This document shows, piece by piece, positions 1 through 64,000 of a stretch of 64,000 nucleotides of DNA. The position numbers and the translations under genes were made by a program. Within the stretch, counting starts at the first letter, position 1, and each line of letters opens with the position of its first letter. The notes under the pieces were generated by a model, which saw only the letters and a list, made by a program, of their open reading frames with translations, searched no databases and had not been told where the DNA came from. The stretch covers positions 128,320 through 192,319 of the forward strand of contig CAWIWL010000004.1 in the NCBI GenBank assembly GCA_963839705.1. Direction: 5' to 3'. The DNA is from an uncultured Acidobacteriota bacterium (GTDB lineage Bacteria > Acidobacteriota > Vicinamibacteria > Vicinamibacterales > 2-12-FULL-66-21).

Positions 1-520
1 GCGACGCGAGTCCATCGGCGAGTGCGTGCGCAAGAAGTTCGATCGTCCGGCGATTCTGCTGTCCCATGAGGAGCGGGACAATCGGCAGTCCAGGGAACAA
101 CCGGCCCAGAAACGGCAACTGCATCTCGAGCGAATGCTCGCGCGCATGGACCGACGGCGACGCCCGGACGATGTCTGCCGCGCCGATCGCGGCGGCCCCC
201 GCGGAGTCGACCGCAATCGGTCCGAACGGGGTCGCGAAGGCGCCCTCCGGATACAGCGCGACGCCCTCGAACGCCACGAAATGCGACGGACCGACGAGCA
301 CCGCCACATCGTAGTGATAACGCGCCGCCGCCTTGTACGCGAAGGCGCCGACCGGACCAGAGAACATGATGCCTGCGTGCGGGGCGACGATCGCCCGGAT
401 CGCGCCGCGCGGCCCGTCAGACGCCCTGTCGACGTAGCCGTCGACCTCGCGAGCCAGCGCTCCGGAGCTCGCCGGATACCACGTGCCCGCGACGGCGGCA
501 GAACGAAGGGTCATAGTCAT
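1..520 (-). CDS. Memo-like protein (AmmeMemoRadiSam system protein B family), N-terminal part; C-terminus lies off-window
   Basis: The minus-strand frame is open from ATG at 520 (alt ATG 514) to the window edge, so it is absent from the ORF track. My translation MTMTLRSAAVAGTWYPASSGALAREVDGYVDRASDGPRGAIRAIVAPHAGIMFS ... LEMQLPFLGRLFPGLPIVPLLMGQQ shows the AG-x-x-YP, PHAG and E-x-QLPFL motifs typical of Memo-family proteins. Confidence 0.8.
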   Translation of the reverse strand, partial: MTMTLRSAAVAGTWYPASSGALAREVDGYVDRASDGPRGAIRAIVAPHAGIMFSGPVGAFAYKAAARYHYDVAVLVGPSHFVAFEGVALYPEGAFATPFGPIAVDSAGAAAIGAADIVRASPSVHAREHSLEMQLPFLGRLFPGLPIVPLLMGQQNRRTIELLAHALADGLAS

Positions 521-567
521 CGGTTCAGACCCTCGCGGCCTTACCCGCGCATGCTACGATCGCCCGC

Positions 568-867
568 ATGGCCGCTGATTTCACACGCGAGGACGTCGAA
601 CGGATCGCGCGCCTCGCGAGACTCGAATTGACAGAGCACGAGAAGACGCTCCTCACGCCGCAGTTGTCGAGCTTCCTTGCGTACGCCGAACAGGTGCAGC
701 AGATCGCCACCGCCGGCGTTCCGCCGACGTCGCATCCCTTGGCCACGGTCAGCGCGTGGCGCGACGATGTCCCAAAGGCCTCGCTCGATCGGACGGAGGC
801 GATCGCCCAGGCGCCGGAGGGAGACATCGAACGCGGACTCTTCAAGGTACCACGAGTGCTGGCGTGA
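568..867 (+). CDS. gatC: Asp-tRNA(Asn)/Glu-tRNA(Gln) amidotransferase subunit C
   Basis: 99-aa ORF with GatC-like sequence ([17 protein letters not shown] ... GLFKVPRVL). Its stop overlaps the gatA GTG (GTGA at 864-867). Confidence 0.9.
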
Positions 868-2330
868 CGATTCGACTCGAGAACGCTACTGCAACCGCTA
901 ACGCGGTGCGGACCGGAGAAGCGTCGGCCGTCGACGTCTGCCGCGCCGCTCTCGCTCGGATTGCTGAGTCCAACCCGGCACTGAACGCCTTCCACACCGT
1001 TGCCGGCGATCGCGCGCTCGCGCAGGCCGCGGCGCTCGACAGCCGGCGCTCAGAGTGGGCCCGGCTCCCGCTCCTCGGGGTGCCAGTGGCCTTGAAGGAC
1101 AACCTCTGCACGAGGGGCCTCAAGACGACCGCGGGCTCCCGAATCCTCGAACGCTACGTTCCTCCGTACAACGCGACCGCCGTCGACCGGCTCGTGGCCG
1201 CCGGCGCGGTCATTGTCGGGAAGACGAACTGCGACGAGTTTGCGATGGGATCGTCGACCGAGAACTCTGCCTTCGGACCGACGCGGAACCCGTGGGCACT
1301 CGACCGCACACCGGGCGGGTCGAGCGGAGGATCGGCGGCGGCGGTGGCCGCGCGAATGGTCCCACTCGCGCTCGGCTCCGACACGGGCGGCTCCATCCGC
1401 CAGCCCGCCGCACTCTGCGGCGTCGTCGGACTCAAGCCTACCTACGGCCGTGTCTCGCGCTACGGGTTGCTGGCTTTTGCGTCGTCACTCGATCAGATCG
1501 GGCCGTTCGCCACCTCGGTGGCTGACGCGGCGTTGTGCCTGCAGGTGATCGCCGGCCACGATCCGAAAGACGCCACCTGTGCCACGGCGGCCACAGGCGA
1601 CTACCTCGGAGCGCTGACCGGCGAGGTCGCGGGTGTGCGGATAGGAGTGCCGCGCGCGCTCGTGTCGGAAGAAGCCGGCGTACACCCCGAGGTCCGGATC
1701 GCGTTTGAAGACGCAGTGGAAACACTGCGACGGCAGGGAGCGGAGATCGTCGACGTGGCCCTGCCCCACAGTGCCTACGCCATTCCTGTCTACTACCTGG
1801 TGGCAACGGCCGAAGCCAGCTCGAACCTTGCGCGATATGACGGCGTCCGCTACGGCTACCGCGCCGCGGATGCCGCCACGCTCGGAGACATGTACGATCG
1901 CACGCGGGACGCCGGATTCGGGCCAGAGGTCAAGCGCCGCATCCTGCTTGGCACCTACGTCCTCAGCGCGGGCTACTACGACGCGTACTACTTGAAAGCC
2001 CAGCAGGTGCGCACGCTCATCCGGCGCGACTACGAGATGGCGCTGCAGAGCGTGGATCTGATCGCGATGCCGACGAGCCCCACCCCGGCGTTCGCGCTCG
2101 GCGAGCGCATCGACGATCCGCTGCAGATGTACCTGGCCGACGTTTTCACCGTGGCGGCCAACCTCGCGGGCCTGCCTTCAATCTCCGTCCCGTGCGGTTT
2201 CACCGAAACACGGCTTCCGTGCAGCCTCCAGCTGACCGGACGGGCCATGGACGAGGCGACGGTCCTCCGCGTCTCCGACGCGTTCGAACGCGCGACCACG
2301 TTCGCGCGGGAGAGACCCGGCACCGCTTAG
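864..2330 (+). CDS. gatA: Glutamyl-tRNA(Gln) amidotransferase subunit A
   Basis: Amidase signature ([40 protein letters not shown]). The ORF-track start at 756 overlaps gatC, so I trimmed it to the in-frame GTG at 864 (VTIRLENA...). Confidence 0.93.
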
Positions 2331-2349
2331 AGGGTTGTCCCTCGCACCT

Positions 2350-2679
2350 TCAGGCGGGGAGCGGCTTGTTCGATCGGACGAGCAGCCACACTACAAATCC
2401 GATGAACAGGAGCGGGAGGAGAGGAACCGCCAGAGCAGCCACCGCGGCGATAATCGACGCCAGAATCGCGATCACCAGCAGCGGCCCGGCAAGGGCCAGC
2501 AGGACGACGCCGACCACCACTTTGACCACCAGCAGCAGCGGGACGAGCAGAAGCCAGAAGAGCAGGCGGACAGGCAGCAGCGCGAACCAGAGCACGGCTT
2601 TCACCAGCACGGTCACGGCGAGGAACCCCGCGAACCCGATCGCAGCCAGGACTGCCAGCAGCACCAGAAGCCCCATCAT
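2350..2679 (-). CDS. Small hydrophobic membrane protein, unknown function
   Basis: 109-aa ORF made almost entirely of L/V/A-rich predicted TM segments. GAGGAG lies 7 nt upstream of the ATGATG start. Confidence 0.55.
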   Translation of the reverse strand: MMGLLVLLAVLAAIGFAGFLAVTVLVKAVLWFALLPVRLLFWLLLVPLLLVVKVVVGVVLLALAGPLLVIAILASIIAAVAALAVPLLPLLFIGFVVWLLVRSNKPLPA

Positions 2680-2761
2680 CGTACGCTCCTCGACCGCCTG
2701 GACGGCGTGTCTATCGAGAAATTACGCGACCGGACTTTGAGAAGTTCCTGGCAGAGTCTGT

Positions 2762-3028
2762 CTACACCTTACCCAGCAGATCGGCTCGGGTCGGCAGCGA
2801 GTAGTGAATCAGGCCGGTCCTGACCTCCTCCATCGCGACACGTTCGAGCTTGTGCGGCGTGTGTCCGGCCGCGTGCCGATCGATGCGCGGCAACGCGCCT
2901 CGCCTGAGCTGCTTGGCGCGCTGGGCGGCCACATCCACGAAGAGAAAGCGGCTGGTGATGGGAATGGCGGACTGCGCGTCCTCGTCGCCCGCGGCGACCG
3001 AGTCCGGCAGGCTTGGGTTTTGCGGCAT
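2762..3028 (-). CDS. rpoZ: DNA-directed RNA polymerase subunit omega (probable)
   Basis: SRFLFVDVAAQRAKQLRRGA ... HKLERVAMEEVRTGLI matches the omega core pattern (NRF-LV-VAA-RARQL ... A-EEI-G-I). Start placed at internal ATG 3028 (MPQNPS...); the upstream extension to 3142 looks non-coding. Confidence 0.65.
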   Translation of the reverse strand: MPQNPSLPDSVAAGDEDAQSAIPITSRFLFVDVAAQRAKQLRRGALPRIDRHAAGHTPHKLERVAMEEVRTGLIHYSLPTRADLLGKV

Positions 3029-3152
3029 GTTGGTAAGAGTAGTCGAAAACGGCGGAGTCGCGCCACTCGCGCCCCTGAGCTGGTGAAAAGACAGAGGAAG
3101 GGATCGGTGCGTGCGACGGTGGAGAGGGAGCGCCCTCTCCACCGTTCTGACG

Positions 3153-3587
3153 CTATTCGACGTTGACGGAGATCTGCTTCGGCTTCGCCTCTTCGCGGCG
3201 CGGCAGCCGGATGGTCAGCACGCCGTCCTTGTAGGACGCGGCAATCTGTCCCGCGTCGACCGAGGTCGGCAGCGTGAATGAGCGGCTGAAGCCTCCGAAG
3301 CGGCGCTCGATGCGCTGGAACTGCTCGCGCTTGGTCGACTGCTCCTGCTTGCGCTCGCCCGTCAGTGTGAGGACGTTGTTTTCGACGGTCACGCCGATGT
3401 CCTCCTTCTTCACGTCGGGCAGCTCCGCCTTGATCACGACCTCGTGCGAGTCGGTCTCGTAGATGTCGACGGCCGGGACCCACGCCTGGTTGAAGGCCTC
3501 GGTGTGAAAGTCCGCGAACATCTGATTGAGCCGGTCGACTTCCATTCCCGCCAGGGTGCCGATGGGATTCCAACGAACAAGTGCCAT
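3153..3587 (-). CDS. Hsp20/alpha-crystallin family small heat-shock protein
   Basis: 144 aa with an alpha-crystallin domain (PAVDIYETDSHEVVIKAELPDVKKEDIGVTVENNVLTLTGERK ... ASYKDGVLTIRLPR). AGGAGG lies upstream of the ATG. Confidence 0.9.
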   Translation of the reverse strand: MALVRWNPIGTLAGMEVDRLNQMFADFHTEAFNQAWVPAVDIYETDSHEVVIKAELPDVKKEDIGVTVENNVLTLTGERKQEQSTKREQFQRIERRFGGFSRSFTLPTSVDAGQIAASYKDGVLTIRLPRREEAKPKQISVNVE

Positions 3588-3660
3588 GGTCGAACCTCCT
3601 GAATTTCACGGGGCTCTGGCCCCGGTGCACAGAAACCAATCTAGATCAATATTTTAGTCT

Positions 3661-3689
3661 TTGTCAAGCATATATACTTAGCGTATTAC
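3661..3689 (+). promoter_or_regulatory. Sigma70-like promoter TTGTCA-N17-TATTAC in the AT-rich divergent hsp20 spacer
   Basis: TTGTCA at 3661-3666, a 17-nt spacer, then TATTAC at 3684-3689. On the other strand a TTGACA (3662-3667) faces the minus-strand hsp20. Confidence 0.35.
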
Positions 3690-3771
3690 ACTCATGTATT
3701 GCCTGAGCGACAGAAACAGCCATAACTTTCTGCATCAGTGGGACTTCGCGCAGAGGGAGGACGGGATTAGA

Positions 3772-4209
3772 ATGGACGACACCGTGGCGCGACTCTTCTT
3801 CGATCGGCGAGACTTCGACGCCTTTCGCTCGCTCGGTAACGCCGAAACCGTCGAGTACCGGCCTCCCGTGGACGTGATCGAGACTGCAGGTTCGGTCGAG
3901 GTCGTGGCCGACCTGCCCGGCGTCCCGGCAGAATCGGTTCGGGTCACTTTCGCCGAAGGAACGCTCGTCATCGCTGGCCGCAAGCGTGCGCCGCAATGCG
4001 CCCACCGCGAGGCCGCGTTCCACCTGGCAGAGCGTACGTTCGGCCATTTCGCCTGCGCCGTCCGATGCGAAATGGCGGTGGACGCGGGCCGCGCCCGCGC
4101 CACACTCGCCAGAGGCGAGCTCCACATCGTGCTGCCACGCATCGATGAGCGGCGTGGTCGCGAGATTCCGATCGCCATCGAGCCGCCGACCGGCCCGGCG
4201 ACCACCTGA
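3772..4209 (+). CDS. Hsp20/alpha-crystallin family small heat-shock protein
   Basis: PPVDVIETAGSVEVVADLPGVPAESVRVTFAEGTLVIAGRK ... ATLARGELHIVLPR. Start moved to ATG 3772, which is preceded by GGGAGG. Confidence 0.8.
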   Translation: MDDTVARLFFDRRDFDAFRSLGNAETVEYRPPVDVIETAGSVEVVADLPGVPAESVRVTFAEGTLVIAGRKRAPQCAHREAAFHLAERTFGHFACAVRCEMAVDAGRARATLARGELHIVLPRIDERRGREIPIAIEPPTGPATT

Positions 4210-5040
4210 ATGATGCAGATCCTGTTCATCGGCGACATCTTTGGAAAACCGGGCCGGGAGATCGCTCGGCGGGCGATCCCTGCGCTGGTCGAACAACGCG
4301 GGATCGACTTTGTCATCGCCAACGTCGAGAACTCGGCGGCGGGCTTCGGCGTCACCGGCGACGTGGCGGACACCATCCTCGGCTACGGCGTCGACGTCAT
4401 GACGTCGGGGAACCACATCTGGGACAAGAAAGAGGTCCTCGACTACCTGCCGCGCGAGCCCCGGCTTCTCCGGCCCGCCAACTTCCCGGCCGGCGTCCCC
4501 GGCCGCGGCAGCATCATCGGCCGCACGCGGACCGGCGAACCGGTCGGCGTGCTGAACCTGATGGGGCGAGTGTTCATGACGCCGCTCGACGATCCGTTCG
4601 CGCTCGCGCTGCGTGAGATCGAAACGCTCCGCGCCAAGGCGCGCGTCGTCTTCGTGGACTTTCACGCCGAGGCGACTTCGGAAAAGATCGCGATGGGCTG
4701 GCACCTCGATGGGCTCGCCACCGCCGTGGTCGGCACGCACACGCACGTGCAGACCGCAGACGAGCGAATCCTGCCGAAAGGCACCGCCTGCCTGACCGAC
4801 GCGGGCATGACCGGGCCGCACGATTCGATCATCGGCGTCAGCGTCGACGCGGCGCTCGGCCGGTTCGTCAACAGCATGCCCGCCAAGTTCGAGGCGGCGA
4901 CGGGCCCCGGACGACTGAACGCGGTCATCGTCACGGCCGATCCGAGGACCGGCCGCGCGACGGCGATCGAGCGCCTCAACCTGTCGGCCGCCGAGGTCGA
5001 CACGCTCGCGGCGGCGACGCCGGCGCCTTCGCGCGGCTGA
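4210..5040 (+). CDS. YmdB-like metallophosphoesterase (TIGR00282 family, 2',3'-cyclic-nucleotide phosphodiesterase-like)
   Basis: MQILFIGDIFGKPGR ... FVIANVENSAAGFG ... MTSGNHIWDKKE ... VDFHAEATSEK is characteristic of YmdB-family proteins. Confidence 0.85.
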   Translation: MMQILFIGDIFGKPGREIARRAIPALVEQRGIDFVIANVENSAAGFGVTGDVADTILGYGVDVMTSGNHIWDKKEVLDYLPREPRLLRPANFPAGVPGRGSIIGRTRTGEPVGVLNLMGRVFMTPLDDPFALALREIETLRAKARVVFVDFHAEATSEKIAMGWHLDGLATAVVGTHTHVQTADERILPKGTACLTDAGMTGPHDSIIGVSVDAALGRFVNSMPAKFEAATGPGRLNAVIVTADPRTGRATAIERLNLSAAEVDTLAAATPAPSRG

Positions 5041-5086
5041 CGATCGCAAAACACGCGCGCCCGTAGCACTTATCAGAGCCAATCCG

Positions 5087-6487
5087 ATGTCCGATCTTTT
5101 CTCGCAGCCCTTCGAGGACGATCGTCAGACACCCGCACCGCAGGAACGGCGCGTCGTCACCGTCTCGCAGCTGACGGGGTCCATTCGCGCGCTGCTCGAA
5201 TCCGGGTTCGGCGATCTGTGGGTGGAGGGAGAGATCTCCAACTGCCGGCTGTGGAACACCGGCCACCTGTACTTCACCCTCAAGGACGGCGGCGCGCAGA
5301 TCAAGGCGGTGATGTACCGATCGGCCGTGCGCTACCTGAAGTTCAAGGCCGAAGACGGGCTGCGCGTCATCGCGCGGGGGCGGATCGGCGTCTACGAACC
5401 GAAGGGCGAGTATCAGATCCTCTGCGACCACCTGCAACCTCAGGGACTCGGCGCGCTGCAGCTCGCGTTCGAGCAGCTCAAGAAGAAACTCAAGGCCGAA
5501 GGCCTCTTCGACCCGGCGCGCAGACGGCCGCTGCCGGCGCTGCCGGCCAAAATTGGGATTGTGACGTCGCTCGACGGCGCAGCGCTCCGCGACATCATCA
5601 AGGTCCTCACCCGCCGGCATCCCAATACGCACCTCGTGATCCGGCCGACGCGCGTCCAGGGTGAGGGCGCAGCGGCCGAGATCGCCGACGCGGTTCGCGC
5701 CATCGGCCGGGTGCCCGGCGTCCACGTGGTCATCGTCGGACGCGGAGGCGGATCGGCCGAGGACCTGTGGCCGTTCAACCAGGAGCCTGTCGCGCGCGCG
5801 ATTGTCGGATGTCCCGTGCCGGTCGTCGCAGCGGTTGGACACGAAGTAGATTTCACGATCGCGGACTTCGTCGCCGACGTGCGCGCGCCCACGCCATCGG
5901 CCGCGGCGGAAATGGTCATCGCGGCGAAGGAGGAATTCAGTGCCAGGCTCGACCGTCAGTCGCGGCGGCTCCGCGCCGCCATGGCGATCGGACTCGACCG
6001 ACGCCGGACGCGCCTCCACGTGCTCGGCAGCCGCCGGGGGCTGGCTGGATTCCCGGCCCGCCTGGCCATGCGGGGACGCCATGCTGCCGAGCTCACGCAC
6101 CAGCTGCGCGGCAGTATCCTCAATGCGCTGACGCGACGCGAGCGCGAGTTCCGGGCGTTGCGGCTCCGTCTCGAGGCCCGCGACCTGCGGCGGCGCCTCG
6201 CAGCAATCCGCGGGAAGCTCGAGAGCGCAACCAGCCGGCTCCACGCCGGAATCGCGCGCCGGCACGATCGCGCAGTGGCGCGCATGGGCGAAGCGGTCGG
6301 CCGCCTCGAGTCGCTGAGCCCGCTCGCGGTGCTCGGGAGGGGCTACGCCGTCTGTTGGAACGAGGACCGCACGGCGATCCTCCGCACGGCGTCCAGCGTC
6401 ACGGCGGGAGCGCGCGTCCACGTGACGCTGCACGAGGGGGAGTTGAGCTGCCGCGTCGAGATGACGGATGAGGCGAAGCGCGGGTAG
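5087..6487 (+). CDS. xseA: Exodeoxyribonuclease VII large subunit
   Basis: 466 aa with an N-terminal OB-fold (VSQLTGSIRALLESGFGDLWVEGEISNCR...HLYFTLKD), a catalytic core (GIVTS..GAALRDI, RGGGS.EDLW.FN) and a C-terminal coiled coil. xseB follows. Confidence 0.9.
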   Translation: MSDLFSQPFEDDRQTPAPQERRVVTVSQLTGSIRALLESGFGDLWVEGEISNCRLWNTGHLYFTLKDGGAQIKAVMYRSAVRYLKFKAEDGLRVIARGRIGVYEPKGEYQILCDHLQPQGLGALQLAFEQLKKKLKAEGLFDPARRRPLPALPAKIGIVTSLDGAALRDIIKVLTRRHPNTHLVIRPTRVQGEGAAAEIADAVRAIGRVPGVHVVIVGRGGGSAEDLWPFNQEPVARAIVGCPVPVVAAVGHEVDFTIADFVADVRAPTPSAAAEMVIAAKEEFSARLDRQSRRLRAAMAIGLDRRRTRLHVLGSRRGLAGFPARLAMRGRHAAELTHQLRGSILNALTRREREFRALRLRLEARDLRRRLAAIRGKLESATSRLHAGIARRHDRAVARMGEAVGRLESLSPLAVLGRGYAVCWNEDRTAILRTASSVTAGARVHVTLHEGELSCRVEMTDEAKRG

Positions 6488-6500
6488 CGCAGACGGGAGC

Positions 6501-6567
6501 CGCGGATAACACCGACAACGCCGATCCGAGCCACGGAAAACACGGATAACACGGACAATACTGATAG
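6501..6567. repeat. 9-nt-period tandem array (CGCGGATAA CACCGACAA CGCCGATCC ... CACGGAAAA CACGGATAA CACGGACAA TACTGATAG) in the xseA-xseB spacer
   Basis: Read directly from the sequence. Seven nonamers with consensus CACGGAnAA, interrupted by 4 nt at 6528-6531, end 6 nt before the xseB ATG. Confidence 0.7.
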
Positions 6568-6573
6568 ACATCG

Positions 6574-6825
6574 ATGGACCCAACGATCAAAGACTTCGAA
6601 TCTGCCGTCGCCGAGCTCGACTCCATCGTCAAGACGCTCGAAGAGGGTGACCTCGCGCTCGAGAAATCGCTCGAGCTTTACGAGCGGGGGGTGCAGCTGG
6701 CGCGCTTCTGTCACTCCACGCTCGAGGGGGCCGAGCGGCGCATTGAGCTGCTGAGCGAGCGCGGCGAGATTAAAGAAGCGCCTCCCGCCCTCGGCCTCGG
6801 GGGCGATTCTTCCGGTACGAAGTGA
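6574..6825 (+). CDS. xseB: Exodeoxyribonuclease VII small subunit
   Basis: 83 aa. FESAVAELDSIVKTLEEGDLALEKSLELYERGVQLARFC is the typical XseB helix pattern. It sits immediately downstream of xseA. Confidence 0.9.
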   Translation: MDPTIKDFESAVAELDSIVKTLEEGDLALEKSLELYERGVQLARFCHSTLEGAERRIELLSERGEIKEAPPALGLGGDSSGTK

Positions 6826-7769
6826 CTACCGCCTCGTCGCCCGACCTGCGGACCTGGCTGGAATCGCGTCGACGCGACGTCGACGTTGCCCTCGACCGGT
6901 GGCTCCCTTCCCCACCCCGTGCTCCGCAGGCGGTCTGCGAGGCCATGCGCTACAGCGTCATGGCCGGGGGCAAGCGTCTGAGGCCACTCCTGGTGCTGGC
7001 GGCAGCCGAAGCCGTAGCCGAAACGAGCGGCGCCCGCGACACAGCCTCACTGGCGATGAGTGCCGCCTGCGCAGTCGAGCTAATCCATACCTACTCGCTC
7101 GTCCACGACGATCTCCCCGCGATGGACAACGACACACTCCGGCGTGGCCGGCCCACGGCGCACGTCGTTTACGGGGAGGGGATCGCGATTCTGTCGGGCG
7201 ACGGCCTGCTGACCGAGGCGTTCGCCCTGCTCGCGCGCGAGCCCGTCGAATCCCCGTTCATCACCGCCGCCGAGCTCGCGCAGCGGAAGCTTCGGGCGCT
7301 GGCCGTCATCGCGGAAGCGGCGGGCGCCGCGGGCATGGTTGGTGGTCAGGCGCTCGATCTGGATGCGGCCGTCGCTGGAGCCGTTCTTCTCGACGGAGAG
7401 GCGCTCAAAGGCATGCACTCGCGAAAGACCGGTGCGCTCATCCGAGGTTCGGCGCTCGCCGGCGCCGTGATGGCGGGTGTGTCCCCCGACCATCTGGCCG
7501 CGATCGACGCCTACGGTGAAGCGCTTGGCTTGGCGTTTCAGATCGTCGACGATATCCTCGACGTCGAGGGTGCGTCCGCCGAACTCGGGAAGACGGCCGG
7601 CAAGGATGCCGCCGCGGGCAAGCCGACCTACCCGGCCCTCTTCGGGCTCGACGAGTCCCGACGGCTCGCGGCCGAGTGCGCGGACCGGGCGAAAGCGGCG
7701 CTAGCCGGCGCGCGCCTTACTGGCCAGCTACCCGCTATCGTCGGCTGGGTCATCGCCCGCACCAGTTGA
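6822..7769 (+). CDS. ispA: Polyprenyl (farnesyl/geranylgeranyl) diphosphate synthase
   Basis: First and second Asp-rich motifs are present (LVHDDLPAMDNDTLRRGRPT; FQIVDDILD). GTG start overlaps the xseB stop (GTGA). Confidence 0.9.
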   Translation: MTTASSPDLRTWLESRRRDVDVALDRWLPSPPRAPQAVCEAMRYSVMAGGKRLRPLLVLAAAEAVAETSGARDTASLAMSAACAVELIHTYSLVHDDLPAMDNDTLRRGRPTAHVVYGEGIAILSGDGLLTEAFALLAREPVESPFITAAELAQRKLRALAVIAEAAGAAGMVGGQALDLDAAVAGAVLLDGEALKGMHSRKTGALIRGSALAGAVMAGVSPDHLAAIDAYGEALGLAFQIVDDILDVEGASAELGKTAGKDAAAGKPTYPALFGLDESRRLAAECADRAKAALAGARLTGQLPAIVGWVIARTS

Positions 7770-8518
7770 AGAAGACCCTTCGGCTCGACACGCTGCTCGT
7801 CGAGCGAGGACTTGCGGCATCGCGCGAGCGGGCGCGCGCGCTCATCCTCGCCGGTCAGGTCCGCGTCGATGGCCAGCCAGCGGAGAAGGCAGGCACGCCG
7901 GTCGGCGTCGACGCCGCCGTCACGCTCCTCGTGCCCGATCATCCGTACGTCGGCCGGGGAGGCCTCAAACTGGACCATGCGCTGCGCGCCTTTGTCATCG
8001 CCGTCGAGGGACGCTCGGCGCTCGATATCGGGGCGTCGACCGGGGGCTTCACCGATGTCCTGTTACGTTACGGCGCATCGCGCGTCGTCGCGCTCGACGT
8101 CGGACACGGTCAGCTCGATTGGCGCCTTCGCAACGACCCTCGAGTGATTGTTCTCGAGAAGACGAACGCGCGATCCCTGACGCCCGATGCTCTGCCACCG
8201 GAGACGCGAAGCTTCGACCTCGTGACGATCGACGTCTCATTCATCTCGCTGCGGCAGATCCTCCCGGTCGTCCCACCGCTCCTCGCCCCGCGCGGCGACG
8301 TCATCGCGCTCGTGAAGCCACAGTTCGAAGCCGGCCGGAGCGAGGTCGGCAAGGGAGGGGTCGTCCGCGACGATGCGGTGCGCGCGCGGGTGGTGGAAGA
8401 GATCGTCCAGCACGCACTTGCGCTAGGATTGACCCGCGCCGGACTGTCCGAGTCACCCATCACCGGCATGGAAGGGAACCGCGAATTCCTGCTGCACCTG
8501 ACAAGGCCGGACGCATGA
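7766..8518 (+). CDS. tlyA: TlyA-family rRNA 2'-O-methyltransferase (hemolysin A-like)
   Basis: S4 domain (RLDTLLVERGLAASRERARALILAGQVRVDG) plus FtsJ-like SAM motif (ALDIGASTGGFTD). Start set to TTG 7766, which overlaps the ispA stop; this start is the least certain part. Confidence 0.8.
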   Translation: MKKTLRLDTLLVERGLAASRERARALILAGQVRVDGQPAEKAGTPVGVDAAVTLLVPDHPYVGRGGLKLDHALRAFVIAVEGRSALDIGASTGGFTDVLLRYGASRVVALDVGHGQLDWRLRNDPRVIVLEKTNARSLTPDALPPETRSFDLVTIDVSFISLRQILPVVPPLLAPRGDVIALVKPQFEAGRSEVGKGGVVRDDAVRARVVEEIVQHALALGLTRAGLSESPITGMEGNREFLLHLTRPDA

Positions 8519-9399
8519 ACACGCCAATTCGTCGAGTCGGTCTCGTCGCCAAGCACAACCTCGATGCCTCCGCCGGCGTCCTCGCTGAAGTGGCCGGCTG
8601 GCTCGAGGCTCGCGGCGTCGATCCCGTCTTCGAGACCCACACCGCCGAGCTTGCCGGCCTGCCACCCGGTCGGCCGACGCGCTCACGCGACGATCTGCCG
8701 ACCGTGTGCGATTTGATCGTCATCCTGGGCGGCGACGGCACGCTCATCGGCATGGCGGGACTGATTGCCCAGGCCGGCACGACGGTGCCGATTCTCGGGG
8801 TGAACTTCGGCAGCCTGGGGTTCCTGACAGAAATCCAGCTGACCGAGCTGTACGAGTCGCTCGAATCAGTCCTCGATGGCGAGGCGGAAGTCGACGAACG
8901 GATGATGCTCCGCGCGCGCACGCTGCGCGATGGCGGAGTTTTCGCCAACCGCCTGGTGGTCAACGACGTCGTGATCACGAGGGGAGCGCTCTCGCGCATC
9001 ATCGACCTGTCGGTCACCATCGGGGACCAGCTCGTGATGCAGGTCCGTGCCGACGGCCTCATCGTCGCCACGCCGACGGGCTCCTCCGCCTATAACCTCG
9101 CGGCCGGCGGCCCCATCGTGCATCCCGCGGTGGATGCGCTGCTGCTGACGCCCATCGCCCCGCACATGTTGACCAACCGCCCCGTCGTGCTGCCCGGCTC
9201 CTCCGAAGTGCGCGTGGAGCCGATCATGAACGGCGCCGAAGAAGTGTTCGTGACCTTCGATGGCCAATCCGGTCATCCGCTCAAGGCCGACGACATCATC
9301 GAGATCACGAGGGCCGAGCGCCCACTGCTACTCGTGAAGGCGTCCCAGCGCACGTATTTCGACGTGCTCCGGCAGAAGTTGAAGTGGGGCGCACGGTAG
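8515..9399 (+). CDS. nadK: NAD(+) kinase
   Basis: GGDGTLIG ... GVNFGSLGFLTE ... ATPTGSSAYNLAAGGPIV motifs. The ATG at 8515 overlaps the tlyA stop (ATGA); the ORF-track start at 8119 lies inside tlyA. Confidence 0.9.
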   Translation: MNTPIRRVGLVAKHNLDASAGVLAEVAGWLEARGVDPVFETHTAELAGLPPGRPTRSRDDLPTVCDLIVILGGDGTLIGMAGLIAQAGTTVPILGVNFGSLGFLTEIQLTELYESLESVLDGEAEVDERMMLRARTLRDGGVFANRLVVNDVVITRGALSRIIDLSVTIGDQLVMQVRADGLIVATPTGSSAYNLAAGGPIVHPAVDALLLTPIAPHMLTNRPVVLPGSSEVRVEPIMNGAEEVFVTFDGQSGHPLKADDIIEITRAERPLLLVKASQRTYFDVLRQKLKWGAR

Positions 9400-9458
9400 C
9401 GCATCGCGACTCTCAAACCCTACTACTGCTGGTAGTACTAAGACGAATGGTGTGAACT

Positions 9459-11717
9459 GTGGCGCGGGGGGAGCCCGTGTTTCACGTTCTACCCGTTCGT
9501 GGTGTGCTTATCGTCCGGATCGTCGCGCTGGCCGTACTGGCCGCGCTGGTCGTCGCGCTCCCTGCGTCAGCGCGACAGCCCCAGCGTCCACTCACCGGTC
9601 GAGTCGTCGACGAGAAGACGAGCGCGCCGATCGCCGGAGCAGCCGTCACGATCGGCGGGGTTCCCGGGTCGGTCAAGACGGATGCCGACGGCCGGTTCAC
9701 GATCGAACCCAGCCCCACTCCGCCCTTTCAGGTCATCGTCGTGCTCGCCAACGGAACGGTGGCGCGGCCCGTACGCGTGACGTCGACCGATGACCCGGCG
9801 ACGATCACGGTCAATGCTCTCGCTGACGAATCGGTGACCGTTGTGGGGGCGGCGCCGAGCATCGACGCGTCGCCGGCGGCAGCGACGACGCTCCTCTCCA
9901 ACCTCCAGATCGCGCGCCGGTCGCCCGAGAACCTGATGCAAGCGCTCGAGACCGTGCCCGGCGTCAACCAGGTGTCGGAAGGCCACGCGTCGGTGCCGGC
10001 AATCCGGGGAATGGCGCGCGGTCGCGTGCTCATCCTGGTCGACGGCGCCCGTGTGACGTCGGAGCGCAGGGTCGGCCCGAGTGCTACCTTTCTTGATCCC
10101 GCCGTACTCGAAGGTATCGACGTCGCGCGTGGACCCGGTTCGGTCGCGTACGGATCCGATGCGCTTGGCGGCGTGATCTCCATGCGGACCCGGAACGCCC
10201 AACCGGGCAGCCCACTGCAGGTTCGGGGAACCGCCGCGTTCGGCGCGGGCACACCGGATCGACGCGGCTCCCTGGACCTCTCCAAGGGGTTCGCGAAGGG
10301 AGGCGTGCTCGTCGAGGGTCATGCGCGTGGCGCGGACGACTGGAGCAGTCCCGAGGACGACACCGACATCTTCAATTCGGGATGGAGCGACGGCGGATTC
10401 GTCGTGCGAGGCAATCACGAAGTCGGGCCGGGCGTCCTGACGGCCGGGTGGCAGAGCGATTTCGGCCGCGACATCGAGCGCCCCCGCAACAATTCGCGCA
10501 CCGTCCGCTTCTACTACCCGTACGAGGACTCCCACCGCTTCACGACGTCTTACGACGTCGGCAACCGTGGCGGCCTCGAGCAGGTCAGCTTCACCGGCTT
10601 CCTCGGCTCCTTCGACCAGCGCACTGACCAGGATCGGTACGCCACCGCGACCACCGGCCGAAGCATCGAACGCGCCGACGTGTCGGCGAACGATTTCCAC
10701 GTCAAGGGCAGCGCGCAGAAGGGCCTCGGCCGCGCCCGGTTCGAGTTCGGCCTCGACGTCAACGGCCGGTACAATCTCGAGGCGCTCGACATCATCCAGG
10801 CCTACGATCTTGCCGGCAACCTCACGCGCGATACGACCAACGAATCGATCGAGGACGCGCGTCGCACGGACGTCGGCGCATTCGTCCAGGCCGACGCGTT
10901 CGTCCTGAACACATTGCGCCTGTCAGGCGGGATCAGAGGCGACAACGTCACGACCCGAAACACTGGCGGCTTCTTCGGCGATCGCTCGACGTCGAACGGG
11001 GCGTTTTCTGGATTCGCCGCTGCGACGGTCGGGCCGTTTTCGGGCCTGAGCTTCACTGCGCAGGGGTCCCGCGGATTCCGCGATCCGACGCTCTCTGATC
11101 GGTACTTCCGCGGCCCGTCGGGCCGCGGGTTCATCACCGGCAACCCTGACCTCAACCCCGAAACGAGCCTGCAGTTCGATCTTTCGGCGCGCTACACGCT
11201 CGCTCGCACACAGATCGGCGTTTTTTACTACGACTATCGCATCGATGACCTCATCGAGCGCTACTCACCGCAGACCGATTTCTTCTTTTTCAGGAATCGC
11301 GGCGAAGGGCACATCCAGGGGTTCGAGCTCGAAACGCGGACCGACCTCGGCCACGGTTACTCGGTCGAGCTCGGCGCGCAGATCGGACGCGGCGAGCTCG
11401 AAGACGATGGGTCGAACCTGGATGACATCTCGCCGGACACGTTCCTCGCGCTCGTCCGGAAGGACTTCGGCCAGCGTGCGTTCGGACAGGTACGGATGGC
11501 ATTTCTGGCCAAAGACAATCGTCCCGGACCGAGCGACGTGGCCGCACCAGGCGCGACGGTCATCGACCTCGCCGGCGGCTGGCATTTCACGCCGAACCTG
11601 GAGCTGCGCGGCCTCGTGCGCAACCTGCTGGACGATTCGTACTACGCGAGCCCCGATCCCCGCTGGGTGTGGGCTGCCGGACGATCAGCAAGCATCACGC
11701 TCGCCGTGCAGTTCTGA
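9459..11717 (+). CDS. TonB-dependent receptor with N-terminal carboxypeptidase-regulatory-like domain
   Basis: Signal peptide (LAVLAALVVALPASA), CarboxypepD_reg-like segment (GRVVDEKTSAPIAGAAVTIGGVPGSVKTDADGRFTI), plug motifs (IRGMARGRVLILVDG), and a beta-barrel ending in the terminal aromatic ...ITLAVQF. The exact start is uncertain. Confidence 0.85.
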   Translation: MARGEPVFHVLPVRGVLIVRIVALAVLAALVVALPASARQPQRPLTGRVVDEKTSAPIAGAAVTIGGVPGSVKTDADGRFTIEPSPTPPFQVIVVLANGTVARPVRVTSTDDPATITVNALADESVTVVGAAPSIDASPAAATTLLSNLQIARRSPENLMQALETVPGVNQVSEGHASVPAIRGMARGRVLILVDGARVTSERRVGPSATFLDPAVLEGIDVARGPGSVAYGSDALGGVISMRTRNAQPGSPLQVRGTAAFGAGTPDRRGSLDLSKGFAKGGVLVEGHARGADDWSSPEDDTDIFNSGWSDGGFVVRGNHEVGPGVLTAGWQSDFGRDIERPRNNSRTVRFYYPYEDSHRFTTSYDVGNRGGLEQVSFTGFLGSFDQRTDQDRYATATTGRSIERADVSANDFHVKGSAQKGLGRARFEFGLDVNGRYNLEALDIIQAYDLAGNLTRDTTNESIEDARRTDVGAFVQADAFVLNTLRLSGGIRGDNVTTRNTGGFFGDRSTSNGAFSGFAAATVGPFSGLSFTAQGSRGFRDPTLSDRYFRGPSGRGFITGNPDLNPETSLQFDLSARYTLARTQIGVFYYDYRIDDLIERYSPQTDFFFFRNRGEGHIQGFELETRTDLGHGYSVELGAQIGRGELEDDGSNLDDISPDTFLALVRKDFGQRAFGQVRMAFLAKDNRPGPSDVAAPGATVIDLAGGWHFTPNLELRGLVRNLLDDSYYASPDPRWVWAAGRSASITLAVQF

Positions 11718-11748
11718 GACCGTTCGGGAGATCTGGGTAATCCTCCGG

Positions 11749-12801
11749 CTACCGCGGACTCGTTCCGAGTCGCCTGCGTTCTCTGAAGTACAGAATCTGG
11801 TACTCGAACACGTTCCGGTTGTGCTCGTCGAGGGTTGTCGCGAACGCGTGACTGCCGTCGTTGCGGCTCACGAAATAGAGGTACGGCACCGCTGCCGGAT
11901 TGGCGGCCGCTTCGAGTGACGCCTGCCCCGGCGCGGCGATAGGCCCGGGCGGCAGGCCGGCATAGCGATACGTGTTGTAGGGAGAGTCGAACTGCAGGTC
12001 GGCACGGGTGAGGTTGCCCGTGTACCGCCCGGCGCGCTCGAGCGCGTAGATGACGGTGGGATCGCACTGCATCCCTATGCCGGCTTTCAGCCGGTTCGCA
12101 TAGACCGCTGCCACGAGCTGCCGTTCTTCCGGTTTCGCAGTCTCCTTCTCGACGAGCGAGGCAAGCGTCACCAGTTCACGGAGGCGCAGCCCGCGCGAAG
12201 CTGCCTGCTGTCGCGTCTCCGGCGTCAGCGCCTTCTCGAAGCGCGCCACCATCCGCGCGACGAGCTCGTCGGCGGTCGTGCTTCGCGGAAGCGTGTAGGT
12301 GTCCGGGAAGAGGTAACCCTCGAGATCTCGCGCGAGCGGATCCAGTTCCCGGATCGGCCCGGGTTTGGACGCGGCGGCCACGAACTCGGCCGCGGTGCCA
12401 AACCCCCTCTCTTCGAAGATTGCCGCCATCTGACGAATCGTCAGCCCCTCACGAAACGTGACGGGCCGCAGGAACACGTCCCCGCGAGCGATCTTGTCGA
12501 CAACGGCCCTCGGCGTCATCGGCGCGTCGAAGCGGTATTCGCCCGCCTGCAGGCGGCGCCCGGCACCCTCGAGCCACACGGCAATGCGAAACGCGGTGGC
12601 GTTCTCGATTACGCCTGCATCCGAGAGGGCCCGCCCCATGCTCTGGGGGTTGCTTCCGGGAACGATCTCGACAAACGTCTCGGCGTCCGCATAGCCCTTG
12701 TACGGCCGCTCCACCAGAAAGTAGGCCCACGCACCAGCCGCGAGCACGGCGAGTACTCCAAGTGCAACCGTTGCCAGGACGATGCGTTTGAGTGTGCGCA
12801 T
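11749..12801 (-). CDS. mltG: Endolytic murein transglycosylase MltG (YceG family)
   Basis: N-terminal TM segment, then the YceG pattern (FREGLTIRQMA ... EGYLFPDTY ... ASLVEKET ... VYANRL ... LQCDPTV-like MQCDPTVIYA ... SPYNTY ... GLPPGPI). Start ATG at 12801; the ORF-track upstream extension is spurious. Confidence 0.9.
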   Translation of the reverse strand: MRTLKRIVLATVALGVLAVLAAGAWAYFLVERPYKGYADAETFVEIVPGSNPQSMGRALSDAGVIENATAFRIAVWLEGAGRRLQAGEYRFDAPMTPRAVVDKIARGDVFLRPVTFREGLTIRQMAAIFEERGFGTAAEFVAAASKPGPIRELDPLARDLEGYLFPDTYTLPRSTTADELVARMVARFEKALTPETRQQAASRGLRLRELVTLASLVEKETAKPEERQLVAAVYANRLKAGIGMQCDPTVIYALERAGRYTGNLTRADLQFDSPYNTYRYAGLPPGPIAAPGQASLEAAANPAAVPYLYFVSRNDGSHAFATTLDEHNRNVFEYQILYFRERRRLGTSPR

Positions 12802-13274
12802 CACGACGGGAGATCCTCCACGCTGCCACCGCTGTCTGAAGATGCCGGCGCGCGGCTGTCGAGGTAGTCCTGCAGAATCACAGCCGCCGAGGCGGCGTCG
12901 AGCAGCGCCTTGCGGTCCCTCCAGTTCTTGAGGCGGCGCGCGAGCAAGCTCTCGGCTTCGCGGCTGCTGAGTCGCTCGTCCTGCAGGACGAGCGGCACCT
13001 CGATCCGCGCACGAAGCGCGTCTGCCAGACCGGCAACAGCCGCAGTCTGATCGGTCGCCTCGCCCCCAAGGGTCCGCGGATAGCCGAGCACCACGCCCGC
13101 CAGCCCGTCGTCTTCCGCGACGAGCGCTGCGACCTCCGCCGCAAGCGCGGAAGCGACGTCGCTTCGATTCCCCTTGCGGGCGATCGTCTTCCACGGCCGG
13201 GACAACATGCCTGTCGCATCGGAGAGCGCGAGGCCGATCCGCCGATGCCCGTAGTCGATGCCGAGAAAGCGCAT
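12801..13274 (-). CDS. ruvX: Holliday-junction resolvase-like pre-16S rRNA nuclease RuvX (YqgF)
   Basis: MRFLGIDYGHRRIGLALSD ... VVLGYPRTLGG ... DERLSS is the YqgF signature. Its stop overlaps the mltG start by 1 nt. Confidence 0.9.
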   Translation of the reverse strand: MRFLGIDYGHRRIGLALSDATGMLSRPWKTIARKGNRSDVASALAAEVAALVAEDDGLAGVVLGYPRTLGGEATDQTAAVAGLADALRARIEVPLVLQDERLSSREAESLLARRLKNWRDRKALLDAASAAVILQDYLDSRAPASSDSGGSVEDLPS

Positions 13275-13375
13275 ACGAGAAGAGGACCCGTACTCGTTGC
13301 TGCTGCCGGGCTTGGCACCGGTCTTGGTCCCTGAGTGGCACATTCGTTCGACGCGCCCGTATAATCTGCTCACCG

Positions 13376-15460
13376 ATGATCCGCATGACTGCGCGCGTGC
13401 TCGCGTCCGCCGCGGCGCTCGCGCTAGTGGCTGGCGTGGCCACCTCTGCCTGCCGGTCCGGGTCGCGCGGCGACACCGGCCGTCCCAAGCTTTTGATCCT
13501 GGGCTTCGATGGGATGGACCCGGCGCTGCTCGAGCGGTGGATGAAAGCGGGTCAGCTGCCCAACCTCTCGCGCCTCGCGTCCACGGGCGGCGTTCGGCCG
13601 CTCGCGACGACGCACTCGCCGGAGTCGCCGACGGCCTGGGCATCGTTTGCGACGGGGGTCAACCCGGGCAAACACAACATCTACGATTTTCTGGTGCGCG
13701 ACACGGCGACATATCTGCCGGATCTCGGGATGGTCCGCCGCGAGCCCGCGCGTTTTCTCCTCGGCTACCTCCCCATCGCGAAGCCGAAGCTCTTCTCCAT
13801 CCGAGGTGGCACATCGTTCTGGGTGACTGCCGGGCAGGCGGGTGTCCGGTCGAGCGTCCTCACCGTGCCGGTGACCTTTCCCCCCGAGGACGTGCCAAAC
13901 GGGGAGCTCCTCTCCGGACTGCCGCTCCCAGACATTCGCGGCACGATGGGCACGTTCTACTACTTCGCGACCGACCTTAGCCGTTACGAAGAAGGCAACA
14001 CCGAGTTCGGCGGCATCCTCAAGCGACTCCTCATGGAACAGGACGTTGCACGGACCGAGCTCATCGGCCCGCCGAATCCGCTAGTCCGAGCGGAGATCCA
14101 GGCTCTCCGCACCAAAGGTCCAACGCTGAGCGATCAGGATCGGGCGACGGTCGCCGCGCTGCAGGCCAAGGAAGACGTGCGGGTGCCGCTGACGATCCGA
14201 TGGCATCGATCGCAAAAGACGGCGACCGTGGAGATCCAGGGTCAATCGCTGCTGCTCGAACCGGGAAAGGTGAGCCGCTGGATCGACCTCGAATTCCGCG
14301 TCAATTTCCTGGTCCGGCTCCACGGGATGGCGCAGCTGCTCCTGATGAAGGCCGACAACGAGCTGCAGCTCTATGTCTCGCCCGTCAACTGGAAGCCCGA
14401 CGCACCCCCGCTACCCATCTCGTCGCCGCCCTCCTTCGCCGGAGACCTCTTCCAACGCCTCGGCTACTACCGGACGCTTGGCTGGGCCGAGGCGACGTGG
14501 CCGCTCAATGAAGGCCGCATAGACGAACAGACGTTCATGGAGGACCTCTTCAAGGCCTTCGATGACCGTGCACAGGTCATCCTCAGCAGGATCGATGCGC
14601 GGAACTGGGACCTGCTCGTAGGCGTGGTCGAGTCGACCGACCGCGTCCAGCACATGATGTGGCGGCTCCAGGATCCGCGGCACCCGATGTACGACGCGGC
14701 GCTCGCCGAGCGATTCGGCGACTCGATCCTGCGCGTTTACCGGCGCGCCGATCAGCTCGTCGGCGAGGCACTCGAACGCGTCGAACCGGGGACGACGGTT
14801 CTCGTCGTTTCCGACCACGGCTTCCACTCGTGGCGCAAGTCGGTCAACCTCAACACGTGGCTCGTCCAGCAGGGCTACATGGTGCTTCAGACGAAAGGCG
14901 GCCAGGCGCCCGGAGAGAAAAAACTCGACGACCTCTTCGGCGGCGGCGAATTCTGGGAGAACGTCGATTGGTCGCGCACGCGCGCCTATGCGATGGGGCT
15001 CGGCCAGATTTACTTCAACCTGCGGGGCCGCGAAGCCCGCGGCATCGTCAGCCCCGGCGCCGAGGCGAAGCAGCTGGCCGACGAATTGAGCGCCCGCCTC
15101 CTGACGATGACGGATCCTGACGACGGGGCACGAATCGTCCGGTCGGTGTATCAGCGCGACAACGTGTATGCCGGCGAGTTCCTCCACAACGCGTCTGAGC
15201 TCCAGGTGGGCATGGAGGATGGCTACCGCGTGTCCTGGCAGACGACGCTCGGCGGATCGCCGGCCGGGATTGTCTATCCGAACATGAAGAAGTGGAGCGG
15301 CGATCACGGAGGGTATGATTTCGCCACGACGGCGGGCGTCCTCGTGTCGAACAAGCCGCTCGCATCGCAAACCCCGTCGATCATGGACATTGCCCCGACC
15401 GTGTTGAAGTTCTTCGGCGTTCAGATTCCCGGCAGCATCGATGGCAAATCGATTTTCTAG
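13376..15460 (+). CDS. Alkaline-phosphatase-superfamily protein (nucleotide pyrophosphatase/phosphodiesterase-like), probable lipoprotein
   Basis: Lipobox-like VATSAC, then LILGFDGMDP ... PLATTHSPESPTAWASFATG ... VVSDHGF ... SGDHGG, matching type I phosphodiesterase / AP-superfamily metal-site motifs. Confidence 0.75.
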   Translation: MIRMTARVLASAAALALVAGVATSACRSGSRGDTGRPKLLILGFDGMDPALLERWMKAGQLPNLSRLASTGGVRPLATTHSPESPTAWASFATGVNPGKHNIYDFLVRDTATYLPDLGMVRREPARFLLGYLPIAKPKLFSIRGGTSFWVTAGQAGVRSSVLTVPVTFPPEDVPNGELLSGLPLPDIRGTMGTFYYFATDLSRYEEGNTEFGGILKRLLMEQDVARTELIGPPNPLVRAEIQALRTKGPTLSDQDRATVAALQAKEDVRVPLTIRWHRSQKTATVEIQGQSLLLEPGKVSRWIDLEFRVNFLVRLHGMAQLLLMKADNELQLYVSPVNWKPDAPPLPISSPPSFAGDLFQRLGYYRTLGWAEATWPLNEGRIDEQTFMEDLFKAFDDRAQVILSRIDARNWDLLVGVVESTDRVQHMMWRLQDPRHPMYDAALAERFGDSILRVYRRADQLVGEALERVEPGTTVLVVSDHGFHSWRKSVNLNTWLVQQGYMVLQTKGGQAPGEKKLDDLFGGGEFWENVDWSRTRAYAMGLGQIYFNLRGREARGIVSPGAEAKQLADELSARLLTMTDPDDGARIVRSVYQRDNVYAGEFLHNASELQVGMEDGYRVSWQTTLGGSPAGIVYPNMKKWSGDHGGYDFATTAGVLVSNKPLASQTPSIMDIAPTVLKFFGVQIPGSIDGKSIF

Positions 15461-16586
15461 CCGCTTCGCCCTCGCCGGCTTCCTGATGATGAGCCTCGGC
15501 GTCGCCGCGCAGGACGCGCCGGCGCGGCGGGCGCAGACGCCGGCCGAGCGGGCGAGCGACCGGATCCGGTCGCTCCAACGCGAAGCCGACGCGCTCGTCG
15601 CGCAGGAGAGCCAACTGCTCGTCGAGCTCCGGAAGCTGGAGCTCGAGCGCCAAATCAAAGTTGAAGAGCTCGCCGCGATCGACAAGCACCAGCAGGACAC
15701 CTCGCGTCAGTTGAACGCCGCGTCGGCGCGCGCGGAAGCGCTGCGCAAGACCGCGGAGGCGGATCGGCCCGACATCGAAGCCCGGCTCGTCCATCTCTAC
15801 CGGCTCGGCCGCGCCGGCTACTGGCGGCTGCTGCTCGACGTGGACGACCTGCGCTCGCTCGGCCGCGTGTACCGCACGGCCGCGGCGATGACCCACCTCG
15901 ATCGCGAGCGCATCCAGTCGCACAAGCGGACGCTCGACGCGCTCGCCGAGGAGCGCCGGATATTGCAGGCGCGATCGCTGGAGCTCGTCACGCTCGAGCA
16001 ATCGGCAACCAAGGCTCGCGCGGCGCTCGATCGCGCGGTGCAGAACCGCAGCGCGCTCGTCGCCTCGATCGACGCGCGGCGCGATCTCAATGCGCAATGG
16101 ACGAGCGAGCTCGAAGCCGCGCAGCAGCGGCTGCAGACCTCGGTGACCGCGATCGACGGCAGCGCCCCCGCCCTTCCCATCCGGCCCTTTCAAGGCGCGC
16201 TCCCCTGGCCCGCTCGCGGCGCGCTCAGCTCCCGGTTCGGCCGTCAGCAAAGCAGCCGGTTCGGGACCTCCATCGTCCGCAACGGCATCGAAGTCGCCTG
16301 CGCCGAGGGGCAGCCGGTCAGAGCCGTCCACGAGGGCGTCGTCGCGTTCGCCGGACAGTTCACGGGCTATGGCAACCTCGTTATTGTCGAGCACGGCGAG
16401 CGGGCATTCTCCCTGTACGGACATCTGAGCGCTATCCAGACCGCCCAGGGCGAACGCGTCCCGGCCCAGGCACTCATCGGACGTTCGGGGCTGAATCCCA
16501 ACGGTACTCCCGCGCTGTACTTCGAGCTCCGCGTCGACGGCAAGCCGGTCGATCCCTTACAATGGTTACAGAAAGGGATTCCATGA
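15441..16586 (+). CDS. M23 family peptidase with N-terminal coiled coil (EnvC-like murein hydrolase activator)
   Basis: Signal peptide, a ~230-aa coiled coil, then a C-terminal LytM domain (GIEVACAEGQPVRAVHEGVVAFAG.FTGYGNLVIVEHG...SLYGHL). Confidence 0.85.
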   Translation: MANRFSSRFALAGFLMMSLGVAAQDAPARRAQTPAERASDRIRSLQREADALVAQESQLLVELRKLELERQIKVEELAAIDKHQQDTSRQLNAASARAEALRKTAEADRPDIEARLVHLYRLGRAGYWRLLLDVDDLRSLGRVYRTAAAMTHLDRERIQSHKRTLDALAEERRILQARSLELVTLEQSATKARAALDRAVQNRSALVASIDARRDLNAQWTSELEAAQQRLQTSVTAIDGSAPALPIRPFQGALPWPARGALSSRFGRQQSSRFGTSIVRNGIEVACAEGQPVRAVHEGVVAFAGQFTGYGNLVIVEHGERAFSLYGHLSAIQTAQGERVPAQALIGRSGLNPNGTPALYFELRVDGKPVDPLQWLQKGIP

Positions 16587-17761
16587 CCTTCAAGACCCGC
16601 ATGTCCGTGCTGGTGCTCTCCACGCCCGTCCTTGCGTTCGTCCTGGTGGGCGGACTGATGGGCGCGGATCAGGCGCAGAGCACTGCACAGCAGACCTACC
16701 AGCACTTGCGGGTATTCGACGACGTGGTCGAACTGGTGTTGCACAACTATGTCGGCGACGTGCAGGTCGACAAGGTGATGGACGGCGCGATGCGGGGCCT
16801 GGCCGATGGGCTCGACCCGGACAGCGCGTTCCTCACGCCTGGACAAGTCAAGGCGGTTGAGGCCGGGGAAGCGGCACCCGACGGTGACGTCGGCATCGAG
16901 CTGACCCGCCGCTACTACCTCTATATCATCGCGGCGCGCGACGGATCGCCGGCTCACAAAGCGGGCCTGCGGACTGCGGACACGATCCGGGCGATCGACG
17001 GCAAGCCGACGCGCGACATGTCGGTCTTCGAAGGCACGCGCGTCCTGCGCGGGAAGGCCGGGACGAAGGTGACCCTCACGATCATCCGGGGCAACGCCGC
17101 CGATCCGCACGAGGTCGTGCTGGTGCGGGAGAGGGTCGCCGGTCCGCTCGTCACGAGCCGGCTGATCGGCTCGACGGGCTACCTGCGCATCGTCTCGTTC
17201 CGGAATGGTGTGGCCGAGGAACTGCGCAAGCAAGCGGCTGACCTCGCAAAAGGCGGCGCGAAGAATCTGATCGTCGACGTGCGGCGGACCGCCGAAGGGC
17301 CGCTCGAGAACGGGATCGCGGCCGCACGCGTCTTCATCAAGTCGGGCACGCTGGCCATCAAGGCCGGCCGCGGAAAGCCCGAAACCCGTGAGTCGGTCCT
17401 GGCCCGCGCCGGCGACCCCACCGTCGACCTCCCCGCCGCGGTGCTCGTCACGACGGGCACATCAGGGCCGGGCGAGCTCTTCGTCGCGGCGATGAACGAC
17501 AACGATCGCGCTGAGCTGATAGGCGAACGCACGCTCGGACGCGCCGGCATTCAGAAGCTCGTCAAGCTGCCCGAAGGCCGCGGTCTCTGGCTGACCTACG
17601 CGCGCTACCTGACACCGAAGGGCAACCCCATTCAGGGACGCGGGCTCGAGCCGGACGTCGTCGTCGACGAACCCGATGTGGAGTTCGGCGCAGCCGCGTC
17701 GGAAAAAGATCTCATCCTCGATGCCGCGCTCGAGCGGATGAAGCTGAAAGTCGCTGCGTAG
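16583..17761 (+). CDS. ctpA: S41 family C-terminal processing peptidase
   Basis: TM/signal segment, PDZ region (GIELTRRYYLYIIAARDGSPAHKAGLRTADTIRAIDG), and S41 core (LIVDVRRTAEG ... VLVTTGTSGPGELF). ATG 16583 overlaps the upstream stop (ATGA). Confidence 0.85.
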   Translation: MTFKTRMSVLVLSTPVLAFVLVGGLMGADQAQSTAQQTYQHLRVFDDVVELVLHNYVGDVQVDKVMDGAMRGLADGLDPDSAFLTPGQVKAVEAGEAAPDGDVGIELTRRYYLYIIAARDGSPAHKAGLRTADTIRAIDGKPTRDMSVFEGTRVLRGKAGTKVTLTIIRGNAADPHEVVLVRERVAGPLVTSRLIGSTGYLRIVSFRNGVAEELRKQAADLAKGGAKNLIVDVRRTAEGPLENGIAAARVFIKSGTLAIKAGRGKPETRESVLARAGDPTVDLPAAVLVTTGTSGPGELFVAAMNDNDRAELIGERTLGRAGIQKLVKLPEGRGLWLTYARYLTPKGNPIQGRGLEPDVVVDEPDVEFGAAASEKDLILDAALERMKLKVAA

Positions 17762-17764
17762 CTA

Positions 17765-17793
17765 TTGACACTGCCTACCTAGCGGCGTATAAC
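17765..17793 (+). promoter_or_regulatory. Sigma70-like promoter TTGACA-N17-TATAAC upstream of hupB
   Basis: TTGACA at 17765-17770, a 17-nt spacer, then TATAAC at 17788-17793, about 80 nt upstream of the hupB ATG. Confidence 0.5.
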
Positions 17794-17871
17794 CGCAGCA
17801 CACTTCTCGCGAACCCGTGCCGCGCTGGGGCCGCACGGGCACACGCGGTTTCTTCCTCATCGGAGACATTC

Positions 17872-18144
17872 ATGAATAAGCAGGAACTCATCTCGAAGAT
17901 TGCCGAGGACACTGGCCTCACCAAGACGAGTGCATCGGCCGCCGTCGACTCGTTCATCCAGGGCGTGACCAAGTCGCTCAAGAAGGGACAGCCGATCACG
18001 TTCGTCGGTTTCGGCACGTTCAAGACGGCGCAGCGGAAAGCGCGGAACGCGCGCAATCCGCAGACCGGCGCCGCGATCAAGATCCCGAAGCGCCGTGTCG
18101 TGCGCTTCACTGCCGGCAAGGCGCTCAAGACGGCCGTCAACTAG
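17872..18144 (+). CDS. hupB: HU family DNA-binding protein
   Basis: 90 aa. MNKQELISKIAEDTGLTKTSA ... FGTFKTAQRKARNARNPQTGAAIKIPKRRVVRFTAGKALK is a canonical HU sequence. Confidence 0.95.
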   Translation: MNKQELISKIAEDTGLTKTSASAAVDSFIQGVTKSLKKGQPITFVGFGTFKTAQRKARNARNPQTGAAIKIPKRRVVRFTAGKALKTAVN

Positions 18145-18299
18145 CGACCGCCGAGCATCAGGGACAAGGGAGAAGGCGGCTCTCGCCCCTTCTGCCTCGT
18201 CCCTTTTGCCTTCCTGCCGCCCGTTTCCTTTCCCCTTGTCCACTTTCCCTGGATCTTGGTAAACTATCCGTTCCGGTAAGGCCAGTGTTTTCAAGACAT

Positions 18300-18376
18300 A
18301 GGCGCGTAGCTCAGTTGGTTAGAGCGCCTGCTTGACACGCAGGAGGTCGGCAGTTCGAGTCTGCCCGTGCCTACCA
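18300..18376 (+). tRNA. tRNA-Val (anticodon GAC), CCA encoded
   Basis: Hand-folded cloverleaf: acceptor AGGCGCG/CGTGCCT (one G-U pair), D stem GCTC/GAGC, anticodon stem CCTGC/GCAGG with loop TTGACAC, T arm GGCAG-TTCGAGT-CTGCC, discriminator A, then CCA. Total 77 nt. Confidence 0.9.
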
Positions 18377-18534
18377 ACCTTCGCTCACGCTTGCAAGCCT
18401 GAGCGTGAGCTACGGTTGGCAAGCCACGCGAAGGTTGCGCGCCGAAGCTCGCGAAGCGACCGAAGGCGGGCCGCGGTTTTGAACCCACTGTCGGAAGCAC
18501 GCCAAGACGCACGATCCCTTACCTGCATTAAGAA

Positions 18535-20511
18535 ATGTCCGAGATCACCGTCACGTTACCCGACGGATCCAGCCGTCGCGTGCGCGCGGGCAGTACTGCC
18601 CGCGACGTGGCGGCATTGGTGTCGCCGGGCCTCGCGAAGGCGGCGCTCGCGGCTACGGTCGATGACCGGCTGGTCGATCTGACGTATCAGCTGAACGACG
18701 ACGCACGCCTGACGATCGTCACCGACAGGAACGCGGAGGCGCTGGCGCTCTACCGGCACAGCACCGCTCACCTGCTGGCGGCGGCCGTGACGCAGCTGTT
18801 CCCCGGCGCGCAGTGCGGCATCGGCCCGGCGACCGAGGAGGGCTTCTACTACGACTTCGTTGTCGGTCGCCCGTTTGTCCCGGAGGACCTCGAGGCCATC
18901 GAGCAGAAGATGAAGGAGCTGGCGGCGCAGGATCTCATCTACGAGCGTCAGCTGTGGCCCCGCGAGGAGGCGAAACGTTTCTTCGACGCGAAGGGCGAGC
19001 CGCTCAAGGTGCAGTTGATCGAAGAAAAGACCGCCGGACAGTCCGAAGTGTCGGTCTACACGATTAAGGAAAAAGAGAGCAAGGATCGCGACACCTTCGT
19101 CGACTTCTGCCTCGGCCCGCACGTACCCTCGACCGGCCGCCTCAAGGCGTTCAAGCTGCTGTCGACCTCGAACGCCTACTGGAAGGGCGACGCCCACAAC
19201 CAGCCGATGCAGCGCGTCTACGGCACGGCGTTTCTGAGCGAGTCCGAGCTGAAGGCCCACTTTCAGCGGATCAAGGAAGCGGAGCAGCGGGACCACCGGA
19301 AAGTCGGCAAGGAACTCGGCCTGTTCATGTTTCACAGGTGGGCGCCGGGCTCGGCGTTCTGGCTGGCGAAGGGCACGGTTCTGTGGAACACGCTCGCCGA
19401 CTATATGCGCAGCGTGCTCATACCGGCGGGCTACGTCGAAGTGAAGGCGCCGATTATCTTCAACAAGGCGCTCTGGGAAACATCGGGCCACTGGCAGCAC
19501 TATCGCGACAACATGTTCCTCGTCGAGAGCGAAGGGGAGCAGATGGGTCTCAAGGCGATGAACTGCCCGGGGCACTTTCTCATCTACGCAAGCGACGTTC
19601 GCAGCTATCGTGACCTGCCGATCCGTCTGCACGAACAAACGCCGCTGCACCGGCATGAAGCCTCGGGCGTCCTGTCCGGCCTGACCCGCGTCCGGCAGTT
19701 CAGCCAGGACGATGGGCACTGCTTCGTCATGGAGTCGCAGATTGGCGAGGAAGTCGAGCGCCTGCTCCGGCTCGTGCAGCGCGTCTATGTCGATTTCGGA
19801 CTCGAGCCGCAGATAAAACTCTCGACTCGACCAGCCGAGTTCATGGGCGCGATCGGGCAGTGGGACCATGCGGAGCGCGAGCTGCGGCGTGCGCTCGATG
19901 CCGTCGGCCAACCCTACGTCGTCAACGAAGGGGACGGAGCGTTCTACGGACCCAAAATCGATTTCGATGTCGTCGATGCCATCGGCCGTAAGTGGCAGTG
20001 CGCGACGATCCAGCTCGACTATCAGATGCCCGAGCGCTTCGACCTGAAATACATCGGAGCCGACAACGCCGAGCACCGGCCGGTCGTCATCCACCGGGCC
20101 ATTTTCGGGAGTTTTGAACGCTTTGTCGCCCTGCTGATCGAGCACTATGCCGGAGCCTTCCCGCTCTGGCTGGCCCCGGTCCAGGTGGCCGTTCTGCCGA
20201 TCGCCGATCGCCACGCCGAGTACGCGCGGTCGGTCCGGGACCGCCTGGCGGCGGCCGGGCTCCGGGTGGAGCTCGACGAGCGGCAGGAGAAGATTGGATA
20301 TAAGATCCGCGGAGCCCAGTTGCACAAAGTCCCGTACATGCTGGTGACCGGCGACCGTGAGGCGGCAGAGTCCACGGTGGCCGTCAGAAGTCGGGCGGGA
20401 GGCGATTTGGGGGCGAAGCGCCTGGAAGAGTTCATCGACGAGGCGCTGGTCGAAATCAGGAACAAGAAAGCGCAGCCTTCACTCTCGGTCACCGGGGAGA
20501 AGGAACGATGA
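18535..20511 (+). CDS. thrS: Threonine--tRNA ligase
   Basis: 658 aa with TGS domain, editing-domain HSTAHLLA motif, class II core (FRDEASG-like HRHEASGVLSGLTRVRQFSQDDGH) and anticodon-binding domain. Confidence 0.95.
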   Translation: MSEITVTLPDGSSRRVRAGSTARDVAALVSPGLAKAALAATVDDRLVDLTYQLNDDARLTIVTDRNAEALALYRHSTAHLLAAAVTQLFPGAQCGIGPATEEGFYYDFVVGRPFVPEDLEAIEQKMKELAAQDLIYERQLWPREEAKRFFDAKGEPLKVQLIEEKTAGQSEVSVYTIKEKESKDRDTFVDFCLGPHVPSTGRLKAFKLLSTSNAYWKGDAHNQPMQRVYGTAFLSESELKAHFQRIKEAEQRDHRKVGKELGLFMFHRWAPGSAFWLAKGTVLWNTLADYMRSVLIPAGYVEVKAPIIFNKALWETSGHWQHYRDNMFLVESEGEQMGLKAMNCPGHFLIYASDVRSYRDLPIRLHEQTPLHRHEASGVLSGLTRVRQFSQDDGHCFVMESQIGEEVERLLRLVQRVYVDFGLEPQIKLSTRPAEFMGAIGQWDHAERELRRALDAVGQPYVVNEGDGAFYGPKIDFDVVDAIGRKWQCATIQLDYQMPERFDLKYIGADNAEHRPVVIHRAIFGSFERFVALLIEHYAGAFPLWLAPVQVAVLPIADRHAEYARSVRDRLAAAGLRVELDERQEKIGYKIRGAQLHKVPYMLVTGDREAAESTVAVRSRAGGDLGAKRLEEFIDEALVEIRNKKAQPSLSVTGEKER

Positions 20512-20543
20512 GCGCTGAGGAAGAACTGTCCTGGAGGTAGCTT

Positions 20544-21131
20544 ATCGCTTTTGACAGAAGCCCGCGCCGGGACGACCGCACGCGGGTAAACGAACGGATT
20601 AGAGTTCGCGAAGTCCGGGTCATCGACGACACGGGCGCGCAGCTTGGCATCATGGCGCCGCAGCAGGCGCTGACAATCGCACGACAGAAGGGACTCGACC
20701 TGGTCGAGATCGCCGCGACGGCGGTGCCGCCTGTCTGCCGGATCATGGACTTCGGCCGCTATCAGTACCAGGAGCAGAAGCGCGCCCGGCAGGCCAAGAA
20801 GCACCAGAAGATCATCGAGGTCAAGGAGATCAAGTTCCGGCCGAAGGTCGACGAGCACGACTACCAGTTCAAGAAGAAGCACATCGAGCGCTTCCTCGCC
20901 GAGGGCGACAAGGTCAAGGCGACGATCTTCTTCCGCGGCCGTGAAATGGCGCATCCCGAGATCGGGCGCCGCATCCTCGAACGGCTGATCGACGACCTGG
21001 GAGAAGTAGCGGTCGCCGAGAATGCGCCGCGGCAGGAAGGCAACCAGATGCACACGATCCTCGCGCAGCGGGCGGGAGCGAAGCGTCCGGCGCCGAAGCG
21101 GGAAGCGGAGAAAGCGCAAGAGCAAGAGTAG
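20544..21131 (+). CDS. infC: Translation initiation factor IF-3, predicted non-canonical ATC start
   Basis: The conserved N-terminus [23 protein letters not shown] lies upstream of the first ATG (20652). The frame is closed by TAG at 20538-20540, and the only plausible initiator after it is ATC 20544, 6 nt downstream of GGAGG (20533-20537). Confidence 0.8.
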
Positions 21132-21144
21132 AGCGTATAGACCT

Positions 21145-21342
21145 ATGCCGAAACTGAAAACACATCGAGGCGCGGCCAAACGGTTCAAGCGAACGGGAAC
21201 CGGAAAGATTGTCCGCAGCAAGGCGTTCAAGCAGCACATCCTGACGAGCAAGGCCCGCAGCCGCAAGCGCAAGCTGCGCGGCACGGTCGAGGTGTCCGAC
21301 GGCGACTACAAGAAGCTCGATCGGATGATCCCGAGAAAGTAG
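21145..21342 (+). CDS. rpmI: 50S ribosomal protein L35
   Basis: [36 protein letters not shown] is a canonical L35 sequence. Confidence 0.92.
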
Positions 21343-21504
21343 CCGAGCGAAGCGAGCCGAGTGGCCGAGCCGGACTGCCGGCGAACAAGGGGAAAGCGCC
21401 ATATCGGCAGCGCCCGCGGCCACGGCGAGCGAGCAAAGCGAGTCAAGCCGTAGCGCTTGGGGGTGGGGCCCCAAGCGCATTGAATAAAGCAGACAGAACA
21501 CATC

Positions 21505-21873
21505 ATGCCTAGAGTCAAACGTGGAAACGTCCGGCGCGCCAAGCGCAAGAAGCTGCTCGCGCGCGCGAAGGGCTTTTATCAGACCAAGAGCAAGCTGTAC
21601 CGATCGGCGAAAGAATCGGTCGACACGGCGCTCAAGTACGCCTTCGTCGGCCGCCGCCGGAAGAAGCGGGATTTCCGCCGCCTGTGGGTCGTACGGATCA
21701 ACGCCGCGGCGCGTGAAAACGGATTGACCTACGGCCAGCTCATCGCCGGGCTGAAGGCCGCGGGCAACCCGATCGACCGGAAGCAACTCGCCGATCTCGC
21801 GGTCACGAGCCCGAAGGCGTTCGCGCTGCTCGCGAAGGCCGCCGCCGACGCCAAGCCGGCCGCGCGCGCCTGA
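21505..21873 (+). CDS. rplT: 50S ribosomal protein L20
   Basis: [37 protein letters not shown] is a canonical L20 sequence. Confidence 0.95.
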
Positions 21874-21877
21874 CGAT

Positions 21878-21952
21878 GGTTCATGAGGCTCAAGAGGTTC
21901 ACGTGGTTCAGAGCGTTCGACTGAGCCGCGTGGGCCGCATCGGCCTCTTGAG
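21878..21952. repeat. GGTTCA-repeat / inverted-repeat element in the rplT-pheS spacer
   Basis: GGTTCA at 21878, 21896 and 21905 (the last two 9 nt apart) plus GTTCGA at 21915. These are flanked by the inverted pair CTCAAGAGG (21889-21897) / CCTCTTGAG (21944-21952). Confidence 0.6.
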
Positions 21953-21966
21953 TCTCTAACCAGACC

Positions 21967-23031
21967 GTGCCTGCCGATCCGCCAAGCCGCATCATTCAGG
22001 ACCTCTGGCAGCAGTTCGAGGTCGAAGTGGGGAACGCTCGCACCGAGTCGGAGGTGCGCGCCGTCCGCGACAAGTACCTCGCGCGCAAAGGCGGGCTGGT
22101 CTCCGCCATCCTCAAGTCGCTCGGACAGGCACCGGCGGAGGACCGTCCAAAGCTCGGCCAGCAGGTCAACGACCTGAAGGTGCGTATCGAGGCCCAGCTC
22201 GAAGCGAAACAGGAGAGCGTCGGCGCCGCTCGCCCGCCGGCGGGGGCGGTCGACATCACCCTCCCGGGACGCCGGCCGCAGATCGGCCACCGCCATCCGC
22301 TCACCATTCTCCGCGAGCGCATCGAAGCCATCTTCACGCGCTTCGGCTTCCTCGTCATCGAAGGCGCCGAGCTCGAAGACGACTATCACAACTTCGAAGC
22401 GCTCAACATGCCGCCCGAGCATCCCGCTCGCGACATGCAGGACACGCTGTACCTCGCCACACAGGTGCGCTCGGGATCGGGCACACCGGCGACGCTGCTC
22501 CGGACGCATACGTCGGGGATGCAGATCCGCTACATGGAGAAGCATCAGCCGCCGGTCCGCCTGATCGCGCCCGGCCGGGTCTATCGCCGCGACAACTTCG
22601 ATCTCTCCCACACGCCGATGTTCACGCAGGTCGAAGGCCTCGTCGTCGGCGAGAACGTGTCGCTCGCGGACCTGAAGGGCACGCTGACGGCCTTCGTGCA
22701 CGAGCTCTTCGGGCCGGAACGCCGCGTCCGCTTCCGGCCGAGCTTCTTTCCCTACACCGAGCCGAGCGCCGAGCTCGACATCAGCTGCGCGGCGTGCAAC
22801 GGCACCGGTACCGACTGTGGCATGTGCAAGCGCTCCGGCTGGGTCGAGATCCTCGGCAGCGGGATGGTGCACCCGGCCGTGTTCGAGGCCGTCGGCTACG
22901 ACCCTGAACGCTACACCGGCTTTGCGTTCGGCATGGGCATCGAGCGAGTCGCGCTGCTCAAGTGGGGCGTCGAGGACATCCGGCTCTTCTACGAAAACGA
23001 CCTGCGCTTCCTGGAGCAGTTCCCGCCGTGA
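21967..23031 (+). CDS. pheS: Phenylalanine--tRNA ligase alpha subunit
   Basis: HPARDMQDT, LLRTHTS, FRPSFFPYTEPS and GFAFGMGIERVAL are class II PheS motifs. GTG start. Confidence 0.95.
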   Translation: MPADPPSRIIQDLWQQFEVEVGNARTESEVRAVRDKYLARKGGLVSAILKSLGQAPAEDRPKLGQQVNDLKVRIEAQLEAKQESVGAARPPAGAVDITLPGRRPQIGHRHPLTILRERIEAIFTRFGFLVIEGAELEDDYHNFEALNMPPEHPARDMQDTLYLATQVRSGSGTPATLLRTHTSGMQIRYMEKHQPPVRLIAPGRVYRRDNFDLSHTPMFTQVEGLVVGENVSLADLKGTLTAFVHELFGPERRVRFRPSFFPYTEPSAELDISCAACNGTGTDCGMCKRSGWVEILGSGMVHPAVFEAVGYDPERYTGFAFGMGIERVALLKWGVEDIRLFYENDLRFLEQFPP

Positions 23032-25100
23032 GGCTCGTCCACCCGTGGCTGTGCGACCTCGTCCGTGTACCTGGCGCACCCGAGTCCATCGCGCACGAGA
23101 TCAGCCTGCGCGGATTCGAAGTGGCCTCGATCGAGCCCGGCCATCTCCCGGTCATCGACTTCGAGATCACCGCGAATCGCCCGGATTGCCTCAGTCACCT
23201 CGGCCTGGCCCGTGAGGCGTCGGTGATCTGGGGACTGCCGCTTCAGATGCCGGACATGACGGTGCCGGCAGCCGGCACGGTTGAAGGGCCTGCCCTGAGC
23301 ACCGTCGAAGGGCTGGACGTCCGCCTCGAGGCGCCCGACCTCTGCCCACGCTACTGCGCGCAGGTGTTCGAGATCACTTTGGGCCCGTCGCCCCAGTGGC
23401 TCGCCGACCGCCTGACCGCGGCCGGCGTCCGCCCGATCAGCAACATCGTCGACGTCACCAACTACGTGATGCTCGAGCTCGGGCAGCCGATGCATGCGTT
23501 CGACCTCGAACGGCTGGCGGGCCGGGCGCTCGTCATCCGGCGCGCGCGCCCCGGCGAGCGCATCCGTACGCTCGACGGCATCGACCGCGCCCTCGAGGCG
23601 GATATGCTCATGATTGCCGACGCCGAGCACGCGAGCGCGGTCGGCGGCGTGATGGGAGGCCACGATTCGGAGATTGGGCCCACGACGCGGCTCATCGCCC
23701 TCGAGAGCGCCTATTTTCATCCCGCATCCATCCGCCGTACGAGCAAGCGGCTCGGGCTCAAGACCGAGGCGTCGATCCGCTTCGAACGCGGCGGCGACAT
23801 CGCTGCCCCGCCGCTCGGCATCGCCCGCGCCGCCGCGCTCTTCGCGCAGCTGGGTGCGGCCACTCCGCGTGGCGCCCTCATCGATCGCTATCCCGCGCCG
23901 CGGCCGCTCTCGCAGGTGCGGCTACGGTCGTCGCGCATCGCCAGGCTGCTCGGCCAGGCCGTGCCAGCCGACGATGTCGCGCGGATCCTGGCCGGGCTCG
24001 GCTTCGGCGTCGCGCAAGCGGCCGCCGATGAAGATGGCGGGCTCACCTGGCTGGTGACAGTTCCGAGCTTCCGTGTCGATGTCGCGCGCGAAGCGGACCT
24101 CATCGAAGAGGTCGGGCGCCACCACGGCTTCGATCGTCTCCCGACCACGTTTCCCGCGCTCACGGCGGCACAGGCCCCACCGCCGCCGCAGATAGCCAGG
24201 GACCGGCTCATCCGGCAGGTCCTCACGGCCGCCGGATTCTCGGAATCCGCGACGTTCGCGTTCATCGAGAAAGACGCGAGCGCACCGTTCTGCGAACCGG
24301 GCGTGGAAGCGGCGCCGATCGCCAACCCCCTCTCGGAGAAATTCGCCGTCCTCAGGCCCTCGCTCCTGCCCGGGTTGGTGGATGCGTGCGCACACAACCG
24401 CCGGCGCGAGCGGAAAGATATCCGCTTGTTCGAGGCCGGCAGCCGATTCACGCGCGAGGGCGAGGGACGCGCGGTCGCATTCGTCTGGTGCGGCGCCGCG
24501 GAGGGGCCACACTGGTCGGCGCCGTCCCGCGCCGTCGACTTCTTCGACGCCAAGGGCGTCGTTGAGGGCATCTGCGAAGCCGTCGGAGTCTACGCCGAAA
24601 TCGCGGCGAGCCGGCACGGATTCCTCGCCGCCGGCCGCGCGGCCGAGGTGCGAGCGCGCGGTACGGCTGCGCTGCTGGGCGTCGTCGGCAAACTCGTGCC
24701 GGCGATCGCCGAAGCCCGCGGCTTTCCCGGTGCGGAAGACGTGTATGTGGCCGAGCTCAATCTGGATGCGCTCACCATCGCCAGCGCCGATGCCGATCGA
24801 CTCGTGGAATCGCTGCCGCGCTTCCCGTCGATCGTGCGCGACATCTCGATGCTCGTCGACGATACCTTGCCTGCCGCCACCGTTCGTGGCACTATCCGTT
24901 CATCGGCACCGTCAACGCTGGTATCGATCGTCGAGTTCGATCGCTACCAGGGCAAAGGCGTGCCGGACGGTCGGGTCAGCCTGTCCCTGCGGCTCACATT
25001 CCGCGCGCCGGATCGCACGTTGACCGACGACGAGGTGCAGGCGGCGACCAACAGGATTGTCGAAGCGCTCCGCACGACGCACGGGGCGGAGCAGCGATAG
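23028..25100 (+). CDS. pheT: Phenylalanine--tRNA ligase beta subunit (short form without the N-terminal OB/tRNA-binding insert)
   Basis: GTG 23028 overlaps the pheS stop (GTGA). B1 start VRLVHPWLCDLV, then directly VIDFEITANRPDCLSHLGLAREA, followed by B3/4, B5, core and FDX-ACB-like C-terminus. 690 aa. Confidence 0.9.
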   Translation: MRLVHPWLCDLVRVPGAPESIAHEISLRGFEVASIEPGHLPVIDFEITANRPDCLSHLGLAREASVIWGLPLQMPDMTVPAAGTVEGPALSTVEGLDVRLEAPDLCPRYCAQVFEITLGPSPQWLADRLTAAGVRPISNIVDVTNYVMLELGQPMHAFDLERLAGRALVIRRARPGERIRTLDGIDRALEADMLMIADAEHASAVGGVMGGHDSEIGPTTRLIALESAYFHPASIRRTSKRLGLKTEASIRFERGGDIAAPPLGIARAAALFAQLGAATPRGALIDRYPAPRPLSQVRLRSSRIARLLGQAVPADDVARILAGLGFGVAQAAADEDGGLTWLVTVPSFRVDVAREADLIEEVGRHHGFDRLPTTFPALTAAQAPPPPQIARDRLIRQVLTAAGFSESATFAFIEKDASAPFCEPGVEAAPIANPLSEKFAVLRPSLLPGLVDACAHNRRRERKDIRLFEAGSRFTREGEGRAVAFVWCGAAEGPHWSAPSRAVDFFDAKGVVEGICEAVGVYAEIAASRHGFLAAGRAAEVRARGTAALLGVVGKLVPAIAEARGFPGAEDVYVAELNLDALTIASADADRLVESLPRFPSIVRDISMLVDDTLPAATVRGTIRSSAPSTLVSIVEFDRYQGKGVPDGRVSLSLRLTFRAPDRTLTDDEVQAATNRIVEALRTTHGAEQR

Positions 25101-25102
25101 AC

Positions 25103-25193
25103 TTTTGGCTCTAGGCTTTTGGCTCTAGGCTCTCGCAAGATCGTCGAGTGCGGTCGAGGTTTTGCCAGAGCCCAGAGCCCAGAGCCTAAAGCC
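25103..25193. repeat. Heptamer-array palindrome (TTTTGGC TCTAGGC TTTTGGC TCTAGGC TCT ... GCCAGAG CCCAGAG CCCAGAG CCTAAAG CC) after pheT; likely hairpin or partial terminator
   Basis: The left arm (25103-25133) and right arm (25164-25193) are 7-nt-periodic and mutually reverse-complementary. The element starts 3 nt after the pheT stop. Confidence 0.7.
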
Positions 25194-25213
25194 CTTCAGC
25201 GTAAGGAGTCAAA

Positions 25214-25495
25214 GTGGCAAAAGCGGTTGCGACGCGGCTGGTCGATCTCGAATCCATCGACCGGCTCGAAGAGAAGATCAAGCTGCTCGTCGGACTCGTC
25301 GAACGGTTGCGGGCAAGCGAGGGACGACTCTCGGACGAGAACGCCCGGCTCGTGCGCGAGCTCGATACGACGCTGGCACGGCTCACGGCGTCCGAGGGGT
25401 CCGGTGCCGAGATTACGGCGCTTCGCGAGGAGCGCGAGATCATCAAGTCGCGCGTCGAAGACATGCTTGCGCAAATCGAGTCGCTCAATCTCTGA
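25214..25495 (+). CDS. ZapB-like coiled-coil cell-division protein (probable)
   Basis: 93-aa all-helical heptad-rich ORF (LEEKIKLLVGLVERLRASEGRLSDENARLVRELD...). AAGGAG lies 6 nt upstream of the GTG, and zapA is immediately downstream. Confidence 0.55.
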   Translation: MAKAVATRLVDLESIDRLEEKIKLLVGLVERLRASEGRLSDENARLVRELDTTLARLTASEGSGAEITALREEREIIKSRVEDMLAQIESLNL

Positions 25496-25604
25496 GGGGT
25501 TCATCAGGTTCAGGAGTTCATCAGGTTCACAGGGTTCGCTGTCAGGCCCTCGTTACCTCTTCGAACCTCATGAACCTTGAACCCAGTGAACCTTCTGAAC
25601 CAGG
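25496..25604. repeat. Inverted arrays of GGTTCA hexamers at ~9-nt spacing filling the zapB-zapA spacer
   Basis: Left arm 25496-25538 is GGGGTTCAtcaGGTTCAggaGTTCAtcaGGTTCAcagGGTTCG. Right arm 25562-25604 is CGAACCtcaTGAACCtTGAACCcagTGAACCttcTGAACCagg. Confidence 0.75.
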
Positions 25605-25612
25605 ATCAATCC

Positions 25613-25930
25613 ATGGAACAGACCAGCCGAATCGTAACCGTCGACATCCACGGCCAGCGGTATCCCATCAAGAGCTCACTCGATGCCGCCTACGTCGCGG
25701 AGCTCGCCGCCTACGTGGACGAGAAGATGCGGCTGGCACTCAAGGAGTGCCCGTCCGGAGACACGTTGAAGGTCGCGGTGCTCGCGGCGCTCAACATCGC
25801 CGACGAGTACTTCCGCGCCGGAGACGAGGTGCAGGATCGCCAGACTGGATTTGCCCATCGTGCCCGGGAGCTCGAGCGCATGCTCGACATGGCGCTTGCG
25901 GCCGGGCAGGAACGGCTCGCCGCAGGCTGA
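25613..25930 (+). CDS. zapA: Cell division protein ZapA
   Basis: VTVDIHGQRYPIKSSLDAAYVAELAAYVDEKMRLALKE ... LKVAVLAALNIADEY matches the ZapA fold pattern. Start placed at ATG 25613 (AGGA upstream) rather than TTG 25577, which lies inside the repeat. Confidence 0.8.
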   Translation: MEQTSRIVTVDIHGQRYPIKSSLDAAYVAELAAYVDEKMRLALKECPSGDTLKVAVLAALNIADEYFRAGDEVQDRQTGFAHRARELERMLDMALAAGQERLAAG

Positions 25931-26002
25931 CCACTGGCGCGCGGCCCGCGAGCACACGGATCTCTTGTCGATCGAGGGACCCGGGTGCAGTACAATGGCA
26001 TC

Positions 26003-26206
26003 AGGAGTTCAAGTTCCCTGCTTTGCTTGTGATGGTTCGGAGGCTCGTTTGAGCCGATGTTCTAACCCAAGTGAATCGCGACGCTGCGCGGTGTGCATGC
26101 CTCTGCGAGAGGAAGCCTGAAGCGCGGCTTGTGCAGCGGTTCCACCTGCTATAGCAGGTTCATCCGACCTCCCCACACGGCAAAGCGGGGGCCATTCGAC
26201 TTCGAT
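26003..26206 (+). ncRNA. ssrS: Candidate 6S RNA (ssrS)
   Basis: A 340-nt non-coding gap lies directly downstream of zapA, which is where ssrS sits in E. coli. TACAAT at 25991-25996 is followed by a ~200-nt segment whose 5' end (26004-26026, GGAGTTCAAGTTCCCTGCTTTGC) pairs with its 3' end (26180-26203, GCAAAGCGGGGGCCATTCGACTTC). A second helix forms between GGAGGCTCG (26039-26047) and CGACCTCC (26065..26072 region on the 3' side, 26165-26172). There are internal loops and a small 3'-side hairpin CCTGC-TATA-GCAGG. No covariance model was run. Confidence 0.45.
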
Positions 26207-26271
26207 CGCCCGCGCAACGAGCTCCCGGCAGACGCCGGCGAGTCCACCGCAAGGGCTTTACATACAGGGCG

Positions 26272-27870
26272 GTGACACGCATGGGTCTACCGGCCGGTTC
26301 GTTTGTCACGTTCGTTCTCTTCTTCAGCTTCTTTTTCTTCCTCGTCACGGTCGGCGCCATTATCTGGTGGGCCGCCAGCCGCCGCCGGATCGCCGCCGAG
26401 ACGCTGGACCGCGCGCTCGCAGAGGCCGAACGGCTCGTTCATCAGGCCGAGCGCGACGCAGAGAGCCTTCGCAAGGAAGCCGCGCTCGAGGTGCGTGAGA
26501 AGGCCCACGCGGCTGCCGCCGAGGCCGAGAAGCGGGCCCGCCAGGAGCGCGACGAAATCCTGAGCCTCGAACAGGCGCTCGCCGACAAGACCCGCATCCT
26601 GACGGAGCGCCTCACCGCCTGCGACCGCGTCGAGCAGGAGCTGCGCACGAAGGGACAGACCCTCGCCCAGCACGAGGCCGCCGCCGCAACCGCCAGGACG
26701 CGGGCCGACCAGCTGGTCGCCGAGCGGCAGCGCGAGCTGCAGCGCGTGGCCGGCCTCAGCGCCGACGAAGCCCGCGAGTTCCTCCTGAAACAGATCGAGA
26801 CCGACGCGCGCCGCGACGCCGCGAACCTCGTGAAGCGCCTCGAAACCGAAGCGCGCGAGACCGCCGCAGTACGCGCGCAGCAGATCATCGCCGACGCCAT
26901 CCAGCGCAGCGCCGCCGAGCACGCCATCGAAACAACAGTGTCGGTCGTCGATCTGCCGAGCGACGACCTCAAGGGCCGCATCATCGGCCGTGAGGGCCGC
27001 AACATCCGGGCGCTCGAAACCGCGACCGGGGTCGAGCTCATCGTCGACGATACGCCGGGCGCGATCATCCTCTCGAGCTTCGATCCGTTCCGCCGCGAAG
27101 TGGCCCGCCAGGCGATCGAGCGCCTCATCGCCGATGGCCGCATCCACCCGGCGCGGATCGAAGAGGTCGTCGAGAAGGTGAAGGTCGAGATGGAGGATTC
27201 GGTCCGCAAGGAGGGCGAGGCAGCGGCCTTCGAGCTCGGACTCTTCGACCTGCATCCCGAAATCCTCCGGCTCATGGGCCGCTTGAAGTTCCGGACCAGC
27301 TACGGCCAGAACGTCCTCAATCATTCGAAGGAGGTCGCGTTCCTCGCCGGCATCATGGCCAAGGAGCTGGGACTGAACGGGCACGTCGCCGCCCGCGCCG
27401 CCTTTGTCCACGACATCGGCAAGGCGATCGATCGTGATCTCCAGGGCACGCACCTCGAGCTCGGCCTCGACTTCCTGCGCAAGCACGGCGAGAGCGAACC
27501 GGTCCTCCAGGCCGTCGCCGCCCATCACATGGACATCGACTGGCCGTCGCTCGAAGCCATGATCGTGCAGGCGGCCGACGCGATCTCGGCCGCCCGTCCC
27601 GGCGCCCGGCGCGACATCCTCGAGTCGTACGTCAAGCGGCTCGAGAAGCTCGAGGGCATCGCCGACTCGTTCCAGGGCGTCTCGAAGGCCTTTGCCCTCC
27701 AGGCCGGGCGCGAGATCCGCATCATGGTCGAAAGCGATCATGTCTCGGACGAGGAGACCGTCTGGCTGTCGAAGGATATTGCCCGGCGCATCGAGAACGA
27801 GCTCGAATACCCAGGTCAGATCAAGGTGACCGTCATCCGCGAGACCCGGGCCGTTGACTACGCCCGGTAA
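26272..27870 (+). CDS. rny: Ribonuclease Y
   Basis: N-terminal TM segment, long coiled coil, KH domain (GRIIGREGRNIRALE) and HD domain (HSKEVAFLAGIMA ... VHDIGKA). 532 aa. The start could be ATG 26281. Confidence 0.92.
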   Translation: MTRMGLPAGSFVTFVLFFSFFFFLVTVGAIIWWAASRRRIAAETLDRALAEAERLVHQAERDAESLRKEAALEVREKAHAAAAEAEKRARQERDEILSLEQALADKTRILTERLTACDRVEQELRTKGQTLAQHEAAAATARTRADQLVAERQRELQRVAGLSADEAREFLLKQIETDARRDAANLVKRLETEARETAAVRAQQIIADAIQRSAAEHAIETTVSVVDLPSDDLKGRIIGREGRNIRALETATGVELIVDDTPGAIILSSFDPFRREVARQAIERLIADGRIHPARIEEVVEKVKVEMEDSVRKEGEAAAFELGLFDLHPEILRLMGRLKFRTSYGQNVLNHSKEVAFLAGIMAKELGLNGHVAARAAFVHDIGKAIDRDLQGTHLELGLDFLRKHGESEPVLQAVAAHHMDIDWPSLEAMIVQAADAISAARPGARRDILESYVKRLEKLEGIADSFQGVSKAFALQAGREIRIMVESDHVSDEETVWLSKDIARRIENELEYPGQIKVTVIRETRAVDYAR

Positions 27871-28906
27871 TCACCAGGTCCACATCCTTCACGCGAAGGA
27901 CGTGGCGGCCGTCGGAGAGCGCGCGCTCATCGATCACATCCGTCGTCGGCTTCCCCCGCCGCCGCGAGCGCTCGTCATCGGCATCGGCGACGATGCGGCG
28001 GTGGCGGTCGTCGACCGCGGCGCACTGCAAGTGCTGACTACCGACGCCCTCGTCGAGGGCGTGCACTTCGATCGGTGTTTCTCGACGCCCGCCGATATCG
28101 GCTACAAGGCGCTCGCGGTCAACCTCAGCGACATCGCGTCCATGGGTGCCGCGCCGCGGCTGGCCCTGCTCTCGCTCATGCTTCCGCCTGCTCTGCCCTT
28201 CGCCGACCTCGATGGCCTCCTCGACGGCCTCCTGGAGATCGCCGCCGCTGCAGGCGTCGCGCTGGCGGGCGGGAACATCACGCGGTCCCCCGGCCCGCTC
28301 GTGGTGGACGTGACGGTCGTCGGATCGGTCAGGCCGCGGCGGATTCTGACGCGGAGCGGGGGACGCGCCGGCGAGGGCCTGTACGTCAGCGGCGCCATCG
28401 GGGCCGCGTCGGCGGGTCTCGGCTGGCTAAGGGAACGTGCCGTGCTTGGCTCTGAACTGCCGGAAGACCCTGAGATGTCGGAGTGTGTTGCGCGGCACCG
28501 GCGTCCAGAGCCGCGAGTGCGCCTCGGCGCGCTGCTGGGGCGGACCAGGGCGGCCAGCGCCTGCATGGACCTGAGCGACGGGCTCGCCGACGCGATCCGC
28601 CAGGTCGCTGAAGCCAGCGGCGTCGGCGCCAGGATCGCAGCGAACGCGCTGCCGATTCACGCGGGAGCGGCGCGATGGTTTCGCGGGCGTGGCGAGGACG
28701 CCGTCGAGGCAAGCCTTCGCGGGGGTGACGACTACGAATTGCTGTTTGCCCTCTCGACCCGCAAACGCGGCCGCCTCCGCCTTGTCGAGCGCCAGGCCCG
28801 GGGTCTGCGCGTCACGCGAATCGGCGAGCTGACTCGCGATCGGGGGCTCATCGTCGAGCGGGACGGGGCCGCCGAACCGCTACCTACCGGATTCGTCCAC
28901 TTCTAG
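27854..28906 (+). CDS. thiL: Thiamine-monophosphate kinase
   Basis: GERALIDHI ... IGDDAAV ... TTDALVEGVHF ... GYKALAVNLSDIASMGA ... GGNI ... DLSDGL ... GGDDYELLF are AIR-synthase-like ThiL motifs. The exact start is uncertain (TTG 27854 overlaps the rny end). Confidence 0.85.
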   Translation: MTTPGNHQVHILHAKDVAAVGERALIDHIRRRLPPPPRALVIGIGDDAAVAVVDRGALQVLTTDALVEGVHFDRCFSTPADIGYKALAVNLSDIASMGAAPRLALLSLMLPPALPFADLDGLLDGLLEIAAAAGVALAGGNITRSPGPLVVDVTVVGSVRPRRILTRSGGRAGEGLYVSGAIGAASAGLGWLRERAVLGSELPEDPEMSECVARHRRPEPRVRLGALLGRTRAASACMDLSDGLADAIRQVAEASGVGARIAANALPIHAGAARWFRGRGEDAVEASLRGGDDYELLFALSTRKRGRLRLVERQARGLRVTRIGELTRDRGLIVERDGAAEPLPTGFVHF

Positions 28907-28916
28907 ACGGCGTCTG

Positions 28917-29411
28917 ATGGCTGGTCCCTCCCGCATGCGGTCGTGGCTCGAGCAGCTCCTTCACACCCACGACACGCCACACCGGACCGCGGCGGCCTAT
29001 GCACTGGGCGTTTTCCTGGGGTTCTCACCGATGCTGGGGCTTCACACCGTGCTCGGTCTCGCCCTGGCGTTCGTCTTTGGCCTCAACCGGGTCGCCGTGG
29101 TGCTGGGGGTCTACTCGAACCTGCCCTGGCTGCTCCCGGCGTACTACACCCTGGCCACCATCGCCGGGGCCGCGGTCCTGGGTGTCGACGTCCAGCCGCG
29201 GGCGCTCGAGGAGGCGATGTGGGCCGTGTCGGCCGCGTCCTGGGGTGAGTTCGCCGGACTCGCCCGCCGCCTGGCTCCCCTGATGTGGGCCTATACCCTC
29301 GGATCGACCGTCGGCGCGCTGCTTTTCGCGGCGGTGGCCTACCGGGTTTCGCTGGTGATGATCCTGGCGCACCGGAAGCTCAAGTTGCAGAGCCCCGGAG
29401 AAACGGGCTGA
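28917..29411 (+). CDS. DUF2062-family membrane protein
   Basis: HDTPHRTAAAYALGVFLGFSPMLGLHTVLGLALAFVFGLNRVAVVLGVYSNLPW is the typical DUF2062 core, with 3-4 TM segments. Confidence 0.7.
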   Translation: MAGPSRMRSWLEQLLHTHDTPHRTAAAYALGVFLGFSPMLGLHTVLGLALAFVFGLNRVAVVLGVYSNLPWLLPAYYTLATIAGAAVLGVDVQPRALEEAMWAVSAASWGEFAGLARRLAPLMWAYTLGSTVGALLFAAVAYRVSLVMILAHRKLKLQSPGETG

Positions 29412-29515
29412 TTCGCGATAGTTTTCGCTGACACCCCCTGCCAGTATGGAGCCGGAACCCTTTGACCGGGGGCACCGGGACCGGTATAGTGGTCAGGCCC
29501 CCCAGCGCCAGACCA

Positions 29516-30058
29516 ATGTTTCTGTCGCGCTCGACCGGCCGCAAGATCGTGGCGACCACCACGGCCGCCGTCACCTTTGCCCTTCTTTATGAGGTGACCA
29601 CGCTGGATTCCCGCTATGCGGCCCGGCAGGCCGAAGTACGCGAATCGACCGGTTCCCCAACCCCTGGCGCCCGGCTGCGGTTTACGGCTACCGGCTACTG
29701 CAAGGGGACGACGACCGCGTCGGGGGTGAACGTCCGGACGGGCATTGCGGCGGCAGACCCTGACCTGTTGCCGGTCGGCTCAGTCATACAAGTCGACCGG
29801 CTGGGCGATAAGTACAACGGGATCTACACGATCATGGACACCGGCCCGAAGGTGCAGGGCCGCCACATCGACATCTACATGTGGAGCTGCCACGAGGCGC
29901 TGGAGCTGGGGCGTCGCAGCATGCAGGTCAGCGTCCTTCGCCTCGGATGGAACCCCAAGGCCAGTACGCCACGGCTGATAGACCGGCTCTTCCGCCAACG
30001 GGAACTGGCTCGGGTGCCGGTACCCGCACCCCCGACCGCTGACCAGGCGACGAAGTAG
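29516..30058 (+). CDS. 3D (Asp-Asp-Asp) domain protein, MltA/RlpA-like cell-wall protein
   Basis: N-terminal TM segment, then ATGYCKGTTTASGVNVRTGIAAADPDLLPVGSVIQV ... YTIMDTGPKVQGRHIDIYM (3D domain pattern). Start set at ATG 29516. Confidence 0.7.
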   Translation: MFLSRSTGRKIVATTTAAVTFALLYEVTTLDSRYAARQAEVRESTGSPTPGARLRFTATGYCKGTTTASGVNVRTGIAAADPDLLPVGSVIQVDRLGDKYNGIYTIMDTGPKVQGRHIDIYMWSCHEALELGRRSMQVSVLRLGWNPKASTPRLIDRLFRQRELARVPVPAPPTADQATK

Positions 30059-30089
30059 GATTTCAATTCCAGAACCTCCGACGACTCCG

Positions 30090-32027
30090 CTAGCTCTGTG
30101 GCGAAAGCCTCTCCGTGTCCTCCGTAACCTCCGCTGCCTCGTCCGGCCGCGATTCCTGATCCTTGTACTGCAACTGGTACAGCTTGAAGTAGAGCCCGCG
30201 CTCCACGAGCAGCTCCTGGTGCGAGCCGGATTCGCGCAGCTCGCCGCGGTGCAGGACGAGAATCTTGTCCATGTCCTGGATCGTCGACAGTCGGTGAGCG
30301 ATGGCTATGGTCGTCCGTCCGGCCATCAGCAGGTGCAGCGCGTCGCGGATGAGGATTTCGGTCTCGGTGTCGACGCTGGACGTCGCCTCATCGAGGACGA
30401 GGATCCTCGGGTCGAACGCCAGCGCCCGGGCGAACGACAGGAGCTGTTTCTGTCCGACCGACAGCGTCGCACCGCGTTCGGCGACCGGACTCCCGTAGCC
30501 GCGCGGCAAGCGATCGATGAAGCGATCGGCGTGGACGGTCGCCGCAGCCAGGCGGACGGCCTCGTCCGTGATGGCGGCGTTACCGAGCCGGATGTTCTCG
30601 GCAATCGTGCCGGAAAAGAGGTAGACATCCTGCAGGACGAGGCTGAACAGCCGCCGGAGGCTATCGAGCGGCAGCTCGCGTATGTCGACGCCGTCGATTA
30701 GAATGCGCCCGCGGGTGACATCGTAGAAGCGCAGCAGCAGGTTGATGAGAGTCGACTTCCCTGCCCCGGTCGCTCCCACGACCCCGACGCGCTCGCCCGG
30801 CCTCACCTCGAACGACACATCCCTGAGCACGTAGTCGGTCCCGTTGTACGCGAACCATACGTGTTCGAAGAGGATGTGGCCGGCAGCTGGCGGCTTGCTG
30901 CTCGCGGCTCGCGGTTCGGGATTCGGGGCTCGGGGCTCGGGGCTCGACGCCCTGGAGTCGGGCGGATCTCTGGTATCGATTCCGTGCAGCGCTCCGAGCC
31001 CCGAACCCCGAATCCCGAGTCCCGACGAAATCACCACCGGCGTATCGAGTAACTTGAAGATCCGCTCCGATGAGGCCATCGCCGCCTGGAGCACGTTGAA
31101 CTTCTCCGACATGTCGCTGATTGGCCGGAAGAAACGCTGCGAATAGAGCAGGAACGCGACCAGCGAGCCGAGGGTGAGCGTGCCCTGCATGGTCCAGCCG
31201 CCACCGAACCAGATCAGCAGGGCGGCGGCGAGCGCGCCAATCACTTCGATCGCCGGGTAAAACACGGCGTAATAGAAGATCGACTCGACGTTGGCATCGC
31301 GATGGCGACGGTTGATCTCGTCGAAGCGATCGTAGCTGCGGCGCTCGCGGCGGAACAGCTGCACCGTCGACATGCCGGTGATGTGCTCCTGAAGATAGGC
31401 GTTGATCCTGGCGATCCATGTCCGCACCGTCCGATAGGATTCCCGCACGCGCGTGCGGAACCACTGTGTCACGAGGACGATGAGCGGCAGCACCGAGAAC
31501 GCCAGCAGCGCCAGCCGCCAGTCCATGGCGACGAGCACGATCATGATGCCGAGGAGCGTGAAGATGTCGCCGAAGATCGAGACGACGCCCGCCGTGAAGA
31601 GATCGTTCAGCACGTCGACATCAGTGGTGACCCGCGTCATCAGGCGGCCGACGGGATTGCGATCGTAGAACTGCACGTCGATGCGTTGGAGGTGCCCGTA
31701 AATCTCCATGCGCATGTCGAACATGATGCGCTGGCCGGTCATCTGGAGCACCCAGGTCTGCAGGTATTCGAGCAGGAATGATCCGAGCAGGATGGCCAGG
31801 AACGCCAGCGCGATACGGTCGAGCCCAGCCAGATCCGCGGTCGCGATGTAGCGATCGATCGCGAGCTTCATGAGGTACGGCTGCGCCAGCTGCAACACCG
31901 ACGCGCAGACGATCGAGGCGAGCGCCAGTGCCGCGTGCAGCCGGTACGGCCAGAAGTACCCGAGCAGCCGCCGCATCAGCGCCGCGTCGTACGCCTTGCC
32001 GAGCACCTCTTCGTCGTGAATGGACAT
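30090..32027 (-). CDS. ABC exporter, fused permease/ATP-binding subunit (MsbA/multidrug type), carrying an extra low-complexity linker
   Basis: Six-TM ABC_membrane domain, then Walker A GATGAGKST, signature LSVGQKQLLSFARAL and Walker B ILVLDEATSSVD. 645 aa. Confidence 0.9.
   Translation of the reverse strand: MSIHDEEVLGKAYDAALMRRLLGYFWPYRLHAALALASIVCASVLQLAQPYLMKLAIDRYIATADLAGLDRIALAFLAILLGSFLLEYLQTWVLQMTGQRIMFDMRMEIYGHLQRIDVQFYDRNPVGRLMTRVTTDVDVLNDLFTAGVVSIFGDIFTLLGIMIVLVAMDWRLALLAFSVLPLIVLVTQWFRTRVRESYRTVRTWIARINAYLQEHITGMSTVQLFRRERRSYDRFDEINRRHRDANVESIFYYAVFYPAIEVIGALAAALLIWFGGGWTMQGTLTLGSLVAFLLYSQRFFRPISDMSEKFNVLQAAMASSERIFKLLDTPVVISSGLGIRGSGLGALHGIDTRDPPDSRASSPEPRAPNPEPRAASSKPPAAGHILFEHVWFAYNGTDYVLRDVSFEVRPGERVGVVGATGAGKSTLINLLLRFYDVTRGRILIDGVDIRELPLDSLRRLFSLVLQDVYLFSGTIAENIRLGNAAITDEAVRLAAATVHADRFIDRLPRGYGSPVAERGATLSVGQKQLLSFARALAFDPRILVLDEATSSVDTETEILIRDALHLLMAGRTTIAIAHRLSTIQDMDKILVLHRGELRESGSHQELLVERGLYFKLYQLQYKDQESRPDEAAEVTEDTERLSPQS
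30901..31027. repeat. Intragenic heptamer-array palindrome (YTCGGGG x7 ... CCCCGAR x4-5) within the ABC exporter linker
   Basis: 30901-30949 is CTCGCGG CTCGCGG TTCGGGA TTCGGGG CTCGGGG CTCGGGG CTCGACG. 30994-31027 contains CCCCGAA CCCCGAA TCCCGAG TCCCGAC. The arms are reverse-complementary and ~45 nt apart. Confidence 0.75.
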
Positions 32028-32087
32028 TGCGTTCAGGTTCTAGGTCCCGTTTCCCGCTCTTCGATCATCGTGTGGCGGTGACATTCT

Positions 32088-33863
32088 TCAGCTCGCCTCG
32101 AGCTCCTCCTCGAGCAGCTGCCGGCGATGCAGCGTGGCGTACACGCCGCCGCGCGCGACCAGGTCGTCGTGACGGCCGTGCTCGACAATGCGCCCGCGAT
32201 CGAGCACGAAGATCCGGTCGGCATCGCGGACCGTCGACACGCGGTGCGACACGATGAGCGACGTCCGCTGACGCATCACGCCGCGGAGCCGCGCCAGGAT
32301 CTCTTCCTCCGTATACGTATCCACGGCCGACAGCGCATCGTCGAGAATGAGCAGCCGTGGATCCACCATTAGTGCCCGGGCAATCGCCGTTCGCTGCTTC
32401 TGCCCTCCCGACAACGTGATGCCGCGCTCGCCGACGAGCGTGTCGTAGCCTTTGGGAAACGTCGCGACGTCCTTGTCGAGCCGGGCGATGGCCGCGGCAG
32501 CGCGGATGCCCGCGTCGAGCGCATCGGCGCCGGCCGACGGCCCGGCCGGCGCCACGCCAAACGCGATGTTCTCGGCAATCGTGTCCGAGAAGAGAAACGG
32601 CTCCTGCGGCACGAAACCGATCGCCCCGCGCAGCGTCGCCAGCGGAATCTCCCGCACATCGATGCCGTCGAGGAAGATGCTGCCTGACGGCGGCTCGTGC
32701 AGGCGCGGCAGCAAGTTGATGAGCGTCGATTTGCCCGAGCCGGTCGCGCCGATGAATGCCGCCGTCTGGCCCGCTTCGATGCGCAGCGACACGCGGTCGA
32801 GCGCGGGCGTGGTCGCCGCCGGATAGGTGAAGGTCAAGTCGCGGATCTCGACCGCGCCGCGGATGACGGCGGCACGACCCGCGTCCGTCACGGCGCGGTC
32901 GTCGATCTCGGGCTGCGCATCCAGCACGTCGAGCATGCGCTTCCACGAGGCCATGCCGCGCTGCAGGATGTTGGTGACCCACCCAAACGCGATCATCGGC
33001 CAGCTCAACATCACGAGGTAGGCGTTGAAGGCCACGAACTCTCCGACCGAAATGCGGCCGCGAATAACCTCCCGGCTCCCCATCCACAGGACGAGCAGCG
33101 ACCCGAATCCCAGAAACAGGGTCATGCTCGGATAGAACATCCCCTGAAGCCGAATCAGGACGCGGTTGCGGCGGACGTACTCGTCATTCGCCGCCCGAAA
33201 GCGCGTTAGCTCGTGCGGCTCCTGGTTGTAGGCGCGAACGACGCGCACACCCGAGAGGGTCTCCTGGACGACCGCGCTGAGGTCGGCGAGCTGCGCCTGA
33301 ATAGCCTCGAACCGCGTATGAATCGCGCTTCCAAAGTACTTCACGCTCACCGACACGAGCGGGAGCGGCAGCAGCGCGATGAGAGTCAGCCGGCCGTCGA
33401 TCGACGCCATCAGGATGATGGCGACCACGAACACGATCATGGTGTTGGCTGTGTACATCACCGCCGGTCCGATCATCGTGCGCACGGCGTTGAGGTCATT
33501 GGTCGCGCGCGACATGAGGTCGCCGGTTCGCCGCGCCTGGTAGTACGCGAGGGGCATCCGTTGCAGCCGGGCGAAGAAGGCATTCCGCATGTCGTATTCG
33601 ATGTCGCGGGACGCGCCAATCAGGATGCGGCGCATCAGGAAACGGAAGGCGCCGCCGACGAGCGCGATCGTCAGGAGCAGCGCCGCATACATTGCGAGTT
33701 TCCCGCGCGTCACACCAGCATTGAGATCGTCGATGGCGTTCTTGAGGACCCAGGGCGACAGCAGTTGAATCGCCGTCGTGATGACCACGCAGGCCAAGCC
33801 GAGGAGAAAGGCTCGCTTGTAGCGGATGAGGAATGGAAGCAGACGGACAAAGGGCGGGGACAT
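32088..33863 (-). CDS. ABC exporter, fused permease/ATP-binding subunit (partner of 30090..32027)
   Basis: ABC_membrane domain, then Walker A GATGSGKST, signature LSGGQKQRTAIARAL and Walker B LLILDDALSAVD. 591 aa. Tandem with the downstream paralogue, consistent with a heterodimeric exporter. Confidence 0.9.
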   Translation of the reverse strand: MSPPFVRLLPFLIRYKRAFLLGLACVVITTAIQLLSPWVLKNAIDDLNAGVTRGKLAMYAALLLTIALVGGAFRFLMRRILIGASRDIEYDMRNAFFARLQRMPLAYYQARRTGDLMSRATNDLNAVRTMIGPAVMYTANTMIVFVVAIILMASIDGRLTLIALLPLPLVSVSVKYFGSAIHTRFEAIQAQLADLSAVVQETLSGVRVVRAYNQEPHELTRFRAANDEYVRRNRVLIRLQGMFYPSMTLFLGFGSLLVLWMGSREVIRGRISVGEFVAFNAYLVMLSWPMIAFGWVTNILQRGMASWKRMLDVLDAQPEIDDRAVTDAGRAAVIRGAVEIRDLTFTYPAATTPALDRVSLRIEAGQTAAFIGATGSGKSTLINLLPRLHEPPSGSIFLDGIDVREIPLATLRGAIGFVPQEPFLFSDTIAENIAFGVAPAGPSAGADALDAGIRAAAAIARLDKDVATFPKGYDTLVGERGITLSGGQKQRTAIARALMVDPRLLILDDALSAVDTYTEEEILARLRGVMRQRTSLIVSHRVSTVRDADRIFVLDRGRIVEHGRHDDLVARGGVYATLHRRQLLEEELEAS

Positions 33864-34349
33864 CCTGCTTGAGTATATCGGGGCGGCCTCTCAGAGCGAT
33901 GGCGGGGCCCCGAATGAAGTGGGCCCGGGCACTGGCGTTGAATCGGCAGCGCCTGCGGCCCGAGCGAAGCGTGACCAGCTTCCGCTAAAGCTTGGCGAAG
34001 GCGGAAGGCGCCGAGCGAGGGCGAGTGGGGGTGCGCCGCCTCCGCCAAGGCTCCGGCGAGCTCCGCCGAAGCATCGCGAAGGCGAGGCTCCGCGAGCACT
34101 GACAAAAGAAAAGGGGGCCCATCCTATCGGTTGGGACCCCCTCCTCCTCCCGTTTGCCTTTCAAAAACCGTTTCCTGACTTTCCTTCCAAGAAAATCGCG
34201 GCTTGAACCGCGACAAGTCCGAAAATCCGTATCCGCAGATTTCGGAATCTTGGATTCGACCAGGTCGACCCCGTTGATTCGTGCGCGTTTCTGGAGATTC
34301 GCTCTGCGAAACGACGCGTTGCCTTCGCAGAGAGCAAGCGGGATGCCGT

Positions 34350-34378
34350 CCTCGACCCTGCTTGAGGCAGGGTCGAGG
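34350..34378. terminator. Perfect GC-rich hairpin CCTCGACCCTGC-TTGA(G)-GCAGGGTCGAGG downstream of the TonB-dependent receptor pseudogene
   Basis: A 12-bp perfect stem read directly from the sequence. It lies 22 nt beyond the stop at 34400 of the minus-strand gene. Confidence 0.6.
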
Positions 34379-34399
34379 ATAGGTTGATCGCCCGCTGGC

Positions 34400-37349
34400 C
34401 TAGAAGCCGAACCGCGCGCCAATCTGGAGCGTTCGCGGCGCCGCGCCGTCCCGGAGCGCCGTGAGCACCAGGAACGTGGTCGGCGCTCCCTGGTTCCCCG
34501 ACGGGTTGGCGAAATTCGCCCGGTTGGTGATGTTGAACACGTCGGCCGACAGGTCGAGCGTGCGTCCGTTGCCGACGTTCAGCCGCCAGCCAAACCGCGT
34601 GTCCAGCTGGAAGAAGCCTGGGCCGGTTGCGCCGTTGCGCTTGCCGTCGTAGTCGTCGACCGTGTAGTTGTCGGCGGCGATGGTGCCAGCTCCGGTGTAG
34701 TTGCCTGGCACGAGCGGATCGAACAGCGTGCCATTGCGATCCACGTCGATCAGGTTGTTCGTGAGGGTGAACGGAAGGCCGCTCAGCGCCCGCGCAACCC
34801 AGCTGAACGTCATCCCGTTGGTGTAGGGAACGAGCGTCCGGCCGCTGATCACGAGATTGTGCCGGCGGATGAAGTCGGTCCGGCCCTCGTTCAGACTCGA
34901 GATTCATTTCCGATCCCGACCTGGAAGTTGATGGCGCCCGACCGTTGTTCCCCTGGTTGCCGGTCGCGTCGGCGAAGGTGTACGACACACGCGCGCTGAA
35001 TGCCGTGCGACAGCCGCTTCTCGACCTGCATCAGGAGCGCGTTGTAGTCGGTCTCGCCGACGTTGAGGAACGTGTTGACCTGCTGGAAGGTTGGATCCGG
35101 CCTGACGATCGGGCCGTCGACGCCGTGGTCGTCGCGAACGCCCTTGTTGTTGTCGTAGACGCATGAACATCTCGCGGCCGAGAACGCGCACGAAGTCGGC
35201 GCTCAGCGAAACGGTGGCGCCGAACTGATGCTCGTACCCGACCGAAAGCTCGTCGCAATGAGGGACGCGCCGGCTCGGATCGTCGAGGCGTGACGTTGCC
35301 GGTATTCCGCAGCGTCGATCCTGGCGGAAACATCTGATTCGAGCAGCGCCCTGTTCAGCACAGGACCGTTCACGAGCATCGGATCGGTCGGGAAGTTTCC
35401 GTTGCGCGGTCCGGCGTCGGCAGCCGAAGCCGGGAAGTTCGCGATAAACGAGTCCGAGAACACCCCGTAGTTGAAGAGGCCGCCGATGATCTCGAAGTGC
35501 GTCTTGTCGAAGAACCGGCCGTATCCGCCGCGCGCGACCGAACGCCCGGTGTCGTCGAGCGCATAGGACAGCCCGACGCGCGGCTGGAAGTTGTTCGCGG
35601 TCGACCGGATAGTCGTCTTCGTTGGCGAAATTCGGGTTGTTACGTTCTCGGCAACCGGAATCATCTCGACGTCGTAGCGGAGGCCGATCGTCGCGGTCAG
35701 GCGGTTCGCCCATCTTCCACTTGTCCTGAGCGAAGAACGAGAGGTAATGCGCCTTCTCGAGGAAAGCGGACTGGCCGGGCACGCGGACCGTCAGGCGGTC
35801 CGGATAGGTTCGGGGATCGTTGGCATTGAACGGCCCGTTGCTCGTGCCAAAGGTGAAGGTGCCGTTCAGGTTCGCCTTGGTCTGAAGTTGTCGGCAGTGA
35901 CGTACTCGCACTGTGTCGCCGAACTTGACGTCGTGGTCGCCGCTGCTTGTTGGGCAGGAACCAGGAGAACGTATCCTCAATCTGATACGCGTCGTTGACG
36001 CGGGCCTGCGCACGTATTGTCCTGCTGATCGTGAAGGTCTGAAAGGCGAGCGTCGGGTCGCAGGCAGCATGGCGCGGCCGTTGCCGTTGAAGCAGGGATT
36101 GGCGAACGCCACGTCCTCCTGCGTCCAACCCGCGCGGAGGGAGTTCAGCTTCGTGCTGCCGAAGACGGACGAGAACGTCGCGAGTACCGTCTGGTCCTTG
36201 TCGTCTTCCTCGCGGATGGCTCCGGACGCGACGATATCTGACGGCGGAGCGATCGCCTGGTTTCGCTGCGGCGACAACTCACGGAGCCATCGAACGCCCC
36301 ACGTGTGATTGGCGTTCATCTGCTGATCGAACTTGACCATCGTGTTCCACACGCGATCCTGGGTTGTCGGGCTCCAGTTCAAATCGGGCCGCGCCGGAAT
36401 GACGATGGCGGCGCCGCGATCGATCATGACGCGCTCGAGGCTGAAGAAGAAGTGCGCCTTGTCCTTGACGATCGGACCGCCGATCGTGCCGCCGAACTCC
36501 GTGCGCTTGGTGTCGGGCTTGTTGAGGTTGCGCTCCTTCGCAAAGTAGTCCTTGGCCGTCCAGTCAGCGTCCTGCCCGAAGATGAAGGCGCTGCCGTGGA
36601 AGCACGTTCGTCCCGCTCTTGGTGACCGCGTTGATGATCGCACCGGTCGTGCGCCCGAACTGCGCGTCGAACTGGTTCGTGATGACCTGGAACTCCTGCA
36701 CCGACTCGATCGCGGTCCGCGCCTGCGTCCCGGCGCGCTGACCGATGACGTCGTCGTTGTTGTTGCCGCCGTCCAGCATGTAGTTGTTGCTGCGCGGATC
36801 CGCGCCGTTCACCGAAATCGAGTCCGAGCCGAATGACTCGGTGCTGATGCTCGGCACGATGCCCGGGAGAAGCCCGATGAAGCCGATGAAGTTGCGGTTG
36901 ATCGAGGGGAGATCGACGAGCTCGCCGCCGCCGATGTTGCCGCCGACTTCCTTGGTCGTCACATCGACGAGTGGCGACTCGGCCGACACGCTGACACGAC
37001 TTCCTCTATCCCGCCAACGGCAAGCTGCAGATCCAGCGTCGTCGTCTTGCCGATTTCGAGGCGGATGTCTTTCAGACCCAGCTTCTTGAATCCCTGCAGT
37101 TCCGCGCGTGATTTCGTAGACTCCCGGGACGAGGCCGCCGACGAAATAGGTTCCGTCCGCGCCGCTTACGGTCTCGCGGAACATACCGGTCGTCCTGGTT
37201 CTTGGCGACGACCGTCGCTCCCGGTACTGCCGCACGCTTGCGTGTCAACGACCTTGCCTTTGATCTCGGTCGTGCCCTGCTGCGCGAATGCGCTCGCGGC
37301 GCACATGAGCAGGCCACTGAGCACGCAGGCTCAATACACGTGACTTCAT
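34400..37349 (-). pseudogene. TonB-dependent receptor (CarboxypepD_reg + plug + barrel, ~980 aa) disrupted by at least ten frameshifts
   Basis: Recognisable receptor segments are scattered over all three minus frames. They include MKSRVLSL / LSGLLMCAASAFAQQGTTEIKGKVVDTQ / AVPGATVVAKNQD / TGMFRETVSGADGTYFVGGLVPGVYEIT / AELQGFKKLGLKDIRLEIGKTTTLDLQLAVGG. Next comes VSAESPLVDVTTKEVGG...NGADPRSNNYMLDGG...VTKSGTN (ORF 36564..37235). Then FHGSAFIFGQD...FSLERV... (34904..36643), CDPTLAFQTFTISRT... (35697..36128) and FQPRVGLSYALDDTGRSVARGGYGRFFDK... (35203..35664). The C-terminus is ...LQIGARFGF (34400..34852). Confidence 0.8.
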
Positions 37350-37730
37350 GATCACGTCTCCTCCCTCAGCACGCGGTCGTCACGACATGCAGCGACCGCT
37401 GACTCGCACGGCGCGCTCGCCGCATTCGTCGCATTCGTCCCACCATCCATCCCCGTTCAGTCGAGCAACTCCGGAAACTCGTATGAGCGTTTCCGGATCT
37501 TGAATGCCGATCGGAGGCAACCGGCGAAAAGACTCCTGAACTCGAACCGCCCTGACCCCGCACCGGGTCACCCGACGATGGATGAGCAACCGGAGTGCCG
37601 TGAGGCCTGCGACCAATCGAAATTGGCCTTTTGGCACCCTGGACGCCGATGTCGAGTAATCGGCTGGCGGCATCGCGCGCGACCGCGTAACGGCGACTGA
37701 CTCGTGCGTGGCAAGCGGATTCAGCTCAGC

Positions 37731-37758
37731 GTATACAAACTGAGTCCCATAAGTATAC
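37731..37758. promoter_or_regulatory. Operator-like site GTATAC-AAACTGAGTCCCATAA-GTATAC upstream of the receptor pseudogene
   Basis: Two GTATAC palindromes lie 16 nt apart. The site closely resembles the one at 38555-38583 (shared GTATACAAMCTGAGTSC). Confidence 0.45.
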
Positions 37759-37834
37759 AGTCAAAAACTTCAACAAAACAGGCAGACTTGCCCAGGTGCG
37801 GCTCTGGAGGAGCAACTGGTGTGAGGGCGGGGAC

Positions 37835-38554
37835 TTAAACGACGCCGACGTGCGTCAACTGGCCACGCAGGAGAGCTTCCTTCATCAACCGGCTGCCGCA
37901 GTCGAGGTGATCTTCCATGCGGGCACGCGCGGCTGCTGGGTCGCGGCGCTCGATCGCGTCGACAATCGCGAGGTGCGCTTCGGTTGCACCCTGCTGAAAC
38001 GGACCGAAGTGCACGCCGAGCGACATGAACCGATCGACTTTCGCAAGACAGCGATCGATCAGTTCCATCGCCAGCGTGTTGCGCGCCGCCGCCGCGATGG
38101 CGAGATGGAACCGGACGTTTGCGGCCTCCGCGTCGCGATACTCGACGGGCGCGTCGCTCCGCCGGTGACGCGCATCGGCGGGAATCGTCTGCGGCAGCGA
38201 CGCGAGATGTCGCAGCTGTACGACCTCATCCGCGGTCGCGCGTTCCGCGGCCCACGCGGCGGCGGCGCCCTCGAGCACGCGCCGCACGTCGAACGTCTCG
38301 TGGATCAACTGAACCGTCACGCGCGCGACGAAATAGCCATGGCCGGCCACGCGGTCGAGGTATTGTTCCTGCCAGAGACGAGTCAGGCCCTCGCGCACGG
38401 GCGTGCGGCTCATGCGATGCTCGCGCGCCAGCATGACTTCGGAGAGCGGCGCGCCCGGACGATAGCGGCCGTCGACAATGCCGGCTTTGATCTCGCGATA
38501 CGCGCGCTCCACCTGGGAGGCGTCCGAGGGAACGGGCTGAGGTGCTGATTTCAC
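37835..38554 (-). CDS. GntR-family transcriptional regulator (FadR/FCD subfamily)
   Basis: wHTH (YREIKAGIVDGRYRPGAPLSEVMLAREHRMSRTPVREGLTRLWQEQYLDRVAGHGYFV) plus a helical FCD-like C-terminal domain. Start set to GTG 38554; the ORF-track start GTG 38596 would place the operator-like site inside the coding sequence. Confidence 0.8.
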   Translation of the reverse strand: MKSAPQPVPSDASQVERAYREIKAGIVDGRYRPGAPLSEVMLAREHRMSRTPVREGLTRLWQEQYLDRVAGHGYFVARVTVQLIHETFDVRRVLEGAAAAWAAERATADEVVQLRHLASLPQTIPADARHRRSDAPVEYRDAEAANVRFHLAIAAAARNTLAMELIDRCLAKVDRFMSLGVHFGPFQQGATEAHLAIVDAIERRDPAAARARMEDHLDCGSRLMKEALLRGQLTHVGVV

Positions 38555-38583
38555 GTATACAACCTGAGTGCTTTCCAGTATAC
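38555..38583. promoter_or_regulatory. Operator-like site GTATAC-AACCTGAGTGCTTTCCA-GTATAC at the GntR 5' end / divergent spacer
   Basis: Second copy of the GTATAC-N16/17-GTATAC motif, in the same orientation as 37731-37758. Confidence 0.45.
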
Positions 38584-38701
38584 CGTCGATTTCCACAGGG
38601 GAAATGAGTCCTCCGTGGTATTCTTTCCGGGCCTTTCCCAGAGGGCTCGGGTTCCCAGCCCGATGCGATCCGACTAATCCAGCCGGGGCGAGACGCGTTG
38701 C

Positions 38702-39517
38702 ATGCCGACACGTATTGCGGTGGTGTGTGTGTGTGCCTTGGTGATGGTCGGGGCGGCCACGCCCTCGTTTGCCCAGTCCAGCGCCGTTTCAACTTCCAGC
38801 CGGGCCACCGGCGAGAACTATCACGTCGAAGTCTCCGGGTTGCTCTGGGACCCAACGCCTGCGATCGTGCTCAACAGCGAGTCCATCGACGGCATCGTCG
38901 GCACCGACATCGACTTCGTCAGCGAGTTCGGCATCGAGAAGTCCTGGTTCAAGCAGCTCAAAGTCGTGCTGCGCCCCGCGACGAAACACAAGTTCCGCTT
39001 CGAGTACACGCCGATCAATTACGAGGCGTCTGCGATCCTGCGGCGGGATCTCGTCTTCAACGGCATCGAGTTTCCACTCCAGGTACCGATTGAAGGCGAC
39101 CTCACCTGGCGAGCGTACCGGTTCTCGTATGAATACGACTTCGTCTACCTCGATCGCGGCTTCGTGGGGCTCGTGCTCGAAGCGAAGTACACCGACGTCG
39201 GGGCGTCACTGCGGAATGTGCTCGACTTCGAGTTCGTCCGCGCCCACGCACCGATACCGGCCATCGGGCTCATCGGGCGAGGATATGTCGCGCCCAATAT
39301 CTCGATCACCGGCGAGTTCACGTTCTTCAAGCTGCCGGAAATCCAGGGCAACAGCGGCCGGTACTTTGACTTCGATCTCTACGGCACCGTCAACTTCACC
39401 AACAACGTGGGCGCCCAGGGTGGCTATCGATCTTTTGACGTCATCTACAAGGCGGGGAACGATAACGGCGACTTGCAGATGAAGGGGCTCTATTTCGGAG
39501 GCGTGGCTCGCTTCTAG
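38702..39517 (+). CDS. Putative outer-membrane beta-barrel protein, unknown function
   Basis: Signal peptide (VCVCALVMVGAATPSFAQS), alternating amphipathic strands, and C-terminal ...GLYFGGVARF ending in Phe. Confidence 0.5.
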   Translation: MPTRIAVVCVCALVMVGAATPSFAQSSAVSTSSRATGENYHVEVSGLLWDPTPAIVLNSESIDGIVGTDIDFVSEFGIEKSWFKQLKVVLRPATKHKFRFEYTPINYEASAILRRDLVFNGIEFPLQVPIEGDLTWRAYRFSYEYDFVYLDRGFVGLVLEAKYTDVGASLRNVLDFEFVRAHAPIPAIGLIGRGYVAPNISITGEFTFFKLPEIQGNSGRYFDFDLYGTVNFTNNVGAQGGYRSFDVIYKAGNDNGDLQMKGLYFGGVARF

Positions 39518-39522
39518 TCTTA

Positions 39523-39545
39523 TCCGAGGGGCTTCGCCCCTCGGA
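39523..39545 (+). terminator. Hairpin TCCGAGGGGC-TTC-GCCCCTCGGA after the beta-barrel gene
   Basis: A 10-bp perfect stem 6 nt after the stop. There is no clear T-tract. Confidence 0.5.
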
Positions 39546-39708
39546 CTCCCCTACTGGCTCGCTCGCGGGGGCCCCAACGCCCCGCTCCGCTCGCCAGGCT
39601 CACTCGCTTCCGCTCGTTCGCGCTGTTTATGAGACAGCTAGACTACACGCTCTCTCGCCATGCTCGCTCGCGACTTGGAACGAGCGTCAGGTTTAGGAGA
39701 TAGCTTCT

Positions 39709-42420
39709 CTAGCGTCCCGGCTTCACCCACACCCCGAGAAAACGGTCATCGCGGCTGTCGGACGTTGATGCCGACGGACGGAACCCCGAGGTCGTCGTCG
39801 CCGTGACGAACGCCGCTCGCTGACCGGTACCGAGCGGCACCTGTACGTGACGCTCCTCCCCCGGCGATAGCGTCAGCTCTTCACGCCACTGTCCCGACAC
39901 CATGGTGAGGCGATTCTCCACGGGCGCATTGCGAATCATCAGGTCGACCGAGGATTGCGACCGGTCTGACTGCACGACGAACGCCGACTGCCGGCTCCCG
40001 CCGATCCAGAAGCCTTCAGGCTCGGCGAAGCTGCGCTCGTCGAGAAAGAACACCGAGACGCCGGCATATTTCACCGCGCGCCGCGCGACGAGATCGGACA
40101 GGCGCGCGCTCGCCGGCAGTATGGACTGAGGCTCGACGACCACGCGGCGGACTGCGCGCCTCGCGTCCTCGTCTCCGCGGACGATGAGCGCGCGAACGTC
40201 TATCGGAAACGTCATCTCGATCGGGGGAGCCGGCCAGGTGATCGCTTCGCTCCGCAACGCGAACTGATCCTGGCCGATCCCGAGCATCAGCCAGCCTCCT
40301 GTGCCGCTACCTTCGACCCGAACACGATAGGTGCCCGCAGGAACGGACGGCAGAACGGCAATCGTCGGATCGCTGCGGCCCCGCAGGGGGGCGCCGCCGA
40401 GCACCGCCGGTTCGAGCGGCAGCATCTCGAGCAGCCGGCCGGACGAGAGCACTCGGGGCGGCATGACTTGGACCGCGAGCGCCCGCGGTTCAGCGGCCAG
40501 CCCGCGCAGCACGTCGAGCTCGGCGGGGGCCGTCAGCAAGGCTGCCGACCCGTGCATGCGCCAGGTTACAGAGACAGCAAGCATCGCCGCGACGATGTGC
40601 ACGGCTGTGACCATCGTCAGCAGACGCCCCCGATCCGCGAAACGAGTGACGCCCGCGAGCACGCGTGAGCACCACCAGGCCAGCAAGAGCGCGGCGACCC
40701 AGACGCCGATGTCCACGGCAAAAGAGCCTTCGCGTCCTCTGAACCAGATCGGCACCCCGTCGGCCAGCGGGGCGAGCTTCGACGCCCACTCGAGCCAGAG
40801 GGCCGTGGTCTCGCGCGTGTTATACGCCAGCCGTCCGCCGTCCGTGACGACGAGCACCCACGACAGAAACGCCGTGAAGGCCAGCGCACCCGCCGCGACC
40901 GCGCGCGAACCGCGATTCCGCATGCGAGCCCAGGCAACGGCGCACGGGATGGCGAGAACCGGAACGGCTGGATTGGCCAATCGCGCCGGTGCGCTCCACC
41001 CGGCCCACCACATGGCATAGCTCGTCGCCGTCAGGAGATACGGAACCGTGACGAAGAGCAACTCGAGCGCCAGGCGACGATCGGCGAGCCCTGACGAACC
41101 TGGCCAGGCCGCAGAAGGACTCGCCGTGCGGAGCATCATCACCAGGCCGGCGACGCCGACCGCGAGCACAGGCGCGTTCGCGATCAGGCCGAATCGCTGA
41201 TCGAAGAGCAGCCCGGCGAGCCCGCCGGGGATGAACCCGAGCGAGAACTCGCGCGTCGTGCCATAAGGCGCCGAAGGGTCCGCGACGCCATAGATAGCAA
41301 CGAAGAGGCCCATCCAGCCAACAGCGCTGATAGCGGGCACCGAGAGAAAAGCCACCGCCTTCCCCGCCGGGTTCTTCGTGAACGCCAGGCGGAGCAGTAC
41401 CAGCGCGCCGATGCTGCCCGCGAGCAGGGCGAAGCGGCTGTGCAGCCACGGCAGTAGCGCCAACGCCATCCCGTGCAGGAACCACGGCAGCAGACGGGCG
41501 GCGCCCGTTCGCCGCTCTTCTTCTGCTCGGAGCAGCGCCCACACGCCGGTCAGCGCAATCACGCCGCCGGGACCATCGGGATAGACAGTGAAGCTGTGAA
41601 AGATGCTCGTCGCCGCAAGCGTAATTGCCGCCCAGCCAAACCAGGCTGCCGTCCGATTCCCCGAGGACAGCCACGCGAGATGCCAGGCGAGCGCGCTGCC
41701 GCAGGACGCGATCACGAGGAGCCACAAGACGACGCCGCGGTAACCGCCGAACACAAACGCCGGCGCGACGAGCGCGGAAAGCCCGGGGGCATGTATGGAG
41801 TAAATCTCGCCGTTCATGCCACGGCGGATGTAGTGGGGCGCGAGCGGACCGGCAAAGTACGACTGATAGTCGCCTCTCCGGTGGTTGTTCTCGATCTTCA
41901 GATCGCCATCGAGCAGCAGGCTCTGCGTGATGACGAGGTAGTGCGGCTCGTCCCCGCCCGGGACCGACGGAGCGACTTCCCACGCGGCAAAGGCAAAGAC
42001 ACAGAAGGCGAGAACTCCCGCCGCAAGACGGGGTCTCTCCCGCACCCGTGCGGCGACGCCAGGCAGGAAGCGCTCCGCTCGCGGAAGGCGGGTTGCGGTA
42101 GCGATCATGACGAGCACGACGGCCGTCCAGATCACCCACCTGATCGATCCGGCCCATATCAGGAAGACCGTTGGCGCCGGCCACGGCAGCCACGGCAAGA
42201 CGACGAGCGACAGAAGCCAGACGGGCGCGAGCGAGGCGCCGGCGCGTGCGAGCCATACGACCATCGACGCCGCCAGGACGGCGGTTGCAATCGCGATCGG
42301 CGAAACAGGCAGCAATCCGATGCGCGATCCGTCAAGGCCGGCGACGGCGAGCGTGCTCTGCGACAGCCACGCGGCGACGGCTACGAGCAGCGCCGCCACG
42401 GGCAAAGCGGGACGGGTCAT
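39709..42420 (-). CDS. Large polytopic membrane protein with ~350-aa C-terminal soluble domain (GT-C glycosyltransferase-like, tentative)
   Basis: 903 aa with at least 12 predicted TM segments. The first-loop acidic motif PGGDEPHYLVITQSLLLDGDLKIENN is reminiscent of GT-C (ArnT/PMT-like) enzymes. I recognise no specific family. Confidence 0.6.
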   Translation of the reverse strand: MTRPALPVAALLVAVAAWLSQSTLAVAGLDGSRIGLLPVSPIAIATAVLAASMVVWLARAGASLAPVWLLSLVVLPWLPWPAPTVFLIWAGSIRWVIWTAVVLVMIATATRLPRAERFLPGVAARVRERPRLAAGVLAFCVFAFAAWEVAPSVPGGDEPHYLVITQSLLLDGDLKIENNHRRGDYQSYFAGPLAPHYIRRGMNGEIYSIHAPGLSALVAPAFVFGGYRGVVLWLLVIASCGSALAWHLAWLSSGNRTAAWFGWAAITLAATSIFHSFTVYPDGPGGVIALTGVWALLRAEEERRTGAARLLPWFLHGMALALLPWLHSRFALLAGSIGALVLLRLAFTKNPAGKAVAFLSVPAISAVGWMGLFVAIYGVADPSAPYGTTREFSLGFIPGGLAGLLFDQRFGLIANAPVLAVGVAGLVMMLRTASPSAAWPGSSGLADRRLALELLFVTVPYLLTATSYAMWWAGWSAPARLANPAVPVLAIPCAVAWARMRNRGSRAVAAGALAFTAFLSWVLVVTDGGRLAYNTRETTALWLEWASKLAPLADGVPIWFRGREGSFAVDIGVWVAALLLAWWCSRVLAGVTRFADRGRLLTMVTAVHIVAAMLAVSVTWRMHGSAALLTAPAELDVLRGLAAEPRALAVQVMPPRVLSSGRLLEMLPLEPAVLGGAPLRGRSDPTIAVLPSVPAGTYRVRVEGSGTGGWLMLGIGQDQFALRSEAITWPAPPIEMTFPIDVRALIVRGDEDARRAVRRVVVEPQSILPASARLSDLVARRAVKYAGVSVFFLDERSFAEPEGFWIGGSRQSAFVVQSDRSQSSVDLMIRNAPVENRLTMVSGQWREELTLSPGEERHVQVPLGTGQRAAFVTATTTSGFRPSASTSDSRDDRFLGVWVKPGR

Positions 42421-42464
42421 GTAGAATGCTGGTCATTCTATCGACAAATCGTTGAGACGGCGTT

Positions 42465-42495
42465 GGGCTTCAGGCTTTAGGCTCTGGGCTCTAGG
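42465..42495. repeat. Single-arm heptamer array GGGCTTC AGGCTTT AGGCTCT GGGCTCT AGG (same family as 25103-25193)
   Basis: Read directly from the divergent spacer between the two membrane-protein genes. Confidence 0.6.
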
Positions 42496-42564
42496 TCAGG
42501 CAATCGAGCGAGTTGCACGCCACGCGAAGAGAGAGCTAAGGACCCCAGGGAATCACGCAGAAGA

Positions 42565-44277
42565 ATGGACGACCGATCGTCTGCCGACTCATCGCCCGTC
42601 CAGCCGCTGAGCGTTCGCGTGCGCCACGCCGTCCTTCTCGGGGCCGCTGCCCTGGCGGCGGCGGTGCTCATGACCTGGCCCCTCGCCGCGGGCATCGGCC
42701 ACCTCGGTCGCACGCAGAATTCAGGTGACGGCCGCTTTGCCGTGTGGAACGTCGCGTGGGTCGCGCACGCGCTCGTCACCAAGCCGACGGATCTCTTCGA
42801 CGCCAACATCTTCTATCCGCATCGCCGGGCGCTCGCGTTCTCCGAATCCAATATCGGCGCCGGCACGATTGCGGTGCCAGTCTGGGTGGCCACGAAGAAT
42901 CCCTTCGCGGCCCACAACTCGGTCGTCATCTTCGGCTTCGCGCTGTCGGTCGTGGGCGCGTGGCTGCTGGCACGAAAGCTCACGAACGACGGCGCGGCCG
43001 CAGCCACGGCCGCTGTGCTGTTTGCGTTCTGCCCGTACGTCTTCTCACACACGGCCCACATCCAGTTGCTGCTCGTGGGCGGCATCCCGATCTGTCTACT
43101 GCTGTTTCACCGGCTCGCGGATGCGCCGTCGCCCGCACGCGGCCTGGCTCTCGGAATGGCGCTCGCGGCCCAGGCCCTTTCCTGTGCGTACTACGGGATT
43201 TCGGCCGGGCTGACGGTCGGCTACGCCGTGCTCTTCCTCGCGTGGTCACGCCGGCTGTGGACCTCGCGGCCGTTCTGGATTTCGGTGACGATCGCCGCGG
43301 CGGTCTCCATCCTCCTGGTCCTGCCGTTTTTCATGCCCTACCTCGAGATTCAACAGGAGACCGGCTTCGCCCGCTCGCTCGACGATGCCGCGCGGTGGTC
43401 GGCGTTCTGGCGCTCGTATCTCGCCTCGGGCGCGCACGCCCATGCGTGGATGCTGCCGCTCATCGGCGACGCGAATCAGGCGGTGCTCTTTCCCGGGTAT
43501 CTCTCGATCGTGCTGGGGGCGTTCGGAGTGGTGGCGGTCTGGAAGAGATCCCCGACCGTCGCACGCACCGGACGCCTGGCAGCGGATCGGGAGACGATCG
43601 CGCTGTACGGATCCGTCGCGGTCCTCACGCTCTGGGCGTCGCTCGGTCCGCGTGCGGGCCTTTATACGGTCCTCTACACGACCATTCCGGTTTTTTCGTT
43701 TCTGCGGGCGCCCGAGCGGATGGGCATCATGGTGATGCTGTGCCTCGCCATCCTCGCCGCGTTCGCCGTCCGCGAACTGCGGCACCGGTTTCCGATGCAC
43801 CGCGCCGCGATCGCCGGGGTCGCGTGCGCAGCGGCGCTGGTCGAGCTGAACGACATTCCCTTCGACTGGCGCCCCGACAGCGTCCCGCCGGTGTACCGCG
43901 CGCTCGCGGCGATGCCTCGCGGACCGGTGGCCGAATTCCCGTTCTTCGATCGTCGAACGGATTTTCACATCCACACACGCTACATGCTGAACTCGACCGC
44001 GCACTGGCAGCCGCTCCTGAACGGCTACAGCGACCACATTCCCGCGGACTTCAGGACGCGGGCGCCCGTTCTGGCGACATTCCCGTCACACGAGAGCTTT
44101 GGCGCGCTGAAGGATCTCCGGGTACGCTACATCACGCTCAATCGAGGACGTCAGGGATACGGCAGCGCGACGTGGCCGGACATCGAGCGCCGGCTGCTGC
44201 CGTACCTGGCCCACCTCGGCGTGGTCGCCGACGATGGAGACGTGGTGATCTATGAGGTGAAGAGCTGGCCGAAGTGA
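42565..44277 (+). CDS. Polytopic membrane protein (GT-C / YfhO-like, tentative)
   Basis: 570 aa with ~11 TM segments. N-terminal pattern WPLAAGIGHLGR...GDGRFAVWNVAWVAHAL...LFDANIFYPHRRALAFSESNIGAG resembles uncharacterised GT-C-type membrane proteins. Confidence 0.6.
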   Translation: MDDRSSADSSPVQPLSVRVRHAVLLGAAALAAAVLMTWPLAAGIGHLGRTQNSGDGRFAVWNVAWVAHALVTKPTDLFDANIFYPHRRALAFSESNIGAGTIAVPVWVATKNPFAAHNSVVIFGFALSVVGAWLLARKLTNDGAAAATAAVLFAFCPYVFSHTAHIQLLLVGGIPICLLLFHRLADAPSPARGLALGMALAAQALSCAYYGISAGLTVGYAVLFLAWSRRLWTSRPFWISVTIAAAVSILLVLPFFMPYLEIQQETGFARSLDDAARWSAFWRSYLASGAHAHAWMLPLIGDANQAVLFPGYLSIVLGAFGVVAVWKRSPTVARTGRLAADRETIALYGSVAVLTLWASLGPRAGLYTVLYTTIPVFSFLRAPERMGIMVMLCLAILAAFAVRELRHRFPMHRAAIAGVACAAALVELNDIPFDWRPDSVPPVYRALAAMPRGPVAEFPFFDRRTDFHIHTRYMLNSTAHWQPLLNGYSDHIPADFRTRAPVLATFPSHESFGALKDLRVRYITLNRGRQGYGSATWPDIERRLLPYLAHLGVVADDGDVVIYEVKSWPK

Positions 44278-44288
44278 AAAACGAACCT

Positions 44289-44349
44289 AGCTATCAGCTA
44301 TCAGCTATCAGCGAAGATGTTCTTTACTGAGAGCTGAAAGCTGAAAGCT
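44289..44349. terminator. Heptamer-array hairpin (AGCTATC x3 ... AGCTGAA x2) between convergent genes
   Basis: AGCTATCAGCTATCAGCTATCAGC (44289-44312) versus the reverse complement of GAGAGCTGAAAGCTGAAAGCT (AGCTTTCAGCTTTCAGCTCTC) gives 6 of 7 matches per unit. It abuts the slt stop codon. Confidence 0.55.
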
Positions 44350-46521
44350 TCACTCTCCCACCGCTCGCCTGGGGGTGCCTCCGGGGACTGGAATCGGCCG
44401 ACCGCCGCCCTTGCCGTATAACTGCCGGTAGTCCTCGGCAGTTCCCAGGATGCGCTTGACGTAGTTCTGCGTCTCGGGGAACGGAATGTCGTCGATGAAC
44501 TCGTCTTCGTCGAGGCCGGGGCGTTCGGCCTTCCAGCGCACGACACGGTTCTCGCCGGCGTTGTAGCTGGCAAGAGCGTAGTAGGTCCCTCCGAACTGCT
44601 GGACGAGCCGCGAGAAGTAGAGAGTGCCCATCCGGATATTCGTTTCCGGATTGGTCAGCATCGAGGTGGTGAAGCGCCGGATGCCGAGCGATCTCGCCAG
44701 CTGACGGCCGGTCGCCGGCACGATCTGCATCAGCCCCCACGCATTGGCCGTCGATCGAACCCCCGCGTCGAACGTCGACTCCTGGCCAATGAGCGCCGCC
44801 ACGAGGTACGGATCGATGTTGCGGGCGGCGGCGTGCTTGCGGATGAGATCCCAATAGGTCAACGGAAAGATGACCTGCAGGATGTCCTTCGGCAGCGCTT
44901 GATCTGCGGTCAGATGCTGCGGATACGCGCGCCGCATCAGCGTGATGGCGCGCCGCAACTCGCCCTTCCGGTGATACGCCCACGCGATCGTGGCGTCGAC
45001 GACGGGCGACGATCCGCCGGTTCGCTGCGCATGTCGCAACTCGTTCAACGCATCGTCGTAGAGCCCACTCGCGAGAAGGAGCCGGATGACACCCGCATTA
45101 GACGGTTCGGCAGGGCGGACGGCAGCCGACTGTCGAGCGGCCGGCACGGCGTCCGCGGCGAGCGCCGTTTGAGCGCTGCGCGACAGGAGCCGCCCGGCGA
45201 GACGGCCATAGTACGAATTGCCGTAGTCGGTGACCACGAGCCGGAGCCGGGACTCGGCGTCCGCCCCCGTACCGAGCTTCGCGTGCGAGCGAGCCGACCA
45301 ATAGAGGAAGAGCGGCCGGTAGTCCGAACGTGGGAACGAGGCCGCCGCGGCCTCGAAGACGCGCACGGTGGTGGCATACTCGGCGTTCTTGTAGGCCCAC
45401 CATCCCGACTTCCAGGCCGCGCGCTCGGCACGCGGACCGTTGGGGAACATCTCGAAGATCTGATCGAAGGCTTTGGCCGCCATCGCATCGTCGTTCTTCA
45501 GGATGTAGTACGTGCCGAGGTTGTTGAGCGCCTCTTCCGACCAGGAGCTTGCCGGAAAGTCCCGGACGAGGGCCTGCGTCTGCGAGAGAAACTCGTCGTC
45601 TCGGCCGAGGCCCCGGAGTGCGCTCAGAGTGAAGAACCTGGCCTCGGCCTGGCGGGACCCGCGATCGACCCAGGGCCGCAGTCCGTCGAGTGCGGCCGCA
45701 TACCGCTGCAGAAAGTAGTCGGACTCGGCGATGCGGAGATCGACGAGCTCACGGTCGTCGCCACTCACCTCGCCCTGCAGCGCGGCGAATGCCGCGCGCG
45801 CGTCCGAGTAGCGGCGAGCGCCATACAACTGCACGGCCCGCCCGAGATCCAGCTTGTAGCCCTGCCGGACGACGATGTCGCGCAGTGGTTCGAGCTCGGC
45901 AGCGGCGGCGATGGCCGCATCGCTGAGCGGAAACTCGTAGTAGATCCTCAGCAGCGCCTCGGCCGCCTTCCGACGATCGCCGAGCACCCTCGACGCCTCG
46001 GCCTGCTTGGCGAGGATGAGCTCGTTGACGATGGTGCGGTCGGCGGTGAGACGCTCGTAGATGCTCAACGCCCGGGCATGATCGCCGAGCGCCACGGCCG
46101 CTTCAGCCGCGCCAAGCGATATCGCGACCGCGAGATAGCCAATCGGCTTGCGATCCTCGAGCGCACTAAACGTGTCGCGCGCAGCGGCGGCACGGTCGAG
46201 GCGAAGCTGGGCGAGTCCCTTGTAGTACGACGCGTAGTCGGCAAGCGCGCTGCCGGCGAGCGAGGGTCGGCTGGCCAGCGTCAGGGCGCTTTCGTAGTTG
46301 CCGGCCGCGATCTCGCCTGCCGCGTCCGCGAGCGGTTGGTAGAGTGTGGCGGATCGTGCGGTCGCCGCCGTCTCTGACGGGACCAGCCACATGTCGCTGG
46401 CCGTCGCAGGCAGGGGCGGATGCGTGGTTGGCGCGAGTTGCCCTGCTCCGCGCGCGCTCACTCCCACGAGCAACACCAGGAGGACGATGAGCGCGAAGGC
46501 GTGCCTCCGGGCCGCGATCAT
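44350..46521 (-). CDS. slt: Soluble lytic murein transglycosylase (Slt70-like: superhelical repeat domain + SLT domain)
   Basis: Signal peptide, a long TPR-like helical region, and the C-terminal SLT motif LIGQESTFDAGVRSTANAWGLMQIVPATG ... YNAGENRV. Confidence 0.85.
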   Translation of the reverse strand: MIAARRHAFALIVLLVLLVGVSARGAGQLAPTTHPPLPATASDMWLVPSETAATARSATLYQPLADAAGEIAAGNYESALTLASRPSLAGSALADYASYYKGLAQLRLDRAAAARDTFSALEDRKPIGYLAVAISLGAAEAAVALGDHARALSIYERLTADRTIVNELILAKQAEASRVLGDRRKAAEALLRIYYEFPLSDAAIAAAAELEPLRDIVVRQGYKLDLGRAVQLYGARRYSDARAAFAALQGEVSGDDRELVDLRIAESDYFLQRYAAALDGLRPWVDRGSRQAEARFFTLSALRGLGRDDEFLSQTQALVRDFPASSWSEEALNNLGTYYILKNDDAMAAKAFDQIFEMFPNGPRAERAAWKSGWWAYKNAEYATTVRVFEAAAASFPRSDYRPLFLYWSARSHAKLGTGADAESRLRLVVTDYGNSYYGRLAGRLLSRSAQTALAADAVPAARQSAAVRPAEPSNAGVIRLLLASGLYDDALNELRHAQRTGGSSPVVDATIAWAYHRKGELRRAITLMRRAYPQHLTADQALPKDILQVIFPLTYWDLIRKHAAARNIDPYLVAALIGQESTFDAGVRSTANAWGLMQIVPATGRQLARSLGIRRFTTSMLTNPETNIRMGTLYFSRLVQQFGGTYYALASYNAGENRVVRWKAERPGLDEDEFIDDIPFPETQNYVKRILGTAEDYRQLYGKGGGRPIPVPGGTPRRAVGE

Positions 46522-48116
46522 GCGGATCCGCCCAGCAGTGCTGAATCGCCGTCGGCGAGCGTATGAATCAATTCCTGTTGAAAGTAGGTCGCGCGGGCAC
46601 CGATCGACGGCGAGACGCGCTCTTCATACAGGCGTCTGGCGCGCTCGATCTCTGGAGCCAGCCGGTTGAGAAGGTCGCGCTTCTCGCGACCGGTTCGAAC
46701 GGCCGACTCATTGTACAGCTTGATTTCCGACACCAGGAGTCGCGCGTAGCGCCGGGCGCTGCTGTCCTCTTCCCCTCCCGCGATTGGCGCAGCCACGGGC
46801 CTGACTCCGCCGGCCGACGGCATCTGCTGCATGGCTTGCGTCGTGCGAACCGCCGTGATCTGCTCGAGGCATACCGAGGCGTGAGCCGCGAGCACCTGAA
46901 TCGCCTCCGGCCAGCACGCCGGAGCCTCGGGCTCGACCGCCGGCGCATCGTCGGCATACAGCACGGCAACCGTGCGGCCACCTACGGTAAGAGGAACCGC
47001 CAGACCCGCGCGCTGCTGGGGCAGGTTGGCAAACGCCGGCGCCGGCGCCGCGGCTGTCGAAACGGCCCGACCACTGCTGACCGCCAGATCCAGCAGCCCG
47101 CGGGCGCGGTCGCCGTCGGAGAAGCGCAGCGCCGCGGGAGAATCCTTGTCGAAACCCGCAGCCTGCCATCCCTGCAGTTCCGCGCCGTTCACGATAAAGA
47201 GCGCGGCGCGAGGGGCGACGGTCGCCGCCGCGTGGGTCACGCTGGTCAGCGTGTCGCTGAGCGATCGTGCGCCGTCGATTGCGTTGACCGCACCGAGCAG
47301 GCCTTCGACGACTGCGAGGTGGGCCTGTCGTTCGGTGACGCGGGCCTCGATCACGGCCTGCGCATCGCGCTCCTTCGAAAGCTTTGCCTGGGCGTCCTCG
47401 AGCGCGGCGGTCAGGGCCCGCGTCTTCAGGCGCTCGGCTTCGAGCTCGGCGGCCGAGCGGTCACGTTCGGCGGCGAGCGCGTGGTCCATCTCTTCCTTGA
47501 GCCGCGCGGTTGCGTGCGCCGCGGCCTGTTCCAGTTCCACACGCAGGCGGGTCGTCGAGTCGGTCGCGGCCTGTTCGAGCTCGGTTCGTAGCTGCGCGGT
47601 CGAGGCGCTCGCCGCCTGTTCCATGTCGCGGCGAACCTCGTCGCGAACCTGCTCGCGGGTGCGTTCGGCCGCCTCGGCCGCAGCCTGCTCGGCGTCGCGG
47701 CGTATGCTGTCGGTCTCGGCGATGACACGCCGGTCGGCGTCTGCCGTCGCATCGGCGAGGCCTGCGGTGAGACGGCCCTGCCATTCCTCGCGAACCGCTT
47801 CAATTTCCTTACGGTGACGATCGGCGGCCTCCGCCGCCGCCTTGGTGAGGCCTTCGATCTCGAGGCGAGTCCGTTCGGCCTCGGCGGCTGCATCAGCCAG
47901 TCCGGCCTGCAACCGGCCCTGCCACTCCTCGCGGACCGCTTCGACTTTGGCCGTCCACAGCTCCGCCGTCCTTGCTTCTGTCTCCCGCTTGACGGCTTCG
48001 CGCTCCTCAGCGAGCCGATCCACCATCTGCGAAGCCTGGGTCTGAAGGTCCGCTTGCAGGCGCGCACAGAGTGCGTCAATCGTGGTACGAAGATCGTGAT
48101 CGGGCATTTCAGGCAT
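46518..48116 (-). CDS. Coiled-coil protein with internally repeated segments and a C-terminal GAF-like region, unknown function
   Basis: The unit EAVREEWQGRL(Q/T)AGLADA is repeated twice, and there are several ELEQAA repeats. The C-terminal tail is ARRYARLLVSEIKLYNESAVRTGREKRDLLNRL...YFQQELI. Its stop overlaps the slt ATG (ATGA). Start set to ATG 48116. Confidence 0.55.
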   Translation of the reverse strand: MPEMPDHDLRTTIDALCARLQADLQTQASQMVDRLAEEREAVKRETEARTAELWTAKVEAVREEWQGRLQAGLADAAAEAERTRLEIEGLTKAAAEAADRHRKEIEAVREEWQGRLTAGLADATADADRRVIAETDSIRRDAEQAAAEAAERTREQVRDEVRRDMEQAASASTAQLRTELEQAATDSTTRLRVELEQAAAHATARLKEEMDHALAAERDRSAAELEAERLKTRALTAALEDAQAKLSKERDAQAVIEARVTERQAHLAVVEGLLGAVNAIDGARSLSDTLTSVTHAAATVAPRAALFIVNGAELQGWQAAGFDKDSPAALRFSDGDRARGLLDLAVSSGRAVSTAAAPAPAFANLPQQRAGLAVPLTVGGRTVAVLYADDAPAVEPEAPACWPEAIQVLAAHASVCLEQITAVRTTQAMQQMPSAGGVRPVAAPIAGGEEDSSARRYARLLVSEIKLYNESAVRTGREKRDLLNRLAPEIERARRLYEERVSPSIGARATYFQQELIHTLADGDSALLGGSA

Positions 48117-48192
48117 TATCGGGACGGCCCGCGGGCAAGTCAAGCCTCCACAAGCTCTCGTCGGGGCGCACAACCCTAACCGCCACAGTAGT

Positions 48193-48221
48193 TTGACCTA
48201 TTTGGGCTCGGCGCGTACAAT
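48193..48221 (+). promoter_or_regulatory. Sigma70-like promoter TTGACC-N17-TACAAT for ssrA
   Basis: TTGACC at 48193-48198, a 17-nt spacer, then TACAAT at 48216-48221, 20 nt upstream of the mature tmRNA 5' end. Confidence 0.6.
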
Positions 48222-48241
48222 AGAGCGTCTGTCTCTCGAAT

Positions 48242-48593
48242 GGGGGCGACTTAGATTCGACGGAGATATGGTTTCGCAGGATGCGTGCCGAGGACCATCA
48301 CCCTCGTAAATCAGATGGAAACAAACCTAACTGCGGACACGCAGCTCGCACTCGCAGCCTAAACCCCTGTGAGCGTCCCTTCCGGTCAGCCTGCGGGCCG
48401 GAAACGGATGTCATTTTAGCAGGCTGGCGGCTACCGGTTGCCCTGGACGGTAGCGGCGAGACTTCTCTGGGGCTGGCCTCCGGCGGTTTTGGCCGCGTCC
48501 TCACGCCGGGAGCGAGATATCAGATGCGGATACGCATCGTAGATTCCTGCGAGGATGTATTTTCGGACCCGGGTGCGAATCCCGGCGCCTCCA
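48242..48593 (+). ncRNA. ssrA: tmRNA (SsrA), CCA not encoded
   Basis: 5' end GGGGGCGACTTAGATTCGACGG. The acceptor GGGGGCG pairs with CGCCTCC (48586-48592) and includes the G3-U pair, followed by discriminator A. T arm is CCGGG-TGCGAAT-CCCGG. The internal tag frame ends ...GCG GAC ACG CAG CTC GCA CTC GCA GCC TAA (ADTQLALAA-stop, 48333-48362). Confidence 0.9.
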
Positions 48594-48608
48594 TTACTCA
48601 CTACGCTC

Positions 48609-48634
48609 GGTGGGGCCCCTTGTCGTTCCCCACC
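48609..48634 (+). terminator. Hairpin GGTGGGG-N12-CCCCACC just downstream of ssrA
   Basis: A 7-bp GC stem 16 nt after the tmRNA 3' end. Confidence 0.4.
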
Positions 48635-48795
48635 TCGCTGCGCGCTCGCCATGCGGCTCGCTTGCAGCCGCAGGCGCTCTGAGGCTGCTGGTCGTCATTC
48701 GGCTAGCTGCGGTCGCAGGCGTTCTGAATGTCCCGCTCTCAGGTGCCACTCGGCTCCGGTACCTCAATCCCTGTCCAGCCGGTACATCCCAACCT

Positions 48796-49000
48796 ATGTC
48801 AGACCGCTTCGAGCTCGGATTGGATACCTTCGGCGACGTCACCGCGGCGCCCGACGGCACGCTTCAATCGCAGGCGCAGGTGCTCCGCGACGTCGTCGAG
48901 GAAGCGGTCCTCGCCGACCAGGTGGGCATCGACGCCTTCGGCGTTGGCGAGCACCATCGCCGCGACTTCGCGATTTCCGCGCCCGAAGTCGTGCTGGCCG
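48796..49000 (+). pseudogene. Truncated 5' fragment (68 codons) of an LLM-class flavin oxidoreductase gene, copy of 51612..51816
   Basis: 48790-49000 aligns without gaps to 51606-51816 with 6 mismatches in 211 nt. Homology stops abruptly after ...GTGCTGGCCG. Confidence 0.8.
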
Positions 49001-49188
49001 TGCCGTCGGCGCTGAACTGCCGGAAGGGCACGTCGGACTCGATGCTCTTGGCTTCGTAGCCGGGCGCGTACTGTTTCTTGCTTTGGTTGAACAGCCGACT
49101 CCCGTGGAGAGCCTTATTGCATGAGGCGTTCCGGGTACTGAGTTGGCCCGGTTCGCGTAGTATTCGTTAGACCGTGCCGGTGCAAATT

Positions 49189-49728
49189 ATGAGAGCGGCG
49201 CCTTGCTGTCCTCTGTTCGTCTGCCATGCGAACTGCTGCCGGTCTGTTCTGGCTCGCTACCTCTATCGACATCTGTGTCGCCAGGCTCCGGCCCTCTCGG
49301 CGGGGTTAGAGGCGGGAGAGCGGATCAATGATCGCGCGGAACGAATGCTCCGAGAGTGGGGGATTGACGCGAGCGCACACTCACCGTTGCAGCTCTCGCG
49401 CGACTTGTGTGCGGAAGCCGGTGCGATCTTCGTGATGGGGCCGTCGTACTTGCACCGGGTCATCTGGGAGTATGGCGAAGACCTTGCCGACAAGGCGTAC
49501 CTATTCGCCGATCCGTTCACTAGACCGGTGTCTTTCGGTAGTGGGCAGTACAAGGTTTCCGATCCTTCGTTCGACACCCGACCGACGAGTGAACTACTGA
49601 AGGAGTTCGGGTGGATGCGCGAGCGGGTGCTGCAAATCCGACTCGCTCTGCTCGGGGACGGCAGACGGCTTGTCCCGATGAGCGAGTATCTCGAGCTGTG
49701 TAAGACGGTCGATCGTGGAAGCCATTGA
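49189..49728 (+). CDS. Low-molecular-weight phosphotyrosine phosphatase / ArsC-like protein
   Basis: P-loop LFVCHANCCRS (C-X5-R-S) near the N-terminus and a downstream FADPF Asp-Pro motif. 179 aa. Confidence 0.6.
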   Translation: MRAAPCCPLFVCHANCCRSVLARYLYRHLCRQAPALSAGLEAGERINDRAERMLREWGIDASAHSPLQLSRDLCAEAGAIFVMGPSYLHRVIWEYGEDLADKAYLFADPFTRPVSFGSGQYKVSDPSFDTRPTSELLKEFGWMRERVLQIRLALLGDGRRLVPMSEYLELCKTVDRGSH

Positions 49729-49929
49729 GCAGAGAGCCGGATGCGTCGGGAAACCGGATCCGGGGCGTCATTCGAAGCCGACACAGTTGATGGGGCATCG
49801 GAGCGATTGCGTTACCTATCATCTATCCAGCATCGCTCGGGCACGAGCTGGACCAGAACTCAATCAATCAGCCCTCGCGGTAGATTCACACTCACTCGCC
49901 GTGACGGGTCGGCTGAAAAAGGAGCAGGC

Positions 49930-50043
49930 ATGGGAGACAAGGGCGGCAAGAAGGACAAGGAAAAAAACAAACAACAGCAGCTGACGAAACAGAAACAAGA
50001 GGAGCAAAAGAAGCAGAACAAGGCCCGGCCAAAGGCACCCTGA
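49930..50043 (+). CDS. 37-aa lysine/glutamine-rich small protein (hypothetical)
   Basis: MGDKGGKKDKEKNKQQQLTKQKQEEQKKQNKARPKAP. A strong AAGGAG lies 7 nt upstream of the ATG. AT-rich codon usage contrasts with the surroundings. Confidence 0.4.
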   Translation: MGDKGGKKDKEKNKQQQLTKQKQEEQKKQNKARPKAP

Positions 50044-50107
50044 GCCGGCCAGTCAGAGGGATTCCAGGACCCACGCCGTGGCAGCCGATCGCCCCTTAGG
50101 GAGAATC

Positions 50108-50905
50108 ATGAGCGAAGATGCACACGCCCGACCGACACGCGAGGCGCCGGAGCCGCTGTACGACGTAAGTATCCCGACACCCACGCACGCGGAGCGCGCG
50201 CGAACATTGGTCGCCCAGATCTCGACCGGGACCCTGTGCACCCTGGCCCTGGAGCCGGAGGGCTATCCCTACGGCTCGTTCGTGACCGTCGCCTTCGACG
50301 ACGGAAACCCAATCTTCCTTATCAGCGGACTCGCCGAGCACACCAAGAACTTGGAGCGGGATCCTCGCGCGTCGCTGCTGGTGTCCGAGGGAGGCTCTGC
50401 AGATCCGCTCGCCAACGGCCGCGTCACCATCCTCGGACCGTGCACGCGCGTCGAAGGGGATCGCGGCAGCGCGCGTGTTGCATTCTTCGCTGCTCATCCG
50501 AACTCAAGCTACTACGCTGACTTCCGCGATTTCGCGTTCTGGAAGCTGCAGGTAAATCATGTCCGCTACATTGGGGGTTATGGCCGGATGTCGTGGATCA
50601 GCAAGGCTGACTGGCGGGCTGCCGAACCGGATCCCCTCGGTCCGTCGGCCGCCGGCCTGATTGCTCATATGAACGCCGACCACGCCGACGCCATGGTGCT
50701 CTACTGCACGGCCTTTTCAAAAGCGACCGAGATCACCACCGCGAGCATGACGGGCGTCGACAGGTACGACTTCGATATGTCGGTGATGACCCCAAAAGGG
50801 CCACGACCCGTCCGTCTGGCATTCCGCAAGCCGGTCAGCACGCCGGAGGAAGTACGCGCCGCTCTGATCTCTCTGGTGACGGACGCCAGGTCCAAGCTGG
50901 GCTGA
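50108..50905 (+). CDS. HugZ-like protein (pyridoxamine 5'-phosphate oxidase-like split barrel + DUF2470)
   Basis: ARTLVAQISTGTLCTL...GYPYGSFV ... RASLLV ... GRVTILG ... YIGGYGRMSWI ... HMNADHADAM is typical of the heme-utilisation HugZ/ChuZ-type family. Confidence 0.75.
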   Translation: MSEDAHARPTREAPEPLYDVSIPTPTHAERARTLVAQISTGTLCTLALEPEGYPYGSFVTVAFDDGNPIFLISGLAEHTKNLERDPRASLLVSEGGSADPLANGRVTILGPCTRVEGDRGSARVAFFAAHPNSSYYADFRDFAFWKLQVNHVRYIGGYGRMSWISKADWRAAEPDPLGPSAAGLIAHMNADHADAMVLYCTAFSKATEITTASMTGVDRYDFDMSVMTPKGPRPVRLAFRKPVSTPEEVRAALISLVTDARSKLG

Positions 50906-50940
50906 GGGGCACGGTAGGTGGTTCGGCGACGGAGGTTCTG

Positions 50941-51360
50941 ATGCGTCCGCAACCTCTCATCGCGGTGACTGATGTCGAAGCGAGCAGCCGGTGGTACCAG
51001 CGTCTCCTCGGCTGTCAGAGCGCGCACGGCGGGGCGGAATATGAGCGATTGGTCTCGAATGGTGCGCTGATCCTCCAGCTGCACCGTTTTGAGGTCGAAC
51101 ACCGCCACGGGCCGATCGGTAATCCTGATGACACGCCCTATGGCAACGGCGTGCTCCTGTGGTTTGAAATCGACGACTTCGATGCCGCAATCGCCCGGAT
51201 CGCCGAACTGAAGGCCGAGATCATCCACCCGCGCCATCGCAATCCTCCCGACGGTAACGGCGGTCCGAACCACTGGGAGTGCTGGTTGCGCGATCCTGAC
51301 GGCTACACAGTCGTGCTCGCCAGCCCGGACGGTTCAGCGGATGGAAATTGGAAACCTTAG
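50941..51360 (+). CDS. VOC (glyoxalase/bleomycin-resistance) family protein
   Basis: LIAVTDVEASSRWYQRLLG ... LWFEIDDFDAAIARI ... WLRDPDGYTVVLASP follows the beta-alpha-beta-beta-beta module pattern. Confidence 0.75.
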   Translation: MRPQPLIAVTDVEASSRWYQRLLGCQSAHGGAEYERLVSNGALILQLHRFEVEHRHGPIGNPDDTPYGNGVLLWFEIDDFDAAIARIAELKAEIIHPRHRNPPDGNGGPNHWECWLRDPDGYTVVLASPDGSADGNWKP

Positions 51361-51434
51361 CAGCTCGAAAAATCCCTGGAATCGATACGACGTGCTTGCC
51401 GTAAGTTATTGACAGGAAGGGTCTTCGACTGGTC

Positions 51435-51455
51435 CGAATCCCGGCGCCTCCACCA
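51435..51455 (+). repeat. Displaced tmRNA 3'-end fragment (CGAATCCCGGCGCCTCCA + CCA), putative attR
   Basis: Identical over 18 nt to 48576-48593. It retains the acceptor 3' strand, the discriminator and CCA but lacks the rest of the tmRNA. Confidence 0.7.
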
Positions 51456-51611
51456 ACCTTCGCTCTGGATTCACGCGCAGACCGCGTCCATGCGCAGTGA
51501 GTCGAATGGTGTCCTGAGCGCGCCGAGTCGAAGGACTGCCGAACCGCGACCCACCAACCGACCGTCGCCACACTTCCACACCCGCCCGCTCCCACTCGGA
51601 AAACTCAACCT

Positions 51612-52646
51612 ATGTCAGACCGCTTCGAGCTCGGATTAGATACCTTCGGCGATGTCACCGCGGCGCCCGACGGCACGCTTCGATCGCAGGCGCAGGTGCT
51701 CCGCGACGTCGTCGAGGAAGCGGTCCTCGCCGACCAGGTGGGAATCGACGCTTTCGGCGTTGGCGAGCACCATCGCCGCGACTTCGCGATCTCCGCGCCC
51801 GAAGTCGTGCTGGCCGCGATGGCCGGCCGAACCCGGAGAATCCTTCTCGGCTCGGCTGTCACTGTGCTCAGCACGGATGATGCCGTGCGGGTCTTCCAGC
51901 GGTTCTCGACGCTCAACGCGCTCTCGAACGGCCGCGCCGAGGTGATTCTCGGACGCGGCTCGTTCACCGAGTCATACCCGTTGTTCGGCTACGACCTGGC
52001 GCGCTATGAGGAGCTGTTCGACGACAAGCTGCGGCTGTTCGCTGCGCTCCTCAAGCCTGGACCGGTGACGTGGAGCGGCTCGACGAGGGCGCCGATCGTC
52101 GGCCTCACGATGTATCCGCCTGTCGAGGCGGGGACGCTGCGCACGTGGGTTGGCGTGGGCGGCAGCCCGGAGTCAGTTGTCCGCGCCGCGCGAAATGGCT
52201 TGCCGCTGACCCTCGCCATCATCGGTGGCAGCCCGCAAAGGTTTCGCCCCTTCGTGGATTTGTACCTGCAGTCGCTCGAGGAATTCGGGCAGCCCGTTCT
52301 ACCGATAGCCGTGCACTCCCCCGGCCATGTCGCAGCAACCGACGATCAGGCGAAGCACGAGCTCTGGCCGCACTATGAAGTAATGATCAATCGCATCGGC
52401 GGCGAGCGCGGATGGCCGCCGGCCACGCGGGCGCATTTCGAACGCGAAGCTGGCCCCGATGGCGCGCTCTGCGTCGGCTCGCCGGAAACGGTCGCCGCCA
52501 AGATCGCCAGGACGGCGAGACTCCTGGGCCTTGCGCGCTTCAATCTGAAATACAGCGCCGGCACCTTGCCGCACGCCGCGCTGAAGGCCAGCATCGAGCT
52601 GATTGGCACGAAGGTCGCGCCGCGCGTGCGCGAGCTGCTTGGGTAG
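51612..52646 (+). CDS. LLM-class (luciferase-like) flavin-dependent oxidoreductase
   Basis: 344 aa. FELGLDTFGD ... VGIDAFGVGEHH ... LGSAVTVLS ... NGRAEVILGRGS is the typical LLM TIM-barrel pattern. Confidence 0.85.
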   Translation: MSDRFELGLDTFGDVTAAPDGTLRSQAQVLRDVVEEAVLADQVGIDAFGVGEHHRRDFAISAPEVVLAAMAGRTRRILLGSAVTVLSTDDAVRVFQRFSTLNALSNGRAEVILGRGSFTESYPLFGYDLARYEELFDDKLRLFAALLKPGPVTWSGSTRAPIVGLTMYPPVEAGTLRTWVGVGGSPESVVRAARNGLPLTLAIIGGSPQRFRPFVDLYLQSLEEFGQPVLPIAVHSPGHVAATDDQAKHELWPHYEVMINRIGGERGWPPATRAHFEREAGPDGALCVGSPETVAAKIARTARLLGLARFNLKYSAGTLPHAALKASIELIGTKVAPRVRELLG

Positions 52647-52658
52647 CGCGCGAGACGA

Positions 52659-52868
52659 TTGAAACCGTTGCCGACACGCGGCGAAACTCTAGCGCACGGC
52701 CCGTTGCAATTGCCCACGCCCGATGGCTCGGGACGCATCCGCTACGTCGGCGAACTGTCGATTGGGGCGGTTGGCGCCGCACCCGGCGATTACGTGCTGC
52801 GACTGACGGTGACGAAGAACGGCCGCAGCATAGTACGGGAGGCCGCGTTCACGATAGCCGTGCCCTGA
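52659..52868 (+). pseudogene. Possible orphan C-terminal gene fragment
   Basis: 69-aa ORF ending ...PGDYVLRLTVTKNGRSIVREAAFTIAVP. It looks like the terminal beta-sandwich tail of larger secreted proteins. It has no RBS or N-terminal domain and lies in the rearranged ssrA-proximal region. Confidence 0.3.
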
Positions 52869-52896
52869 GTCCGGAGCGCATCGAACGCCGAACGAT

Positions 52897-55110
52897 TTAC
52901 TTCGAGAGGTCACCGTAGAACTTCCAGTCGATGATCATATCGCGCGTCAGCTTGAGCCGCGTGTTGACGGCCAGGCGCAGCAGCGCGATCGGCATACTGC
53001 CCTGGCGCATGATCTCGTCGTGGAACTGGGCGTTCGTCATGATCTTCGTATCAACGAGCTCCTTGCGTAAGCCGCGCAGCTGCAGGCCGCCGAGGAGGTA
53101 CGCGGCCTGATAGAGCGGCCCATATCCAGCGGCCGGATCGAACGAGCGGCGGACTTCAGCCGTGGCGTTGTCGCGCTCGTGGCCCACGCGATCGACGAGG
53201 AAATCGATGGCCTCCTGCGGCGACCACTGCCCCATGTGGAACTTGAGTGAGAAGATGATGCGCGCGCAGCGGTGCATGCGCCAGAAGAGCGCGCCGACTC
53301 GTTGTTCGGGCGTCTTGTTGAAGCCGAGATCGTACAGCGTCAGCTCCCAGTAGAGCGGCCAACCCTCGCCGAAGAACGGTCCGCCACCGCTCAAGTTCGC
53401 GCGATAGTCGTCGAAGCGTGCACTCAGGTAACCGACGAGGTTGTGCCCGGGAATCATCTCGTGGTGAGCCGTGGCGTGCGAGAAGCCCGGATTGTTGCCG
53501 CGCATGCTCTGGATGCGCGCGTCGTAGTCCATCGTGTTGGTCGGATACGAGACGCTCATCTGGCCGCCGCCGGTGAAGAACGGATTCACGAGCTGGCGCT
53601 CGGGCGTCATCATGATCATGTGCAGCGATTCGGCGGCCACCTGCGGCACGGTGATCAGCCGGTTCGCGCGCAGGTAGTCGACGGCCTCGACGAGCAGGTC
53701 CATGATCATCCGCGGCTGGCCGCCGGGCGGGACGGCGCTGTCCTTTGTCTTCTCGACCGCTTTCTTCCAGTCGGCCCCGAAGCCCATCTCGCGCGAGGCC
53801 TTGAGCATTTCCTGATCGCACCACGCGAACTCCTTCTCGGCGAGCGCGATCAGCTCCTCCGGGGTGTAGGGAATCAGGGCTTCGGATAGATCCTGGATCA
53901 GGCCTTCGCGGCCACGCGCCGGGCCCGGAATGCCGGTCGAATCCGGCTTCCGGGGCGGGTCGGGGTCGAGCTTCAGATTGGCGCGCGCAATTTGCGTCTC
54001 GGCCGTCCGGCGGATAAAGAGGTAGTCAACCTGCGCGTTGCGCGAGAGCTTGTCGAAGTCGAGCGACTTGAGCGCCGCCAGCCAGCTCGTGTAGAACGCC
54101 ACGTCGCGCGGCGGTCCGCTCGGTGCGCCACGCCCGCCGCCTCCGCGCCCGGCTCCGCCACTCCCGCTGAATCGCGCCACGATTTCGCGCATCTCATCCT
54201 GCGGCAGCGCGATGATCTCGTTCAGGTCCGGCACGTCGGAGTACTTCAGTTGCGCCCCGGGAACGATCGGTTCGCTGGCGGCTGGCGTGGCAGCAACCTG
54301 GAGGTTCTCGGCCGCGACCTTCTCGCGCAGCAGCACCGCATAGCTCTGGAGGGCCTCATCCACCTTCGCGTAGGGCATCCCCATCCACCACGTGAAGAGC
54401 GGATCGTAGCCGTTATAGAAGGTGAACCACTCGGTCGTGATCGTCCGCAGTTGATCGACGGCGGTCGCGCCGAGGACTGCCTGCTCGCGGTTCACCCGCG
54501 GCGGCGTGGCCGTCAGCCGGGCGATTTCCCGGGTGACGGCGGTGATCGTCGCGGCGGCGCGTTGGGCGTTCATGTCCTCGACGCGGATCCGCGCTTCGAC
54601 CAACTGGACGAGCGTGGGCGCGAACGGCGCGGTGGCGATCACCTGCGCCATCGTCAGCGCCTCAGCGTCGAGCCGCGCCAGGTTGGCTGTAATCGTCGAC
54701 TTGAGGCCGTCGAGATCCGTCTTCGCAGCGGGCGTGAGCTTCGCCGTGTCGATACGCCCGACCGCGGCCTGCCAGTTGGCGTCGAATCGCTTCAGCCGAG
54801 CGATGCGCGCAGCCGAGAGCGGCACCGGCGGGGGTGGCGCGGCCACCGGTGACCCCGCCGAGGCATCACCGCCCCGTTGCCCAGGCCCACCACGGCCACC
54901 ACGCCCTCCCCGGCCGGACCCGTTGGCGTAGTTGCCTGAGAGCGTCGTTCGATCCAGGTTGTACCGAAGCGCCACCATCCGCATCTCGCTTTGCGGCGCG
55001 GCGAGGAGCGGCGTCAGGTCGGAAGGAACTGACTGGTCCTGTGCGTAAGGACCGTGGCTCAAAAGGACGAAAAGGGCTGCTGCGACCAGCAGGGGGCGTC
55101 GCGTGGGCAT
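52897..55110 (-). CDS. DUF885-family (metallopeptidase-like) secreted protein
   Basis: Signal peptide (LLVAAALFVLLSHGPYAQD), Gly/Arg-rich low-complexity inserts, and C-terminal core with ATAHHEMIPGHNL and EGWPLYWE motifs. Start set at ATG 55110. Confidence 0.7.
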   Translation of the reverse strand: MPTRRPLLVAAALFVLLSHGPYAQDQSVPSDLTPLLAAPQSEMRMVALRYNLDRTTLSGNYANGSGRGGRGGRGGPGQRGGDASAGSPVAAPPPPVPLSAARIARLKRFDANWQAAVGRIDTAKLTPAAKTDLDGLKSTITANLARLDAEALTMAQVIATAPFAPTLVQLVEARIRVEDMNAQRAAATITAVTREIARLTATPPRVNREQAVLGATAVDQLRTITTEWFTFYNGYDPLFTWWMGMPYAKVDEALQSYAVLLREKVAAENLQVAATPAASEPIVPGAQLKYSDVPDLNEIIALPQDEMREIVARFSGSGGAGRGGGGRGAPSGPPRDVAFYTSWLAALKSLDFDKLSRNAQVDYLFIRRTAETQIARANLKLDPDPPRKPDSTGIPGPARGREGLIQDLSEALIPYTPEELIALAEKEFAWCDQEMLKASREMGFGADWKKAVEKTKDSAVPPGGQPRMIMDLLVEAVDYLRANRLITVPQVAAESLHMIMMTPERQLVNPFFTGGGQMSVSYPTNTMDYDARIQSMRGNNPGFSHATAHHEMIPGHNLVGYLSARFDDYRANLSGGGPFFGEGWPLYWELTLYDLGFNKTPEQRVGALFWRMHRCARIIFSLKFHMGQWSPQEAIDFLVDRVGHERDNATAEVRRSFDPAAGYGPLYQAAYLLGGLQLRGLRKELVDTKIMTNAQFHDEIMRQGSMPIALLRLAVNTRLKLTRDMIIDWKFYGDLSK

Positions 55111-55218
55111 GACGATCGATCTCCTCAAGCCCAGCAGCTTACTGCGACTCCGCCCCGGAAGCGCAGTTCGTTCTGTTGATGGCCCTATCAACGCGCGCAA
55201 GGGTTGGCGAACGGGGGG

Positions 55219-55569
55219 TCAGGCTAGCGCGGTTCGGCGATCGCGGAGGTTTGCCGCGGCGCCAAAGAGGCCCATCATCCATCCGATGGGATAGGACGCG
55301 CAAAGCAACAGCCACCAGATCGACCGGCCCGTGTTTCCGCCGACGCCGCCGAGTGCGGACAGCCCGAACAGGGCGGCGACGCCAAAGGCAATGAGCACAC
55401 AGGCCGTCAACTGCAACCGGTAGCGGCGCGTCCTGGCGAAGAAGGCGCCGGCGGCCGCGAGCGCACTGCCGCCGAGGATGACGACTGACCCTTCGAGAGG
55501 GTCAAGGGCTCCGGCCACCATCAGCACGAGGCCGGCGACAACGAGCATACGAGAGTGAGTGGGTTTCAC
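55219..55569 (-). CDS. Small membrane protein, unknown function
   Basis: Four predicted TM helices. GTG 55569 is preceded by GGAGG (55575-55579). Confidence 0.5.
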   Translation of the reverse strand: MKPTHSRMLVVAGLVLMVAGALDPLEGSVVILGGSALAAAGAFFARTRRYRLQLTACVLIAFGVAALFGLSALGGVGGNTGRSIWWLLLCASYPIGWMMGLFGAAANLRDRRTALA

Positions 55570-55766
55570 GGCGACCTCCAGCAACCGAGGCTTTCTTACG
55601 TCATCCTACGCACCTCCAACGCGAGAGTCGTGAGGAATTCCTGAAAAACCGTGAGATCTCGAGAGGGAATCGATTGACGCCGTCACCCCAACGGGCGCAT
55701 ACTTCGCGGTCGCGCTACTGTTCAGCTTGGCCGCGGTCAAGCAGGCTATTTACCGGAGGGGTGTCT

Positions 55767-56438
55767 ATGAAGATGTTGAAAGCACTATCGATTGTGTCGC
55801 TCGTGTTCGTATGGTCGGGAGCCGCGCTCGCGCAGGACGCAGTCAAGGTCGATCCGTCGCACTACAAAGTGGTGTTCGAAAACGCGAGCGTGCGAGTATT
55901 GAAGATCAGCTACGCCGCTGGCGGCAAGAGCGTGATGCATCAGCATCCGGACGCCATCGCGATTTTCCTGGCGCCCTCCAAGGTCCGGTTCACCATGCCC
56001 GACGGCAAGTCGGAAGACAGCGACGTGGCCAACGAGTCGGCCCAGTACACGCCGGCCGGCACGCACAACCCCACGAATGTCGGCACGGGACCCGTTGATG
56101 CGCTGCTCGTCGAATTCAAGACCGCGGCGCCGGGCAAGGCGGCGCTCCCGGCATCGCGCGAAGGCATGACGCTCAAGGTGCTGGCCGAAGGTCCGCGCGC
56201 CACGGCCTACCGCTCGACCGCCTCGGCCACGTTCGCGGAGCCGGCCGGAAGTAAGCACGACTTCGATCAGGTGGTCATCGCGCTCGGCCCGTCGCCGTTG
56301 TCTCTCTCGATCGACGGCAAACCGGCAAAAACGACCTGGGCCCGCGGCGACACGCAATTCATCGGCCGCGGTGTCGCGCACGAAGCCAAGAACACCGGCG
56401 GAAAGCCGGGCGACATGGTGATAGTGGTGATCAAGTAA
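55767..56438 (+). CDS. Secreted bicupin-like protein
   Basis: Signal peptide MKMLKALSIVSLVFVWSGAALAQ. There are two cupin-like halves (KSVMHQHPD ... PAGTHNPTN; second half GVAHEAKNTG). GGAGG lies upstream of the ATG. Confidence 0.6.
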   Translation: MKMLKALSIVSLVFVWSGAALAQDAVKVDPSHYKVVFENASVRVLKISYAAGGKSVMHQHPDAIAIFLAPSKVRFTMPDGKSEDSDVANESAQYTPAGTHNPTNVGTGPVDALLVEFKTAAPGKAALPASREGMTLKVLAEGPRATAYRSTASATFAEPAGSKHDFDQVVIALGPSPLSLSIDGKPAKTTWARGDTQFIGRGVAHEAKNTGGKPGDMVIVVIK

Positions 56439-56482
56439 GACGAGTGCGGTGCGAGGCGGGAGCTTGTGCAGCCCGCCTCGCA

Positions 56483-57329
56483 TCATTTCTGCTGGTAGAT
56501 CCTCACGTAGTCCACGAGGTAGCGGTAAGGAAGGCGCGAGTCGTCTATACCCCTCTGCCCGCCCCACGATCCGCCGATGGCGAGGTTGACGAGCAGGTAC
56601 TGCGGCTTGTCGAACGGCCACGCGCGCGCGCCTGTGCCCTCGTTTCGAAAAGAGAAGTACTGCTGGCCATCGACGAACACGCCAATCTGGTTGGCGGACC
56701 ACTCCATGGCGTAGACGTGGAAGTCATCAGCGGGATTCGCGATGGTCACGCTCGCGGTTTTCTGCGTCCCGATCGTGTGGTTGTAGCTGGTGGTGTGCAC
56801 GCTGCCGTGAATGCGGAGCGGGTCGAAGCCGACGTTCTCCATGATGTCGATTTCGCCGCAGGCAGGCCACCCGGCCTGCGCAATGTTGGTACCCAGCATC
56901 CAGACCGCCGGCCAGGCGCCGACGCCGGCTGGCAGCTTCGCCCGGACCTCGACCCTCCCGTAGAGAAACTCGAACCGGCCGCGGGTGTTGACGCTGGCTG
57001 ACGTGTAGCCGAAGCCTTGATAGGCCTCCTTGCGGCCTTCGATCAGGAGATTCCCGCCCTCGGCGCGAACGTTCTCGGGCCGCGACGTGTAGGTACTGTT
57101 TCTCGTTGTTCCGGATGTAGCCGATCTCGTTGCCCCACTTCGCCGGGTCGGGCGCCCCGGCGGTATCGAACTCGTCCGCGAAGACGAGTGACCAGCCGGT
57201 TGGCCCTGGTGTCGGCGCGGACGGTGCGGCCCCCGAGTCGCCGCCGCACGCCAAAGCGATCGGGAAGAGGAGCCCCCAAAGAGCGGCACGGCGCCCTCCA
57301 CGAACTGAGCCGGCGAGGCAGGTCGTCAT
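56483..57329 (-). pseudogene. GH16 beta-glucanase (laminarinase-like) lipoprotein with one frameshift near 57092-57093
   Basis: The N-terminal part (MTTCLAGS...IALACGGD...WSLVFADEFD...IRNNEKQY) is in the frame of ORF 56727..57392. The catalytic part (TYTSRPENV...GEIDIMENVG...) is in the frame of ORF 56483..57301. The junction reads CAGTACCTACACG where CAGTACTACACG would keep the frame. Confidence 0.7.
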
Positions 57330-57354
57330 ACGTCGAAGCAACAATGGGGGTACC

Positions 57355-58007
57355 TCACATTCCTCGCCGAGTAATTGTCGATGGTGCTGCATCGAGGAGT
57401 CGGTACGTCAGCGTGACCGAGCCGACCTCGATCTGGTCACCATCCCTGAGCGCGACAAGCTGAGTTACGGGCCGCCCGTTCACGTGTGTGCCGTTCTTAC
57501 TACCCAGATCCTCGACCGTGGCCTCGCCATTCGTGACGACGATTTGAGCGTGCCGGCGCGAGAGCGTCACCGAATCGATGCGGATTACGCAGTCGGCATC
57601 GCGGCCCACCACGTTCGCCCCTGTCAACAAGGGCCACTCGCCGCGGCTCGAGACAAGGCGCGGACCGGCTGTTCTAGGTGTCGCGCCTGTTACTGCGGGC
57701 GCTGGCTGCGCGTCGCCATGAAAGGCGTAGCCATATCGCGGAACCGTGCGGAGGAACCGCGCCGCCCGTGGCGCATCCCCGAGCGCCGCGCGGATCTCGG
57801 CAACCAGGTTGTGCAGACTCGCGTCGGAGACGAAGGTCTCCGGCCACAGTCGCTCGAGCAGTTCGGTCTTTGCAACCGCCTCGGGCCGGCAATCGAGAAG
57901 CAACTCCAACAGCTGGAAGCCTTGGGGGACAGCGGCAGAGCGCTTCCGTGCCGAAGGAGCACCCGCCGGCCGGAGTCGAACTCGCATTCTCCGAAAACCA
58001 CACGCAT
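57355..58007 (-). pseudogene. Winged-helix (CadC/OmpR-type) + FHA domain regulator with one frameshift near 57917-57918
   Basis: MRVVFGECEFDSGRRVLLRHGSALPLSPKA (frame of ORF 57690..58292) continues as FQLLELLLDCRPEAVAKTELLERLW...RTVPRYGYAF and then the FHA domain (VVGRDADCVIRIDSVTLSRRHAQI...DLGSKNGTHVNG) in the frame of ORF 57355..57987. One T appears to be missing from a T-run (AAGGCTTCCAG). Confidence 0.7.
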
Positions 58008-58094
58008 TATGAGCCCTGAAGGAATTAGAGTTTCATGAGAACTCCGCGAGGACAGCGTGGTCCGCCGGCGCCTATATTCGCACAGGAGACCTTT

Positions 58095-58854
58095 ATGATC
58101 CGACTGCGAAGAGTTGCCCTCCTCTTGGTTTGCCTGCCCGCGTTCCTGGGCTGCCAGGGACCGCCGGCGCTGACTCAGGGGCTGGGCGCCAAGATCTGGG
58201 TCGGCCGATATCAGGAGATCGAGGAGTACTCTGAGGACCGCCGAGTGCGTGAGCGCGTATGGGTCCGATCCTCGCAAAGCGACCCGCTGCACGTTGCCGC
58301 CCGGTGGGCCTTTCCCCAGGATGGCCTGGCGTTCGCTGCCTCCCGGGATGTACCGCGGCTTCTGGGAGAGCTACAGAGCCGACATTTCCGCGTATGAGAT
58401 CGACAAGCTCCTGAAGATGGACATGGTGCCGCCCAGCGTGGAGCGCCAGCTCCAGGGCACCACGGGTGCTGCCCAACTGTGGGTTGAGAACATTCTTGGC
58501 TTGAAGGAAGGCGAGTCACCGGACGAGTCGCACCGTGTCCACTGGGAAGCCCAGTTGGTTCGGATGGCCATGTTCGACAACCTCATTGGCAACCGTGACA
58601 GGACCCGGGGCAACATAATTCGCGATGCCGAGTGGAACGTGATCCTGCTCGATCATTCACGCGCGTTCGGAACCGGTAGTGAGCTCCCCGACAAAATGAC
58701 GCGCATCGACGGAGCGTTCTGGACGAAGATCGAGAGTCTGACTCGCCCTCAGCTCGACGCGGCGCTCCGCGCATTGATGGGCGACCCTGAAATCCAGGCC
58801 ATCCTCGACCGTCGCGAGCGGATGAGGGCCGAAGTCAAATCGCTTCCGAGATAG
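58095..58854 (+). pseudogene. Lipoprotein with PI3/PI4-kinase-like (atypical kinase) catalytic motifs, one frameshift near 58230
   Basis: AGGAGA RBS, then MIRLRRVALLLVCLPAFLGCQG (lipobox) in the frame of ORF 58035..58397. The body (…LRTAECVSAYGSDPRKATRCTL…YEIDKLLKMDMVPPSVER…FDNLIGNRDRTRGNIIRD…VILLDHSRAF) is in the frame of ORF 58249..58854. Confidence 0.6.
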
Positions 58855-58912
58855 ACCGCCATCAGTTGCGCGAGTGTTGCCAGTGGCTCAGGTGAATACA
58901 GCCGCCTTGCCG

Positions 58913-61651
58913 ATGATCACGAGGACGATCACTCACTACGAGATCCTGGCGCCGATAGGTGAAGGCGGCATGGGCGTAGTCTACCGCGCTCTCGACACGC
59001 GTCTCGGCCGGCCCGTGGCGGTCAAGTTGCTCCGCCCCGATGGAGCCATCGACGGAGAGCGCCGGAAACGATTCGTCCAGGAGGCCAGAGCCGCCTCGGC
59101 GTTGAATCACCCGCACATTATTACGATCTACGACATCGGTCAGGCCGAAGGCACCGACTTCATCGCGATGGAGTACGTCGCGGGACCCTCGCTCGCCCAC
59201 ACGATCGGCCAAGGCCGGCTGAGTATCGGGGACACACTGAAGTACGGTGTCCAGATAGCCGACGCGCTGGCGGCCGCGCACGCCGCTGGCATTCTTCATC
59301 GCGATCTCAAGCCCGCCAACATCATGCTCAGCGCGGCTGGCGGAAAGGGGTCAATCAAGGTTCTCGATTTCGGGCTCGCGAAGCTGACCGATCCCATTGA
59401 TTGCACACCGATAGACGAGCGGGGCACTACGGGGACGGCCTGGGCGGCAGAGCGTCTCCAGACCGAGGAAGGAACGATCCTTGGCACGTCGGCCTACATG
59501 TCGCCCGAACAGGCGGAGGGCAAACCCGCCGACGCAAGATCGGATGTCTTCTCCTTCGGTACGGTGCTCTACGAAATGATTACCGGCCGTCGCGCCTTTA
59601 CCGGCGCGACGAAGGTGTCGACGCTGGCGGACGTCCTGACGAGAGAACCAGAACCGCCGAGTCATACAACCCCAGGACTCTCGCGCGATCTCGAGAAACT
59701 CATTCTCCGCTGCCTCCGGAAGAGTCCGGAGCGGCGCTGGCAGTCAATGGCCGACCTGAAGGTTGCGCTAGAGGACGTGCGGGAGGAATTCGATGCGCGG
59801 AACATCCATGGATCCTCGGTGTCGGCCCCGCCGAATCCGTGGAAGGCAGTCCTCGTGGTCGTGCCCGCGATCGCTGCACTGGCGTACGGAGCGTGGTGGT
59901 TGGCGACACGGCCACGGCAGGAGACCAGCCCCACGACCTTTCTGACGAGGCTCACCTCGGACGTCGGATGGACCGACTATCCAGCCATCTCGCTCGATGG
60001 GAAGATTCTCGCGTACGCCTCCGATCGCAGCGGGGAGAACCATCTGGACATCTGGGTTCAGCAGATTCCCGACGGACCGCCCGTCAGGCTGACGCATCAC
60101 CCTGCTGACGAAGTCGAGCCCTCGCTGTCGGCCGATGGAACCCGGATCGCCTTTCATTCCAGCCGGCTCGGCGGAGGCATCTATATCGTCCCAACGCTCG
60201 GCGGTGAAGAACGGCTTCTCGCAGCGCGAGGCTTCTCGCCGCGGTTTTCACCAGACGGAAAGTGGATCGCCTTCGGCGTTGCCGAACAGACAGGTAGCCG
60301 AATCTACGTGGCGCCAGCCGCGGGCGGCCCAGCCATTCCAGTCACAGACGGTTTCTATAGGGCCCAGTCTCCGGTCTGGTCGCCCGATGGACGACACCTG
60401 CTGTTCTGGGCGCAACGCCAGCGTGACGCTCCGCCGGAGAACAACGTCGACTGGTATGTGGCAGAGATCCCGGGAGGCCCACCCGTTCAGACGGACGCCC
60501 GCAAGTCGCTCCTCCGAGGAGGATTCCAGGCGTTTCAGGGATTGCCGGCCCCGGATGCATGGGCAAGTGCGGGAGACCGCGTCCTCTTTCATGGCATCGT
60601 CGGGGACTCCTCAAACATGTGGCAGGTGGCCATCGCTCGCGAGGGCTGGCGCGTCACCGGACAAGCGCAGCGGGCGACGTTCGGCACGACAGACGAGGCG
60701 GGGGCCTCGGTCACCTCGGACGGCCGGATGGTGTTCATCAGCCGGACGATGGGTGCGGACATCTGGAGCCTTTCGATCGACGCGAACCGTGGCACGCCGG
60801 GCGGGCCGCTCAAACGTGTGACGCAAGATGCCGCAGATGACTACAGCCCCACGCTGTCGGAAGACGGGGCAACGCTCGCGTTCCGTTCGCGTCGCGCTGG
60901 GCGATTCGGCGTCGTCCTCAGGACGCTCGGGGCGAGCGCCGAGACCGTCCTCACGCGCATGCCGGAGGATCACTATCCGGCTGTCAGTCGTGACGGAACG
61001 AAGGTGGCGTACTCGTTCCGCAAGAACGACAAGATGCCGATCTTCGTCGTCGCCGCGAGTGGTGGAACACCCATTCAAGTGTGCGACGACTGTGGCGAAG
61101 TGGAGGCGTGGTCACCGGACGGCAACCAGATTCTGTATATCGCTACGGGTGACCCGTCCGGCGTGGGACTCCTGACGATTGGCGCGTCGCACAATCACCG
61201 GTGGTTGAAGAACCCGGGCTACGGGATTTACCATCCTCGGCTCTCGTCAGACGGTGGCTGGATCGCCTTCAACGGCCGGACGGACAGGCGAGCGCCGGCG
61301 CAAGTGATAGTCGCCAAGGTACAGGCGTCTGTTGTCGCAGGGGAGAACGACTGGATCGTGGTCAATACGGACGGCGATGCCCCAAGCTGGTCGCCGGACG
61401 CAAGTCTCGTGTACTTCTGGTCGGATCGAGACGGCTCTCCGTGCCTGTGGGCACAACGTCTCGACCCGGCGACGAAACGACCGGCCGGGGTGCCGCTTAG
61501 TATCCAGCATTTCCATAGCAAGGGCCTGTCGTGGAAGAACCTGTACCTCGGCGCACCTGATATTGCCGTCGCGCGCGACAAGGTAGTCTTCAACCTCGGC
61601 GAACACTCCGGGAATATCTGGCTGACGCAGCCATACAAGACTCCGGAATGA
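58913..61651 (+). CDS. Ser/Thr protein kinase fused to TM segment and TolB-like (PD40 beta-propeller) domains
   Basis: Kinase motifs GEGGMGVVYRA, VAVK, HRDLKPANIM, DFGLAK and SPEQ, followed by a TM helix (VLVVVPAIAALAYGAWWLA) and repeated PD40-type units (SLDGKILAYASDRSG, SADGTRIAF, SPDGKWIAF, SPDGRHLLF, SEDGATLAF, SRDGTKVAY, SPDGNQILY, SSDGGWIAF). Confidence 0.9.
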   Translation: MITRTITHYEILAPIGEGGMGVVYRALDTRLGRPVAVKLLRPDGAIDGERRKRFVQEARAASALNHPHIITIYDIGQAEGTDFIAMEYVAGPSLAHTIGQGRLSIGDTLKYGVQIADALAAAHAAGILHRDLKPANIMLSAAGGKGSIKVLDFGLAKLTDPIDCTPIDERGTTGTAWAAERLQTEEGTILGTSAYMSPEQAEGKPADARSDVFSFGTVLYEMITGRRAFTGATKVSTLADVLTREPEPPSHTTPGLSRDLEKLILRCLRKSPERRWQSMADLKVALEDVREEFDARNIHGSSVSAPPNPWKAVLVVVPAIAALAYGAWWLATRPRQETSPTTFLTRLTSDVGWTDYPAISLDGKILAYASDRSGENHLDIWVQQIPDGPPVRLTHHPADEVEPSLSADGTRIAFHSSRLGGGIYIVPTLGGEERLLAARGFSPRFSPDGKWIAFGVAEQTGSRIYVAPAAGGPAIPVTDGFYRAQSPVWSPDGRHLLFWAQRQRDAPPENNVDWYVAEIPGGPPVQTDARKSLLRGGFQAFQGLPAPDAWASAGDRVLFHGIVGDSSNMWQVAIAREGWRVTGQAQRATFGTTDEAGASVTSDGRMVFISRTMGADIWSLSIDANRGTPGGPLKRVTQDAADDYSPTLSEDGATLAFRSRRAGRFGVVLRTLGASAETVLTRMPEDHYPAVSRDGTKVAYSFRKNDKMPIFVVAASGGTPIQVCDDCGEVEAWSPDGNQILYIATGDPSGVGLLTIGASHNHRWLKNPGYGIYHPRLSSDGGWIAFNGRTDRRAPAQVIVAKVQASVVAGENDWIVVNTDGDAPSWSPDASLVYFWSDRDGSPCLWAQRLDPATKRPAGVPLSIQHFHSKGLSWKNLYLGAPDIAVARDKVVFNLGEHSGNIWLTQPYKTPE

Positions 61652-61720
61652 TGGCCCATCCACCCGCCTGATGCGCCATCCGCCTCTTGCGTCCGCGCAT
61701 CCGGCGGTTAACAATCGAGC

Positions 61721-63052
61721 ATGCGCCAACCTGTCAGCCGGATCGTCGATCTCCTCGACCCTTCGCTGAACCGTCTCGCCAACATGAGCGTCGAGGAGGC
61801 GCGCCGGCGCGTCCTCGACGGGAATCCAGCCGGCGTCCGCGCCATCGACGGGTCATTCGCGCTCGTCGCGGTCGAGGGTGTCACCGTCCGCCTGGCGCGC
61901 TCGCTCGATCGACCCTTGCGGTACTTTCTGGCGAAGCGTCAGGAGGGCCCTGCGCTCTACGTCGCCGACCGCATCGACACCTTGCACGGCGCGCTCGCAA
62001 CAGACGGCCTCGCCGGTCAGTTCCACCCGAGCTACACCCGCATGGTCCCCGCCCACTACGTCGTCGAAATTGCGCTCGTCGGCTGCCCCGATCCGGATCC
62101 CGTCTACACGCGGTTCTTCACGCCCAAGACCAACACACTGCCGGCGACGCTCGACGAGATCGGCCGCCAGTACGTCGGTGCCATGGCGCACGAGATCGAG
62201 AAGTGGCTGATGCAGGTCGAGGCGGGATCGTCGCGGCAGGAGCCCATCGGCGTGGCTTTCTCGGGCGGCATCGACAGTGGCGCGGTCTTCCTCGTTACCT
62301 ATCACACGATGATCAGGCTCGGCCTGTCGCCGGCGAGGCTCAAAGCCTTCGTGTTGAACCTCGGGGCTGGTCCGGACCTCGATCAGGCACGCGCGTTTCT
62401 CTCGGCCGTTGATTTGTCGCTCTTCCTTGAAGCGATCGATGCGTCGCCGGATGGTCTGAACCTCGACGAGACGCTGCGCGTGCTCGAGGACTATAAGCCC
62501 CTCGACGTCGAGTGCGCGGCCATGGGTCTGGAGCTCTGCCGCGGCATCCGCGCCCGTTATCCGGACTGGCGCCATCTGGCCGACGGCGATGGCGGCGACG
62601 AAAACCTCAAGGACTATCCAATCGAAGAGAACCCCGAGCTCACGATCAGGAGCGTCATCGACAACCTCATGCTCTATCAGGAGGGCTGGGGCGTCGGGCG
62701 GATCAAACATTCGCTGACCTACAGCGGCGGGCTGAGCCGAAGCTACGTTCGGACGTACGCGCCGGCGCGCCGCTATGGCTTCGCCGGATTCAGCCCATAT
62801 GCGCAGCCTGGCGTCGTCGAGGTGGCCGAGGGAATCCCGTTTGCCGCGTTGACCCACTACGACGTCCCGACGCTCTACGCGCTCAAGGGCGAGATCGTCG
62901 GGCGGGGCGTCAAGGCCGTCACAGGACTCGACATGCCGATCTTCCCGAAGCGCCGGTTTCAGCACGGCGCGATTCCTGCCGACGCGATGCGCGCGCGTCT
63001 CGGTGGAACGGAGCAGGCCTATCGTCGCGCCTTCCACAGCCTCTACACGTAG
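61721..63052 (+). CDS. Asparagine-synthetase-like PP-loop ATP pyrophosphatase lacking the N-terminal Cys nucleophile
   Basis: PP-loop GVAFSGGIDSG and a later GDGGDENLKDY motif (compare SGEGADE-x-x-GY in AsnB). The N-terminal domain resembles a degenerate Ntn glutaminase fold (IDGSFALVAV...RSLDRPLRYF) but begins MRQP, not MCG. Confidence 0.7.
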   Translation: MRQPVSRIVDLLDPSLNRLANMSVEEARRRVLDGNPAGVRAIDGSFALVAVEGVTVRLARSLDRPLRYFLAKRQEGPALYVADRIDTLHGALATDGLAGQFHPSYTRMVPAHYVVEIALVGCPDPDPVYTRFFTPKTNTLPATLDEIGRQYVGAMAHEIEKWLMQVEAGSSRQEPIGVAFSGGIDSGAVFLVTYHTMIRLGLSPARLKAFVLNLGAGPDLDQARAFLSAVDLSLFLEAIDASPDGLNLDETLRVLEDYKPLDVECAAMGLELCRGIRARYPDWRHLADGDGGDENLKDYPIEENPELTIRSVIDNLMLYQEGWGVGRIKHSLTYSGGLSRSYVRTYAPARRYGFAGFSPYAQPGVVEVAEGIPFAALTHYDVPTLYALKGEIVGRGVKAVTGLDMPIFPKRRFQHGAIPADAMRARLGGTEQAYRRAFHSLYT

Positions 63053-63059
63053 CGTCGCG

Positions 63060-64000
63060 ATGTCGTCCTACCCGGCAGGCCCTGCCGCGCGAGACCGATT
63101 CGTCCTGGACAGGCGGCCGCCGCGGCGGCTCCATGACCCATGGCGATCCCAGGGACTCCTCGTCGAGGACGAGCGAGCGGCGGACCAGACCGTCGCGCGC
63201 ATGGCGACGCTGTTCCTCACCGGCCGCGAGTGTCCCTGGCGCTGCGCGATGTGCGATCTCTGGCAGCACACAACGGAAAGCGATACGCCGCCAGGGGCCA
63301 TCGCCGCACAGATCGAAGCCGCACGCCACGCCATCAGCGCATCGCGCGATCCCGTCAGCCAAATGAAGCTGTACAACGCCGGCAGTTTCTTCGATCCTCG
63401 CGCGGTACCTGAAAGCGACTACGACGCCGTCGCTGCCAGCCTCGCCGGCCTCACGCGCATCATCGTCGAGTGTCATCCGTCGCTCGTGGGCGCGCGGATA
63501 GCCCGCTTCCTCGAGGCGCTCCATCGACATCAGCCAGCTGGCATGCCACCGCCAGCATTCGAAGTCGCCATGGGGCTCGAGACGGCGCACCCCGATGCGC
63601 TCGAGCAGCTCAACAAGAAAATGACGGTTGACGATTTCTTGGTTGCGGCCGGTCGGCTGAGGTCGCTTGGCGTGGCGCTCCGAGTATTCCTGCTCGTCTC
63701 GCCGCCGTTCGTGCCGGACGTAGAGCAGGATGACTGGCTGCTGCGCTCGATCGACGTCGCGCGCGATGCGGACGCGTCGGCCATTTCACTCATCCCAACG
63801 CGGCCGGGAAACGGGGCGCTCGACGATCTCGAGAAAGAGGGCCTTTTCCGGCCGCCAAGACTTCGCGATCTCGAGCGCAGCCTCGCGATCGCTCAGGCTC
63901 GCGTCGTACCGGGCGGTGCGCGCGTGTTCGCCGACATCTGGGATCTGGACCGGTTTGCTGACTGCCGGCACTGCCTGGATGCCCGCCGCGACCGTCTGCG
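63060..64000 (+). CDS. Radical SAM protein (CPWRCAMC cluster motif), partial; continues beyond the window
   Basis: The frame is open from ATG 63060 to the window end, so it is absent from the ORF track. My translation MSSYPAGPAARDRFVLDRRPP...ATLFLTGRECPWRCAMCDLWQHT...KLYNAGSFFD...IIVECHPS...MGLETAHPDALEQLNKKMT... shows CX3CX2C plus TIM-barrel-like strands. It lies 7 nt after the upstream stop. Confidence 0.7.
   Translation, partial: MSSYPAGPAARDRFVLDRRPPRRLHDPWRSQGLLVEDERAADQTVARMATLFLTGRECPWRCAMCDLWQHTTESDTPPGAIAAQIEAARHAISASRDPVSQMKLYNAGSFFDPRAVPESDYDAVAASLAGLTRIIVECHPSLVGARIARFLEALHRHQPAGMPPPAFEVAMGLETAHPDALEQLNKKMTVDDFLVAAGRLRSLGVALRVFLLVSPPFVPDVEQDDWLLRSIDVARDADASAISLIPTRPGNGALDDLEKEGLFRPPRLRDLERSLAIAQARVVPGGARVFADIWDLDRFADCRHCLDARRDRL

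Follow-up and report, generated by a model that had tools for sequence, protein, structure and literature searches.

A probable remnant of site-specific integration at the ssrA gene of an uncultured Vicinamibacterales bacterium, apparently rebuilt by later recombination

Genes and direct repeats downstream of ssrA

The window analyzed here, a stretch of 64,000 nucleotides from the genome of an uncultured Acidobacteriota bacterium, contains a complete tmRNA gene, ssrA (48242..48593; this and all other oriented features lie on the plus strand unless indicated otherwise). As stated in the initial annotation, the gene is intact: ARAGORN calls a tmRNA at 48242-48593 with the tag ADTQLALAA, and the match to Rfam RF00023 (48242-48596) is full length, at 157 bits and E 4.8e-63. 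A sigma-70-like promoter, TTGACC-17-TACAAT (48193..48221), with 10 of the 12 consensus positions matched, precedes the gene, and 21 nt separate it from the start of the tmRNA. The last 18 nt of the gene, CGAATCCCGGCGCCTCCA (copy 1, 48576-48593), recur exactly at 51435..51452 (copy 2), against 0.01 matches predicted by shuffles; ssrA does not encode CCA, copy 1 is directly followed by TTA, and copy 2 is directly followed by CCA. This recurrence, also noted initially, turned out to be a unique pair: in the whole 8.77 Mb genome, the 18-mer is present in two copies only, both at the ssrA locus, and the possibility that it is a dispersed repeat is therefore rejected. The repeat can be extended to 22 nt with one mismatch (21/22). 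Copy 2 is a displaced 3' fragment of ssrA that spans the T-loop to the discriminator and constitutes an attR core.

A second direct repeat, of 211 nt and 97.2% identical, is found at 48790-49000 and 51606-51816. Its right copy comprises the first 205 nt of an intact luciferase-like monooxygenase (LLM) gene (51612..52646; Pfam, 1.8e-45), which begins 160 nt beyond copy 2 of the 18-mer, along with 6 upstream nt. The left copy is a 5' fragment of 68 codons, LLM' (48790..49000), with residues 20-69 matching Pfam Bac_luciferase. LLM' is followed by a 121-nt fragment between two breakpoints (49001..49122, no strand assigned, possibly a minus-strand coding remnant), for which no homolog was detected in the same genome, 40 relatives or the fetched loci, and then by a module (49123..51371) that encodes an LMW-PTP (49174-49728; Pfam), a 37-aa Lys/Gln-rich ORF (49930-50043), a HugZ-like protein (PNPOx/CREG + DUF2470, 50108-50905; Pfam) and a VOC/glyoxalase protein (50941-51360; Pfam). 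Downstream of the intact LLM gene, a C-terminal gene fragment, a 69-aa ORF (52659..52868) that belongs to no Pfam family and is missing from the relatives G008 and G002, separates LLM from the backbone; on the right, the variable region ends at the DUF885 gene (52897..55200, minus strand; Pfam), the first backbone gene also found in relatives. The Pfam searches upheld the original gene calls (the LLM fragment, LMW-PTP, HugZ-like, VOC and intact LLM); the identities of the ORFs were right but the starts required correction, to ATG 48796 for LLM' and to 49930 for the 37-aa ORF.

The original statement that the interval encodes no recombinase held: a PF00589 profile search of C4:176-181 kb and Pfam searches with all ORFs detected no Phage_integrase domain in or near it. 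On the same contig, the nearest Phage_integrase match is a distant one, at the far end (C4:184-744). The integrase of the island family described below has no homolog in this genome as far as tblastn with a fragment of it could show, with no match anywhere. The structure is immobile at present, and it could plausibly be lost in one way only, by a RecA-dependent deletion across the 211-nt LLM repeats or, on rare occasions, across the 18-mers. The suggested check of composition was only partly informative: the GC content of the interval, 0.619, is at the 6th percentile of the genome windows (0.614 and the 4th percentile for the module), and its tetranucleotide distance is unremarkable, with 13.5% of the windows as far or farther. 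Composition is weak evidence.

Flanks of the repeats and the ssrA-linked islands of related genomes

The locus was compared with those of other uncultured Vicinamibacterales (Acidobacteriota; coded G001 and so on), 12 of which were compared at ssrA and 40 searched. In 10 of the 12, similarity to the window breaks off exactly at base 48593, which shows ssrA to be an integration site and insertion hot spot in this genus. The comparison with relatives that had been proposed at the outset favored an insertion: G008 retains an empty site, where ssrA is followed by 158 nt and then the DUF885 gene and the interval is absent, and the cargo downstream of ssrA is absent in 11 relatives. From 52899 on, G002 is 86% identical to the window over 8.1 kb.

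Several relatives carry islands at ssrA. In G001, G002, G007 and G009, island ends are marked by extra ssrA 3' fragments, of which G001 has three in tandem; a common left end (CTTTTTAACTG...TGTACCTGAAATGTACCG) is conserved in G001, G002, G004, G006, G007 and G009, and a common right arm in G001, G002 and G009. Remnants of an integrase directly follow the core in G009 (249 aa, Phage_int_M) and G007 (94 aa) as well as attR1 and attR2 of G001; the family integrase is represented by fragments only in these three genomes, with no intact copy, and by none in G000, and the integrase of the G006 island is XerC-like and unrelated. The G007 island is 25.4 kb long and its arm is truncated, as in the window. 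Taken together, these comparisons show that this Vicinamibacterales genus has a family of integrative islands whose target is the ssrA segment from the T-loop to the 3' end.

The right boundary of the interval bears the mark of this family. The 57 nt that precede copy 2 (51378..51434) align with the proximal part of the attR arms of G001 (all three), G002 and G009 at 80-86% identity; the distal 65 nt of the arm, with the TGTACCTGTTTTGTACC (TGTACC) repeats, are missing. Copy 2 therefore belongs to a genuine but truncated attR. The degree of arm similarity is not in step with phylogeny, and hence the relic could have been either inherited or imported. Copy 2 is followed by flank B (CCA-ACCTTCGCTC..., 51453..51479), of which the window has the first hairpin half only. 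Flank B is located directly 3' of ssrA in G003, G008, G021 and G023 and after attR in G002, and in G008 it folds into a hairpin (z = -2.8); within the window, the tRNA-Val gene at 18377 encodes CCA that is followed by the same ACCTTCGCTC motif. These observations identify the sequence after copy 2 as the native-type t(m)RNA flank of the clade, in agreement with the earlier view of the CCA-bearing fragment as the native end. Only about 100 nt of one such integration event are thus retained, made up of the 57 nt of right arm, the core of 18 nt and 27 nt from the native CCA-type flank. Spacer 2 (51480..51605) lies between flank B and the LLM repeat.

The left boundary is of a different kind. The family left end, CTTTTTAACTG...TGTACCTGAAATGTACCG followed by int, is absent after the ssrA of the window, and its sole copy in this genome is at C19:36250. 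In its place stands flank A (48594..48682), with a GGTGGGG...CCCCACC hairpin, which is found directly 3' of ssrA in G005 and G018 (the latter from another genus) and beyond the terminal attR in G001 and G009; in G022, it is a dispersed repeat. Spacer 1 (48683..48789), between flank A and LLM', has no match in the same genome, the 40 relatives or the fetched loci. By comparison with the relatives, flank A is a second native-type ssrA flank rather than an island left end. The claim that the element supplied a replacement 3' end is accordingly not supported in its original form, given that the intact ssrA is followed by flank A and LLM'.

These flanks bear directly on a simple alternative close to the initial annotation, namely, that a single island (48594-51452) entered an ssrA|CCA-B locus with its own ssrA 3' end and flank A as the left end and lost its integrase by internal deletion, LLM' and the module being original cargo; in a variant of this scenario, two related LLM-carrying elements were inserted in tandem and a deletion followed. 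The core repeat, the island right arm and the native B flank are all in place, tandem arrays are known both in G001 (where C4 carries three attR sites and flank A follows the third) and at a tRNA-Ser gene on contig C11 of the same genome, and the hairpin-like flank A could provide the terminator that a regenerated ssrA needs from the island. Nevertheless, we consider this scenario unlikely because flank A behaves as a chromosomal flank in the four genomes named above, with a backbone gene beginning only 160 nt after it in G009, and the left end of all 6 occupied relatives is another one, which is conserved among them and accompanied by int remnants. The junction between the module and the arm, described next, counts against it as well.

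The cargo module and the duplicated LLM segment

Copies of the module are present at other loci in G001, G007, G009, G010 (two copies), G012, G018 and G023, with 88-98% nucleotide identity, compared to only 72-87% identity of the backbone DNA to relatives; the module is single-copy in its own genome. The copies are mosaic, with sub-blocks combined differently between genomes, block ends that shift by up to 188 nt and intergenic gaps of 35-64 nt. In G012, a direct repeat of the tRNA-Arg 3' end delimits the 7 kb segment that contains the module, and in G007, it is found ~1.8 kb beyond a tRNA-Gly gene. In both G012 and G001, it extends ~94 nt past the point where it meets the truncated arm in the window, and this junction is novel, contrary to what is expected of a single island with the module as its original cargo. 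The initial choice between a decayed island and cargo fixed after the loss of the integration module is thus only partly retained: the locus is an integrase-less, decayed relic, but the cargo is a separately circulating module attached at a novel junction. To the left of the attR relic, the interval is a patchwork with at least 4 novel junctions. The combination of a left flank foreign to the family, a truncated arm and a novel module junction implies at least two recombination events beyond integration.

The LLM repeat provides another line of evidence. Five of the 6 differences between the copies are at synonymous third positions, and 5 of the 6 are derived in the full-length copy (polarized with outgroups that are 76-86% identical, and hence noisy); LLM' is ancestral-like and contains no indels, with at most 1 neutral change seen where a hand estimate gives ~16. 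An old duplication in situ is therefore a poor fit. Such a segmental duplication of the region from the ssrA 3' end to the LLM 5' end, with subsequent divergence and insertions and no island integration, would account for two direct repeats in the same order (the core and then the LLM 5' end). It is improbable in the extreme, considering that no alignment is possible between the two spacers that separate the ssrA core from the start of LLM although the coding part is 97% identical, that a family-specific island arm precedes the right copy, and that the functional gene has accumulated more derived changes than the non-functional fragment.

Orthologs of LLM in relatives are 76-79% identical and reside at other loci, either at a distance of 78-140 kb from ssrA or on a separate contig; the gene is missing from the ssrA loci of G008 and G002 and was found near ssrA in none of the other genomes examined. 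Both postulated parents of the present arrangement should therefore be close relatives that share this adjacency. An exact LLM protein look-up for a conspecific genome found nothing, and a metagenome scan with LLM yielded 80 loci, with 86% protein identity at best and with ssrA, flank A and flank B near none of them; neither the genomes nor the metagenome contigs contained the parental arrangements, that is, ssrA|A|LLM' with the gene intact and island|attR|B|LLM. The motifs upstream of LLM gave no pointer to which copy retains the native promoter.

The junctions rest on a metagenome-assembled genome (MAG) of 22 contigs, and the two LLM copies resemble alleles of two lineages. Conceivably, the assembler concatenated two strain variants of the ssrA-LLM locus into an arrangement that exists in no cell. 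We find this very unlikely: strain mis-joins arise inside shared sequence and collapse it, whereas LLM' ends at 49000/49001 against unrelated single-copy DNA, further unique junctions follow, and every piece is single-copy in the assembly.

Proposed history and comparison with known systems

With moderate confidence, we interpret the 48594-51452 region as the remains of a site-specific insertion at ssrA that was later rebuilt by other recombination. The island footprint recognized at the outset stood as far as the core, the right arm, the native flank B and the empty site are concerned; it did not stand in that the enclosed DNA is not one island. In the history that we propose, an island would have integrated into a native ssrA|B locus, a state that persists in G002, which is among the two nearest relatives, and the island body, integrase and distal arm would then have been lost. 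Flank A, spacer 1 and codons 1-68 of LLM' would have been copied from the region downstream of ssrA in another, closely related lineage, with the joint exactly at the core. One possible route of entry for this piece is flank capture, in which an aberrant excision is followed by re-entry in the manner of specialized transduction; the other is illegitimate or Campbell-type recombination anchored by homology in ssrA or the LLM 5' end. The locus displays the features by which such routes are recognized, namely, a direct duplication adjoining the att site, allelic divergence of the copies and an illegitimate junction at the end of one of them. The module of PTP, Lys-rich ORF, HugZ-like and VOC genes would have been gained horizontally, from a DNA pool circulating among t(m)RNA-linked islands of these soil bacteria.

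A bolder proposal is that the integrase-less package, consisting of the ssrA-island remnant together with the ssrA terminator and the 5' end of a neighbor gene captured from its former host, still spreads among Vicinamibacterales species, entering either through homology to the captured host DNA, at the ssrA core or the LLM 5' end, or with the help of a trans-acting 'TGTACC-arm' integrase. If true, this would explain the 88-98% identity of the module across three genera, near t(m)RNA genes in several, but we view the proposal as decidedly doubtful.

The scar itself is of an ordinary kind, opening no new mechanism and answering no long-standing question. Its interest lies in documenting ssrA as an active insertion hot spot in uncultured soil Acidobacteriota (Vicinamibacterales), in providing the att core, the arm repeats and a decayed integrase by which an island family is defined, and in showing that small accessory gene modules moved recently between species and genera in this group. 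It also holds a warning for programs that search for islands, as a t(m)RNA-fragment repeat, even a perfect one, may enclose DNA that does not come from one island.

With its short, tightly packed, same-strand single genes combined differently across genomes, the module is reminiscent of integron cassette arrays. Unlike in integrons, there is no integron integrase (IntI) nearby, the 35-64 nt gaps are too short for attC, and the block ends are not fixed; we therefore reject the reading of the module as a set of integron cassettes.

The ssrA-linked islands include CP4-57 of E. coli and the VPI island of Vibrio cholerae, and are reportedly the subject of Williams's 2003 'Traffic at the tmRNA gene'. 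As in these islands, the target gene is intact at one end, while the opposite end has a direct repeat in the form of a displaced 3' fragment; the core extends from the T-loop to the discriminator; and relatives contain an empty site, tandem arrays and an integrase beside the regenerated gene. In contrast, the window locus has no integrase and only 57 nt of one arm, the regenerated ssrA adjoins a chromosomal-type flank and a host-gene fragment instead of an island end, and several illegitimate junctions make a patchwork of the content. The closest known class is that of genomic islands inserted in tRNA/tmRNA genes by tyrosine integrases, according to the Islander/TIGER definition (PMC4383910).

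The putatively captured flank has its closest counterparts elsewhere. Unlike in flank capture proper, there is no phage or excision machinery at the locus, and the route would have to be read from the end product alone. Flank capture of the specialized-transduction type is known from lambda dgal/dbio, and homology-facilitated illegitimate recombination was reportedly described by de Vries and Wackernagel in 2002. As in these systems, a piece of the chromosome next to the att site, comprising the ssrA terminator and the first 68 codons of the neighbor gene, is directly duplicated; the duplicated piece and the resident copy differ at an allelic level, and an illegitimate junction terminates the former.

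The tmRNA gene and its displaced 3' end

A complete tmRNA gene (ssrA) with the tag ADTQLALAA occupies positions 48242-48593 (ARAGORN; Rfam RF00023, 157 bits, E 4.8e-63), just downstream of a promoter-like site, TTGACC-17-TACAAT. The last 18 nt of the gene, from the T-loop to the discriminator (CGAATCCCGGCGCCTCCA, hereafter the core), recur exactly at 51435-51452, with 0.01 matches expected from shuffles; the repeat extends to 22 nt if one mismatch is allowed, and the two copies are followed by TTA and CCA, respectively. The duplication reported in the initial annotation is thus confirmed, and the possibility that the 18-mer is a common dispersed repeat is dismissed because the whole genome (8.77 Mb in 22 contigs) contains only these two copies. 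No tyrosine recombinase was found in or near the interval between them (48594-51452), in agreement with the initial description of an interval lacking a recombinase; its composition deviates only mildly from that of the genome (GC 0.619, 6th percentile).

The tmRNA gene was located in 35 of 41 related genomes, and the 12 kb downstream of it were compared for ten members of the genus and for a sister genus. The similarity to the window ends exactly at base 48593 in nearly all these relatives, and ssrA is an integration hot spot among them. Three types of sequence are found 3' of the core: the left end of an island family and two native-type flanks, A and B. The island left end (CTTTTTAACTG...TGTACCTGAAATGTACCG) is present in genomes G001, G002, G004, G006, G007 and G009, followed by integrase gene remnants of 249 aa with a Phage_int_M match (G009), 94 aa (G007) or short pieces (G001). 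The islands at ssrA span 25.4 kb in G007 and 6.9 kb in G002; contig C4 of G001 carries three tandem displaced fragments (at 782, 18262 and 40622), the first two each followed by the island left end. The empty site is represented by G008, where a DUF885 gene lies 158 nt after ssrA; the same gene starts at 52897 in the window. By backbone identity, G006 (87%) and G002 (83-86%) are the nearest relatives, the others being at 72-76%.

A conserved right arm of ~125 nt with direct repeats TGTACCTGTTTTGTACC precedes the displaced fragments of G001, G002 and G009. In the window, the arm's proximal 57 nt are matched by 51378-51434 (80-86% identity), without the distal part that bears the TGTACCTGTTTTGTACC repeats, and flank B is cut after ~27 nt, half of its hairpin, leaving ~100 nt of the original attR junction. 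The arm, core and flank B constitute a genuine attR junction of the island family. At the other end, flank A, in place of the family left end, adjoins the intact ssrA; the sole copy of that left end in this genome is on another contig (C19). The left junction and the interior are not those of an island of this family.

A patchwork between and beyond the core copies

The gene calls of the initial annotation were upheld by Pfam: a 5' fragment (LLM', within 48790-49000) of a luciferase-like monooxygenase gene (LLM), an LMW-PTP (49174-49728), a HugZ-like protein (PNPOx/CREG and DUF2470, 50108-50905), a VOC/glyoxalase protein (50941-51360) and the intact LLM (51612-52646). Rightward of flank A come 107 nt without any homolog, LLM', a 121-nt orphan piece and a cargo block (49123-51371) that stops 6 nt short of the right arm. 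There are at least four novel junctions, at about 48683-48790, 49000/49001, 49122/49123 and 51371-51377, with more at about 51479 and beyond LLM. The genome being a MAG, a chimera of strains in the metagenome assembly might be suspected, but the position of the junctions in unique sequence makes this unlikely. A 69-aa ORF (52659-52868) without a Pfam match, located between LLM and the DUF885 gene, resembles the C-terminal end of a larger protein and looks like another gene fragment of the variable region.

In G005 and the sister genus G018, flank A (TT(A/T)...CGCTCGGTGGGGCCCC...CCCCACC) directly adjoins the 3' end of ssrA; in G001 and G009, it is found 3' of the final displaced fragment. Its hairpin element (window 48594-48682) is dispersed in some relatives (10 copies in G022, three of them 109 nt apart), forms a tandem pair after the G009 attR and is single-copy in this genome. 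Flank B (CCA-ACCTTCGCTC...) directly follows ssrA in G003, G008 and two other genera (G021, G023) and the displaced fragment in G002. Within the window, the CCA-ACCTTCGCTC motif occurs after both tRNA-Val and the displaced ssrA fragment (at 18377-18400 and 51453-51479, respectively), and double hairpins of similar form are found after ssrA (G003 and G008) and after tRNA-Gly (G007). This recurrence after ssrA, attR and tRNA-Val, with a similar hairpin after tRNA-Gly, marks flank B as the generic native 3' flank of t(m)RNA genes in the clade, and the motif with its double hairpin resembles a terminator or REP-like element common to these genes.

The truncated LLM copy noted initially is real and forms a second direct repeat, which had been listed but left unused: 48790-49000 matches 51606-51816 over 211 nt at 97.2%, from 6 nt before the ATG to codon 68/69, whereas the spacers between core and LLM start (spacers 1 and 2) cannot be aligned. 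Of the six differences, five are synonymous and at third positions; judged against nine orthologs, the full-length LLM carries the derived state at five of the six, four of these GC-to-AT, and LLM' retains the common states without an indel. An old neutral duplicate formed in situ would have accumulated ~16 changes in LLM' (a hand estimate from ~4 synonymous changes at ~52 synonymous sites, assuming equal time) compared to at most one observed, which argues that the repeat joins two alleles from two lineages that were recently brought together. LLM is itself an accessory gene that can move: its orthologs in relatives (76-79%) are either 78-140 kb away from ssrA or on a different contig, that of G008 lies between two genes that adjoin each other in this genome, and in no other genome examined does LLM adjoin ssrA. 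A motif, GATAGACTCGA / GGTACACTCGA, occurs 7-10 nt upstream of the start codons of LLM orthologs (metagenome loci L059-L090), without a Shine-Dalgarno sequence, and may be the -10 box of leaderless or near-leaderless transcripts.

The cargo module and islands elsewhere in the genome

The block 49123-51371 is matched at other loci in seven species of three genera, namely G012 (96-98% identity), G009 (95-97%), G007 (95%), G010 (two copies, 93-96%), G001 (93%) and, in other genera, G018 (93%) and G023 (88%); the backbone DNA of these genomes is 72-87% identical to the window. The cargo is thus a circulating mosaic of foreign origin, with the PTP, K-rich ORF, HugZ-like and VOC sub-blocks combined differently among genomes, block ends differing by at most 188 nt, and further high-identity blocks common to pairs of genomes in the surrounding DNA. 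In G012, the module lies next to an IS481 transposase fragment, within a 7 kb segment that is flanked by a 24-nt direct repeat of the tRNA-Arg 3' end; in G007, it is ~1.8 kb beyond a tRNA-Gly gene. Several copies are broken, by a stop codon (the PTP of G007) or by indels (G010, G012 and G018); among the recent copies, codon changes are synonymous about as often as non-synonymous, suggestive of weak constraint. All four module ORFs are intact in the window, and this genome has a single copy of each. Elsewhere in the order, HugZ-like genes are frequent (72-85% protein identity) but lack these neighbours. The 37-aa Lys/Gln-rich ORF MGDKGGKKDKEKNKQQQLTKQKQEEQKKQNKARPKAP (49930-50043) keeps its length in G012, G007 and G001, and G010 and G023 match it over the first 35 codons (91-98% nucleotide identity); located upstream of the HugZ-like gene in G012, G007, G001 and G023 with a spacer of 24 to ~200 nt, it may encode a real small protein linked to that gene.

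Related elements reside on other contigs of this genome. In C11:59755-102000, at least four displaced 3' fragments GAATCCCACCCTCTCCGCCA (76568, 83853, 94569 and 100441) lie downstream of tRNA-Ser(cga), three of them with an exact arm repeat CTGTACCTGTTTTGTACC, present five times on C11, ~100 nt upstream; this locus, with no PF00589 match, is a tandem array of islands, ~42 kb long, from a sister family with arm sites in common with the ssrA islands. On the minus strand of C19 (36150-36420), a complete right arm with TGTACC repeats, a core CGAATCCCGGCGCATCCA (1 mismatch) and the family left end occur with no tmRNA gene nearby, 5.6 kb from an integrase C-terminal fragment (30280-30645); this could represent an attP-like site that belongs to a resident element, or else a tandem-array junction that has been relocated. 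Contig C21:45-8906 is 91-93% identical to the ssrA-island cargo of G007 (L030 938-6739), another recent transfer between species with far more diverged backbones.

Possible history and relation to known islands

The history would begin with an island inserted into a native ssrA-B locus, a state that persists in G002, followed by loss of the island body. The segment comprising the core, flank A, spacer 1 and LLM' codons 1-68 would be copied from the region 3' of ssrA in a different close lineage, with the join lying exactly at the core. Under route (a), flank capture, aberrant excision in an A-type host would yield a circle, X-module-arm-core-A-spacer 1-LLM' 5' end, that recombines at the core with a recipient ssrA-B-spacer 2-LLM. 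Under route (b), a circle or fragment from a B-type host, X-module-arm-core-B-spacer 2-LLM 5' end, would enter a recipient ssrA-A-spacer 1-LLM' through the 211-nt LLM homology. Each route yields exactly the observed order, and the two are about equally likely: (a) fits with flank B being native in the nearest relatives, and (b) needs no more than RecA at work on 211 nt, as opposed to 18 nt or a crippled att site. A third route, close to the model of the initial annotation, in which two related LLM-carrying elements integrated in tandem and a deletion followed, is less likely, since in four other genomes flank A has the behaviour of chromosomal DNA. Every route would require a donor and a recipient that are close relatives, both with LLM next to the ssrA region; an exact LLM protein look-up and a metagenome scan found no such parent.

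The likeness of the locus to lambda dgal-type flank capture or to homology-facilitated illegitimate recombination is one of outcome only. Directly observed here are an attR relic that belongs to a defined family of ssrA islands, a relative whose site is empty, an interior made up of patchwork, foreign cargo and no recombinase. The footprint of a t(m)RNA-gene island as defined for Islander consists of a regenerated target gene and a displaced fragment marking the far end (PMC4383910), and both are present; unlike such an island, however, the locus lacks an integrase and the island-side left end, and we therefore regard it not as an island but as a relic that has decayed and been secondarily rearranged.
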